Source of the DNA: Alloascoidea hylecoeti
Lineage: Eukaryota
Length of the DNA: 64,000 nucleotides
Direction of reading: 5' to 3'
NCBI GenBank assembly: GCA_001600815.1
Contig: BCKZ01000006.1
Span: forward strand, 544,450 to 608,449
Shown here: piece by piece, positions 1-64,000 of the stretch
Position numbering within the stretch: position 1 is the stretch's first letter
Layout: the number at the start of each line of letters is the position of its first letter
Translations under genes and position numbers: made by a program
The notes under the pieces: generated by a model
Databases searched by the model: none
What the model saw: the letters and a program-made list of their open reading frames with translations, nothing else
Told to the model about the DNA's origin: nothing

Positions 1-426
1 CCATTAGTTCACAATCGTAAACTTGTATGCGGGGAATCAGAATATAATATTGTTACACCTCCAGAAGGACAAACTTGTGGTGCTTTCTTAAATACATATA
101 TTGATAATAATGGTGGTTATGTGAAGGATGTGAGCGCAACTTCTAATTGTCAATACTGTGCTTATACTTCACAAGAAACGGTCATGGAAGCATATAATAT
201 TAGGTGGAGTTATAGGTGGAGAAACTTTGGATTCATGTTTGTCTATATCATTTTCAATGTAGTTGCAATGTTGGGGATGTACTACTTGTTCAGAGTTAAA
301 GTATGGAGTTTGAAATCAATCTTGAACTTCCAAAATTGGTTTAAAGGAGGAAGAAAAGAAAGACATGAAGAACCATCTAAAGTCTTTGAGCCCAAGCCAG
401 GTGATGAGAAGGTTATTAGAAATTGA
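1..426 (+). CDS. PDR-family ABC transporter, C-terminal end (5' part outside window)
   Basis: Frame 1 is open from base 1 (PLVHNRKLVCGESEYNIVTPPEGQTCGAFLNTYI...GGY...CQYCAY...WRNFGFMFVYIIFN). This is the cysteine-rich last extracellular loop and final TM helix typical of Pdr5/Snq2/Pdr12-type transporters. Confidence 0.9.
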   Translation, partial: PLVHNRKLVCGESEYNIVTPPEGQTCGAFLNTYIDNNGGYVKDVSATSNCQYCAYTSQETVMEAYNIRWSYRWRNFGFMFVYIIFNVVAMLGMYYLFRVKVWSLKSILNFQNWFKGGRKERHEEPSKVFEPKPGDEKVIRN

Positions 427-788
427 TTATATGACTTTCAGTAAAGATATCTTTCACTCCTAATTATATTTATTGGGATCACTTGATTTACTTTCACTAC
501 TTTTTTTATGTTTTTTCTTTATAAATAATTTGCATATAATTTCATTAGTTCTCATATAGATAGAATATAAGGTACAACTTATATAAAATAATTATAATCA
601 TTAATATTAATATTTAGATTTTAAAGTCAAATACAGCATTTGCGAAAGTACTGTGTAATTGTTACATAATTCTTAAGCTTATAATTATGTAAGTTGTAAA
701 GACTGATCATGAAAGAGATTTAAATTCATGATATATGTAGGTATAGGTATGAATTCCCTTTAAAGCAAACAATGGAATAAATATCAGT

Positions 789-1034
789 TCATGATTCGTT
801 GAGACGATCAATCACCTTTTGTGGAACGTCAGCTTTTGGTCTGTGTCCTCCTGTAAACAAAGTACCTTGGCTTTCACACACAACATTATGTGGCTTATTG
901 ATTTTTGATAATGGAACTATTTTGTTGCCCATTTTAACACAAAACTCTTGACCATTACTGAGATGCTGAAGGGGATCAGAAGCGCTACTTGCTGCAGGTG
1001 TAGCTGATTGTTTTTGCTTTTCGGAAGTAGACAT
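789..1034 (-). CDS. Small hypothetical protein (81 aa)
   Basis: ATG-initiated ORF with protein-like composition, divergent from the next gene and followed by an AT-rich 3' region. No family recognised. Confidence 0.55.
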   Translation of the reverse strand: MSTSEKQKQSATPAASSASDPLQHLSNGQEFCVKMGNKIVPLSKINKPHNVVCESQGTLFTGGHRPKADVPQKVIDRLNES

Positions 1035-1191
1035 CTGGCAAGAATATGTTCCAATTAAGCAGGAGCTTATTATGATAAAAAATATGTGTAGTTGGAGTAT
1101 TTTTTTACTTATGATTAATGTTTTAACTGAGAATGCTCAGGTTGGATTATAATTGTTATAAATTGTAAAACTGTGATGGATCAAGATTCCG

Positions 1192-1218
1192 CCGGAAGAT
1201 ATAAAACATATCTTCCGG
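1192..1218. repeat. 11-bp perfect inverted repeat in a divergent promoter
   Basis: CCGGAAGATAT (1192-1202), AAAAC, then ATATCTTCCGG (1208-1218). Confidence 0.7.
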
Positions 1219-1352
1219 ACACATCAGATATTTCATTGTCCAGACAACGAAGTGTTACAGGTCTGTTATACAAAATTTAAACCTCCTCACCAAAATATAT
1301 AAATCTTAAGATATTTCAGAACCTCTTTCATTCGCTTCAAAGCAATTGTCTG

Positions 1353-4300
1353 ATGTCTTACAACGGCCAAGAATCCTCAGGATTGTATTCGGGGGTTTCT
1401 CGCTTAGAGAAAGTCTCTTTAAATGATAATGATCATGACATCGATGTAATTGATCATTCGCGATCTGATTCTTCTAAGGAAAATGTACACCCTGATACTT
1501 CTTTATCGAGCATATTTGAAAATTCTCTGACTATTCACGAAAACCTGGACTCTCCCTATTCAGAACCTCCTATTAAAGATGGAGTTATTGATTTCGAATC
1601 TGATGCATCGCAAAGTGAATTTTCTCATAGTATGAGCCAAACAACTCATGATCACGATCAATATAATAATGATCCTACCTCAAATCCAAATGGTTATTTC
1701 ACTTATTCAAGTAATACTAAAGAGCCAGCCCGTACTGTTTTTGAAGACGAATACAGTCAATATGAACATGAATCAACAGCAGGAACTACTAATGGTCATG
1801 AAACAGATACTGAAACTACAACAACAGCAAGTGCAAATATAAGTGTAAACATAAGTTCAACTGAGTCAAGCCCAACAGAAACTTCAACTCCAACTCCAAC
1901 TCCTGCTCCAAGATATTATAACCATATAAACAAATCAAAATACACAAGACCATCGTCCTCTCGATTTATTCCCAAAAAGCCAGCATCCCAAAATTCTTTC
2001 CGCTTAAAAAATATAACAAATAAAGCACGATCCAATTCAGTTCCTGGACCAATAAGCCTAAATATGCGGTCACGTCCCCAATCGCCCCGGAAATCTTTAA
2101 CGAAAATAAGTTTAGATGAAGATCCAAGTAAAGACCAAATCGATATCGATAAGATTGATTCAAAGCCTCCATTGCCACCACCAGAACCAACTCCATTACG
2201 GTGGAAACAACCAAGGGCTCCTGAAACGATTGGAAAATCTTTAAGACGACTATCCTTGAAGCCAACATTCAATGAAAGTAATGATAACAATATAAATATT
2301 AATGATAATAAAAATGCTACTAATAATATTAATAATACTAATAGTGATTGGGATAAAATGACAACTGGTTTTAGTATTGGTGATTCCAAAAAAATCGCCG
2401 AATTAAATAATAAAATTCATGGTTTTCAAATTCAATGGAAATTAATGGAGACAATTTTACGTGAAGCATTGGAAGAAATAGGTACGAATGATACTGAATT
2501 AAAAGATAAGTTCGTTTCAAGATTAACAAATATTCAGATTCCAAGTGTTGAATCCAGTCCAAAACCGTTTGAAGATGATTCTGCTTTAAGAGATGAAATA
2601 TCATCATTAAAGTCTGATTTAATTAAAGAAAAGGAAAAAATGGATGAATTGATGAAAACAATTCATAATCAAACACAATTACTTGAAGAGAGCGATATAT
2701 CATTTGAATTAATTGATAATATAATTGATTCATTATTATCTTGGCAAACTGATAATCATTTACCACCAAACATGCAAAATTTACTTGGTGGTAACGCTAA
2801 TGATAGGTTAAAATGGATTAAATTATGTATTAAAGAAAAGTTCAATGATTATAATCAGGTGGTCAACGATTTGTTAGAATTGGGTCAAAGAGTCAATGAA
2901 TTGGAAGATTCTTATAAAATGAACTATAATTCAAATCCAGATCAAAATTCGAATCAACGTCGATATAATTATCGTCCTTTAACCCAACAACAACGTATAA
3001 TAACTCCACCAATACAACAACAACCTCAATATATCCAAGTCCAATCTCCTGCTCCTACTGCTCCTCCTCCTACTACGGTTCAGTCCCAAACTTTATTAAC
3101 ACCTGCTGGTATCTATCCATCAACAACCAACATAACATACCGGCATATTTACGAAGATGATACAAGGAAGGATGACAGAGGTATTCGAGATTTATATATA
3201 GAATTCAGAAACTTTAGATTACAAATGGAATCCGAAAGTTCAGCATTACGAGAAGTCAAAAATTTATTGAGTAAAGAATTAGATAAAACAAGTTCATTAA
3301 AATCCGAAAAAGATTTATTAAAAATTCAGTTAAATGATCAAATTAAACTTAATGAATCAAGAACTAGTCAAATCAAAATTTTACAAGAAGAAAATAATCA
3401 TTTTAAAAATAGTAATGATAACAATAGATCATTATCGTTGTCGCTAAAGACAGAATATGAAAATAATGAAAGAGAACTTAAATTGAAAATTAAAACTTTA
3501 AAATCGGAAAAGGAAAATTTACGTGAACAATTACGAATTTCTAAAGAAAATGAAAATGAATTGAAAATGAAAATTTTTTCATCTTCGAATAATGCTCAAA
3601 ATAATAATAATAAGTATGATGATAATCAAATTACGAATATTCTAAAGAGTCAATTGGATGAAAAGAAAGATCAAATAAAAGAATTAAAACTTAATCTTTC
3701 AACAAAAACCAATAAAATAGAAAAACTTGAAGAAACAATATCTCAATCGAATAAACAAATAAAAGATTTAGAAACAAATATCAAAAATTTAAATATAAAT
3801 ATAAACAATGAAAAATCAAAATTTAATAATTTATTAGAAACAAATAAATTAAAAGTTAAATTATTAAATAAAAAGGAAACTGAAATTAATGACCTAACAA
3901 AAAAATTAAATTTAGCAATTGAAAAACAAAATCAATTAATTATTGAAAGGAATAAATTTAAATCATTAAGTGATGAAGGAGAAGCAAAAACAAGAAAAAT
4001 TGAAAATAATTTTTCAAATATAACTACTGAAATCGCACGATTAAAAATTCTCAACGAATCATTATTATTAAGAAAACAAGCATATGAAGAAATGCTAGGT
4101 AGACTGGATGTCCAACATAAGGCTTCAATTGCTTTTTATGAATCAATCGTTGAAAAGCTACAATTGGTTCTAGATGATGATTCTGTTACTACGGTCATGT
4201 CGAAAATAAACCTTCTTGTTGAAATGGATGTTAATGACAATGATGATGATAGGTTTGATTTATCCTTTAAAATTAGTAATTATATCATTAGTGCTTTAGA

Positions 4301-4793
4301 CACAGTGTTATCTGAGCATTTCTCACAAGTAGAAGAATTAAATATGCTAAAAGATACGGAATGTGAAAACATCGAAGAACTTAAAAGACAATTGGATGAT
4401 CAAGCAAACGAAATGGATAGATTGCAACAAGAATTAGAATTGGCTAATGAAGAAATTGAAAATCAAATTAATATTTCAACAACAATTGAAAATGAAAATG
4501 AAATGGCCATGACAACGGATGATGAAAAAATGATTAATTCAAGAACAAGACTCAGAATTGATGACTTAAATAGGCGATTAAAAGCTGAAAGAGAAGCAAG
4601 AAAATATGAAAATGATGCTGCTGCTTCAAAATTAGCTGAATTGGAATGTGAAAATGAAAATCAAGAACAAAAATTACGAGAAATGGACTCAGAAAATCGT
4701 GCTTTACGTCAAAGATTGGCAGCTTTCGGTAGTGGACGAACAAACAGTTTTTCCAGAACAAGTAGTCTACGAAGTGTGAGAAGTAATAGATGA
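1353..4793 (+). CDS. Mto1/ApsB/Spc72-family microtubule-organiser coiled-coil protein (gamma-tubulin complex receptor)
   Basis: 1146 aa with a disordered N-terminus, a CM1-like segment (KKIAELNNKIHGFQIQWKLMETIL) and long coiled coils. The C-terminal RLRIDDLNRRLKAEREARKYENDAAASKLAELECEN resembles the Mto1/Spc72 C-terminal (MASC/Mto2_bdg) motif. Confidence 0.7.
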   Translation: MSYNGQESSGLYSGVSRLEKVSLNDNDHDIDVIDHSRSDSSKENVHPDTSLSSIFENSLTIHENLDSPYSEPPIKDGVIDFESDASQSEFSHSMSQTTHDHDQYNNDPTSNPNGYFTYSSNTKEPARTVFEDEYSQYEHESTAGTTNGHETDTETTTTASANISVNISSTESSPTETSTPTPTPAPRYYNHINKSKYTRPSSSRFIPKKPASQNSFRLKNITNKARSNSVPGPISLNMRSRPQSPRKSLTKISLDEDPSKDQIDIDKIDSKPPLPPPEPTPLRWKQPRAPETIGKSLRRLSLKPTFNESNDNNININDNKNATNNINNTNSDWDKMTTGFSIGDSKKIAELNNKIHGFQIQWKLMETILREALEEIGTNDTELKDKFVSRLTNIQIPSVESSPKPFEDDSALRDEISSLKSDLIKEKEKMDELMKTIHNQTQLLEESDISFELIDNIIDSLLSWQTDNHLPPNMQNLLGGNANDRLKWIKLCIKEKFNDYNQVVNDLLELGQRVNELEDSYKMNYNSNPDQNSNQRRYNYRPLTQQQRIITPPIQQQPQYIQVQSPAPTAPPPTTVQSQTLLTPAGIYPSTTNITYRHIYEDDTRKDDRGIRDLYIEFRNFRLQMESESSALREVKNLLSKELDKTSSLKSEKDLLKIQLNDQIKLNESRTSQIKILQEENNHFKNSNDNNRSLSLSLKTEYENNERELKLKIKTLKSEKENLREQLRISKENENELKMKIFSSSNNAQNNNNKYDDNQITNILKSQLDEKKDQIKELKLNLSTKTNKIEKLEETISQSNKQIKDLETNIKNLNININNEKSKFNNLLETNKLKVKLLNKKETEINDLTKKLNLAIEKQNQLIIERNKFKSLSDEGEAKTRKIENNFSNITTEIARLKILNESLLLRKQAYEEMLGRLDVQHKASIAFYESIVEKLQLVLDDDSVTTVMSKINLLVEMDVNDNDDDRFDLSFKISNYIISALDTVLSEHFSQVEELNMLKDTECENIEELKRQLDDQANEMDRLQQELELANEEIENQINISTTIENENEMAMTTDDEKMINSRTRLRIDDLNRRLKAEREARKYENDAAASKLAELECENENQEQKLREMDSENRALRQRLAAFGSGRTNSFSRTSSLRSVRSNR

Positions 4794-5220
4794 TTTATAT
4801 AATACAGGGGCCTATGAACATATTTTGTTATTTATTTGTATTAATAATTTTCACCTGACTTTTTTGCCTTCAGTTGCAATTTTGTTATAGTTATATAGGC
4901 ATGTCTTTGTTTTCCAATGATATTTAGCATTATGATTAATTTATAACTAAAAAAATTTTCAATTTTTCTTTATTCACATTTGCTCGTTAATTACACAATT
5001 CACTCCTTCAAGTGTGTTTTTTTTTCACTTGGAATTCACCATATTGGAGAGGAGTTTTCGTCATTTTAGTATAAGAGTTTTCGGCGTATTGGAAATTATG
5101 AATTAGTTTCCTGAGTGACAAATAGTTAGCTATTTGGATACGATTTATTTCGTTACATAATTGACATACATTTTGTCACTATTTTCAACTTATGTGTGAA
5201 TATTATTTCACGGTAGTGTA

Positions 5221-6400
5221 GAATGAAATAAAGGAACTCGATTGTTGATTATTCCAGAATTTCGATGAAGCATTTCCAGATGCAGATGCAAGCCCCAAAG
5301 ACAATATAGTTTTAGCTGATAAGAAGTATACTATACCGTTTAGCTTCGATATTCCTGAAAAATTATCAGAACATAAATGCATAGATAACTTACTACATAA
5401 GCGTCTGCCTCCTAGTGTTACTAATAACTTCCCAATTCCATTTTTGTCTACCAATATCAATAATGATACTCGTGACTTCACAGAGTCCTATTCTTATACC
5501 TTCACTGAGGAATTCCAAGAATCAATGCCAATTACCGCCGATGAATCACCATACAAAGTCGAAGAAAAACATATGCGCGCTTTGTGTCGAATCTCTAGAG
5601 GTCAAGAAGCAATTTTTACTGAAGATTTAAGAGCAGATATTATTATATAGATAGTACATTTGGTATTAAAATCGTTTATTCTATTGAAGCAGTTATTGAA
5701 AATAAGTGTAAGAATACATCTTTAGTAATTTCGAATCCGGAATACAAGCTACCAAAACAGCAACATGGACCACGGGCCATATATTTGTGGATATCCCCTG
5801 CCTTCGATATCATACCTTCATATAGAGCTCCAGTTTCTCTTCATTATCACCTTTTTCAGCCATCTTTTGATACTAATAAATGTGAACAACTCAACAGTAA
5901 GCCATAACCATGAATATGCGAATGATGATATTAAATTAAAAACACTTTATACTATCGGCCCCAAAACAGAAAAATTATTATACGTTAAACATTTTGAATG
6001 GATAGAAGGAAAGAAAAAATCTTGCCCAAATCGAATCATCTCCTGATCCAATATTATATTTACCGGGATTATGTCACTATTGTTAAAACTTGTCTGATGA
6101 TATTTGATGATATATTCATATATTCCGTCAATTGCACGGAAAAGAAGAACAATCCGAGTATTGGATGGAATCAAAATATTTATTTCTCTGGTGGTTTCTA
6201 AATTAATATTAAAAGGATCCTGAAAGTGTAAAGGATATCCATTAACCGTAAACTCGGCTTGAGGTCCGTTTAAGTGAGTGAAACCTTCATAATACAACAT
6301 TTCCTTGGGGGATTTTTATCCCACGTTTAATACAAATTCAGCACCGAAAACACATGGTGCCACTAGCATCATGGAGAGAAGTAGAAAAAGTGCGGTAGAA
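5221..6400 (+). pseudogene. Decayed arrestin/Bul1-like gene
   Basis: Plus-strand fragment KYTIPFSFDIPEKLSEHKCIDNLLHKRLPPSV matches the arrestin-N/Bul1 'F.F.IP...C...H..LPPS' pattern. A later fragment DFYPTFNT (~6310-6335) resembles the C-lobe 'PTF' motif. Several stops and frameshifts; boundaries approximate. Confidence 0.5.
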
Positions 6401-6834
6401 AAACCATTTCTTGAACATACGGTTTTTTCTTATATTGTTACCAGTCACACATGACTTAAGGTGGTGCGTTTAATACATCCCACCAAATACTATTATAATC
6501 AGACACTGAAAATTCAGTAACACCTTAGATCGTACATATTTCGTTACTCAACTTCAAAACAGTTAGTTGCTGAGAATTTGGGCGTTCAGTTTTAAATTAT
6601 TACGTCATTTGTTTAACAAATATTTAGTTACATCAACATCGTTCCTGAATAATTCGTCGTGTGAAAGACCGTTATTTTGTTATCGTGAAAACTAGTAATT
6701 CGACACTTCCTGAAGCAGAATCCGTCATTCCTCAAATGTTTGGAAATATTGGTGAGATAACAGTGACTAGGGATGATCGGCTCAAAGAAAATAATTAATA
6801 TTATATTGTATTTAATATGTAGCAGACATTATAA

Positions 6835-8241
6835 TTACGCTCTGTAGTGAGAAATTGTTGGATTCCATTGAATTCCCGGATCAGATGTTGGAGTGGCATC
6901 GGGATCTTCTTTCCATATTTTGATACTTTTATCAGCTTCACAAGTTATTAAACGCAAACCAGTTCTATCAAAGGAACTAGCAAAAATACCATTTTCTGAG
7001 CTTAATGAGCCAGGAATAGTTGTAGTTTCGGTTGCCTGAAATTTGTGACCTGTTTTCCAATCAAAAAATCCCATCGTTCCATCATCACCACCGCTAAACA
7101 TAACACCATCAGCATTTGAAGATAAAGTATTAACGATTGAATTATGTTGTGGATAGAAATTATGAATAAATGAACCTTCAGGACACTTCCATTTTTTAAT
7201 ATTATCTGGACTACCAGTCGCAAATGTAAATTCTTCAGGATGGACAGTTAGTGCTCTAACTGATTTTTTATGATGCGTAAGTACAGTTTGTGACCTCCCA
7301 GCGACCAAATCCCATAATCTGACAGTTTTATCCATCGAAGTTGAAATAATTTGTGGATCGACATCTTGACACTTTACCTGACTTATTTGACTTTTATGAC
7401 CAGTTAATGTAAAGACTGGCACCCTAGTTCTCATATCCCACACTCTAACCACAGCATCTCTTCCAGCACTAACAACTAAATCTAATGTTGGATGTAAATC
7501 AACTGAATAAATAGAACTTAAATGGCCATGATAATCACGAACAACTTTATTCATTTCCAAGTCCCAACATTTCAAGGTCTTATCTTCACCGCCGCTAAAC
7601 AAATAAGGATGTCTTGAAGATACAACTAAACCTCTAACAGTCATAATATGACCAGTTAAAGTCAATTTTAGCATTCCAGATGCTAGGTCCCATATCTTAA
7701 TCGTTCTATCTGCTGCTCCAGTTGCAAACCACTTATTATTTGGTTCAACACAGACACTTCTGACCCACCCTGAATGACCAGCAATAACACGCATTAGTTT
7801 CCACGGAGCATGCCATTGTGGCTTCTCCAAAACATCTCTTTGAAATCTATGAACCAATGTCCCAGGACCATCAGAATTCATACCTAAAAAGTCTCGTTGA
7901 TTACTACTATCAGTCTTTATTAATTCATTTGATATATTTATTTCTGAATTTGGACCTTCTAGTAATTTCTGTTTCTGTGGATTATTTGAAGAGCCTTCCG
8001 TTATGGTCTTCTGAAAAGATCCATTTCCTGATTTCGTCATTTTAGAAACTAAATGAGATGGTAATTCCTTAACTGCATTGTATTCAGTATGCATCCGTGA
8101 AGAAATATATTCATTATCAGCTTCTTCATTAGTATCTAATGTAAATGACATTTCAGGAAACATTATCTTTCGTCTCTTTGTTAAGTTTTCTATAACATCC
8201 CGCATATCATTAGGATTGCTGATATCTTTTATAAAGGTCAT
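6835..8241 (-). CDS. PRP46: Pre-mRNA splicing factor Prp46/PLRG1 (WD40)
   Basis: [30 protein letters not shown]40 repeats, and the C-terminal [23 protein letters not shown]. Confidence 0.97.
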
Positions 8242-8409
8242 ATTTTATCTTTGAAAGTATTTTGATAGTATAAAAAATATAATATAAAGACATCTCCTAA
8301 TGAGTTAAGATTTGATGTTAGTAGTGATGATAATTACTCAGTATGAAGTATACACAGGGCATATTAAACACCCAAAGACCCAGATGTTTCAAAAAGTCAG
8401 AAACTGACT

Positions 8410-8434
8410 TTGGAATTGGAATTGGAATTGGAAT
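8410..8434. repeat. (TTGGAA)x4 microsatellite
   Basis: ttggaattggaattggaattggaat in the PRP46/PUS7 divergent promoter. Confidence 0.8.
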
Positions 8435-8758
8435 CAGATAAATCTACAAGTACTTAATTTGTTCGGATACTTGCTGCGGATCGTTTGGTCCTTGGAGTGG
8501 AAGTTAATACTAATAGAACCCTGTCTGATCCTAATATTGGTGGTGACTAGAATAATTGAGGTCTTTGGATGTTTAATTATGAAAATTATTTCTTTAATAT
8601 CCATCTAACTTTTTTCAACAATATTCATTCATCATTTGTTCACCATAAAGTCAGCATATAAATACATTTCTTTTTTCAAAAAAGCAACCCCGAAATATTT
8701 TGTTGATAAAAATAATTATATAAATATTTATATAAGCTCATTCAATTGCAAGTTCAAG

Positions 8759-10885
8759 ATGTCAACAACTGAAGATTTAAACTTAAAGAGAAATATTGAT
8801 AATGATAATTATAATGATGATGAAAATAAGGTATTAAAAAAAATAAAAGTTGATGAATCTTCTTCATTCCCACCTTTAGGTATACAGGAAACTGATGTTG
8901 GTATTATTGAATTTCTAAATAAAGAAAATGTAAAAGGTTTTAAAGGTATTATGAAGCAAAGATATACCGATTTTTTAGTTAATGAAATTGGATTAGATGG
9001 GAACGTTGTTCATCTAACAGATACTGGATTTATGGATAAAAAGGATAGAAGAAGAGAAAAAAGACAACAGCAACGTGAGATTGAACAGAAAGAAAGAGAA
9101 TCAGCTACACAAGAAAATAATAACGATGATAAGAAAAAGAATGAAATTAATGTTAAACCTGATTTAAAAGAGAGATTAATTGAACTTGTAGGCGAAGAAG
9201 ACTATAATAAAATCTTAGAACTATTTAATAATGGTAATAATATTGAAACATCCAAAACCTTTGATTCTAAAAATTCAAGAACAAGCTTACATCAATTGTT
9301 AAGGGAAGCATTTGGTGGTAGATTAGAATCTGTTACATCACCAACAAATACAATCAAAATAGCTATAGATACAAATACAAGATCAAGAAGAGGCGGTAAT
9401 AACTCTGCAAATTCTTCAGCGATTAATAAAAAATTGGGACCTAAAAAGGATTTTCTTCATTTTGTTTTATATAAAGAAAATAAGGAAACTATGGAAGCTG
9501 CTACATTATTTTCAAAATTCCTTAGAATCCCTTCGAAGAATTTTAGATATGCTGGTACAAAAGATAGGCGAGGTGTCACTGCACAACATGTTTGTATTCC
9601 AAAAATGAATGTTGAAAGAGTCAATGGTTTAAATCGTACATTGAGAGGTATAAAGCTTGGTTGTTTTAGTTATAAAGATGAGGATATAAAACTTGGTGAA
9701 TTACTTGGTAATGAATTCCTAATAACAATTAGAGAAATTGAAGTAGATTCAAATGATATAATAAAATCAGGTATTGAATCATTAAAATCAAAAGGTTTTA
9801 TAAACTATTTTGGTATGCAACGGTTTGGGACATTTTCAATTTCTACCCATGCAGTTGGAACATGTATCCTAAGTTCTCAATATGAAAAAGCTGTTAATTT
9901 AATATTATCAAAACAGGAATTAGTTGCACCAGAAAGTATTGAAGCGAGAGAAATCTGGTATGAAACAAAAGATCCACAAAAAGCGTTTAGTAAAATCCCA
10001 AGACGTTGTGCTGCTGAATTTAATTTACTAAAATGTCTTTCCCAAAAAGCTAGAAATAAAGATATTGCTGATTTTAATGAAAATGATTATTTGGATTCAA
10101 TTATGCAGATTCCAAGAAATTTAAGAATCATGTATGGACATGCGTATCAGAGCTATATCTGGAATATTGTTACAACTGAAAGGATCCGATTATTCGGCTT
10201 AGATGTTGTTCCTGGAGATCTTGTTATCGATGAACAGACTCAAGCAGCAACAAAAACTGAAAATGTTGAGGAGGAAGATGATTATGAAGAAGATTTATTA
10301 AAACAAGATAATTTCACTAGAGCGAAAGTTTTAACAGAAGAAGATATTAAATCAAGGAAATATTCAATTTATGATGTCGTTTTACCAACACCTGGATTTG
10401 ACGTTGAATATCCAACCAATGAAATGATTAGAAAAGCATATGTTGATACCATGGCAGCAGATGGATTAGATCCTTTCAATATGGCAAGAAATATCAGAGA
10501 ATTTTCTTTATCTGGATCATATAGAAATATTGTTAGTAAGCCTAAAAACGTCGAATACTGGATTCGGAAGTATGAAGATCCGGTAGAACAAATGGTAAAG
10601 ACAGATCTTCAAATAATCCAAGAAGAGCAAGATTTGGAGAATTCCATTACAGAAAAAGAAGAAGGTGAAAATGTTGGGGAGAATGAAACTGTTAAACCCA
10701 CATTCGATACTATTGAAAGAATTAAAAAGGATGAAGGTACAGGATCAAAAGTTGCACTTATTTTGAAAATGCAGTTAGGAGTGTCAACATATGCTACAAT
10801 GGCCTTAAGAGAACTTATGAGAACAGATACATCTAGAAGAGGAGATGGACTTGATGTTAAATTATCAATTACGGCTTGTAAATAA
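8759..10885 (+). CDS. PUS7: Pseudouridine synthase Pus7 (TruD family)
   Basis: Motifs GIMKQRYTDFLVNEI, YAGTKDRRGVTAQ (catalytic Asp), GFINYFGMQRFG and STYATMALRE. Start moved from the TTG at 8636 to the first ATG at 8759. Confidence 0.97.
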   Translation: MSTTEDLNLKRNIDNDNYNDDENKVLKKIKVDESSSFPPLGIQETDVGIIEFLNKENVKGFKGIMKQRYTDFLVNEIGLDGNVVHLTDTGFMDKKDRRREKRQQQREIEQKERESATQENNNDDKKKNEINVKPDLKERLIELVGEEDYNKILELFNNGNNIETSKTFDSKNSRTSLHQLLREAFGGRLESVTSPTNTIKIAIDTNTRSRRGGNNSANSSAINKKLGPKKDFLHFVLYKENKETMEAATLFSKFLRIPSKNFRYAGTKDRRGVTAQHVCIPKMNVERVNGLNRTLRGIKLGCFSYKDEDIKLGELLGNEFLITIREIEVDSNDIIKSGIESLKSKGFINYFGMQRFGTFSISTHAVGTCILSSQYEKAVNLILSKQELVAPESIEAREIWYETKDPQKAFSKIPRRCAAEFNLLKCLSQKARNKDIADFNENDYLDSIMQIPRNLRIMYGHAYQSYIWNIVTTERIRLFGLDVVPGDLVIDEQTQAATKTENVEEEDDYEEDLLKQDNFTRAKVLTEEDIKSRKYSIYDVVLPTPGFDVEYPTNEMIRKAYVDTMAADGLDPFNMARNIREFSLSGSYRNIVSKPKNVEYWIRKYEDPVEQMVKTDLQIIQEEQDLENSITEKEEGENVGENETVKPTFDTIERIKKDEGTGSKVALILKMQLGVSTYATMALRELMRTDTSRRGDGLDVKLSITACK

Positions 10886-11330
10886 TTTTATCTCTAAAAT
10901 TGTAAATAACTCTATAACTATATGCTCACTTTTATAAAGATGCACTTCAAATAAAATTTGATTTTAATACCGCACTTAGCTTGCAATTTTTACTTAATGA
11001 ACTTACCAATATTGATTTTCATGATTATTATAATAGAGTTGTGAATGATTCACTAATTTGTTGAAATAACTTCTAAAGCTGATCATGAATAGCTTCCTTC
11101 TGGGCCTAAGGGTAATACCTAAAAATATTTTCCGGTATGTAACGTAAGAAAGATCCGGACAACTGCATTCATTAAGTTTTGCTCTACAAAACTGCCTTGG
11201 AAACTATCGAGTGAAGAGAATGAAAATATTAATTATTTAAATATACGACATTTTCAGGCAAAACTGTTTATTTATAACTACAACTGAGATATTAATTGTT
11301 TTGCTCCTTCATCTTTCCCAACTGTTTTTG

Positions 11331-13079
11331 ATGGATAACTTGGAAATTGCAGGAACAACTAAAAAAAATGTTGATTATAATTCATTTGTGCTTGCAGATG
11401 TACCTACAGCTCTAGAAACCAAGTGTAAAGAGGACCTAAAAATTGATGACAATAAGGATGAGAGTAAAGATTCTATAATAAATGAAGACAAATTTGAGTA
11501 TAAACTTCCTAATTTTTCAAAAACTCGAAATAATAATAATAAAAAGTTTTATTCTGGTTTAAATTTTAACTTGGACTTCAAACAATCAAACTCAATTTCA
11601 ATGCCAGGTTCAGAGACTATTTCAAGGAAAGTTTCATCCGATTATAGCAACAGTAATAATAAAAGACCGCCATTATTAAGATCGTTTTATTCCACCTCTA
11701 AATTTATATATAAGACAAATGGTTCTGATTTAAAATTAGAAAGGACAGTTTCAAGCCCACAATCAAATTCACGAATACGCCCTGAATCTTTAACAATTTG
11801 CACAACTGGTACCAGCAATAATCCCAGCTCCTTTTCTAGCTATAAAAAAGAAACAACTAACATGCACAGAGTCAATAAGAACAATATGTATAGTTATAAT
11901 AGTACACCTACTCTATCTAGATCCAGGTCAATATCATCAATTTCAGACTGTACTTTATCTTCCAAAGGTTCAGAAACGTCTTTAGCATCCAATTTAAAAA
12001 CGTATAAACGGCCTGGCTCTGAGACATGGACAGTTGAAAATGATAATGAAAACTACAACCATACCGGTAAAAAGTTTGAGGGTTATGGAGTTGGAACAAA
12101 ATTTGGAGAAATATTTTCAAAACAAAGTTCACCTATTGTACTTTCATTTTCAGCAGACGGCAATACGAACTCAAATAATAAAGTACAATCACAAGATGAT
12201 ATCGATAATTTAGCTAAACAATTTTATAAAAGTTCTAATTCAAGTTTTAGTTCGTTATCAAGTATTGGGATCAAAGAGAACTATGATAGTAATGGTAATA
12301 TAAACTCGCGAACAAATTCACGATTTCCAAGTAATACTAATCTTACAATTGGCGATAGAAGTCCGATAGAGGAAGAAAGACCAGAGATGTTTAATATGAT
12401 AACAAAAGATCTCAGCAATAAGTTCATTTCTTCAAACTTTTCTCAAGTTCTACTAAGTGATAATTATAAACATAAAAATGATAATTATAATAAAAAGCTT
12501 GAAAATAATAAGATTTTAAAAACTACTGAACGTCATATAAAATCACAAATTGGTAATAGTGAAATTAAACTTCAAAATAAGCTGAATACAATGAATAGTG
12601 AACTAACATTTATTAATAACGTATCGAATGAAGTTCAAAAACTTAAAGAGGAATTAATCAATGAAGCTAATCAAATATCATTATCTTCTACAATTATACT
12701 TGAAAATACAAATGGAAAAAATTCGGTAAATATAAAGTTAAAGCTACCATATGCATCTGTCTCGACGGCGGTTAATTTTAAGAATGATAAGAAAAAACCA
12801 GAATCATTTAAATCCAAATTAGATAAATTAAAATTAATTGAAAAATCACTACTCAGCTTAGATGATTTAAAGACTAGAATGTCAAATTCTAAAAAGAAAT
12901 TAAATTCATATAAACTTAAACTAACAAACATTGAAAATAAAATGGATCTTGTAGAATTAAATCAATTAAAAATTTTAGAAAAGAAACAACAATCTGATAA
13001 ATTATTACTTATTCGAACATTTTTTATATTAGCAGTTCTTATTTTATTAAGTTCTATAATATTTATTATAATTAATTAA
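11331..13079 (+). CDS. Ser/Asn-rich coiled-coil protein with C-terminal TM (tail-anchored), function unknown
   Basis: Long ORF with first ATG at 11331, disordered N-half, coiled coil, and a terminal hydrophobic helix (LLLIRTFFILAVLILLSSIIFIIIN). Architecture is like Frt1/Hph1, but orthology is not demonstrated. Confidence 0.75.
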   Translation: MDNLEIAGTTKKNVDYNSFVLADVPTALETKCKEDLKIDDNKDESKDSIINEDKFEYKLPNFSKTRNNNNKKFYSGLNFNLDFKQSNSISMPGSETISRKVSSDYSNSNNKRPPLLRSFYSTSKFIYKTNGSDLKLERTVSSPQSNSRIRPESLTICTTGTSNNPSSFSSYKKETTNMHRVNKNNMYSYNSTPTLSRSRSISSISDCTLSSKGSETSLASNLKTYKRPGSETWTVENDNENYNHTGKKFEGYGVGTKFGEIFSKQSSPIVLSFSADGNTNSNNKVQSQDDIDNLAKQFYKSSNSSFSSLSSIGIKENYDSNGNINSRTNSRFPSNTNLTIGDRSPIEEERPEMFNMITKDLSNKFISSNFSQVLLSDNYKHKNDNYNKKLENNKILKTTERHIKSQIGNSEIKLQNKLNTMNSELTFINNVSNEVQKLKEELINEANQISLSSTIILENTNGKNSVNIKLKLPYASVSTAVNFKNDKKKPESFKSKLDKLKLIEKSLLSLDDLKTRMSNSKKKLNSYKLKLTNIENKMDLVELNQLKILEKKQQSDKLLLIRTFFILAVLILLSSIIFIIIN

Positions 13080-14775
13080 GTCAACCACATAACTAATATT
13101 AATTGGTACAAATTGGGAGATTCTAAGATAAATACTATCTTCATTAGTTAGAGAGTTCAATTATCAGTGGTATTGTATATAGATTTATTGAGATCAATGA
13201 TCAATGAACCTTTTAATTGAATATTTTCCCTTACTGACATCTATTAATTGCAATAAATACCGAGCCAATTAGAACCCGAACGAGTAACAGTATACTACAT
13301 GCAACGGAACAATGTTGTGGCATTCAAACCCTGATACTCCTTCGGGTTCTAGGCAATTGGCGGTATAACTCGAATTAGAATAATGTTAAATAGGAAGTAG
13401 TTGAATACAAACAGAAATAATAAGCAGAAGTATTAAGAAGATGTTATTATGTTGTTTACCCACTACATAATCCATGAAAAGAGGTTGTCCCCAACTGAAA
13501 GGGAGGTAGGTCTCCCCAGATTATCCATGTGCATATGCTTATTTGTGTTTAAGTTTTTAAGTTTGAGAGATCTAGGGATCAATTATTATATCGTTGATCC
13601 TACTGTATTATTTAATACAACATATACATAGAATGGTATAATATATTAAAGTGGGATATTCAAACTGGAACAGGGTTGATTCACGAATTAATGACATTCA
13701 GTTTTATTTATACCGGATTCGACCATTAATAAATTTCCAGAATAGTGATATAGTGTAGGAAAGATTAGACCATATGGAGAGCGATACTCCCCTAAATAAA
13801 GATCATCAGCCAATAGTTGGTCAATTACAATATTTCATTTCTGCTATAATTAATACTTAACAATGATTATAACAATCCAATTCTCAAATCCAGCTACAAT
13901 CTTAATTAGATGAAAAAATGGACTAATTTGCATGCTTCATATACCTGTCTTATATTAATGATTGCATATATCGATATCATTGATAATAATTATTGATCTA
14001 GACTTTTCAGATATTTTATGTGGTGTAAAAATAAGTGAAAATATAAACTATAAAATTCAGTGTAACAAACAAACTGAGATTCTCACGACCGCTTCCTAGC
14101 CGAATTGGAATCCTCGGCTCATCTGATAACCCCCATCATAAATTATATATCAATTCCAATATTAATCCAATTACTCGTCCAAAATTTATAGATACAAGAA
14201 ATACCGGTAGCTGGCCATAACAAAGGGAAATGACCTAACAAACTTGATAAAGTGAGAATCGGAAAGGTATTATTGCTTAGAATTGATATTGTTAACGTTT
14301 ATATTATAATTAATTATTAGAGCGTCAACCAAACTACGGGTAGTACAGGATCTCATCATAATAACAAATATGTAGATGCAGGAAACAACTTAAGCATTCT
14401 CTTCATAGTATAATCTCTATAAACTTATACATGTAGTAATATCCTTAATATAAGTTACGGGGTAAGTTACATACCAACCTCGTCTTCTAAACTTTGGGCC
14501 TTTAAATTTCTCAGTTTCTGGTTATGTAATTAGATTATGTATAAGTTAAGCTTATATTATGATTAGAGAACACAAATACAAATTCTAATATAACATCAAT
14601 TAATACTAGTATAAATTTCACTTTCACCTCCACCTCTTTGTTCTTAAACATCTATCCATTCGCTATTGTATATATTTACTCTTAAATTCTCAACACTCTT
14701 TTCTCATTTTTCTTTTTACACAACAGCTACTACCTTCCCCAATAACAATATCATACACTATAGTTATCGCTACCC

Positions 14776-15882
14776 ATGTTTATCGCACACTTGCTAAATT
14801 CCAATACTAATGGTTTAAATAATGGCTTAAATAAAATACAAAATACAAAATCACAACTTCGGAATAAATTCAATCTACCACAAATACAAATACGAACACA
14901 AGCACAATTGAAAGATCCGGAAGACATTAATACTGATAACGTTGGCGCTAATAATACCACTTATAATGTTGATATTGCTACTGGTACACAAAACTCCAAT
15001 GAGGATGAACAAACTATTCGGGATCAATCAACTATTAGAAAAGTTTCAAAAAACAGAAACTCGATTACAAAACGTTCAAATGTACAACTTCGAAAGCTTG
15101 ATATTCACGATCCTAATTCTTATATATCAATCAATGAGACAATTAACAATTATGGTGTTCAACAAGATATCAATAATTATGATGAATATTCAAGTTACAA
15201 TGCTAAGAAGCAAAAAAAGAAACGTTATGTAAATAATGGTTATAGAACAAGCAATTATCATTTAAAAAGATCGTATGGTGAAAATTTCAGATATGGATTA
15301 ACCGGAAATAGAAATATCATACTGAGAGAAATTCCAATTAAAATGAATATGAAAACAGTTATATCAAGAGTGTCAGGTGGTCCATTAGAATCAATTAGAT
15401 TTGTTGAAAAATCAAGAGATGTTGAAGTTTCTTTTATTGAACATGAAGATGCTGAATGTTTTTTTAATAAATCAATAAATGGATTATTTATTGTAAATGG
15501 TATACCAATTTATCCTGAATGGAAAAGAAATTTGATTAGTGAAAATAATCCAAGAGTTTTTTCAATAACTAGATGTTTCCAAGTATCAGATGATATTTAT
15601 TATGAATCTCGGTATATGAAAGCGAGAAGATGTTTAAGTATGACGCAAATCCAACAATTATCACAAGAAGATATTGTTTCACAAGTTCAGCGAGATTTCG
15701 GTAAATATGGTAGGATTCTAAATATCTCATCTCCTTGGAGTGGAAAAATCGTTGTTGAGTTTGAAAAAATGGAAAGTTCTATAAAAACGTTTCGCCAACT
15801 ACGGAGGATTAATTCGGAGATTGGACAAAAGTATTTGAATTGGCGAATTGACTATACGCACGACCCATGTGAGCTTAGGTAA
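14776..15882 (+). CDS. SSP2: Ssp2-like sporulation protein with two degenerate RRM domains
   Basis: RRM-like segments (RNIILREIP...VSGGPLESI...VEVSF; RRCL...DFGKYGRI...VVEF...IDYTHDPC). Lies near PUS7, as SSP2/YOR242C lies next to PUS7/YOR243C in S. cerevisiae. MSE-core CACAAAT at 14571-14577. Confidence 0.65.
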   Translation: MFIAHLLNSNTNGLNNGLNKIQNTKSQLRNKFNLPQIQIRTQAQLKDPEDINTDNVGANNTTYNVDIATGTQNSNEDEQTIRDQSTIRKVSKNRNSITKRSNVQLRKLDIHDPNSYISINETINNYGVQQDINNYDEYSSYNAKKQKKKRYVNNGYRTSNYHLKRSYGENFRYGLTGNRNIILREIPIKMNMKTVISRVSGGPLESIRFVEKSRDVEVSFIEHEDAECFFNKSINGLFIVNGIPIYPEWKRNLISENNPRVFSITRCFQVSDDIYYESRYMKARRCLSMTQIQQLSQEDIVSQVQRDFGKYGRILNISSPWSGKIVVEFEKMESSIKTFRQLRRINSEIGQKYLNWRIDYTHDPCELR

Positions 15883-15988
15883 TTATATATTAATAATTAG
15901 TAATACAACCAGACACCCGACAGGTCATAATTTTCACTTTCCATAAACCTCCGAGAAACTTAGAAAACCACAAATTTATAGGTTTCAG

Positions 15989-18900
15989 ATGAAGATGGAG
16001 TGGATACAAGATGACCCCGGTATGGCTTGGGCGGCCCCTTATCAGAATCAGATTCCCACCACAAATATTTCAAATCCAGGGAGTGTGGTACATACTCCGC
16101 GGATCCCAAACCCTCATCATAACCAGTATGCTTTCGATCAAAATATAAATGGGATGGTTGGGATGAGTTATTCTCCTATTCAACCACAGGTTTCACAGGT
16201 GCCTCAGATCCCACAAATCCCCCAGGTTCCTCAGATCTCGCAAGTTAACCTCCAGGGTCAGATACCCGAACAACGACAGCAGATGCAAATGACTCGACCA
16301 TTAGCTATGCAGCAGGGTATGCAACAAGGTGTTCCAAATATGACTCAAATGGGTATTCCTCAAATGGTCCCTATTCAACCTTATTCGATTCCTTACACCA
16401 CGGTTCCTTCCCGTAGAAATAAACAAAAACCTCCAAAATTCCGACCATGTGATGCATGTAGAAGAAGAAAAACAAAATGCGCCATTTTACCAGGATCAAC
16501 TGTATGTGTTCAATGCCAGTTAAAGAATGTGGAATGCACGTTTATTGATCATCCCACGCGGAAATCTTCGACTGTGAAAAAGAGGAAAATCGATGATATT
16601 AATAATAATAATAATAACAATAATAGTGATACTCAACAACATTTAGAAGTGAAAAAGTCAAAAAATTCTAATTCTCCTGCCATATTTCAGAATAATGATA
16701 TTACCAATCATAATAAACAAAGAAATAATAATGTCCCTTCTAGATCATCGTTCGTTGTTGGTCCAACTTCTTTATTAGATACTTTTTTATTACGGCAAAT
16801 TCCTTTAAATAATGATCAAACTAATTTATCCGATACAATGTCTTTAAGGTCTGTCTCAAAAGATGTTTTCTTCACTTTACGTGATGATCCTCCGTCGATT
16901 TTTTCAACATCATCAGATAATAATGATCCGTATTATGAAGAACTACAGTCACTTATCGGACCACATGGTCCGGAATTAATAAGATTATATTTTACAATGG
17001 TTCACCCTTATTTCCCAATACTTAATGAAAAAAATTTTATGTCAAAATATAATTCTTCTTCAGGAACAGGAAATATTAATTTTTCATCCTGTTTATTGGC
17101 ATGTATTTATCTTTTAGGTTTAAAATGGTGGGATTATGCTTCGCCTGCTTGTAAATTAGCAGATCAAGCAAAAACATTATCAGTGCATCAAAGGAAACAT
17201 TCATATGCACATCGTTTTAATAAAAGAAATGAAGAAAAAGAAAAAGAAAGTGAGAGTGAAAATGAAAATGAGAATGAAAATGAAAATGAAACTGAAAATG
17301 AACAAGAAGATCATGAAGATTATGATGAATTTAACCCATCAAAAATAACTTCAATCTTACAAAATATTGCATTAAAAAGTTTCCAAAATACAATTAAATC
17401 ACCAAAATTATCATCATTACAATCAGGCTTATTATTATTACAAGCAATTCCATCACAAACACATTCATGGCTAAATATATCAATAATTATATCAATGTTT
17501 GAAGAATTAGGTTTGGGATTAGATTGTTCAAATTGGAGATTACCAAAATGGGAAAAATCAGTTAGAAAAAGAATTGCTTGGGGAATATGGATAACTGAAA
17601 AATGGATTTGTTTAAGGGAAGGAAGAGGTACAAAATTAAGAGAAAGAGATTGGTGTGTTAAAGACTTAACATTTGATGATTTTGAAGATTATCCGTCATC
17701 AAATTCAGCGTCAAATCTATCATCAAGTTCATCAACGAATCTAAATAAAAATAATAATGATATTAAAAATGGTGATGAAATTGAAGCTCATGTTGATATA
17801 AAAGAAGCAACAATGTTATTTCTACAACTAATTTCCTTAACTAAAATATTATCTGAAATTTTGGATAATTTTTATTCAATTGTTTCAATTTCAAAACTTG
17901 AATCATCAAATCCATCAAAGAAGAATAATGATAATTTAATACTACAGAAAATTTTACAAAAAGCAAAACCATTACAATTAAAATTAAGAGAATGGTTTCA
18001 TAATTTACCATTAAATTTACAATTAAATCCATCATCGTCCTCACAACCAAACAATAGTATTAATAGTAATGAAAAGGGAAAATTGTCATCAAAGGCTTCT
18101 TTACATTTGTCATATTTGGCAGTTGAATTAACGCTTCATAGAAAAATCATTACAACAATTTATTCATCTAAAAATGTTCAAAATAACAATAAAAATGAAA
18201 ATATGATTCCAAAAGAATTAATTAATGTATGTCGTCAAGCGGCAAATACTCGATTAATGGCATCATTAGATTTTTTATCATCATTAAAACATGAATATAT
18301 TGCATCATTTTGGTTTAGTTCAACATCATGTAATTTAGCACTAATTGGTACATTTGCTGCATTATTATATGTTACAAGTTTAACCAATCAAGAAAAAATG
18401 TATTATAGAGATGCAATTGGCGGATTACGTTGGAGTTTAAGAGTTCGTGAAAAATCATGGGATGAAGCAAAAAATGCTGAAACTTTATTAAGAATTGCAA
18501 TTGGTAAAGTACCTGAAGTACCACAGGAAGAATTATTCGAGAATAATAATAATGTTAATGAATTAAATGAAGAAAGTGATAAGAATCATTTGATTAATTA
18601 TGATGAAAAAGATGAAGAACTTATTGGTCTTGAAGAATATTATACACCAAGTAGTAATAATCAAATTATCAATGGTAATACCAATGATGTTAAAAATGAT
18701 TTTGAACTATTATCAAGGAGATCAAGTATTATATTACAAGAACATGATAATAGTAATTCATCATCGGTCTCAACCCCAATTGATATTGAACAACATAAAT
18801 TAGTAACAAGAACTTCGAATAATAATAAAAATAATAAAAATAATTCACCTTCATTTTCTCCAATGAATCATGCTCAAGCAACTACATTCCCAACACCAGC

Positions 18901-19315
18901 ATCCATTGGAATTTCATCACCAAATATTCCAGCTACAACAAATTCAAATACTAAGGTTTCAAATCCAGCAGCAACATCATCATCACCAAATAACCATCGA
19001 AGCCCAATTACAACAACAACCGATAATAGCAACTCTAATGGAGTAATGGCACCTTTACAAATTCCAACTCCTGGACTTACTGTTGTAAGCAATGCGTTGA
19101 CACCTTTAGATGGTGATGAATTTAGTCTTAATGTTTCAAGACAAGATGATGATAATAAAAGTAAAATGGAAATTGAAAATAATAATAATAATGATAATGA
19201 TAATAAAGATAATAACAAGAATCAAAATAATACGAATAACAAAAAAGAAATTGATTCAATGGATTCAATGGAACAATTTGAGTTAGGAAACATTAACAAT
19301 GATGGTGATCAATAA
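15989..19315 (+). CDS. DAL81: Zn(II)2Cys6 transcription factor, Dal81/TamA family
   Basis: RPCDACRRRKTKC...CVQC...CTF zinc cluster, VGPTS, and a fungal TF domain with EELGLGLDCSNWRLPKWEKSVRKRIAW. Convergent INA22-like neighbour, as for YIR023W/YIR024C. Confidence 0.85.
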   Translation: MKMEWIQDDPGMAWAAPYQNQIPTTNISNPGSVVHTPRIPNPHHNQYAFDQNINGMVGMSYSPIQPQVSQVPQIPQIPQVPQISQVNLQGQIPEQRQQMQMTRPLAMQQGMQQGVPNMTQMGIPQMVPIQPYSIPYTTVPSRRNKQKPPKFRPCDACRRRKTKCAILPGSTVCVQCQLKNVECTFIDHPTRKSSTVKKRKIDDINNNNNNNNSDTQQHLEVKKSKNSNSPAIFQNNDITNHNKQRNNNVPSRSSFVVGPTSLLDTFLLRQIPLNNDQTNLSDTMSLRSVSKDVFFTLRDDPPSIFSTSSDNNDPYYEELQSLIGPHGPELIRLYFTMVHPYFPILNEKNFMSKYNSSSGTGNINFSSCLLACIYLLGLKWWDYASPACKLADQAKTLSVHQRKHSYAHRFNKRNEEKEKESESENENENENENETENEQEDHEDYDEFNPSKITSILQNIALKSFQNTIKSPKLSSLQSGLLLLQAIPSQTHSWLNISIIISMFEELGLGLDCSNWRLPKWEKSVRKRIAWGIWITEKWICLREGRGTKLRERDWCVKDLTFDDFEDYPSSNSASNLSSSSSTNLNKNNNDIKNGDEIEAHVDIKEATMLFLQLISLTKILSEILDNFYSIVSISKLESSNPSKKNNDNLILQKILQKAKPLQLKLREWFHNLPLNLQLNPSSSSQPNNSINSNEKGKLSSKASLHLSYLAVELTLHRKIITTIYSSKNVQNNNKNENMIPKELINVCRQAANTRLMASLDFLSSLKHEYIASFWFSSTSCNLALIGTFAALLYVTSLTNQEKMYYRDAIGGLRWSLRVREKSWDEAKNAETLLRIAIGKVPEVPQEELFENNNNVNELNEESDKNHLINYDEKDEELIGLEEYYTPSSNNQIINGNTNDVKNDFELLSRRSSIILQEHDNSNSSSVSTPIDIEQHKLVTRTSNNNKNNKNNSPSFSPMNHAQATTFPTPASIGISSPNIPATTNSNTKVSNPAATSSSPNNHRSPITTTTDNSNSNGVMAPLQIPTPGLTVVSNALTPLDGDEFSLNVSRQDDDNKSKMEIENNNNNDNDNKDNNKNQNNTNNKKEIDSMDSMEQFELGNINNDGDQ

Positions 19316-19555
19316 TTAATCTAGTAATTATAATAATGAAACTTTATCATCATGTATAATGACAGTATTATATTTAATGATGGAACAAGACTATAAGCTA
19401 TGCATACAAACAATCTTTATATATATATATATAATTGATTTGTTTAAGACTGTGAATTGCACTGAAGACATTTTTTATTTTTAAGGCTAATAGAGACCGA
19501 AAGAAAAGGACATCCTAATAAACTGAAATATTAAAGGAACAATTAAAAGTTACGT

Positions 19556-19609
19556 TATTTTTATTTTTATTTTTATTTTTATTTTTATTTTTATTTTTAT
19601 TTTTATTTT
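19556..19609. repeat. (TTTTTA)n microsatellite, about 9 copies
   Basis: Directly visible tandem hexamer. Confidence 0.9.
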
Positions 19610-19867
19610 GTTATTTATTCAAAAAAAGGAAAAAAAAATTTTAAGGACTACACATTTAAAACATGTATAATGATAAAAATAAATAGATTCAATGTGCGAT
19701 AATTAATTTAGAGGTTTAATATTGCTTTTATATTTCATATTTTTTTTATTTGTTTATCTTAATTTTATATTTTCATATTGTTTCCTTTATAGCAACAATT
19801 GTAATGATTTTTTTTGAAATTCAAATGTTTGCAATTGGGCATTATCATTATTATTCTTGATGAAGTG

Positions 19868-19983
19868 TTCCACTTAATTTCGGCCACGTGGTGGAGAAAA
19901 TACAGGTGGAATATTGTGTGACCGAAAGTTAGTGAACATCGGGCCGAACATTTGGTTCACCACATGGCCGAAACTAAGTGGAA
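19868..19983. mobile_element. Hairpin/MITE-like element with 26-bp imperfect terminal inverted repeats
   Basis: TTCCACTTAATTTCGGCCACGTGGTG (19868-19893) pairs with CACCACATGGCCGAAACTAAGTGGAA (19958-19983) at 24/26. Degenerate internal copies of the G(G/A)CCGAA motif occur inside. GC-richer than the flanks. Confidence 0.5.
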
Positions 19984-20088
19984 TGACTGAAAGTTTTACT
20001 TGTTAATTTAAATCTGTTAAAAAAATACATGGCTTGAATAAATTTAAAAATTAATTATATAGTATTTACATTAATGTTGTGTTAACAA

Positions 20089-20655
20089 CTATAGATAAAA
20101 GTTTGATTTAGGAGGGTCTCGAGGTTTACCATTACTTTTTTCATCTTTCTGTTCAACTTGTGAGTCCTTAACAACTTTTGCTTCTGATGGTGATTGATCC
20201 ATTTTTAAATCTTTCAATAAATCATTTAAATTTAAAGGATTATCTTGTTCTTCTTCCTTTTCATTCAACTTATCACTTGAATTTCTAAAACTTTTATTGA
20301 TAATCTTCAATTCATCATCTAAATTTAATTCTGAAGGGTCAATCTCCTTATTTTTAATTTTTTCCAATAAAGATTCTAAAATTTCGATTTTTGTTCTATA
20401 ACGTCTTGTATTATCATCATGTTCAGTTTGAATATTTCTAATATTAATTGTTTGAGAGCCTAATAAGAGTATAATAAAGATCAGTGTGATTATTTTACCT
20501 TTTGCTATTGGTTGTTCAGTTTTTGGAATTGTAGAATGGAGATTAGGAATACTTTTTGGAGTAGTAGAATTAACGCGATAGAGCGTTCTGTATTGGTGAG
20601 CTATCAGCCTTTTACAAGGGGTTGTGAGCAATACAAGAGGGTTTGAGAACATCAT
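20089..20655 (-). CDS. INA22: Mitochondrial inner-membrane protein, Ina22-like (ATP synthase assembly)
   Basis: Basic presequence-like N-terminus, one TM helix, then a coiled coil (LGSQTINI...RYRTKIEILESLLEKI). Convergent with DAL81 as in S. cerevisiae. The symbol rests mainly on synteny. Confidence 0.55.
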   Translation of the reverse strand: MMFSNPLVLLTTPCKRLIAHQYRTLYRVNSTTPKSIPNLHSTIPKTEQPIAKGKIITLIFIILLLGSQTINIRNIQTEHDDNTRRYRTKIEILESLLEKIKNKEIDPSELNLDDELKIINKSFRNSSDKLNEKEEEQDNPLNLNDLLKDLKMDQSPSEAKVVKDSQVEQKDEKSNGKPRDPPKSNFYL

Positions 20656-21002
20656 GTTATATTATTAAAATTGGATTCCAGCTTCTGATGGTTGGACATA
20701 AACATTTCGCAGGATTACCTAATCCACACACACACGTGTTGGATCTACTATCACCAAATAATTATTTGGCACCGTTGACGATCGCAAACGGAGCGACGGA
20801 AGTCCCAGGGATTTTCCTGCCGAGGCTCTACTGGTGTTACGAAGACCACCGCTAAAATCACTGCCAACGCTACTAAAACTACGGTTGCGGGACGGTGCGG
20901 CGAAAGAGTGAGGGACATCACGTGCAGATCGCCCATCCGTTCATTATCTCTGCGTCAGTATAAAACCTCTTTCTGTTGCTCTTTTCTTCTAGATCTCCAA
21001 CA

Positions 21003-23576
21003 ATGACTTACTCGGTTTCTGAGGATGAAGCTTATGCTTCCCCGGCTCCATTCGTCCCAATTTCTCCCAATGACGCAAAAGATATCAAGCCTGCTCTGTC
21101 AGGACGTATCATTAACGTCACCACCACCCTTCCATCTGTCATCTTCCATAATGAGGAATCAAATGCTTGGGACGTGAGACATACAAGGGGAAATTCTGCT
21201 CTTTACTCTTCCTACTACTACCTCGATCAACAAACTTCCTGGGATACCTTATTGGTCGGCTGGACCGGCGAACTGCTGCAAAATGAATCTGGTAATGCTA
21301 CCAATTCGGATAATGATGGCCTTTATCTATCTGATGACGAAAAATCTCAATTGGAATCAAAAATTAGATCGGCAAATAAATCCGAGAAAATTTATCCTGT
21401 TTGGTTATTACAAAAAGATCAACAACGATGGAGAAAGTATGCTGAGAATATAATTTGGCCTGCCTTACATTATATTCAATCTGAACCTTCTGATGGTAAA
21501 CAAGAAGCTCAATGGTGGCATGATTATGTTCGTTTTAATGAAGCTTATGCAACAAAAATTATTTCTTTATATAAAAAAGGTGATATTATTTGGATACATG
21601 ATTATTGCTTATTACTTCTTCCTCAAATCTTAAGAATGAAAATACCAAATGCAAATATTGGTTTATTTATGCATGCTCCTTTTCCAAGTAGTGAATACTT
21701 TAGATGTTTATCAAAACGTAAAGAATTGCTTGAAGGTATGTTAGGTGCTAATTTAGTTGCTTTCCAATCTTATTCTTTTGCAAGACATTTCATTTCTAGT
21801 TGTGCAAGGTTATTAGGTTGCGAAGTTTCTCCAAATCATGTTTCAGCCTTTGGTGTTCATGTTGCAATTGATTCACTACCAATTGGTATAGATACAACAA
21901 AAGTTGAAAATGATTGTTTTAATAATCCTGAAATTGATATAAAAGTCAATGCAATTAGACAATTATACGGTGAAGATAAAAAAATTATTGTTGGTAGAGA
22001 TAGATTAGATACTGTTAGAGGGGTTGTTCAAAAATTACAAGCTTTTGAAATGTTTTTATCAAATTATCCTGAGTGGAGAAATAAAGTTGTTTTGATTCAA
22101 GTTAGTTCCCCTGCTTATTTACATGCTGCAAAAGTTGAAAAAAAAGTTTCTGAATTGGTTGCTCATATAAATGGTACTTTTGGTGAATTACATTTTGCTC
22201 CTGTTCAACATTACCCAATGAGAATTGCAAAAGAAGAATATTTAGCTTTGTTAAGAGTCGCTGATTTAGGTTTAATTACTTCAGTTAGAGATGGTATGAA
22301 TACAACTTCTTTGGAATTTGTTTGTTGTCAAAAGGAAAACTATTCTCCTTTAATTTTATCTGAGTTTACAGGAACTGCTGGAACATTAATTGATTCAATT
22401 CAAGTTAATCCTTGGGATTCAATTGCTGTTGCAAATGCAATTAATGAATGTTTAAAAATGTCTGAAGAAAAGAAAAAATCAATTGAACTAAAATTATATA
22501 AACATGTTACTGAAAATACAGTTCAAAGATGGTCATCGACATTTTTAGAAAGATTAATTAAAAATCTAAAATCAAATTTAGATACTCATGTTACTCCTGC
22601 TTTAAATAGACCAAAATTATTTGAAGATTATTCGAATGCAACAAAGAAAAGATTATTTTTATTTGATTATGATGGAACATTAACTCCAATTGTTAAAGAA
22701 CCATCTGCTGCAATACCATCAATTTTATTGACAAATACTTTAGAAAAATTAAGTCAAGATCCAAAGAATGAAATTTGGATTATTTCTGGTCGTGATCAAG
22801 AATTTTTAGAAAAATGGGTTGGATCTAAAAATAAAAAATTGGGTCTATCAGCAGAACATGGATGTTTTATAAAAGAAATTAATTCCCCAAATTGGATTAA
22901 TCTTATAGAAAATTCTGATATGTCATGGCAAAAAGATGTTTTGGAAGTTTTTAATTATTATACTGAAAGAACTCAAGGTTCTTTTGTTGAAGTTAAGAAA
23001 GCTGCTTTAACTTGGCATTATAGAAGATCTGATCCTGATTTTGGTTCTTATCAAGCAAGAGAATGTAAAAATCATTTAGAATTATCTGTAGGTAAAAAAT
23101 ACGATATTGAAGTAATGTCTGGTAAAGCAAATTTAGAGGTTCGTCCAAAATTTGTAAACAAGGGTGAAATTGTTAAAAGATTAGTTCAAAATATAATTAA
23201 AGAATCTGGTAAAAATCCCGATTTTATTTTATGTCTTGGTGATGATCAAACAGATGAAGATATGTTTAGAGCTTTAAATGATTTAGAACTTAATTCAAAA
23301 GAAACATGTAATTTTTATCCAGTTACTGTTGGTCCTGCTGCTAAAAAAACAATTGCAAAATCCCATTTATTAGATCCTCATCAAGTTTTGGAAACTTTAG
23401 GTTTATTAAATGGTGATATTAATTTATTTGAAAGTGCTGGAACGGTTGATATTGATGATAGAGGTCATTTAAAAAGAGCAATTACAAATGCAAATGAAGA
23501 CGGCCAAGTTTTAAAACCAAATAAAACTAATGGTAATAGTGAAAATGGCAAGGCCAAGTTTTTAAACTTGTTGTAA
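21003..23576 (+). CDS. TPS2: Trehalose-6-phosphate phosphatase
   Basis: GT20 domain (IWIHDY, GLFMHAPFPSSEYFRCL, RDGMNTTSLE) followed by a HAD phosphatase (LFLFDYDGTLTPIV, GDDQTDEDMF). First ATG at 21003. Confidence 0.97.
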   Translation: MTYSVSEDEAYASPAPFVPISPNDAKDIKPALSGRIINVTTTLPSVIFHNEESNAWDVRHTRGNSALYSSYYYLDQQTSWDTLLVGWTGELLQNESGNATNSDNDGLYLSDDEKSQLESKIRSANKSEKIYPVWLLQKDQQRWRKYAENIIWPALHYIQSEPSDGKQEAQWWHDYVRFNEAYATKIISLYKKGDIIWIHDYCLLLLPQILRMKIPNANIGLFMHAPFPSSEYFRCLSKRKELLEGMLGANLVAFQSYSFARHFISSCARLLGCEVSPNHVSAFGVHVAIDSLPIGIDTTKVENDCFNNPEIDIKVNAIRQLYGEDKKIIVGRDRLDTVRGVVQKLQAFEMFLSNYPEWRNKVVLIQVSSPAYLHAAKVEKKVSELVAHINGTFGELHFAPVQHYPMRIAKEEYLALLRVADLGLITSVRDGMNTTSLEFVCCQKENYSPLILSEFTGTAGTLIDSIQVNPWDSIAVANAINECLKMSEEKKKSIELKLYKHVTENTVQRWSSTFLERLIKNLKSNLDTHVTPALNRPKLFEDYSNATKKRLFLFDYDGTLTPIVKEPSAAIPSILLTNTLEKLSQDPKNEIWIISGRDQEFLEKWVGSKNKKLGLSAEHGCFIKEINSPNWINLIENSDMSWQKDVLEVFNYYTERTQGSFVEVKKAALTWHYRRSDPDFGSYQARECKNHLELSVGKKYDIEVMSGKANLEVRPKFVNKGEIVKRLVQNIIKESGKNPDFILCLGDDQTDEDMFRALNDLELNSKETCNFYPVTVGPAAKKTIAKSHLLDPHQVLETLGLLNGDINLFESAGTVDIDDRGHLKRAITNANEDGQVLKPNKTNGNSENGKAKFLNLL

Positions 23577-24247
23577 ATATAAAATTTTATATTTTTGTGA
23601 CATAATTACTTATCAAATTATGGGAAGGGTCAGGACACATAGAAGTTTTAAGTTTAAACAATTTTTATTCGAATTTTTATAATCAAATTATCTAGTAGTT
23701 TCTTGTAAGATCTCATAGGTGGTTATATCATGATCAAATTGAGAATACATGTATGAAATAGTTCTGCGCGACTAATCCTCCCTTAAAAAGTGTCAAAAAT
23801 ATAACCTTAAAAGATCTAACTGCGTACACTTAATTTCAGCCATACATACTACTAATTATCGGTCCTATCCATAACGAATACTTTGGCACCCGGGGTTATT
23901 CCAAAATCCCTTCACCCTGATTACCTCAAAGGGTAACGGGCCATCGGTTATACAGCAGCCGAAAAAAAGTCATGGAAATGGCTGATAATTAGTAATCAAT
24001 ATGGCTCAAATTAAATGGAATACTTATATTATTGATAAAATTACGGAGCCAAATAAAGATTAGTTCAGTTGTCCTCACTCCCCTTCTCTCCGAATTGAAT
24101 CTAGTCACCAAAGAAGACTTTCATCCTGTTGATATAATTTCAATGTTTGGTGTGGAATTACCCGGGCTTTAATAGAACTTTTGATAGTGTATGTCTCTAC
24201 ATTTCTAACTCTAACAACTTGATTTAACTTTCATTAACTAATTTAAA

Positions 24248-25195
24248 ATGCATTCCCATCATACACATAGTGGGGATTATATAGCTCATGGTGCTGATAC
24301 ACTGGAAGAGGTTGTATCACAAGCGGAACGTTTAGGGTTTCATACTTGGTGTCTAACAGAACATATGCCACGGCTAGACTCAATTTATATATATCCAGAA
24401 GAACATGAACGGGAAACAACTATTAAAGAACTTCAAAATTCATTTGATAGATATTATGAACATGCAAGGAAAATACAGGCATCATATAAAGATAGTACAA
24501 TGAATATTTTGGTGGGTGCTGAGTCTGAAGGGATTGATCTGGCTCATATGAATAAAATTGTTCAACTCAAAGCTGAGAAGCCACTAGATTTTATCGTTGG
24601 TTCTATTCATCATGTTAAAGAAATTGATATTGATTATTCTAGAGAAATTTTTGAAACACTCATTAAAAAATGTGGAGGATCCCTAAGAAATGTCTACAAT
24701 TCCTATTTTGACGAACAATATGAAATGTTACGGATCGTCAAGCCTGAAGTTGTTGGTCACTTTGATTTAATCAGATTATTTGTTAATGATACAGATATTG
24801 ATGAAGATTCCGGTAAAAAAGTGATTGATTTAGATATTTCAAAATATTGGCCAGAGGTGTATCAAAAAATTATACGAAATATAAAATTGATCAAAGAATT
24901 GGGAAGTTTAGTGGAAATAAATTCGGCGGGTTTAAGGAAAGGTTTATCAACACCATACCCCGCTCCAGATATATGTCAAATGTTTATTGACAATGGAGTT
25001 GAGCAGTTTGCATTTTCAGATGATTCACATTCTATTAAACAGGTTGCCACAAATTATAAAGGAGCTTTACATTATGTTGATGAGATGCTTCATTTAAAAA
25101 ATATGTATTATTTGAGCTTGGAAAATAAAAAGGTTGTAAAGAAATGCATTGAAATGGAAAAAGTTAGAAATGATCCCTTTTGGAAGAATTTATAG
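24248..25195 (+). CDS. HIS2: Histidinol-phosphatase (PHP family)
   Basis: MHSHHTHSGDYIAHG, LTEHMPR, VGHFDLIRL, EINSAGLRKG, SDDSH. Confidence 0.96.
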   Translation: MHSHHTHSGDYIAHGADTLEEVVSQAERLGFHTWCLTEHMPRLDSIYIYPEEHERETTIKELQNSFDRYYEHARKIQASYKDSTMNILVGAESEGIDLAHMNKIVQLKAEKPLDFIVGSIHHVKEIDIDYSREIFETLIKKCGGSLRNVYNSYFDEQYEMLRIVKPEVVGHFDLIRLFVNDTDIDEDSGKKVIDLDISKYWPEVYQKIIRNIKLIKELGSLVEINSAGLRKGLSTPYPAPDICQMFIDNGVEQFAFSDDSHSIKQVATNYKGALHYVDEMLHLKNMYYLSLENKKVVKKCIEMEKVRNDPFWKNL

Positions 25196-25556
25196 ATTTA
25201 AAATTAATGCTTATTATATCATCGGTAACGTTCATGGATCAAATAGATTAGAGGCTAGTATTAATATTATATTTGGATGCAGATGGTTTTAGACTAATAT
25301 TTAATTTCTAAAAAACTAATCCTTCAGTGCTGTTTTCCGGTAAAATGCTCATAATAAATCTTTCATAAAATTTTCAAGATAAACCCCGGCCGCAACAACG
25401 TTATAGTAGCTAATTTTTTACATAGTAAAAAGTGCTCGTATTTGTGTACGGTTAGATTTAGTTAGAATCTTGCATAATGCTGCATACATATTAAAAAGGA
25501 TCTGCCCAGTAAAAAGTGAATTTATATGCAACAAAATCTGAAAACAGAAATATAAA

Positions 25557-25564
25557 TTTGCTCG
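25557..25564 (+). promoter_or_regulatory. Mac1-type copper-response element (CuRE) candidate
   Basis: TTTGCTCG matches TTTGC(T/G)C(A/G), about 120 bp upstream of the BIM1-like ATG. Further TGCTC(A/G) cores at 25346-25351 and 25433-25438. Confidence 0.5.
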
Positions 25565-25680
25565 TTATTAAAGTTATATTATACGCTAAACAGAATAGAT
25601 CTAGAAATAAATATATAAATACTTGCCGTTTTCCATCTTTTGAAATTATCAGACTAATCGTGTTCAATTATCATATAAAA

Positions 25681-26388
25681 ATGGTTTCACTAAAAACAGT
25701 TACTCTCGTTTCTTTAGCTACTTTAACTCAATCAGTTATGGGTCATTTTTCCATCTTGGTCCCTGGCTCAAGAGGTTCAAACCATGACACCCAAACCGAG
25801 GGTCCATGTGGTGGTAAAACTGAGGTTGTTTTACCAAGAATTGATTTCAATCCAAAGGGAACTCCAATTGGCCTTAAGAATGGTCATACTCAAGTCTATG
25901 GTGAAATTAATCTTTGTCTTTCAGATAATTGCACAACCCAAGATAACTTTAATATCACTATATGGAATGAATGGGAACAATTAGGTGCTGGAAACTACTG
26001 TATACCTGATGTTACCCTTCCAAGTGGACTCGCTGAAGGAACCAATGGTACAATTCAAGTTGTTTATTTAGCTGATGATGGTTATCTTTATAATTGTGTT
26101 GATGTCACCCTTTCAAATGAAGGAATTACCGAGTCTTCATTATGCACCAATAGTACTGGTGTAACTGCTAAATTTGATACCTCCGAATCTTTTTCTGCTG
26201 AATCTTCAGCTTCTGCCTCGGCTTCTGGTTCCGCTTCCGCAAGCAGCAATTCACAAGCTTCTAGTTCTGCCGCTTCCAACTCTTCATCATCATCATCAAA
26301 ATCTTCAGGTATTGCTGGAGCCGTTAATGCTAATACTGGATCTGTTTTACTTGCTGGTGTCTTGGGTGCTCTCAGTTTATTTTTGTAA
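25681..26388 (+). CDS. GPI-anchored BIM1/X325-like copper-binding protein (LPMO-like histidine brace)
   Basis: True start is the ATG at 25681 (235 aa). Signal peptide ends VMG|HF, making His the first mature residue. Then P..RG, GPCGG, a second His (NGHT), G.G.YC.P, NGTIQV, DG.LYNC.D, a Ser-rich stalk and a hydrophobic GPI signal. Confidence 0.8.
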   Translation: MVSLKTVTLVSLATLTQSVMGHFSILVPGSRGSNHDTQTEGPCGGKTEVVLPRIDFNPKGTPIGLKNGHTQVYGEINLCLSDNCTTQDNFNITIWNEWEQLGAGNYCIPDVTLPSGLAEGTNGTIQVVYLADDGYLYNCVDVTLSNEGITESSLCTNSTGVTAKFDTSESFSAESSASASASGSASASSNSQASSSAASNSSSSSSKSSGIAGAVNANTGSVLLAGVLGALSLFL

Positions 26389-26712
26389 GATCATATAACT
26401 TATATGCCACTAATTATGAAATCTTGTAATAACAATTGTTTATTGAAAAAAAAAAAGTTGTTGGTTTAAGTGATTATTATATAAGCTTATACAATTGTCG
26501 TTTACATATCTAATATTATCTATAATTGTATTTTAAATGATAACAATGTATAGCTTTGATCTTGGGATTTGATGTTGTCTTTATACTTAGTGATTAATAT
26601 ACTCATTTAAAATTTCTATTACATCGTAAAAATTCTGGCTATATAACTGAAAAATTTCTGGCCACAATTTAAAAAGTTATTAAATTTCAAGTTTAAATTC
26701 TAATATCTAAAC

Positions 26713-29700
26713 TTAATATTTTACCCAATTACTTCCACAAAAGCAATACCTTTGAAAAGCCAAAGTCCAAAGACCAACTTGAAGATGTATTCCAATCATT
26801 TCTTTTATAATATCATCATCATTAACCGCAGAAATTGAGCCACATCGAACACATTTTCTTAAACGGGATCCGTTAATATCAGTATATGGTCTATTATGTC
26901 CACTACTTGCGGTAAATGAGGGGGGTAATATACATTTCCTTAATGCATCAATTTGTAAATTTTTAACATCAGAAAATAATGATCCATCATTATAACTTTC
27001 AATATTAAGGAATGGTGAAGATGGTGGTGTTGATTCGTTGTTAACATCTAATGGTTCGATATGTAAATCATCAATGTTTAAATTTAAATCATTATCTTCA
27101 TCATCATATGAATTAATTCCTAACCATCCAACATTATAAAAATATAAGTTTTCATGATCAATAGTAGGTACAATAGTCTTTTCGTATTCTTGACACATAA
27201 ATACTAATTGATCCCTTAAAATTTCCGGTACTTCCCCACGACATAATAATCTTTGTTCGATCATTATCGCATTTAATCTTATATTATTGCCACTTAAATC
27301 AGGTGGGTTTTGACGAGAATTAATATCAATTGCATTAACAAAAAGTTGAAATTTTGATAAATTAATTGGACTATTATCAAGTATAGAACGAATTTTCTTA
27401 TATGATTTACTTGAAACATCAGCACTAAAATATTCTCTCGCAACTGCTAATGATCTAGCATCATTACTTGTTGGGTATGGCCTATTTTCCGAAGTTTTTC
27501 TTAAAGTTAATTCCATTTTCATAATTACATCCATTGTAAATAATAATAATGATCTTGGTGCTTTACCTAAAATCATTGAAGTTGCAAGACATCCTTCTAA
27601 ATTTCCATTTTCATCTTCATAATCTTTATAATAATCAATTAATTCTTGATTTAAAAAAGCAATAAAATCAACTGACCATTTAACCAAACCTAAAACTGCA
27701 ATCGTATTTGACCATCTTCTTTCAATATCATTTTCAGTTTCAGGTATTGTTTTATCATTCATTTTATTTAAATAATGATATAAAGATTTTAAAGTAATCA
27801 TTATACCTAAAGCAGAAACCCTTAAATTTAATAATGACCAAGCAATTCTACCACTTAAATCACGTTTAAAATTCTTTCTTGATCCTAAAATTAATTGAAA
27901 ACTAAATAATCTTTGTAATGGAGGATTTGCTAAATATTTATCAATTTGATCTCTTGAACTATCCAATGAAAAACTTATTGATCTATGAGATTCTTGTAAT
28001 AAAATATCTCTAAAAAAACTAATATTACCACCATATGTTTTTAATCTTTTATATTCTTTTTTAACAGCCAACAATAAATCATCAGTACATGAACTTGCAA
28101 AACAAGCAACTGCATGCCTAAATGATATAGCTGATGCAATTGGAATGAATTCATTATTTTTCTTTAACTTATTTGGTGATCTTGAAACACTGTATAATTC
28201 AATTGTTTTGCCATCAACTGGAATTGTAACATATGATGTTAAATTTGGTGATATACATGTTGCCAATGATGGAGATTTAGATTTTGGCATTATGAATCCG
28301 ACATCAAATAATGATGAGATTGTAACTGGTACATTTTGTCGCTTTTGTGTTGCTATATCTTCTGTTGGATTATTAAAAGTATTGACTTCTGGGATCTCTG
28401 ATTCACCCTTCAGTTCATGATTATCTCCAGACTTAATATTATTATTCTCAGTATCATTATCATTATCACCCATCATGGTATCATTGTTGTTAATATTCTC
28501 ATTCTGATTATCAATTTCAACTTCATTTTCGTTATTATTATCATTATCATTAGCATCATGATAAGATGATAATTTTTGAAGATTTCCTCTATTTCTAAAT
28601 TCAATTGTTCCATCAGATAAAACAAAACTTAAGAAAATATCAGAACCTTGTGAACTAACTTTTAAAATTGGTTTTTTAAAATACATTAAATCTTTTAAAC
28701 TTAATGTTTTATAATTTTCTTCTAATAATGAAGATCCTGATGATGAAGATGTTTGATTTAATCTTCTATAATTATTAAAACTATTGTGTAATGTTACTTG
28801 TTGTTCATTGATTTGATACCTTAATAATATACTATTGTTTCCATTTGATAATACAACTAAGATATCTAATTCTGAGTCTGGATTATAATTTGGTGAAATT
28901 AGTTCTACTTGTGATACCCAATATTTTTGATATAGCTTATCTAAAGCTAATGATGGTGATAATGGTGTATTTATTGGTGATATAATACCATTATTATTAG
29001 TAGTATTATCAGTAGAATTCATTAAAATATCAATATCTTCCATTTTAGTATCATCAGGATTTAAATTGTTATTATTAATGGATGTAGAACTATTTAAATC
29101 TAATGGTGATACATTTAAAATATTAGAATCTTTAAATTTAATGGTACTAATTCTTTCTCTTAATAATCTTTTTGCAACAATCTTAGGATCAATATGACCA
29201 TTATTATTACCATGACTTGATCTTGTTGGGAATGGCCCTTGAACTTGTTGTGTTTGTGTATAATTCCAATTAATAACAATTTGATAAATTTTTAAAATTG
29301 AAACACTACCATAATATGCAGCAACTATAATGCTATGATCTGAAGTAAAACCGAAGGATGCTTGAGTTATCCATCCATCAGACATTGAATTTGAATTATC
29401 TTCTAAAATTGTAGTTGTCTTTGAATAAGTGAAACCACCTTCAACTTGATACCAAAGGCAAACTTCACCATTTCTTCTAACCATTATTAAAGCCTGTCTA
29501 CTAGAAATAGGATGCATTGCACCATTTGGTCTAAATTGATGAACAACATAAGAATAGCTATAACCAGGATTTTCTAACAATTTAATATTATCATCTTTAG
29601 AATCAAGAACTGAATTTAAATCAATTGAAGTTTCAACTTTAATAGCAGGAGAATGAACAAAAACTGGTTTATCAACATTTAACCATTTAAAACCAGCAAC

Positions 29701-30527
29701 ACTTGTTAAACAATCATCTAAGATTGAATTAAAAAGATTTTCATTTTTAGATACATCTTTAAAACTTTCAGTCATTAAATTTATTGATGGATCATCAATT
29801 TGTTTTGAAATTATATCTTGATATGATACAACGAAATCTAAATGTGCTGATAATTGATAAGTATTACCATTTATTGGTACTTTTCCAAAATAAGCCGCAG
29901 TAGGTTGTGATCCATTATTATTAGCAGCATCACCATTATTATTATTAGTATTATTATCAGTAAATTTTGTTAATCCATCTAATAAAATTGTCAAGTTCCC
30001 TTCTGAATCAAAGCAAGCAATATCAGTACTTAATGGGCCCCATTCAATATTTGTTAACACCATTCTCTTATCTGATCCTGGTATTTTTAATGATAGTTCT
30101 AAAGGAGTAGTTAATTCGAATTTATCATCTTTTGTATATTCAAGATGAGTTATTGATAAATTTGTATCTTTTCTAGTATATAATGGAGCTTTTGTTGATG
30201 GACCATAATAATCATATTCCACTTTATCGTCTGCATTTTTATTTTCTTTCTCATTGCTATCAAAGGACTGAAGTGGGTTATTTTGCTTCTTTATCAATTG
30301 ATGAGGATCCTCAACAATTGATGCTATAAAACCAGAACGAGACCATGATATTTTACTATTATCAAAGGTTAGACTAGACTTAGCTAGAGAAAAAATAAAT
30401 TATACTTAAAGTGTAAGAAAACATACTTTGAAGAACCCGTCCTTATATTATGCGATAAAATATGTTCGGCCGCCTCCTTACGATATTTCTCACTATCTTT
30501 GTCGTTTTTCATTAAAGGGGCTGCCAT
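26713..30527 (-). CDS. SIN4: Mediator subunit Med16 (2 exons: 30527-30427, 30355-26713)
   Basis: Intron 30426-30356 (GTATGT...CTAAC...TAG). Splicing gives MAAPLM...GSSNKISWSRSGFIAS in frame with the 1194-aa ORF. C-terminal LRKCVRCG...FQRYCFCGSNW zinc motif. Confidence 0.9.
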
Positions 30528-30888
30528 TAATATGAAATCTGTGGAGATGTATTAATTAAGATTTCTTAGGAAGCTCATTGTGCTGAGAATTGCCCGGGAG
30601 GATAATTACTCACACTCATAAGACCAATGAATATACCTTTATTTCCATTTTAGGACAAATATTGTTACTCCTAATAAATCTTGAGCTTCGTTCTCAAGCC
30701 CTAATCTTCACTGTCACTGTTGTGTGTTATTTATGTTTGGGTGTGTTAGTTAGCATCACTTTGGGGGTAAACGCCCATACATAATTGTATCTTTAAGATG
30801 AAATCGATATAAATTTAAGATCTATTATTATTAAAAAACTATACCAATAAGATAATTAAAAACAAAAGATTGTATTATCAATATCTAT

Positions 30889-32271
30889 TTAAAACTCAGT
30901 GTCATTTTTAAAAACAGCCAATGCTCCACAAGGATCCCATGGAGGTAAAACAATTGGTTTAGTGTCTAAATATTTCTCTAAATCAAATTTCTCAATTTCT
31001 TCACGATCAGCAACAATTTGATAAACATATTCATCGAAATAATCTTGTGTTAAAACATAATAACCATTTAATCCACTATCTTTACCCCAAGAATTTTCAA
31101 CTTTCCATCTAGTTGGATTACCTTCATCATCTAAGTTAACGCCAACGAAAACCATTGCATGTGTCATTAATGATTGATGATAAGTTAAACGATCTGATTT
31201 GTTTTGTTTTGGATCATAACCAATTAATTTATATTGCCATAGATTTGTATCCATAATACCTGATTTTTTATCAACATATATTGGAGTATGAGAACCAAAG
31301 AAAACAGGTTTATTATTTTTAATTCTATCAACTGCAATTTTTGCTAAAATTGAAGCATCGACATTTAAATATTTAACAATTTTTGAACCATATACATTAC
31401 CTAATCTTTCAATTTCAATTGTTTGATTATAAACATTTCTTGGATCATTTAATAAAGAAATTGCTTTATCACAATCATATTTAACAATATCTTTATAAAA
31501 TTTAAAAGGAGTTGTTTTTAATCTATGATATTTTTTATCAGAATCTTGATATTCCCATAAAAATTCATCATTTGGACCAGGTGGAGTACCCATGAATAAA
31601 ATTAATAATCTATGAATTTCTTTTTGTTGTTGTTCTTTTAAAGATTGAATTTCATCAAATTTTCCTTGTTGTAATTTTTCTCTTAAAATTTGAGCAAATT
31701 CTCTTAATTTTGTTGTAATCATAAATCTCATTCTATAACTTGAAGTTGTATTAAACGAATCGGGAAATACATTATATGGAACAATACCATATTTTTCAAT
31801 GATATTTGCAAACATATCAAATTGACCACCATCTCCAATTGGATCAGATAATAAGTGTTGAACTAATCTTGAATCAACATCTTCTTTATAAGTATCAATA
31901 ATCTGTTCCAAGAAAAAATTTGATTTTTCCAATTTATCAAAAAAGAACAAAAAGGATTGTGATAATTGAAATTCTTTTAATTTATATTTTTTGATAATAT
32001 CGATTCTTAAAACATTAGTTGCAGCAAATAACCAACACCTACCGGATGATTTTTGATTAGTTATTGGTAATCCTTCGGTTTCGATGGTGTTTGAAAATAA
32101 ATTTACGGAATCCTCAATGAAAACATCACGATCTATGAGGACATCGTGGGCATCGTGCCTACGTAGAGAGGAAGCAGCGAGATTAGCTGTTGGATCTGCT
32201 TTAAATTCCGCTTGCCATTGGAGCAGCTTGTCAACGGACAATTTATCAACTCCTTCTGTTATCTTTGACAT
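30889..32271 (-). CDS. LAP3: Bleomycin hydrolase / cysteine aminopeptidase (C1B)
   Basis: NQKSSGRCWLFA (catalytic Cys), SLMTHAM (His), WKVENSWG (Asn), PWDP.GAL. Confidence 0.97.
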   Translation of the reverse strand: MSKITEGVDKLSVDKLLQWQAEFKADPTANLAASSLRRHDAHDVLIDRDVFIEDSVNLFSNTIETEGLPITNQKSSGRCWLFAATNVLRIDIIKKYKLKEFQLSQSFLFFFDKLEKSNFFLEQIIDTYKEDVDSRLVQHLLSDPIGDGGQFDMFANIIEKYGIVPYNVFPDSFNTTSSYRMRFMITTKLREFAQILREKLQQGKFDEIQSLKEQQQKEIHRLLILFMGTPPGPNDEFLWEYQDSDKKYHRLKTTPFKFYKDIVKYDCDKAISLLNDPRNVYNQTIEIERLGNVYGSKIVKYLNVDASILAKIAVDRIKNNKPVFFGSHTPIYVDKKSGIMDTNLWQYKLIGYDPKQNKSDRLTYHQSLMTHAMVFVGVNLDDEGNPTRWKVENSWGKDSGLNGYYVLTQDYFDEYVYQIVADREEIEKFDLEKYLDTKPIVLPPWDPCGALAVFKNDTEF

Positions 32272-32470
32272 AATAATTATAACAGTATTGATAGAAGAGA
32301 AAAGGACACAAACACAAACTCCGAGGTCTTAAATATGAGTCCATTTCATAGCACGTCAAATCACACAACCAACACAACACAACACACACTTACACTTCTA
32401 TTATTATTTGAGGAGGGTAAGGGCTAGGGTGTCACCCACGTACACCCACACAACTAAAAATAACACTACG

Positions 32471-32520
32471 TGACTAAGACCACAAATATTACTAAGAATC
32501 CGGATTACTCGGCTTACTAA
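32471..32520. promoter_or_regulatory. Cluster of three Yap1-type elements in the LAP3/ZWF1 divergent promoter
   Basis: TGACTAA (32471-32477), TTACTAA (32489-32495), TTACTAA (32514-32520). Confidence 0.55.
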
Positions 32521-32593
32521 TCCAAGCCTTATAAAAACATCGGAATCTGTGGATTTCTCAACCTTTTTTCCTCAACAATCCTAATCAACAGAA

Positions 32594-34361
32594 ATGTCTT
32601 TCTCTGCCGGATCAATAATCGTCGTTTTTGGTGCCTCTGGTGATCTTGCCAAAAAGAAAACTGTTAGTATTGCTGTTCTCAACTTTAATTGCTCATTTTA
32701 TTTAATCTCGCGATGGGATACAAAACAATTAGAAACAGAAACTAACTATTCTATGGTTATTTATTCTCTAGTTCCCCGCATTATTTAACTTGGTAAGTCT
32801 TACATCGAAATCAATTGGTACTTCATCTTCTTTTTCCTTTTGTGGTTGAGTCTTTTATCGGAGACTAGTTCCTTTAATTTACTCATCTCAATATATTCGC
32901 CACTCAACCTATTATCTGATACCTATATTTCAATTCTCAATTCCAAATACTAATGATATGTTATAGTTTCGTGCGGGCCATTTACCAACAGGTACAAAAA
33001 TCATTGGATATGCCCGATCTCATATAGATCCCGAACCATATAAAGAACGAATCTCTTCTTATTTTAAATTTAAAAAAGATGAAGATAAATCAAGTAAAGA
33101 GAATTTTTTGTCAATTTGTTCCTATGTTTCTGGAAAATATGATGAAGATGAAGGTTATAAAAATTTATTAAATCATATTGAAGAAATTGAAAAAAATCAA
33201 AAAAAATTAATTCCTGAAAGATTATTTTATTTGGCTTTACCACCTTCTGTTTTCACTGTTGTTGCAGAACATACAAAAAGAATCTTATATCCAAAATTAG
33301 AAAATTCAAAGGGAAGAATTATTGTTGAAAAACCATTTGGTAGAGATTTAGATACAAGTAGACAAATTCAAAAAGCTTTAGCTCCACTTTGGATTGAAGA
33401 TGATACTTATAGAATTGATCATTATTTGGGTAAAGATATGGTTAAGAATTTATTAGTTTTCAGATTTGGTAATGAATTTATTAATGCCTCATGGAGCAGA
33501 AATCATATTGCTTCCGTTCAAGTTATTTTCAAAGAGGTTATAGGTACGGAAGGTAGAGGAGGTTATTTTGATAATATTGGTATAATTAGAGATGTTATTC
33601 AAAATCATTTATTACAAGTTTTAACCTTATTAGCAATGGAAAGACCAATTTCTTTTGAACCTGAAGATATTAGAGATGAAAAAGTTAAATTATTAAGATG
33701 TATTGCTCCGATTGATTTTGATGATGTTTTAGTTGGTCAATATGAAAAATCAAAAGATGGTTCAAAACCTGGTTATTTAGATGATGATACGGTTAATCCA
33801 AATTCAAATGCTGCTACTTTTGCTGCAATTGGTTTACAAATTCACAATGAAAGATGGGAAGGCGTACCTATTATTTTACGTGCTGGTAAAGCTCTTGATA
33901 ATTCAAAAGTTGAAGTTCGTGTTCAATTTAAAGAAGTTGCAAGGGGTATATTTAATGATATTACAAGAAACGAATTAGTAATGAGGATACAACCCGATGA
34001 AGCAATTTATATGAAGATCAATAATAAATCGCCTGGGTTGCAAAATAAAACAACAATTACTGAATTAGATTTAACTTATTCAAAACGTTATGCAAATTTA
34101 TCAATCCCTGAAGCTTATGAATCTTTAATATTAGATGTTTTACATGATGATCATTCTAATTTTATTAGAAGTGATGAATTAGATTATTCTTGGAGAATTT
34201 TTACCCCTTTATTAAATCACTTAGAAAATGATAATGTTATACCTGAAAAATATTCGTATGGTGAAAGAGGTCCACCAAGTTTGAATGATTTTATTAAACG
34301 TCATAATTATATTAGAAATGTTGAAGGAACTTACACTTGGCCAGTTTCTCAATCACATTAA
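32594..34361 (+). CDS. ZWF1: Glucose-6-phosphate dehydrogenase (3 exons: 32594-32662, 32772-32792, 32967-34361)
   Basis: GASGDLAKKKT|FPALFNL|FRAGHLP is restored by two introns (GTTAGT...ACTAAC...TAG and GTAAGT...TACTAAT...TAG). RIDHYLGK, EGRGGYFD and RDVIQNHLLQ are present. Confidence 0.97.
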
Positions 34362-34800
34362 ACATTTATATATTTTTGACTTAGATTTCATATCATAAAA
34401 AAATAAATAAAAACGTTTATTGAAATACACCTTGAAAGATTTGATTTTATGGAAAATTCCTAATATTTTATTAATAAGTATGGTTTAAATAGTGGTTCTG
34501 GAATTTTGATTTTATTTTTTGATTATAAATTTAAATGTGTATAAGCCTACTACATATAAGGTTATCGTAATTTCAATTACAATATATTGATTATGAATTC
34601 AATGGTATGCATATCATAGTGAAAAATCCAACAATTTTTAATTATGTAAATCTGAAGGGTCTCACGATGACTCACGTACTACGAACGTGTGTATTGTTTG
34701 TTCAAGCTATAGTTAAATTTTTCTTGAATGTCATCGATATCAGCCAATTGCAATAATTTTTTTTTTTAACTATGCGCAAGTTTGACAAAAACAATATGGG

Positions 34801-34874
34801 TATACCGTAGTGCTCGGGATATGGTGGTGTCCACCAAATCTGTTAAAGCACCATATCCCGAGCACTACGGTATA
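34801..34874. mobile_element. 74-bp MITE / internally deleted Tc1-mariner-superfamily element
   Basis: Perfect 26-bp inverted repeat TATACCGTAGTGCTCGGGATATGGTG (34801-34826) / CACCATATCCCGAGCACTACGGTATA (34849-34874) with a 22-bp spacer. The TA ends are compatible with a TA target-site duplication. Confidence 0.65.
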
Positions 34875-36009
34875 TAATAGGTATACTATACCTGTATAGC
34901 TATAGTATTGTAAACTGCATTGTATATACAGCACAATAATATAAAGTTTTATAATAAGCTTAATTATAAGTACTTGCCATAATTCATAAAATTATAATAT
35001 AACTATCACTCGAACCTCAAGTTCTGTTCTCTGTGGCATTTTGACAATATACGATACTAGTATGAATAGATACTACCGGTAAAGCTGTGTCGGATCGTTG
35101 CATTGCAATAGATATATATTAATCTTAAATTCTTAATATTTATATTGAAAGTTTGAAACCCATGAACATGGGTAAATGTTATAATATTATACATTTATAA
35201 TTGTATAATATAGTACCGTTAATATTGTTTAAATTATATAATATAATCAGAAGAATAGTTCCAATATCCTTCAGGTTCCTTCTACGTAGTAAGTTAGTAC
35301 TCAATGCTCATTGTATAACTTATAGCTATAGAATGTATCGTGATAATTTCTTCGATCATGATCGGATTTATTGATATCCATGCTCGATTCAGATACGCTC
35401 TTAGTATAAAATTATATAATTATAACTCCTCTAGGATTCATTATTGTATGATATTTATTGAACAAGGTTATACATATAGAGTATTGACATTAGTGTTTAT
35501 GAATGTTTAGATGAATGTCTAATTAATACTTAGATGAGAAACCAATCATCCATAAAGATATTGTTAGTTATTGTTTTGATACATTTCTAGCCATTTTTAA
35601 AAAACCACTGATTATGAATTACATTGCCAAATATTTTCATTTTAACGCACTAATAATTCTTAGTATCCTGGCTAAATAACTCTCAATTCAGTCACCAAGT
35701 TTTCGGGCTGAAATGTCACCCAATTTCTATAATTGCCTAACTACATATAACACTAATTAATGTCTATAAATATCACTAAATAATAATTTTATCAATAAAA
35801 AAAATATAAAGTGAATAGACTGTCAATTGGTATAGGCCCCATATTTCATAACAACCGCGAGCACATTTGTATCATAAGACACATAAACTAAAACATTGTT
35901 TAAAATTTAACAAATCTAGTTATTGCCCATATAAAAGGTACTATCCAAGGGGAGTCACAGGGGCACCTGAAATTTTATCTTTAAAGATTGTACAGGCATT
36001 TGGCGTCGT

Positions 36010-36870
36010 TCAGCAGGTCGGATATGTAAAGATAAAAGCATATCGTCCATATAAATTAACTCCTCTCTGCAAGAATTCTTTTGAAATGAAAGGATATACA
36101 TGTATGTACTTTTTTTTTTTCTTGAATCCAGCAGTTATGTCTTTGAAGGTCGATACCTCATTTCGACATATCATATAGTCCCAAGAAGTCAGCATTCTGT
36201 GCACTGGATTTTTGTTCAGGGCAATGTAAGGCTTAGATTTTATATATTTCCTGAAAGCAGTATTCACACCACTGGAGCAAGTTACAACACCAATTGAGAC
36301 ACCATGTTCACAGTTATCATTGGTACTAACACCTTAACCGATTGATTTACCTCGCCGTATAAGCTTATATCGTGACATCTCTTGAATAACCATGCCAACA
36401 GTTGTTTTATCACCCTCTTCTCTATTCGAAGCAAATAATTTGTAGGGATCCAGTGAGTTTGCGCGTTTATACTTCAACTCAGGATGCCGATTCTAGAAGG
36501 TCTCTTATCTGTGTAGTGCCCGTTCGTGGATCTTTTAAAACTTCTGCAATCTTTGAGCTTGCTTATAATACACATCCTCGATTCCTCATATGGGCCTATA
36601 TGGTATATACTACACGAACGACGCGAATAAGTGTCCTTTATCTGGGGCAAAAACGGACTCGGTCATTTCTTGAATATTCTGTGAGATGTCGGCCTCCTCT
36701 AGAACAGTAAACTTTTGCCTCAAGTGGTTGCTAAATTCTTTGAAAACAGCTCCATCTATTCGGCCTCACAGCGTAGTAATACACACTCCGTGATCTTTTG
36801 CGAAGCGTGTAAGTTTTTTCTCGGGAGGTAGCCGAGCGTGTAGAGTGGTATGTATTTTCTAAATTTTAAG
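36010..36870 (-). mobile_element. Degenerate Fot1/pogo-type DNA transposase relic
   Basis: Minus-strand fragments KKLTRFAKDHGVCITTL*GRIDG...NHLRQKFTVLEEADISQNIQEMTESVFAP (HTH-psq plus start of the CENP-B HTH), F*NRHPELKYKRANSLD, and ITAGFKK...YPF (post-DDE motif). Stops and frameshifts; most of the DDE domain appears deleted. Confidence 0.7.
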
Positions 36871-39820
36871 TTTCTGAGCTGTTTTTCGGTTTTTAATATT
36901 GGTCATTTTGGGTTAAAGTTAGGTATTTGAAAATGTTAATTTTACGAACTAAACGTTGTTACGAAACATACTCAAATATTGCCCATTATATTATTAACAG
37001 CCTATTGAAAGGATTATATCATAATTATTTATATGTATTATTCGATGGTTATGCACCGATTTTCGCAAGCAACCATAATGCAGTATTACACTACATTAAT
37101 GGAAAATAAATACAACGAAGGGGAGCATAATATCGGTACGTATATTTAGTAAAACTATATATACGATATAACATGTAGCATTGTTAGTCTAGATATCAAA
37201 TGAAGTTAATTAATTACATAGAAAATCAGGAGATCAAATAATTAAAAGCTTAACATTTAATTACCAAACTTTTGTATACCAGTATCTCGTTAATTATCTG
37301 TTGCAATGTTAACTCTAGCTATAGCAATCTAAAATAACTGAACCCAATTTTCAAAGTTCAAAAGAGGTACCGAAAACAAGAAATATTAATATCCAATATA
37401 AATATAATGATCATGGTATCATGATATCATTCATATGATCGGGGAAAACCTTGAAAATATTTGACTTCCGTATTCTGAGGTAATATAAATTCTTGTAGAT
37501 CCAGAACCGGTATGTTAAATCAAACCGAGAGCAAAATAAAACAGATCGATCGTGATATATTCACAAGCATATATTTATCTCTTGTCATCAGATTTCCATA
37601 TAAAATAATGGACAAATAATTTAAAGTATCATATGCAAATCTAATTATGAATTATAAAAGGGCGATTATCTTTCTTTTCCGATCCTTAAGCTTTCGTTTC
37701 TTCTTAAATTTTGATATTTATATGTATATGTATAGTACAATTTACGTATCTTTTTATTAGTAGTCAATGGTTATTAAATTTAAAGTAACCCAATTGCAGC
37801 CATATAATTTACAAATTTTAACATTATTACCAACTTGTTTGAGATACGGAGGTAAAGAGAGAGCAAAACGTATATGAATGGCACTACCATTTTAACCAAA
37901 CTCTGATTATATAACTTATATCCGATTGAGTAGGGTTGTAGTAGTATAAGTGTATGCTGTCCAATTTATTGTATATTCTTATAAGTTATAACAGACAGAC
38001 TTCGATTTCACAATCAGCTATAAACCTATAATTTTAATCAATAATGTGAAATTGAACTTTGTATTTGGAAGTTGGAACTGGAGGAAGTCTAGTGGCTTTA
38101 CGATATATTTTAATGCTTCAATGCATTTGAACATGGTATCTGCAATATTGCATATGAATACTGCCAAATCTATATATATATATATACCTGTATATGCATA
38201 TGCATACAAATCTACAGGACCTTACGGCTATAATATATTAATGGTGATAAACAGTTAAACACTGATAATATAATTACAGTTAATTTTTCAACGATCTACC
38301 TACATATATATATTCAGACAATTTTTCCAATGGCTCTCAAATAGTCTAAGTGGGGCTGGATCTCTGAAAGAACATTAATGAGGATGATTGATATAGGCCT
38401 TCTAAACTCATACGTTTATATATGACATATATTAAGATATCTAGATAGAGTTACATGATCCGACCTAAACATACTCAATGATATATTATGTAATACTTTG
38501 GAATTTCGAAGTTCAAGATTTAAGTTATAACTACAATATTATTAATTACCCCATAGCTATATATATATTTAGCTGATCAACGTTAATAACCAGTCTGATC
38601 AACGTTAAATAATCTTTTAATAATATTAATGTTATCGTAAAATCAGTCATATGCATGATCATTAATTAATATTAATGACGCTACATTATATTAATTATTG
38701 TTGCTGAACAGCTGCAGGGAATTTCATATCTTACCCCAGATTTTGCTCTTCTTAGTTAAACCGATTTGCAAGTAAAGATTTCATGATTATGAGATAGGGC
38801 TTCTTAATCACAAACTTGTAATTATATTCTTGGCCATATATATTTTATGCAGAGGGAAAAATCTGAACTTTTATAAAATAAAATAATGACATGTTTAGTT
38901 GCAAAATAAGCTTAATTGTAAACGTTAACATTGTTGTCTCTTGCAAGGAATCGACAAATTTTCTTTACCTCTAAAACCTTAATTGCTTAATATTTGAACA
39001 TGAATGGTGGATAAAAATATAAGAATATACAAAGTAGTACTTACATTCTTTAAAAATTTATAATTTTTTCTTCCGGCTGCACACTACGAGTGTTCACTAT
39101 ATAGGCGCAGCTGCTCAGTCAAATGGTAATATTATATTAATATTATAATTAACTACCAATTATATGACTTTCGTATGTAGAAAGCATGAGGGACATCCAA
39201 TTAATAAATGAGTATATCATTCGATCATGAGTGCGATTATTAGGAACTGTAACTATAGGGTTCAGAAGTTGAAGGCAGTTATGAAATCTGTCAATCTAGA
39301 TTTAATATATAATATTGGTGTAAGATATCCTTAACAACGATACATAAAATAGAAGATTGAGGATATTGCTGAAGCGTAAGATCTATAAAAATCTCAGTTA
39401 TAGATATAATAGTTCTAGGTCTCACACCGGTGTGGTGTTATATTGTGTATGCACTCGTGCTTAGTGTATGGTATGACCATTAAACCGTAAAAGTGAAATT
39501 AATTGTATTTGCCCAGCTTCCGAAGAAGTAAAAAATACCACAAATACGTTGTTGTTAGCATTTTACAATACTATAAACGAATATTTTTAATCTCGGAGTC
39601 CGGGTAAATATTAAAATAGACTTTTCAAGGATCAGCTTATTTTTGTATCAAGTCTCAAGGGTGTATTGAAAGAAAATAATTTTAAAATGGGAGATTTTGC
39701 GATCGGAAATAATATTTATATAGTCATGAGGCCATTCCATTATTTATTTATAAAGACAGGATATCCCCGAACTAGTCTGTACCTTATACCGTAATAATCA
39801 TAAATTTTGGAGCAGTACCA

Positions 39821-41239
39821 ATGATCTCTACAACTAATCACGGGCTTGTAAGAAAGGATTCTTTCATGTCTGGCAATGCTACCAGTAACTCGGATCTGTC
39901 GTGTTCTACCAGTTCGAGTGGCGGGCCTACTGAACCCCACAGCGTCAATATTAATAATGAAAATCTCCTACCTGCTAACATGCGAAGGTCCTTGATGTCT
40001 GATTCTTTTGCAAATTCACTATTTACAGGCCAACTCTCAATTAAGATCGAACTTAATCTAACGCAAAGAGAAATTGATGTGATACGAGAAGTTTGGGCCA
40101 AAATGATGGAAGATGAAGCTTTATCCGGTACAAGTAACTGCCAATTGCAGCAGAAGAAAGATTTGAAACAAAAAATTGTAACAACAAGTGGGTTTGCTTC
40201 TTCAAATTTTTGTCGTCAGTTTTATGGTAATCTACTCTCACTCCATCCTGAATTGGAGGCTCTATATCCATCAATTAGACATCAGGCTATTCATTTCGCT
40301 GGTGTTTTAACAACATTGATCTCGAATTTAGAACATCCAGAGAATATGGATTACTACCTCGAATGCTTAGCTAGGAGACATTCAAGAGTTTTAAATATCG
40401 AAACTGCCCATTTTGATATTATGGGTATTGCTTTTATGGACACTCTAAGTAACCGGTTAGGTTATGAGTTCACTCTAGAAATTGAAGACGCTTGGATTAA
40501 AGTATACTCATACCTTGCCAATAAATTATTACAAGATGGTATTGATCCACCTGTACCAAGTGCATCTATTATGAGAGTAAGAAATAAAAATTTTATCCTT
40601 GAAACTACTGAAGAGGATGCTCCGTTATCTTCCGTTAATAAATACGATTATACTACTTATACGAACCAATCGTTTTCGAATACTTTTGTTAATTCTAATC
40701 AAAACTCAAGGCAATTGCAAGGGTCATCTTCATCAAGATTTGCTTCGAAATATAGCCGCAAAGTAGCAAAAATACTAAAACAAGCAGGTTCAAGAGATAA
40801 AGAACATTCCTCTTCCTCTTCTTCCGAAGAACTAACTAGTGATTCATCATCTATTTCCAATTTATGTTCATCAACATCATCAAAGTCTTTATCAAAAATT
40901 CTCCTAAATCCAATTACATCCTCATTCACCAGTGATGTCCCACTCTATAAATTAAAAGAAGAAAGTTATTCTGATTTAAAAACTATAGCCAATTTTAATG
41001 AATTTCCGAGCCATAGAATGCATTCTCATTCACTTTCATCAAGGGAAAAGTTATCTACATTTAATTCCCCTGGCAGAAATAGTATCGATTCAGATATAAC
41101 CAACTATAGTGGAATTGAAAGCAATAATAGTTTTAATTTAGGATACACAGCTTCGGGAAAAAATGATTCAGCAATGATCCCTTCAACACATTTACTTCGA
41201 ACTCAACGAAAATCCGATCCAGAGTGTGTCATAATGTGA
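39821..41239 (+). CDS. Globin-domain protein (YNL234W-like) with C-terminal CaaX box
   Basis: Globin fold (LTQREIDVIREVW...FCRQFYGNLL..HPELEALYPSIRHQA..FAGVL...LARRHSRVL...HFDIMG...EDAWIKVYSYLA), Ser-rich tail, ends CVIM. Lies among SIN4/LAP3/ZWF1/PDR16/ELA1 like YNL234W. Confidence 0.85.
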   Translation: MISTTNHGLVRKDSFMSGNATSNSDLSCSTSSSGGPTEPHSVNINNENLLPANMRRSLMSDSFANSLFTGQLSIKIELNLTQREIDVIREVWAKMMEDEALSGTSNCQLQQKKDLKQKIVTTSGFASSNFCRQFYGNLLSLHPELEALYPSIRHQAIHFAGVLTTLISNLEHPENMDYYLECLARRHSRVLNIETAHFDIMGIAFMDTLSNRLGYEFTLEIEDAWIKVYSYLANKLLQDGIDPPVPSASIMRVRNKNFILETTEEDAPLSSVNKYDYTTYTNQSFSNTFVNSNQNSRQLQGSSSSRFASKYSRKVAKILKQAGSRDKEHSSSSSSEELTSDSSSISNLCSSTSSKSLSKILLNPITSSFTSDVPLYKLKEESYSDLKTIANFNEFPSHRMHSHSLSSREKLSTFNSPGRNSIDSDITNYSGIESNNSFNLGYTASGKNDSAMIPSTHLLRTQRKSDPECVIM

Positions 41240-43465
41240 TTTTGCAATTCTTTATTTTTATTTTATTCTTGATCCTTAAAAGTGCTTGCTTCGTGGGTGT
41301 TATTATCTTTATGATATATGAAAATTTGCTTCGATTGACGATTTATGGTTTGATTTTAACTACGTTTTACTAATTAATATATGTTTACTTGCTTGTTCTA
41401 ATTTTTTTCTTTTTTACGTTTTGACAAGGACGATAACGGTTTCTTATTTTTACCAATATTTTAACTTTTGAGTTTTTTCTATTTTTTGACATTGTTATGT
41501 ATTTTATGTTTTCTTTGTTGCTCTTTACTTCCATGTATAAATTGTTATTTATGGACCATAAAAATTTTATTACTATATAATTTAGCTATTGATATAAATT
41601 ACTTAACTTCAGGATTATAATTGACTGCAGTTTTATTGACCATGAATATATCATGAATCATGATGTACCAGTGAATATCCGTACTATCGAATCGATGTAA
41701 ATATAGAAAGCTATATATATATATAGTTGGATTGAAGCTTATAATTATTAATTATATGTGATCCAGGTGGATACAATTTGAACGTGTTATTTGGTTGAGG
41801 TCCATATAATTATAGTATAGCTAACACTACTAAAAACAAACTTAAAATGACATATTATAGATTATATTAGAATCTCTGGAATTTACGAAACATTATGCAC
41901 TGTTTTACGAACAGTTTAAGTGCTTGTAGTAATCATTAGCTGGTTATACTGCCATTTTTATTTAGAGTGGTGACCAAGAAAATCGTAACTTTAGAGTCTA
42001 CCGGCTGTATTTAAAGAAACTTCAATATATGCAGTACACCTAGAATAGGGAAAATAGTCCACAAGAATAGTATCCGGAAATCCTAGTTGCAGTTAATATG
42101 CAATATTTGGAAAGTTCCCGAGGTCTAAGTAACACTTTTTCTCATAATGAATCATGATCATCTACAAAAATTGCGATTGGGATCATCATGCATGTATTCA
42201 TCGGTTGAAAAACTATATTTACTATTTACCAAGCCATGTATATATATTTGTCTAATTATATAATAAGATCTTACACAGTGAATTACGATCACCTTCCCAA
42301 ATCTCAACCCAAAAAATAAGACTTTTTTTTTTTTTTTTTGACCTAGAATTCCTTATATTTATATATTAGTACTAGTATTTTGAGATTCAAAGTTCTACTG
42401 TCGTTAAGCATAAGTTCTGTATCGACATATACAACTCCCATCCCAATCGTTCTGATACTACCCCCATTACATCTTTAGACCATATTCTTATGATCCATTG
42501 TTTCTTCACATTCACAAAAAGTGCCGAAATGCTTCATTTTCATGCTTTTTCAGAAGCATTTTTGGTCGAAAAAAGCGTTACTTTTAGACTTGACCTGACT
42601 GTAGCAATATGAAATATTTTAATTCAAACGTTAATGTATTATAATTAATTTATAGCTATTTGTAATTTTAATGTTTCTAGAAGATTACAGCTAAATATGA
42701 GATACCAGTCTAGAATTATATAAGCCTACAAATCATCAGTTTGATAAGTTAAATTTTATTATTTAACTTATAATTACTAGCCATATATATAGCTAGTTAT
42801 TGTCAGTTTAAATTTTCAATTGCAATGATAAACAGTTTTTCCACCTATTCAAAGCAATTTTCTTGAGAAGTTAATATTATTGAAAGGTTTGGGGATGAAT
42901 TGGCTCCTCGAGCATTATCAAATTTGTATGCTCTCCTAATCTAATCAAATTCTGAAGATAAGGCCAAAAAAGTCTAAAAAATTTACAAACTATAGTCTAT
43001 AGTATTTCTCTAGAACAACTGCCTTAGGTGGAAAATTGGTATATCATTACAATAACTGCGCACACATAGGTTTCAATAAAATTTAAACGGCTTCAAAAGT
43101 TATCAAGAAATATAAATGTAAATTTCTATAATATATTGTAAGTGGATGTTGAAGTTAAACCATATATATATATATATATATATAACAAATTCAATCAGAG
43201 AATTAATAGATATGTATATTAGATTCGAATGAGCTCGTGTCAAAGCTTATGTACTGAATATTGATGAATGAGCCGATAATCAGTTTCATATAATGCATAA
43301 AACGAAGGGATTTAGTTAGTTGTGAAGAATAGAAGATGTTAAACAACCAAATAAACAAAACAAATAAAACAAATAAAACAAATAAACAAATAAATAATGA
43401 TGTGTACAGCTTTAATATTACAAATGAAAAAAAAATTGTAACAAATTTAAGTGATAAAACAAAAA

Positions 43466-44542
<1,077 letters not shown>

Positions 44543-44920
44543 TCAGTGGTTGCAAGAAAAAAATAAAACAGTTGAAAGATTGAGAATTAAAGGAATGAAG
44601 AGTAATACAAACAACAATAAAGTGAAATTTATATTCAGGCAGATACCAAATCTAAACGAGATAAACGAATGTAGCCCTATCACGTGTGTAATGGCTTATA
44701 TAATCATCAAACAGCCATTATACCTATGCTGTGATATACATATATGGTAAATGTAGGAACGGGGATTAGTATATATTGAGCTGCTTGTTCCCTTCTTCGC
44801 CATCTCTTTTTTTCCTTTTATCTTCTCTTTTCAACCTATGATCCTGCTTAATTCTATTATTGTATCTTTCTATACTTTATCTTCACGATTGAAACGGAAA
44901 ATATAGCTTAACTGAAAAAC

Positions 44921-46027
44921 ATGGAGGAAATTTTGAATGACCAAGAAGACTCAGATATTAATGTCCGGAATGGGATACCTTCCTTAGCTACATTAGCAAA
45001 ACTACAATGTAACAAGGTTCATCATTGTAAGTTTATATAATACATGGTTGCCACTTACTTTTTGATAATTATCTAACGTATTGTTTTTTAAGTGATCACT
45101 GATATTGGCGACGCCCCGTTTGATCTTGTGGCTTCGATATTACGTAAAATGCCTGCAAGACAGTTATATGAAATCGAAAAGAAACGATCTGTAAGTTAAA
45201 CCCACATTATATTTATTATTCTTTTTTTTTATCTTTATATTACTTCCTATTATTGATGATTATGATTATTAGAAATAGTTTCTAACTACAATATAATATA
45301 GGGCTTAAAAGAAGAAACAGGAGAATTATGGAAACATTTGATTGAGAAAGATTTTCCCGAAAGACAAATCCCTAAATCCAAGTATCGTTTAAAATATGGT
45401 AAATACCTGAAAGAGAAGGAAAGTCAACTTGCTGATTCTAAAGAAAGACTTAAAAGGTCATTTAAAAAGATTAATCAAGAAAAAAGTGATCGAAAAATAA
45501 TACAAGTTAATCAGCACTGGGCAGATCCTACTATTCGAAAACGAAACAATATTTTTAATGCCAATGGAGTAAATGGATCAAATGGACCAAGTGGAATAAA
45601 AAAAAATTCCATAATTCATAAAGCAAAATTAGAGATGAAAGCTAGAGGAGCAATTTTTTCACCTAAAAATGTTACTTTTAGTGCAAACAACTATAAACCA
45701 CGCGAAGTTCAAAAATCACCAGTTCATAAGATACACAAACCAATACAAGCTGCTGTTTGTAAGCCACGACTGATCCAGCCTACTGTATTTCGGATGACCA
45801 ATAACGCTAGACGAACACAATCTTCTGAACACATACAGGGAGGAACGGATGGTGACAATAATAGGACTGAAAGTAATGGAATACCAAGAAGTGCTCCGCA
45901 TCAACCAAGTAATAATAGTAACAGTAACTTCAACAATTCTAGAAAGCGAGGAATGAAGGAACCTCTCACAGCAGAAGATGCCAAAAGACGGCGACAAGAG
46001 ATATTTGGCCGAAAAGTGTCTGCTTAA
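44921..46027 (+). CDS. ELA1: Elongin A (3 exons: 44921-45026, 45093-45190, 45302-46027)
   Basis: BC-box IPSLATLAKLQC, then LITDIGDAPFDLVASILRKM..RQLYEIE..S|GLKEETGELWKHLIEKDFP. Two GTAAGT introns with CTAAC branch points keep the frame. Confidence 0.85.
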
Positions 46028-47183
46028 ATCATTTTAAAGAAACTACCTTAATGCATTTTCTTCATCTTTTTTGTAACTTTTTTTTTTCATCTTTTGGTGT
46101 TTGCTTTACTTAAAATTTTTATGATTCACTCAGCATGTTACATTGGCTATATATTGTTTATAAATGGATTGCGTTAGTTCGATTTTTTATAATTTACTTT
46201 TCCATTTTTCTACTTGTATAACACTCAGGATCGCGATATCGATTAATATAATTATGGATTTTAAATTTTGATATGTTTTATTATAATTAGTCCTTTTCTT
46301 GGCCTATACGTTAATACATTATAAATTATATAATTGTGTATTTTTTTTTATAAGGTTTAAATTTATGTTTCCTCTAAAATAGTGATTATAATATTCACAA
46401 TATATTTCCAGATCCGCTTATAACATGTAGCTCATAAATTCATAATCAACGGATTCAAACAATGTTCGTCATTTAGAGTAATATAAGTTCGTGAATATAT
46501 TCACTAGTTGTTTCGCTCATTGATAGAGCACGAGTTAACATCAATAAACTGTTAAATATATTTATCAAAAAGAGAGAAAATAGCAGGACATTCTAATCAT
46601 AAATATTATACCAATATAGCTATAACCATAGTTAATAAAAAAATTCATATCAATATACTGTATATTAATTATCCGGAGTTTTTGTACCAAATTTAGAATA
46701 TATCCAGATTTTAAACAGTAATATATACCGGTACATATAAGGTGTAGTTTTTTATATTTTACTTCTAGGGCCTATGACATATAACTTATATGGCCACTTA
46801 TGTTAATATGTCATAATAGGCTAATATAAGGTGTCTCTAAATCTATATTTATATTGTTTCACACTGAATCCTTTCAGTTTCAATACTTCCATGTATAGTT
46901 GTTAAGATTATGCGATTAACGAAATTTCAATATTAATATTCTACCCTAGTCTTGATTAACATCGCCATAGCCAAATAAAGAAAGTAGCATATGACTCCAC
47001 TACTTTATGATTGAGATTTTCTAATTGATACTGCATTACAGCTGCATCTATACCATTTTGTCAATTACAATTAATGATACAAATAAGGTAGCACTTAAAT
47101 AAAAATAGGATTGAAGTCCTTTATCTTTCTTTTTACCATTATAATTAATTGTTTCTATTTAGTTAAATCATTTCAAAATCTTT

Positions 47184-48240
47184 ATATTTACCTCCACTGT
47201 CAAAAAATTATTTCGTGGTTATGAGCATATTCAGGAGAATACATATTTATCGGAATTCCTGACGGTGAAATTTGCAAGCAAGATACATTTGAATAGCTTT
47301 TTGTTATTAATGGAATTAAAGATACTCCTTTTGCTGGGGGACATTACATCGGGAGTATTAGTTTTTCAAAAGACTATCCAAGACGTGGTACCAGTGGTGA
47401 TGATAATAATAGCAAATTGGAGGATTGTAACAATCGATGATATTCGTGTTCAAAGTGGAAATCAAGGCTATTGGAGTCCAAAATTAACCATTGAAATTTT
47501 TCAACTGGGATTATTATCTATTTAACCAGTGACGATCATTCAAATAGTATTATTGAAACGACTGATTCTCAGAAGACAATTTATACATGTATATATGCTG
47601 AAGTATTAAATCAATTTTATTCTCAGATTTAAAGGAAAATATCCAAATTTATATAAAGAATATGAAAATAACGGCGAAGAATTGGTACTAATGAAGAAAG
47701 TTAAAATTTATATGATTTTAAACCTTTAAAGGAATTCCATTCTTTAAAAAGATTTATTGAAAAATTTGGGTATTCCTTAAGTTTAATTCTAGGGTAAAGT
47801 TCGGGGATTTTTTTTTTTTTTGGTAGAAATTCGTCAAGATTGAATACAGAGAATTTTCAAAGACTGTAAGTCTAAGTCAGTTGTTTAAGGAGTATCATAA
47901 TTATAATGAAGAATTTCTGTGTCTAAAGGGGACCGACCATTTAGATTTGTTGGATTTGGCTGAAGGCTTTAAAAAAGTTGAAAATGAAGATCTTCGCTTA
48001 ATTATTAAGAATAGTCAAACGAGTACATAGCGTCACGAACAGAGAGAGAATGCATTATCATAATACACAAAATGAATTATTACTATAATGCACTCAACGA
48101 AGGATGAATGGATTATATTACACACAACGAAAGTTCAATATGCAATAATATTAATACTCTCGACGAATGCTTAATGAACCATAATGCACATAGCGAAGGA
48201 CAAATTTCGATTTATAACAATACATAAGGAGAAAACTCAA
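47184..48240 (+). pseudogene. UBC6/UBE2J-like E2 ubiquitin-conjugating enzyme pseudogene
   Basis: Collinear fragments across frameshifts: STVKKLFRGYEHIQEN / EYIFIGIP..TFE*LFVINGIKDTPFAGGHYIGSISFSKDYP / ..WSPKLTIEIFQLGLLS / YLTSDDHSNSIIETTDSQK / FKGKYP. TAG at 47294 replaces the conserved Trp. 3' boundary approximate. Confidence 0.72.
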
Positions 48241-49450
48241 TAGATTTTATTTAACACCTTTCCAGTTGATAGACCATGTTTTGTTGGGCATGAGAGGTGG
48301 TCTAATATTTAATACCCAAAAGATGGTCCAAAATAAGTTGAGCAACAATCGAATAATATTGCATCATGCAGCCGAATTATTAGTTTTAAATGTAGGTAAA
48401 TATGATCTAAGATATGGGAAAAATGGTCGATATTAAGTTATTAACACGAAACACTGTCAGTAAGATTAAAAATATTAGATATTAACTGTCAATTATGGAA
48501 ACTATCAAATGATTTATCTTGATACCTTAATTCACCCAACTTTACACATGTCTGTTGCTTTACAAAATAATAGTACAGTTTTTCCACTCTGATTTCGCCA
48601 TATTAACTTTTAAAAATTGACCGGGTTCAGAAGATATTTTTAAAACTTCTTGACTTATTGTCACAGGGTGAAAATTGGTCTACTATTCATATTACATTAG
48701 AGATTAAAGGAGTGCGTTATTATTTTGATCGCCTGTATATGGAGATATATTTTCGAAGCCAGAATTACTTCAAGGGAACCGTTTTGAAAAAAACGTTCAA
48801 ATAATATTATAGAAGGATAGCAACATTAACAATGGAAAGAGAAATTATAAAGTTTCCAAACGGAAACTGTTGAAGCATAGCTAAAATGTCAAAATATTCC
48901 AAACTAATTGGAAAACATTGAGACTAGCTGCTATAATAGCTTATAATTCACGTACATCAACACGGTACCGGGTTTTGTGATCAATCTGATAATTATAACT
49001 ACGCATTTTCAAATCCCGAAGCTTGAAATTATCCCTTCAATCGAAGATCGTGAGTAGATATGTTTACACCGTTTAGCAATCCCAGTTTAAGCTAAAATAA
49101 GACTATACTATTCATTTGTATATAAGTACACAAAACTTTCGACTAGCCTGCTTTTTAAAAAATTGTGCTTTTTCAAGTTTTTCCTCAAGCCTTGAAGCTT
49201 GTATTACAATTGGAGAACTTAATTATAATTAGATTAGAAAAATTAAATCAAAAAACAACGACAAACATAATAAAAAAGTGTAACGTGAATCTAAAATTTT
49301 AAATTTATCTATATATATATATACCGGTACAGCTTTTCAACTCTTCTCTTCTTCTTTATTTTTCTCTGGCACACTTATATTTATACCTATAGGTCCTACA
49401 GATTTTCACAGGCTCACATTAAACGGGTACATTACCAAAAATCCACAACA

Positions 49451-50779
49451 ATGAAGGGCAAGGAAATCAGAATTGGCACTCTGTTGATCCTGGACACAGT
49501 CTTTTTCTTCCTTGAAGTCATAATTGGCTATTCAGTCCATTCGTTAGCTTTGATTGCAGATTCGTTCCACATGCTTAATGATATATTCTCACTTGTTATT
49601 GCGTTATGGGCTGTTCGGGTAACAAAATATCGGAGCCCCAACGCCGAGTATACTTATGGATGGCAGCGAGCGGAAATCCTCGGTGCGTTGGTTAATGCCG
49701 TGTTTTTATTGGCTTTATGTTTCAGCATTGTAATTGAGGCCATTCAAAGGTTCTTTGAACCTCAAGAAATTAAAAATCCCCAGCTTATATTGATTGTTGG
49801 AATTACAGGACTAATTTCGAACTTCGTTGGGTTATTGCTATTCCATGAACATGGCCATGGTCATTCACATTCACATTCCCATTCCCACGGTACTGCTGGA
49901 AATTCTCATAATCATGATCATAAGCATGCACACAATTTAGAAGAACAACATCACGGAGAGGATTTTCTAATTCCTGATTTAGAACAAGGTGGGCATATGG
50001 AGCCTGACCTCCCTGATGTCATCGTCAATCAAGTTGCTGATGAAAGATCAGCTTTATTAAGATATCAAACATCGCCCTATCATAGACGTGAATTATCTCA
50101 TCATCAAGAAGCAACGTCTTCAACCCCTGAACAAAAGACTTCAAAATCTTTGAATATGCGTGGGGTGTTCTTACATGTTTTGGGGGATGCTTTAGGAAAT
50201 ATCGGTGTTATAGCGACCGCCCTGTTTATCTGGAGAACACAATACTCATGGCGGTTTTACACTGATCCTATCGTTTCTCTGTTTATTACTTTGATTATTT
50301 TCTCAACAGCTTTACCACTGTGTCAAGCAGCATGCAAGATTTTACTTCAGGCTACCCCAGAATCCATTGATACCGAAACGGTACATCAGGAAATTGAAGC
50401 TATAGCAGGAGTACATTCAATTCATGATTTGCATATTTGGATTTTAAGAGAAAATATGTTCATTGCAAGCCTACATATTGCTGTTAGCAGTGATCCTAAT
50501 GAATTTATGACATTGGCTAAAAAGATTCGTGTTGTTTTACACAATTACGGAATTCATTCAGCCACAATTCAACCGGAATTCACAGATGCTCAATATTTAA
50601 CAGATCGAGAGGATTCAAACACTGATGCTTCCTCTGACATATCAGGTCCCCATGATACCCGAAGACAAGATTCTTGCTCAACGTTACGACGATATGCTGC
50701 TACAAGTGAGGAATTTGATGAATGTTTAGTAGATGCTGAATTGGTGAGATCAGATCACTGTCCCAAAAACAAATCATAA
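49451..50779 (+). CDS. ZRC1: Vacuolar Zn/Co CDF transporter (Zrc1/Cot1)
   Basis: SLALIADSFHMLND, YTYGWQRAEILGAL, His-rich loop, LNMRGVFLHVLGDALG, HDLHIW, GIHSATIQPEF. Confidence 0.95.
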   Translation: MKGKEIRIGTLLILDTVFFFLEVIIGYSVHSLALIADSFHMLNDIFSLVIALWAVRVTKYRSPNAEYTYGWQRAEILGALVNAVFLLALCFSIVIEAIQRFFEPQEIKNPQLILIVGITGLISNFVGLLLFHEHGHGHSHSHSHSHGTAGNSHNHDHKHAHNLEEQHHGEDFLIPDLEQGGHMEPDLPDVIVNQVADERSALLRYQTSPYHRRELSHHQEATSSTPEQKTSKSLNMRGVFLHVLGDALGNIGVIATALFIWRTQYSWRFYTDPIVSLFITLIIFSTALPLCQAACKILLQATPESIDTETVHQEIEAIAGVHSIHDLHIWILRENMFIASLHIAVSSDPNEFMTLAKKIRVVLHNYGIHSATIQPEFTDAQYLTDREDSNTDASSDISGPHDTRRQDSCSTLRRYAATSEEFDECLVDAELVRSDHCPKNKS

Positions 50780-52071
50780 TCATCACATACTAGAGCAATC
50801 GTGATGGAGTAAAATATTTTACTCTATCTCTGATTATATTCATATGTATTAATATGGTTTATGCTGGTTTATACACATTTACTTTGCTGTGTTGATCATG
50901 ATCATGATGGGTTAGGATTTTTTTAAACACTTTAATTTTATCTTGGTACATTTTTGCATATACATATATACATAAACACATAGTATTTTAAAAATATGGA
51001 GCTGGTGCGCGTTGAAATTTTTGTTTTTCTTCATTTCCCATTTACTATTTAATTGCTATTTTAGGCTAGGAACACTTAGGCCTTACATTTCCTATATGAT
51101 ATAATATAATATATAAAACAAAATCATTAATTATAATTGAATTTAATTTTCTTTAATTTTCTTTAACGGAAAAAACCAATATAATCATATTATAAGTTAA
51201 TAGGACGGTTAGGACCCAAGCTTAGGAATTGTTTAACTACATGTGTGATATAGACGATTTTCTGATCATCATTAGCATGGATCGTTGTTTTATAATGATA
51301 TTTGTAGTTATTAACCACCATGCAAAGTAGATGTTAACGTTATAAGGTCTCGATTTTGTAAGATATAATTTTCCTCATCTTCTAATTCCCAATCAGTATC
51401 ATTTATCAGCACAAGTACACCAGGTCGGCTATATATTTATTATAAGAAATTTTCAGATGTTAGCGCCAATTAGTAACTAGAATTTTATAGATCAACAAAA
51501 CAGAAAGTGTAGAAAGAAGAGAAGACTTACATTGTATTATCTTCCAAGAATAAATCGCCAGCACATTTATCAACCGAAACCAATGTTTTTAATTTCGTGA
51601 ATAATGTCTGAAGTATATCACCATCTTGAAACGATAAACTATATGATTTCTTGTTATTGAATAGTGTTTCGAGACCACCGCTACACATTTACAAAGATGT
51701 TAGTGATACAAAAAAACATTAGATATAATTATTGATAATATATGCTGATGTGTACTAACCTGAATTCAACCGTAACTTGAATGCTCATGTTAATGCTATA
51801 TACCTTATTGCTTCATGCCAAAAAATGTTTTATTTTAGTTTTGGGATCCGGGTAATATCTTTCCTAGATACCAAATCTCTAATTTTCACGGTATTACATA
51901 TATAGGCATAACTATTAGCTAATCAAATACTAATTATATTGCTGATAAAACCACAGATAGATAAAATTCTCATCCTTAATTATTAAATGGCCTTATTTAC
52001 TCCAATTGAAATTTCTCTATATCTAAATAATAATACTAAAACAGTGTGTTCTCTCGAACAGACATGAATTG

Positions 52072-52142
52072 GCGTTAGTGGTTTAGCGGTAAAATTCTTC
52101 GTTGCCATCGAAGAGCCCCCGGTTCGACTCCGGGCTGACGCA
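52072..52142 (+). tRNA. tRNA-Gly (GCC)
   Basis: Acceptor stem GCGTTAG/CTGACGC, anticodon arm CTTCG-TTGCCAT-CGAAG, T-loop GGTTCGACTC, and a downstream T-run terminator. Confidence 0.95.
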
Positions 52143-52736
52143 TTTCTTTTTTGCTTTCCGGGCGAAGCGGTCGGAGACTCAAGAAGAAGGAAAAAATTGA
52201 ATGTAATAGAGTTTTCAAGTGCTCAAAATACTTCATATCATAAATGATGAAAGTTTTTAAACCCAAACTTTAAAGATCAATTGCAACATTTTGCACTTAA
52301 ATAATATTTTCAATGCAATTTACCTAATATGGAAGTCGCCTATAAGCCTTGGAGCCTTATAAATTATGGCCAATTAAAAAAATTTACACTTTGGAGCATC
52401 AATCCGTATTAAGCGCTTTGAAAGATGAACCTGGTGTATATATTGGTTACTAAATGTGAGTACCCGAAGATTAATAATAAAAGAGTAGATTGTTATATGA
52501 TCACGGGGTAGATTTATTTGATGGTACAGCTGGACCCAGATTTTAACTAGCAGACCTTTACTATTTGTATATTTGGTATATATTTAGAAAAAAATCACAT
52601 TTTATTATCAAAATCTTTATTGTCAGTTTTTCGACTTAATACGTAAGAACTATCCAAATAGTAAACATCTGATAGTTAAAATCTAAGAAAATAAAATATA
52701 TCGATCTTTTCAAAAGTTTAAAACATCATTACCAAC

Positions 52737-53093
52737 ATGGCAGCACTTGGAAGCGGTAAACATACTAAGGCGAGGGCACCTCTCGATCAAGATGTAGACA
52801 AATCATCTGTTAAATCTGAAGATAGATCTGTAACTTGGGGAGAAATGCAAGAAATTATGGGAATCAGTGTCCAGATTCAAGCCATACATACTATCATAAT
52901 TGATAAAATTGACTCTATGAACAATCAATTAGGTGAAAAAATTGAGTCAATGAATTCCTCCTTCACCGAAAGACTAAACAAATTAGAAGGAACATCAAAC
53001 TCCGGTGCAGCAATATACCACACCAAAAGAAAATGTAAATATTATAAACTGCCACTGAATATTCTACAAGGCCTTAAATGGTTTCTAAAATAG
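52737..53093 (+). other. 118-aa ORF of uncertain status, possibly a retroelement gag/ORF1 relic
   Basis: ATG start in AAC context, low-complexity N-terminus, and a short coiled coil (IIDKIDSMNNQLGEKIESMNSSFTERLNKLE). About 600 bp downstream of a tRNA. No diagnostic motif. Confidence 0.3.
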
Positions 53094-53595
53094 TACATAG
53101 TGTTCCATGAAGCCCAAATATTTCGAAAGAGACATAAATATTATCTCTATTCACTCTTTTACCATGTGGAAAGCTCACCTATTGCAATCTCTGCCTTGCA
53201 ATAAACTTTTATAAGGAGATTCCAAATGTGCTCAAATCTTAATACAAGATAATATATGGAAATATAAACTAGATATATGAAAACTTAACTTTGAATATAT
53301 AGGTTACATAAAAATGGAGTTACCAATAAAAAGATGATTCAATATGTGCTTGATGGAGCTAAAGAGCATAAAAATGTATTGATATTGTACTATAATTATA
53401 ACCTTCGAATTTCTTCCAGTCAGAATTATGATATAAGTTTATAATGGTATGATTGTAAAGAATTCAATTACCGTTATCATAAGTCGAGATTGAGTGTGAT
53501 TATAATTGTAAAAAGTGTGTAATTAGCCATAGTTCAGATTTTGATGAGAACATTTCCAATTACAATTTTTTATTTCCAATCGGTGCTGTTTAGCA

Positions 53596-53787
53596 TTAGC
53601 AGGAAGAACAAGAACCACATTTGCAAGCCTTTGGGCAGGAGCAATCTTTTGGATTCTTGCAGGTTCCAACACAAGGAGGTTGAGTATCCACTGGCTTGGA
53701 ACAGGAAGAACAAGCATTGCAATTACATGATTTTTCGCAAGTACAACTTTCTGGATTGGTGCAAGACCCAACACAAGGAGAAACCAT
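53596..53787 (-). CDS. Metallothionein (63 aa, 16 Cys), copy 1
   Basis: MVSPCVGSCTNPESCTCEKSCNCNACSSCSKPVDTQPPCVGTCKNPKDCSCPKACKCGSCSSC: CxC motifs, no aromatic residues, no His. Confidence 0.9.
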   Translation of the reverse strand: MVSPCVGSCTNPESCTCEKSCNCNACSSCSKPVDTQPPCVGTCKNPKDCSCPKACKCGSCSSC

Positions 53788-54025
53788 TATTAATAAGAAT
53801 AAAGATGTAGATAGTTATAGTATATTATTGAGAATTTTCAATTGGATATAATCCGAATAATTTGAATTGATGTGAATTTAGAGGGTCGACATTAGAAGGG
53901 GGGAATCGACAAGTATTTATATTCTTTGGTTATATATTTAAGCTTGAATTATATCTATGGAATTACCAATTCTGCATTAATGCCTATATAACTATTTTAG
54001 GAAATCGAGGAGTGTTTCCCTTAAG

Positions 54026-54083
54026 CAGCCAGAAAGTTTATTCTCGAAGCAGAAGTATTGAAGTCTATACCCTTTCAGGCTGA
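54026..54083. promoter_or_regulatory. Inverted pair of Ace1/Amt1-like metal-response motifs in the bidirectional MT promoter
   Basis: TTCAGGCTGA (54074-54083, +) fits HTHNNGCTGD. CAGCCAGAAAG (54026-54036) is a 10/11 inverted copy of CTTTCAGGCTG (54072-54082). Confidence 0.55.
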
Positions 54084-54318
54084 CTGCATGCTCCTGTGTC
54101 TTCAATGAAAATATTTATATAGGCATTAATACAGAATTGGTAATTCCATAGATATAATTCAAGCTTAAATATATAACCAAAGAATATAAATACTTGTCGA
54201 TTCCCCCCTTCTAATGTCGACCCTCTAAATTCACATCAATTCAAATTATTCGGATTATATCCAATTGAAAATTCTCAATAATATACTATAACTATCTACA
54301 TCTTTATTCTTATTAATA

Positions 54319-54510
54319 ATGGTTTCTCCTTGTGTTGGGTCTTGCACCAATCCAGAAAGTTGTACTTGCGAAAAATCATGTAATTGCAATGCTTGTTCTT
54401 CCTGTTCCAAGCCAGTGGATACTCAACCTCCTTGTGTTGGAACCTGCAAGAATCCAAAAGATTGCTCCTGCCCAAAGGCTTGCAAATGTGGTTCTTGTTC
54501 TTCCTGCTAA
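54319..54510 (+). CDS. Metallothionein (63 aa, 16 Cys), copy 2, identical to copy 1
   Basis: Exact inverted copy of 53596-53787. Confidence 0.9.
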   Translation: MVSPCVGSCTNPESCTCEKSCNCNACSSCSKPVDTQPPCVGTCKNPKDCSCPKACKCGSCSSC

Positions 54511-54921
54511 TGCTAAACAGCACCGATTGGAAATAAAAAATTGTAATTGGAAATGTTCTCATCAAAATCTGAACTATGGCTAATTACACACTTTTTACAA
54601 TTATAATCACACTCAATCTCGACTTATGATAACGGTAATTGAATTCTTTACAATCATACCATTATAAACTTATATCATAATTCTGACTGGAAGAAATTCG
54701 AAGGTTATAATTATAGTACAATATCAATACATTTTTATGCTCTTTAGCTCCATCAAGCACATATTGAATCATCTTTTTATTGGTAACTCCATTTTTATGT
54801 AACCTATATATTCAAATTTAAGTTTTCATATTCCTTTTTATTATGGATGATTTAAACAAGTTGCAGCTACCTATAATTATAATAACTTAGTGAACCTCCT
54901 TTGTGCAAACGTGCTCTTAAC

Positions 54922-55385
54922 TATACCGTAGTTTTTGTCAGGTTATCCCCGTTGACACACTGAAAACTCTATATTTGTTTTTAATAGAGGGTAGATTTAA
55001 CAACATTTTCAGACTTCATGTTTTCAATTTCTACCGCAAATTTCAATTCACAGCCGATATTTCCTCTAATGACTCTGACTGTTGGCTTGATCCACAACAT
55101 TGTTCTCATTTATTTCTCTTATCCTTTTGGTCTTCCTCTTTTTCTCTTACCCGGACCCCCTTCTGTTGTTCTTTTGGACATCGTTGCAATGATAGGCCGT
55201 AAGTGTCAGTAGTTCATACTGGCCCTCGGAAACACCACAAATCTTGAGCATGAGTTGTTGCCTTTTAAAGCCTATTAATTTATACACTATCGCGATAATG
55301 TGTCATCGGTTACTGAAGCAGCGAAAAAGTATGGACTACATAGAAATTCACTGCAAACTATCTTTTAAAAAACAACTCATGTTCA
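54922..55385. mobile_element. Rearranged DNA-transposon relic (TIR-like end plus transposase fragments)
   Basis: TATACCGTAGT (54922-54932) is identical to the first 11 bp of the 34801 element. Minus-strand AT-hook KRKRGRPKG at ~55148-55122. Plus-strand HTH-psq-like SVTEAAKKYGLHRNSLQTI within 55285-55368. Confidence 0.5.
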
Positions 55386-55786
55386 TTTACAACTATCAAC
55401 AGGCATAAAGTTTTTATGTGTGGTATAGTATTTTTAATATAGAATAAAAAGCATTTAAAGACCGCAAAATTGAAAAAGAGCAAACAATTATGTAACAGCT
55501 ACTTAAAAAAATAGTATATAAACATTACAAAACAAAACAAAACAAAACAGAAGAAAATTCAAAGAGAAAAAAGAATCTGATTATAATCAGCGATTGAAAA
55601 CATTTTCATATAAACAGCTTTTTTTTCTTTCGTTTTAGATAACTTAATTGTAAGGAAATCCATTTTTTCCCTAATTATACTCATATCATTCGTCAAAATA
55701 ATAAAAAGAAAAATAAATAATAAACAAATCTAATTGCTAGTATTTTTATCTGTATCTACCACCAGCTATTGATTTTAATCTATTCT

Positions 55787-57292
55787 TTAATCTGAATTAT
55801 CTGCAAGATCAATGCCTTTTATAACAGCTTTTTTAGCCCATTGTCTTGATATTATAGAGGCTTTTAGGAATCTTTTGGATGCATATTTCTTGAAAAAACA
55901 TTCATGGGTTATTGGTTGTACTAAATAATCCATCATCATTTCACAGACAACAATTATATCTTCGACATCATAGTCACCTGAATAATGAATAAGATTTGCA
56001 TCCCATTTACCTTTACCTAAAATTTTTCTTGATAGATACATTGCTGCAGCACAAATTAAAGAGGGAAACATGCCAATGAATCTATGGTCAACCAAAGAGA
56101 TCTCGATTAGATACTTACCAAAAGTTCTAGATTGAATATCATAATTATCGGCTTTTGAAATACGACGCAAAAAGTTCATTGGATTTGGATAAGATAAATC
56201 GAAATGCAATACTTGAAGAACATATCTTTCAGCTTCTAATATTTCTTTTTCAGTAAAACCATCTTGACCAGTAATCATAACATAACTCTGTATTGAAGGT
56301 GAATATACTTCTTCGTACTTGGCCGATATGAATAACGCAACAACCGCGAGTAATTGTAATCTATCGACTTCAACCATTTCTTTTGACATGAAACGATCCA
56401 ATACATTAATAGTTAAGAACAGCGTTTCAGGTAGTAATCTAAATTTTGCATGAGTATCAACAAGCCAATCAACCAAAATTGATCTCATCTCAGGCTTAAT
56501 ATCTTTTTGGAATACTAAATAGCTTGGATCTGGAGCAGTTTTCTTTTCAAGAATACTATAATATTCAAATATTTCAGTTACATATTCAGAAGCCATTAAT
56601 GGATCATCAATGTCTTCTTCGTCAAGATCATCCCAAGCAGGTTTTTCGGGTTTTACAGTTCTTGCTTTTTTAAGCATTCGGGGTTCTTCTTCCATTATAT
56701 CATAGATACCATCCTCTTCACTAAATAAAGCTCCCATTGATCTTTTTTTGGTGGTTGATACAGCGGGGACATTTTCTTTACCTATTGTAGATGATTTACT
56801 AATTAGAGCTTTCTCGGATTGTTTTTTATTAGCACGAACATTAGTATTTGATGATAGTTTATCTTCAGATATAACTTCTAACTTTTTAGTCCTTTTAACA
56901 ACTATAGTAGTATTAGAAGATTTTTTTGAAGCGTCTTTTTCCTTGACTTTTAATGAAGAGTCTCTTTCTTTGACTTTTAATGAAGAATCTTTTTCTTTAA
57001 CTTTTAATGACGTATGAATCTTTTTTAGGTCATTATTTGCAGATCTGATTCCATTTGTATTACTAAGATCACCTAAAGCTTTACGCTGTTTTGTAGCACC
57101 ATCACCATTGGTGTTTGCAGTTTTTACAGGTAAGGTACCCTTTGACCTCGTAATTCTGGCGTATGAATTTTCATCGCGTTGTTTAGTGGCGAGCTTTGTG
57201 TCCTAATTGATAGAGAAATCTATGTTAGTATTTGGGGGGAAGACGTGACACAAACATAAAAATTAATGAATTGAACTTACGTTATTTCTCAT
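55787..57292 (-). CDS. CLB2: G2/M B-type cyclin, Clb1/Clb2 family (2 exons: 57292-57281, 57202-55787; ~475 aa)
   Basis: MRNN|DTKL joined across a GTAAGT...TACTAAC...TAG intron. Destruction box RKALGDLSN, cyclin box MRSILVDWL...LLPETLFL...AKYEE, and YPNPMNFLRRISKADNYD. Near VMA21, like CLB1/YGR108W and YGR105W. Confidence 0.9.
56931..57010 (-). repeat. In-frame 27-bp tandem repeat x3 in the cyclin N-terminus
   Basis: Encodes SLKVKEKDS-SLKVKERDS-SLKVKEKD. Confidence 0.85.
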
Positions 57293-58191
57293 TTTAAAGA
57301 ACTATAACAAAGAAGAGATAATAAAATATAAATATATTTTCTTTTTGTGATTCTTTAAAAATGGTGGCTGTTAGAAATTTATGTCACAAACAGAGCAATC
57401 AACACAAGCCAGCACCAATCACCAACACCAGGATAGGATAAAACTATTATTGTAGATAAATCTTAACATACCTTATGAAGGACCGGAAAAGGAATTGATG
57501 GAAATAAACAATATAAAACAATTGTTATTTACCAAATAGCACGCGTTGATGTTTAAAAAACTAGCAGTTAATCAAGTTCAGATATCAAGACTAGCTATAT
57601 CCAAAGAGGAGTTCTAAGATATATTTTGGGTTCCGGATCGAAAAGAGAAGTTTCAAAGCAACAGAATTAACCACTAATGCTAATAGAAAAAGTTGAGAAG
57701 ATGAAAAAAAGAAGGAAGAAGGATTATAAAAGTAAACCTTTTAATGGTGGTGGAAATGAAGAATCGCACAGACAACGGGTTTTTGTGTTTACTCATTGCC
57801 TCTTCGGGACATTGTGCATCAATATATTTTTTCATGTTTGTCGATTTCCTGATTGGGTTAAATTGCATACAGTGTTGAAAAGGATATAATATAACACATA
57901 ACATTTTAACTAAATCTATATAAGAAATCTTATTATTGAGGATGCATTTATTAACTTAACTACCTAAATATACATCAATATTGATCTCGAATTGGAATTT
58001 CCAGATATAAGCTTATATTTATATATCGCATCTAATAAACAGATGAAAAAAATCCCATTATATTCCTCTCACTGCTTTCAGACACTGTACGCTTACACGA
58101 TTGGAAATTGAAATATAAAAACAATAAATAAATATATCATTCAAATTATACAAGACATTTCATTAAATAAAACTAGCTAATATTTCAGATA

Positions 58192-59925
58192 TTAAACGGC
58201 AGATTGTTCTTTTTCTTTTTCTATATGAGTTTCCTCTGTAATATGTAGATACTGCTCTTCTTTGTATTCAGCATCAAGAACATTCATTTCTTCTTCAATT
58301 AGATTATATTTCTTAAACAAGAACCAAAATACGATTCCAGAAAAGAATGTGGCAACAGAAAGACCAGTGTACATCCAAACCATATGTGGATCTTTGGCTC
58401 CTGGTGAAATAGCAATACCAATTGCTGAACCAAAGGCATTAGTTAGTAAAAACATTGACATAATAAATGATTTCATATTTGCTGGGGCTTTTGTATAAGC
58501 ATATTCTAACCCTGTAACTGAAGCAAAAATCTCTGATAATGCGATAAAAAGATAAGCTGGGGCTTGCACAGCAACATGAACTCTGTTTGGAACGCTACCA
58601 TTTGGTGAAGCAGGACAATTTAATGGTGAATCGTAACAAGGACCAGCGGTATAAATAAGATGTTGAACGACGGCAGCGTAAGCCATTGCAATAGCACCAA
58701 AGAAGAAACCACAAGTGATTCTGGTAATTGGCTTGAACTTAATTCCCATTTTTCTTAAGTATGGATAAACGAGTTTATTCAAAATTGGAATAAATATAAT
58801 AACAACAATTGGATCAATGTTTTGCATAATATCATTTGGAATTCCATGTGTTTCCATTTCACCGGCTTGTGATACAAAGTTATTTATCATTTGTCCATAA
58901 ACAATCCAATAAACTGGATAAAACACAAAAACTTTACAAGCTTTCAATGCTCTTTTAACTTCTTCGACGTAAAGATCTGTCCATTTAACTGGTGGTTCTC
59001 CACTAATTTCACGGACTGTTGGTTTTGCTGCATCAAAGTTACCTTTATTTTTAACACCAATGAATATAATTCTGAAACAATCTGGAATAACAGATCCCAT
59101 TGGTGGTTTTATAACATAACGTTTTCTTCCTAATACCAATGCAATAATACCAACGAAAAAGAAACAGAATGGTAGTAGGTAAGCAGCCCAGAATCCAACA
59201 TTCATTTCTAATTCAGTTGTTGCTATTGCAGATAATGAACCAGTATTAATACAGAAATAAAAAACTAAGAAAATGGTCTCAATGGTAGTTGAAGGGTCAA
59301 CAATAACTCTCTCACCAGACTTTAATGTCTTTAAAAATGGTTTCGTGTTTGTATACTGCTCAGCAATTAATGGTGACACATTTGATTTAATACCACCAGT
59401 ACCAAGGCCAATAACAATCATTGCAACAACTAAACCACCAAGTGATGCATTATTTGCAATCGCAACAGGTAATGAAGTGACAAATAAAATTAAACAACCA
59501 ACAACGTAAACTAGAGCAAAATAAAAAATTGTTTTATATTTACCCAAGTATGTATCGGCAATATAAGCACCTATAATTGGAGTTACGTAACACCAAAATT
59601 GAAAGAAATAAGATAAGGCACTGGTATGGGATTGACCAAGACCCAAGGCGCCCGGCGTACCATCAGTTGGCTTATATTGCATATAATTTGTAAAAGGGCC
59701 ATTAACACCATAATATGTGAATCTTTCACATAATTCAACTACAGCAACTAACCAGACTGCAGTTGGAAGTTTATCAGCAATACGTCTTAGCGTTGCCATT
59801 TCTTCTTCTGTTGGTTCATGTTCATAACTTTCTCTTGATTCAACAGATAAATTTTGATGAAGTTTATTTTCAGAAATATTCCTAACAGGACTTTCGTTAA
59901 TATCACTCTCTTGAATTCCTGCCAT
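58192..59925 (-). CDS. PTR2: POT/PTR2 di-/tripeptide transporter
   Basis: ELCERFTYYG, GAYIADTYLGKYKTI, GTGGIKSNVSP, FYFCINTGS, GLEYAYTKAPANMKS. Confidence 0.96.
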   Translation of the reverse strand: MAGIQESDINESPVRNISENKLHQNLSVESRESYEHEPTEEEMATLRRIADKLPTAVWLVAVVELCERFTYYGVNGPFTNYMQYKPTDGTPGALGLGQSHTSALSYFFQFWCYVTPIIGAYIADTYLGKYKTIFYFALVYVVGCLILFVTSLPVAIANNASLGGLVVAMIVIGLGTGGIKSNVSPLIAEQYTNTKPFLKTLKSGERVIVDPSTTIETIFLVFYFCINTGSLSAIATTELEMNVGFWAAYLLPFCFFFVGIIALVLGRKRYVIKPPMGSVIPDCFRIIFIGVKNKGNFDAAKPTVREISGEPPVKWTDLYVEEVKRALKACKVFVFYPVYWIVYGQMINNFVSQAGEMETHGIPNDIMQNIDPIVVIIFIPILNKLVYPYLRKMGIKFKPITRITCGFFFGAIAMAYAAVVQHLIYTAGPCYDSPLNCPASPNGSVPNRVHVAVQAPAYLFIALSEIFASVTGLEYAYTKAPANMKSFIMSMFLLTNAFGSAIGIAISPGAKDPHMVWMYTGLSVATFFSGIVFWFLFKKYNLIEEEMNVLDAEYKEEQYLHITEETHIEKEKEQSAV

Positions 59926-60303
59926 TTTTGATTTTAAGATGAAGAGAGGAAAAGAACAATTGCGGGGAATGATAAATATTTATATATCCAATTAATGGCA
60001 CCTAAAACTATAACAAGTAAAAGAGGGTTGGAATTTGTAAGGATCTTTAAAACAATTTTGCAACCAAGTAAACCTGGAGTTGAAAGAAAAAGTTTCTTTT
60101 TCAATAAATAGTGAAGGTTTTATATAATTGTAATGTAATAGATTATGAATAATAGGGTGATTTAAAACATTGTATATAGTCATACAAGCCAATAAATAAT
60201 GTGCATCGATATCAATAAACACTTCGGTGTCTCAAGGACAAATAATAAGTAGTGAACGTTAACATATTTTTACTTTGATGTTGCATTTATCTATACATAT
60301 TCA

Positions 60304-60311
60304 TGACGTCA
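60304..60311. promoter_or_regulatory. CRE palindrome upstream of PTR2
   Basis: TGACGTCA about 380 bp upstream of the PTR2 ATG. Function untested. Confidence 0.35.
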
Positions 60312-61927
60312 AGGAAATTGAGCGGTAAATTATTACTGGATATTTTAAGGGTTCAACTTGCAATGCATATAACCTTACCTTATTTCGGAGAAATTTTCAA
60401 CGTTTAAAATCTTCGGCGTCAGCCATATGCATAACTTATATCTTGTAGATATGCTAAATTATCATGTTATACATATTAATCTAAAAGTTCCACAGTTATT
60501 GTAGCCATGTATGGGCCAGGGGTTCGACTTAGAAGATCCTTATGATCGATATCTGACCCGAAAATCAAGGTACTATAGCTTCATTCATCATATATTATAC
60601 TTATTCTGCATTATTTGTCTTATGGTTCAACTAACAAATACGATGGATTTTAAGCTTTTAGCTGCAATTGGTCTTATATGACCAAATTTACTGCAAATTA
60701 TTAGGTTTCCAACTTTTCGTATTCTTGTTGTAGCATCAAAGAGAACTGGATCACACGATAGTTAAACATGCATAATTGCATCTCACCGTAAACTGAAAAA
60801 AATTATCACAGAAATTCGCATAACATAATGTTGGCCGCGGACAACTTGGCCAAGCTTATACCCGGCAAGGAAAAGTTGAGAATTGATGGATTTATTCTAT
60901 TGTTGTTCAATTTGTCCTATTGGCTGATTAGAAGATAAGCAACTGCAGCTGTCATGCCTATACATAACAATACTTGAATATATTCAAATATTGCATTACA
61001 CGGCTCACTCTGCGCATACTAATAATGTAATATTTGAAGCCTTACCTATAAGTCCTTCTTACAAGTCCAATTGCAATTGCATAAGATCTCCCGAAGGATT
61101 TTTGTTTTAACAAAATGAGAAGTAGGCCCACAATCGTAATTGTTTGGGTACACCCTTTAATTATAGCATTCGGCCTTTTCCGGGTTGAGTTGAAAGAGTC
61201 ATAGGAATCCCTGAAAATACGCTTCACGTATGCTATTTCAAAAGTTAATTATGCATCCACACCCTTATAGAAGAGCCAATTGTAATCGAAAATATTCACT
61301 TATCAATTGGGCAATATATCCATCCTAGCTATAAATAATACTTAACCATTTTAGATTCAGTTTGTGTGGGATATCCAGTTGCAACGTTAGCATTACAAAG
61401 ACACTGAGATTATAATTTTATGTAGTGAACTACTATCAATAGAATAGTAACGTATTGCTATACATAGGCACAGTATACAGTTTAACTTGTATTATTAGAG
61501 ATCATGTTGAAACCAGTTACGCCAAAAAGTTTCATGGCCTTTTGTTGACTCCTCAAGGTCAGAGTGGATATATCCAACATGTAATACAGTTGCAATTTCA
61601 ATAATCTATAGCCCACTAGTACAGTAGTTACTTTAAGATCATTGTAACATTTTAATATAATACCCATGGTAGTACTTTGCCCAGATTTCCGATAGTAACG
61701 CCGTGCTATGATCGGCATACAACACATTGCAGAAATATCAAATTATTCATATCTTTTGAATTCATAATCTCATCGTTTGATGAACGGCAATAGACGGTAG
61801 CAGAAAGTCGGATTACGTAATGAAAACTTTCCCACACACATTATTTTTTTCATCACCGGCAGTTACCCGGAGATAATATTGCTACACAATAGGATTTTCT
61901 TTAGATGTCAGCGATCAGACGATCAAA

Positions 61928-62281
61928 ATGGCAGAAGTTCCAAAGTATGTAAATGATTAACAGGTTATATGTGTACTATGCTAATATATCAACTTATAAT
62001 AGGGAAGTTATTCAAAAGCTAGTGATATTCACAGCAGCAATGGTCATTGCTCCACTTACAAGTTTCTTCACGGTAAAGTACTTATTAGGTATGAAATGTT
62101 TATTTATCTCATTAACAGTTAGATATCCCTTTTAACCAAACAAAATTCAGGATTTAATTCAATTCTTTCGGGTGGTCTAGCAGCTTTAGTAGCTAATATT
62201 GTGTTGATTGGTTATATTGTGGCTGCATTTGCTGAAGACACAACCAAATTTGAAAATGTAAAAGAAAAGAAAGAACAATGA
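61928..62281 (+). CDS. VMA21: V-ATPase assembly factor Vma21 (3 exons: 61928-61944, 62003-62088, 62151-62281; 77 aa)
   Basis: Spliced product [77 protein letters not shown]: two TM helices and a KKxx ER-retrieval tail. Confidence 0.92.
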
Positions 62282-62536
62282 TTTTATAAATTATATTAAT
62301 CACAAAATACATATACCAAACCTCCCATATGAATATTACCATAAAGCTATATATGTAGCTAATTTATACGCACGAAAAGAAAAAAAATATATAAAAATAA
62401 AGACAAGGAAAATAAAATTTATCTTTGCTGGCCAAAAATAACATTTTCATATACGTATTAAGTATACATTTTCTTGTTCCCAAAACCCTGGTTTTCTGTA
62501 AATAGTTTTTTTTTTTTTGGGCTTCAAAATGTGTCA

Positions 62537-64000
62537 TTATGGGCGTACGAGTTTCACATCGTCATAAATTACTATTCGACGAGCTCTAATACTAGGTATA
62601 ATATCTCCATTTTCCAAATTTTGACTAATTAACCTTTTTTTTCCTTGCTTCATTTTCTTAAGTTTCGAATGAAAACTCTGTTCTTCAATATCCTTATGAT
62701 TTTCGTTTTCATTTTCATTACCATTAAACTCCTCTCGTACGCTATCATTGTTATATTCTTCTTCAGCAGCAACAGGAAAATCGTTCTCATCGTTATCATT
62801 CGGTGCATTCAAGCCATAATCACCGTTCGATTCTTCATGAATTAACATATTCTCTTCTTTTTGATCTTGTTGTTCTTGATGAATCACATCATTCGATTCT
62901 ATAGCATTTGGTGGATCAGACGGTGAATCTCTATTATCCTTTAGATCATACTCTATATTAAGTATAGGAGATAAACGATTTATTGGAGAATTCTTATTCA
63001 AATCAATCGAAATATCATTGTATTCTTCAAAATCAGAGTTGATAATCTCATTATCATAATTTTCATCAATATCATCTTTTTGATCATTATTATCATCATA
63101 AACTTTAGCTAAATTTGAGTTAATCAAAGTTATATTAGTTCCTGTTGTTTGTGTATCTTTATCCTCTTCCTCGAAGATTGATTCTGATAATTCGGCATCG
63201 CTTTGATAATTATCAGGAGAAACAGGGTGATTTTCTGTGAACTCATCATTTGTAGATAAAACAGTACTAGTAGTAATTGGTGAAACATGGAACATGTCGG
63301 TTTCAGCTTCAATTTCATTGTTTCTACTTTTGGTATTTTGAAATTTAAGCTCGATGTCTTCATTATTTTCATCTGAAGCATGATTCGATTCAATATCTTG
63401 GTCATTTTGATGTCCAATATCATAATCATCTTCAACGCCTATCTCTATATTAGATGCAATAAATTTCTCGTTACCTTCTTCGGTAATATCATATTTCGTA
63501 TGATTTTCATTAGGTGCCACTTTGAATTTACCAATTGGAGATTGAGCAAATGGCATAAGATTGCTATCTTGATTAAATGGTGATGATGATCCATTACGAT
63601 TTCTGCAATCAGTAGGAATTATGACATTTTTTAAAATCTTATATTCTAGTTTTTGTTCGATTTCTTTCATATGATTTTGTTTTCCAAGTAAGTCATAATT
63701 ATCAGGTAATTCTAGTAAATCATTAGGATTTGTAGGTGTCAATACAGGATTATCAAAAAATGATTCCTTTTCATTAAGTTGTTCAGTAACCTTTGAATCA
63801 TTTAAAGAATCTGTGTCACCTTCATAATTATCATTTTTTAAATGATTATCCTTTACATTTGATGATCTGATTTCATCTCGTGATGAATTGATTTTGTCAT
63901 CTACGGATTGAGAATTATCATGAATAGAATCAGTAGTTGATTCAGATTCAGATTCTGAGTATGATTCATTATCAGATACGTTTAATGAAAATTTACCACC
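62537..64000 (-). CDS. Acidic low-complexity protein, 5' end outside window
   Basis: Frame is open from base 64000 to the stop at 62537 (>480 codons), D/E/N/S-rich. No family recognised, and the true 3' end is uncertain. Confidence 0.7.
   Translation of the reverse strand, partial: GGKFSLNVSDNESYSESESESTTDSIHDNSQSVDDKINSSRDEIRSSNVKDNHLKNDNYEGDTDSLNDSKVTEQLNEKESFFDNPVLTPTNPNDLLELPDNYDLLGKQNHMKEIEQKLEYKILKNVIIPTDCRNRNGSSSPFNQDSNLMPFAQSPIGKFKVAPNENHTKYDITEEGNEKFIASNIEIGVEDDYDIGHQNDQDIESNHASDENNEDIELKFQNTKSRNNEIEAETDMFHVSPITTSTVLSTNDEFTENHPVSPDNYQSDAELSESIFEEEDKDTQTTGTNITLINSNLAKVYDDNNDQKDDIDENYDNEIINSDFEEYNDISIDLNKNSPINRLSPILNIEYDLKDNRDSPSDPPNAIESNDVIHQEQQDQKEENMLIHEESNGDYGLNAPNDNDENDFPVAAEEEYNNDSVREEFNGNENENENHKDIEEQSFHSKLKKMKQGKKRLISQNLENGDIIPSIRARRIVIYDDVKLVRP

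Follow-up and report, generated by a model that had tools for sequence, protein, structure and literature searches.

The window analysed here is a stretch of 64,000 nucleotides (C6:544450-608449) of the Alloascoidea hylecoeti genome, the assembly of which comprises 24.8 Mb with a GC content of about 30%. Fungal housekeeping genes of the CRAL/TRIO, cation efflux, cyclin and POT families are neighbours in the window of a palindrome that carries two metallothionein (MT)-like genes (Table 1). A ZRC1/COT1-like cation-efflux (zinc transporter) gene is located at 49451-50779, 2.5 kb to the left of the palindrome. Mirrored base-by-base comparison of the two arms, of 724 bp each, confirmed the geometry given in the initial annotation, with no indels and three mismatches (53289/54817, 53975/54131 and 53992/54114) and a spacer of 109 bp; in an alternative self-comparison, the arms are longer by 13 bases that match poorly. 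The sequence of each arm comprises 211 bp 5' of the ATG, a 192-bp coding sequence (CDS) and 321 bp 3' of the stop codon. The two CDS are the same in DNA and are oriented outward from the spacer, as had been claimed, leaving a symmetric intergenic stretch of 530 bp between the genes. Self-comparison of the 64-kb window at E<1e-5 yields, besides the palindrome, no more than two imperfect hairpins, one at 34801-34874 (84% over 74 bp) and one at 52538-52684 (72% over 147 bp), which excludes a chance origin of the palindrome.

Table 1. Features of the palindromic MT locus and its left flank (window positions)
Feature	Position	Strand	Basis or remark
tRNA-Gly(GCC)	52072..52142	+	1.1 kb left of the palindrome
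Mosaic of dispersed-repeat fragments, left flank	52585..53240		36 matches, 2 to its own place
Left palindrome arm, 724 bp	53275..53998		Self-comparison; collinear with the C17 left copy past both arm ends
MT-like CDS, left copy, 63 aa, 16 Cys	53596..53787	-	ORF and self-comparison
Spacer, 109 bp	53999..54107		C17 comparison; single-depth contig in X1 and X3
Ace1/Cup2-like site TTTCTGGCTG	54026..54035	-	-248 from the left ATG; fits HTHNNGCTG, not the final D
Ace1/Cup2-like site TTTCAGGCTG	54073..54082	+	-246 from the right ATG; fits HTHNNGCTGD
Right palindrome arm, 724 bp	54108..54831		Self-comparison; 3 mismatches to the left arm
TATA-like box TATAAATA, -134	54185..54192 (mirror copy 53914-53921, minus)	+	Block conserved at C17; putative function
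MT-like CDS, right copy, same sequence as left	54319..54510	+	ORF and self-comparison

The encoded protein contains 16 Cys, 11 Ser and 6 Lys among its 63 residues, with no aromatic residues and no His. The cysteines form two 8-Cys units, at residues 5-29 and 39-63, with the same spacing, C-x3-C-x5-C-x-C-x3-C-x-C-x2-C-x2-C. All features of the MT superfamily signature, as worded in the excerpt of PMC5447758 (small, Cys-rich, CxC/CxxC clusters, few aromatics, no His, Ser/Lys-rich), are found in this protein. Metal binding and a copper-type metal preference are predictions from the sequence. The Cys spacing of each half presumably resembles that of the Fungi-I MTs of Neurospora and Agaricus, although the latter consist of a single unit with about seven Cys, whereas each half of the present protein has eight. 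In the excerpt of PMC13107397, the Cys count of Neurospora and Agaricus is given as 7 and that of Heliscus as 8. There was no match to an MT family in Pfam at E<=1, the word-index search for sequence homologues returned no candidate, a separate search of 1.84 billion representatives gave 0 matches, and the PDB sequence search likewise gave 0 matches; given that small genes are often left uncalled, these results do not show that the family is missing elsewhere. The nearest Atlas clusters are metallothioneins (score 0.80-0.82, to be taken as leads only). A metagenome scan produced 114 pattern matches and one tblastn hit; the latter falls within EGF-like repeats of a protein of 1963 aa and was discarded. 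DNA of the organism is also present in a wood-decay metagenome.

Four copies of the MT gene are encoded in the genome, two at the C6 locus and two on C17, the latter pair being a new fact that escaped the initial annotation. The C17 genes (434675-434863, minus strand; 436162-436350, plus strand) also form a head-to-head palindrome, with arms of ~650 bp, identical across 434520-435141 save one N at mirrored places, and a spacer of ~700 bp. MT copies are the same within each locus and different between the loci: the C6 arms are 99.6% identical to each other, as against about 77% between C6 and C17. Comparison of the CDS between the two loci yielded dN of 0.087 versus dS of 0.545, with 16/16 Cys kept, showing that this is a real gene under purifying selection. 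We considered C17 as a homeologous copy of the window and rejected this possibility, as synteny across 40 kb is confined to the MT unit. The C17 pair is nested in a convergent inverted pair of ADH genes, in the order ADH, MT, MT, ADH (C17:430388-438434). The ADH copies are 99% identical only from 16 bp past the ATG of the shorter gene to the stop codon and are unrelated outside; one of them has an N-terminus longer by 49 aa, which to us reads like a mitochondrial presequence. Near-identity limited to the coding part of diverged paralogues is the product expected of gene conversion. The ADH genes look like old paralogues with homogenized CDS, likely the cytosolic and mitochondrial forms.

We compared the region 52400-54170, covering the left flank, left arm and spacer, with 4 of 10 sequencing runs (X1-X4), representing three samples and three studies. 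X1 and X2 come from one sample and may be the source of the assembly; X3 and X4 are not marked as a possible source. In the runs, one contig represents the arm interior; its depth, compared with the flank, is 132.6 versus 59.5 in X1, 37.5 versus 20.2 in X2, 17.9 versus 9.5 in X3 and 12 versus 9.3 in X4, that is, ratios of 2.2, 1.9, 1.9 and 1.3, with depth providing no exact copy number. In both X1 and X3, a 217-bp contig extends over the spacer and both inner arm ends with 0 differences; in X2, the spacer contig is present as two pieces, and in X4, one contig switches strand at 53974/54131. Each of the four runs also yielded a second outer-junction contig, which in X2 has a loose end that fits the right flank of the palindrome. 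These contigs can be joined in one way only, as flank, arm, spacer, inverted arm and flank; they do not fix the orientation of the spacer relative to the flanks. The palindrome is real and present in three samples; rather than the single copy with half depth over the arms that the initial annotation named as a refuting result, what was recovered is an arm depth of 1.3-2.2 times that of the flank, together with the spacer and both outer junctions. That a single gene was folded into a false palindrome during assembly is extremely unlikely. In favour of such an artefact, short-read assemblies collapse arms of this kind, mirrored N in the arms on C17 and C3 are signs of collapsing in the present assembly, and the whole structure is spanned by no contig. 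Against it, the spacer contig links the inner ends of both arms with opposite orientations, there are two distinct outer junctions, and increased arm depth was seen in runs from three studies, two of which are not marked as a possible source. The assembly puts N at mirrored places of other arms (on C17, 8 of the 9 N in 40 kb) and none in the C6 arms, so that the interior of the latter looks truly identical. With respect to the left flank, positions 53030-53240 match ~30 other places in the genome, and contigs from elsewhere fall on 52928-53143 in the comparison with the runs. The 118-aa ORF at 52737-53093 probably represents what is left of a repeat.

The spacer had been described as short and unique. 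It is indeed short; wholly unique it is not, because its left 65 bp (53999-54063) are 85% identical to the inner promoter that lies inside both C17 arms (0/2000 shuffles), a match that identifies this part as the ancestral promoter. The right 44 bp (54064-54107) have only an exact 11-mer in common with the ancestral promoter (9/20000 shuffles), located on the strand of the right gene, 25 bp from the arm edge versus 27 bp on the left, and when this half is aligned locally with that promoter, the match is not significant (243/2000). Nor is the overall self-complementarity of the spacer halves (699/2000 shuffles; folding z -0.22). The possibility that the whole spacer is a decayed palindrome was abandoned, having failed the global shuffle and folding tests, with only the 11-mer test holding. 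In place of the one central element originally proposed to drive both genes, the spacer contains two mirror-image Ace1-like sites, one for each gene (Table 1), and both MT genes may use both sites.

The Ace1/Cup2 consensus is given as HTHNNGCTGD in the excerpt of PMC5234253. All four MT promoters contain HTHNNGCTG, with the final D in one of the four, and none contains the other form of the site, TC(T)4-6GCTG; the loose consensus HTHNNGCTG is common, with 52 occurrences in the window versus 41.7 expected. A 10-mer, TTTC[AT]GGCTG, which was defined after being seen, is found upstream of 4/4 MT genes, at -245, -245, -246 and -248; there are four occurrences in 887 kb, one per MT gene, and 69 in 24.8 Mb. 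It is absent from six other copper-related promoters, namely, those of two Cu/Zn-SOD genes, a copper ATPase, two small HMA genes and the Ace1-like gene, where only background HTHNNGCTG matches were detected (9 in 6 kb). The genome carries three copper-fist genes, of which the one on C12 encodes 11 Cys within residues 11-80, in CxxC/CxC clusters. Such Cys clusters are described for the N-terminus of Ace1/Amt1/Crf1/AceA in the excerpt of PMC5447758. Typed by this Cys pattern, the C12 gene encodes an Ace1/Crf1-type copper-fist factor.

The best explanation overall, and on balance a probable one, is that the locus is a functional head-to-head pair of copper-type MT genes that is old, conversion-maintained and Ace1-driven. 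Excess Cu(I) would activate the Ace1-type factor, which would bind both spacer sites and drive both genes outward, and expression of both genes would double the output of the 16-Cys metal buffer; jointly, we consider these two steps likely. It appears quite likely that the pair is old, its arms being kept alike by arm-to-arm intrachromosomal gene conversion. A new mutation in one arm would be either copied to the other arm or erased, with conversion operating best in the arm interior, whereas the innermost parts of the promoters would have escaped conversion and decayed into the present spacer, the binding site excepted. The ~100-bp spacer would keep the inverted repeat largely stable.

The old age of the pair and its upkeep by conversion are suggested by the combination of identity within the locus, divergence between the loci and the CDS-only identity of the ADH pair, a comparison that involves two paralogous loci and the ADH pair in one genome and from which the age of the C6 pair is inferred. 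Conversion is further favoured because the arm mismatches occur near the ends only, all three at most 25 bp from an arm end (chance 3e-4, a figure biased by the definition of the arm ends), and because the site is kept outside the arm. Thus, the near-identity of the arms is better read as conversion upkeep rather than as proof of recent duplication. In X3 and X4, two arm variants (53514 and 53835) are present at full depth on the collapsed contig, along with three variants in 920 bp of the flank, a weak hint that both arms changed together; the Logan contigs are unphased and drop alternative alleles, so that an arm-specific variant could look the same (by our estimate, with a chance of about 1 in 9). 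The inverted duplication originally proposed as the origin of the MT pair is borne out by the identical divergent genes in mirrored arms. Of the claim that they constitute a metal-detoxification cassette doubling the dosage from one central element, the gain in dosage is plausible, and the central element falls away.

It is rather unlikely that the second copy is a neutral by-product, that is, a passenger kept by conversion, without dosage selection, in a genome that makes and tolerates palindromes. We surveyed inverted repeats in 914 kb of this genome, in five stretches, of which 800 kb were not chosen for MT. The latter contain a palindrome at C3:408727-410575 (1849 bp; arms of ~915 bp around a centre of ~25 bases, mostly N), each arm of which encodes an identical, outward-pointing 237-aa acidic orphan ORF, as well as a 554-bp inverted pair on C17 (97%, 12 kb apart) and a 236-bp hairpin on C10, all of which would be expected of such a genome; two further hairpins, of 132 and 359 bp, are found in the sequence flanking the C17 MT pair, and conversion alone suffices to keep both CDS intact. 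Against a mere passenger, the same gene is paired at both loci, and the site of the right copy has been kept outside the converted arm amid changed bases, suggesting selection on the expression of that copy.

The main rival of an old, conversion-maintained pair is a young duplication, in which a single gene was copied from C17-left to the vicinity of the tRNA gene and later doubled by fold-back or template switching, with C17 doubled independently. Beyond the arm ends, collinearity with C17-left is limited to the left C6 copy, where it holds on both sides, the flanks of the right copy matching nothing at C17, and the arm boundaries differ between the loci; two separate duplications also fit these observations. 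The lack of significant complementarity between the spacer halves, the repeat graveyard in the left flank and other young-looking palindromes in the genome, such as that on C3, point in the same direction. However, a recent event leaves unexplained the second Ace1-like 11-mer, which is found beyond the arm, in register and on the strand of the right gene, as well as the clustering of mismatches at the arm ends, the X3/X4 variants on the collapsed arm and the CDS-limited identity of the ADH pair, and we consider it unlikely.

A broader reading would be that this lineage tolerates long, closely spaced palindromes genome-wide, as an ordinary, self-repairing form of gene duplication similar to the Y palindromes, and that the MT-like protein would define an undescribed, two-unit, 16-Cys type of fungal metallothionein; both parts jointly seem doubtful. 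The tolerance part draws on the MT palindromes (twice), the ADH pair and the C3 orphan with almost no spacer, and the genome is palindrome-rich only relative to general knowledge of other yeasts. Weakened hairpin processing might be the cause; loss of Sae2 itself is improbable. No match to SAE2/CtIP was obtained in the genome with the Pfam model or a motif pattern, in searches that had no positive control in a genome with introns. MRE11, which also has introns, is present (C20:372598-376125), with its nuclease-domain motifs recognizable across the exons.

Palindrome instability has its model organisms in the budding yeasts, which are known to gain more metallothionein by way of direct tandem arrays. 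Recombination between inverted repeats is 300-fold lower with a spacer of 100 bp than with one of 12 bp, and with a spacer of 200 bp, rearrangements are down 20-fold (excerpt of PMC10164571). A Ty pair spaced by 280 bp is stable in wild-type yeast (excerpt of PMC7999016). As far as these excerpts go, the 109-bp spacer is not in the most fragile class. The initial annotation also envisaged the cassette as a seed for palindromic amplification under metal stress, which found no support in the runs, the arm depth being about two-fold or less in 4/4 of them, with the same junctions and none known to be metal-stressed. Such amplification is highly improbable here. In its favour, MT genes are known to be amplified, for instance, S. 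cerevisiae CUP1 and C. glabrata MT-IIa with more than 30 copies (excerpt of PMC5812535), inverted repeats can act as seeds when single-stranded or without Mre11/Sae2 (excerpts of PMC10164571 and PMC7999016), and SAE2 was not detected in the above searches; against this stand the depth, the 300-fold effect of a 100-bp spacer and the presence of MRE11. Moreover, an amplifiable MT array is a variable direct tandem array, and what the genome contains is four genes, with an inverted pair at this locus.

In Y. lipolytica, the copper-regulated bidirectional promoters are those of the MT pairs. Such promoters are reported in the excerpt of PMC9835291, and MT1/MT2 (chr A) and MT3/MT4 (chr C) are assigned to fungi-IV family 11 in that of PMC13107397. 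To judge from these excerpts, the layout described here resembles the Y. lipolytica pairs most closely, each species having two loci with an adjacent pair of MT genes, four copper-type genes in all (copper-induced in Yarrowia), and an Ace1-type factor (Crf1 in Yarrowia). By contrast, the family 11 MTs are characterized by a central CCC, a conserved His and a long Cys-free N-terminus, none of which is found in the present protein, and the two genes of a locus lie in long, identical arms here, unlike in Yarrowia, where we infer from the His position that MT1 groups with MT3 and MT2 with MT4, across the loci. CUP1 and C. glabrata MT-IIa similarly provide additional MT copies, which serve copper resistance and are controlled by Ace1/Amt1 (excerpt of PMC5812535), but as tandem arrays of variable copy number, whereas the present arrangement is a fixed inverted pair at each of two loci. 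Excerpts of PMC9966917, PMC11109602 and PMC12995575 contain nothing on MT gene layout, and our literature search, thin on subscription journals, did not bring up any yeast described as having an MT pair that is identical and palindromic.

With regard to upkeep, the closest counterparts are the inverted repeat of the C. elegans hsp16 genes and the human Y palindromes, as far as the excerpts describe them. The hsp16-1/hsp16-48 repeat was reportedly described by Russnak and Candido in 1985. For this repeat, gene conversion was favoured over recent duplication (excerpt of PMC3966223); as in the present case, small stress-inducible genes are contained in identical inverted modules around a short unique centre (416 bp), with diverged flanks. 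The differences are that the animal modules measure 1.9 kb and hold two genes each, compared with one gene per 724-bp arm, a 109-bp centre with putative activator sites and a second, diverged palindrome available for comparison here. The human Y palindromes P1-P8 share the gene-bearing arms and intrachromosomal conversion (excerpt of PMC7999016), but are far larger, carry testis genes and reside on a non-recombining chromosome. Conversion between inverted stress genes is a mechanism already known from animals. The two stable inverted MT pairs, with spacers of 109 bp versus ~700 bp, offer a natural test of spacer length, conversion tracts and promoter selection, and the 530-bp intergenic stretch is a candidate for a compact bidirectional promoter that copper would induce. 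More broadly, the question arises why so many palindromes are kept in the A. hylecoeti genome.

Several further observations were made along the way. An exact TC(T)4GCTG site of the Ace1 type is located ~370 bp upstream of an HMA-domain match in C7:501548-504718, a gene that looks like a SOD copper chaperone. At C10:377972-387840, there are three related 196-aa genes, two of which form a convergent inverted pair (92%) with a 2.7-kb gap. As for the C3 palindrome, a decayed relative is found at about 400860-401270. Finally, isolated hairpins of 132-359 bp, 74-94% self-complementary, occur at C17:433778-434136, C17:440915-441046, C10:220999-221234 and C3:433214-433494, and may represent fold-back scars or miniature elements.
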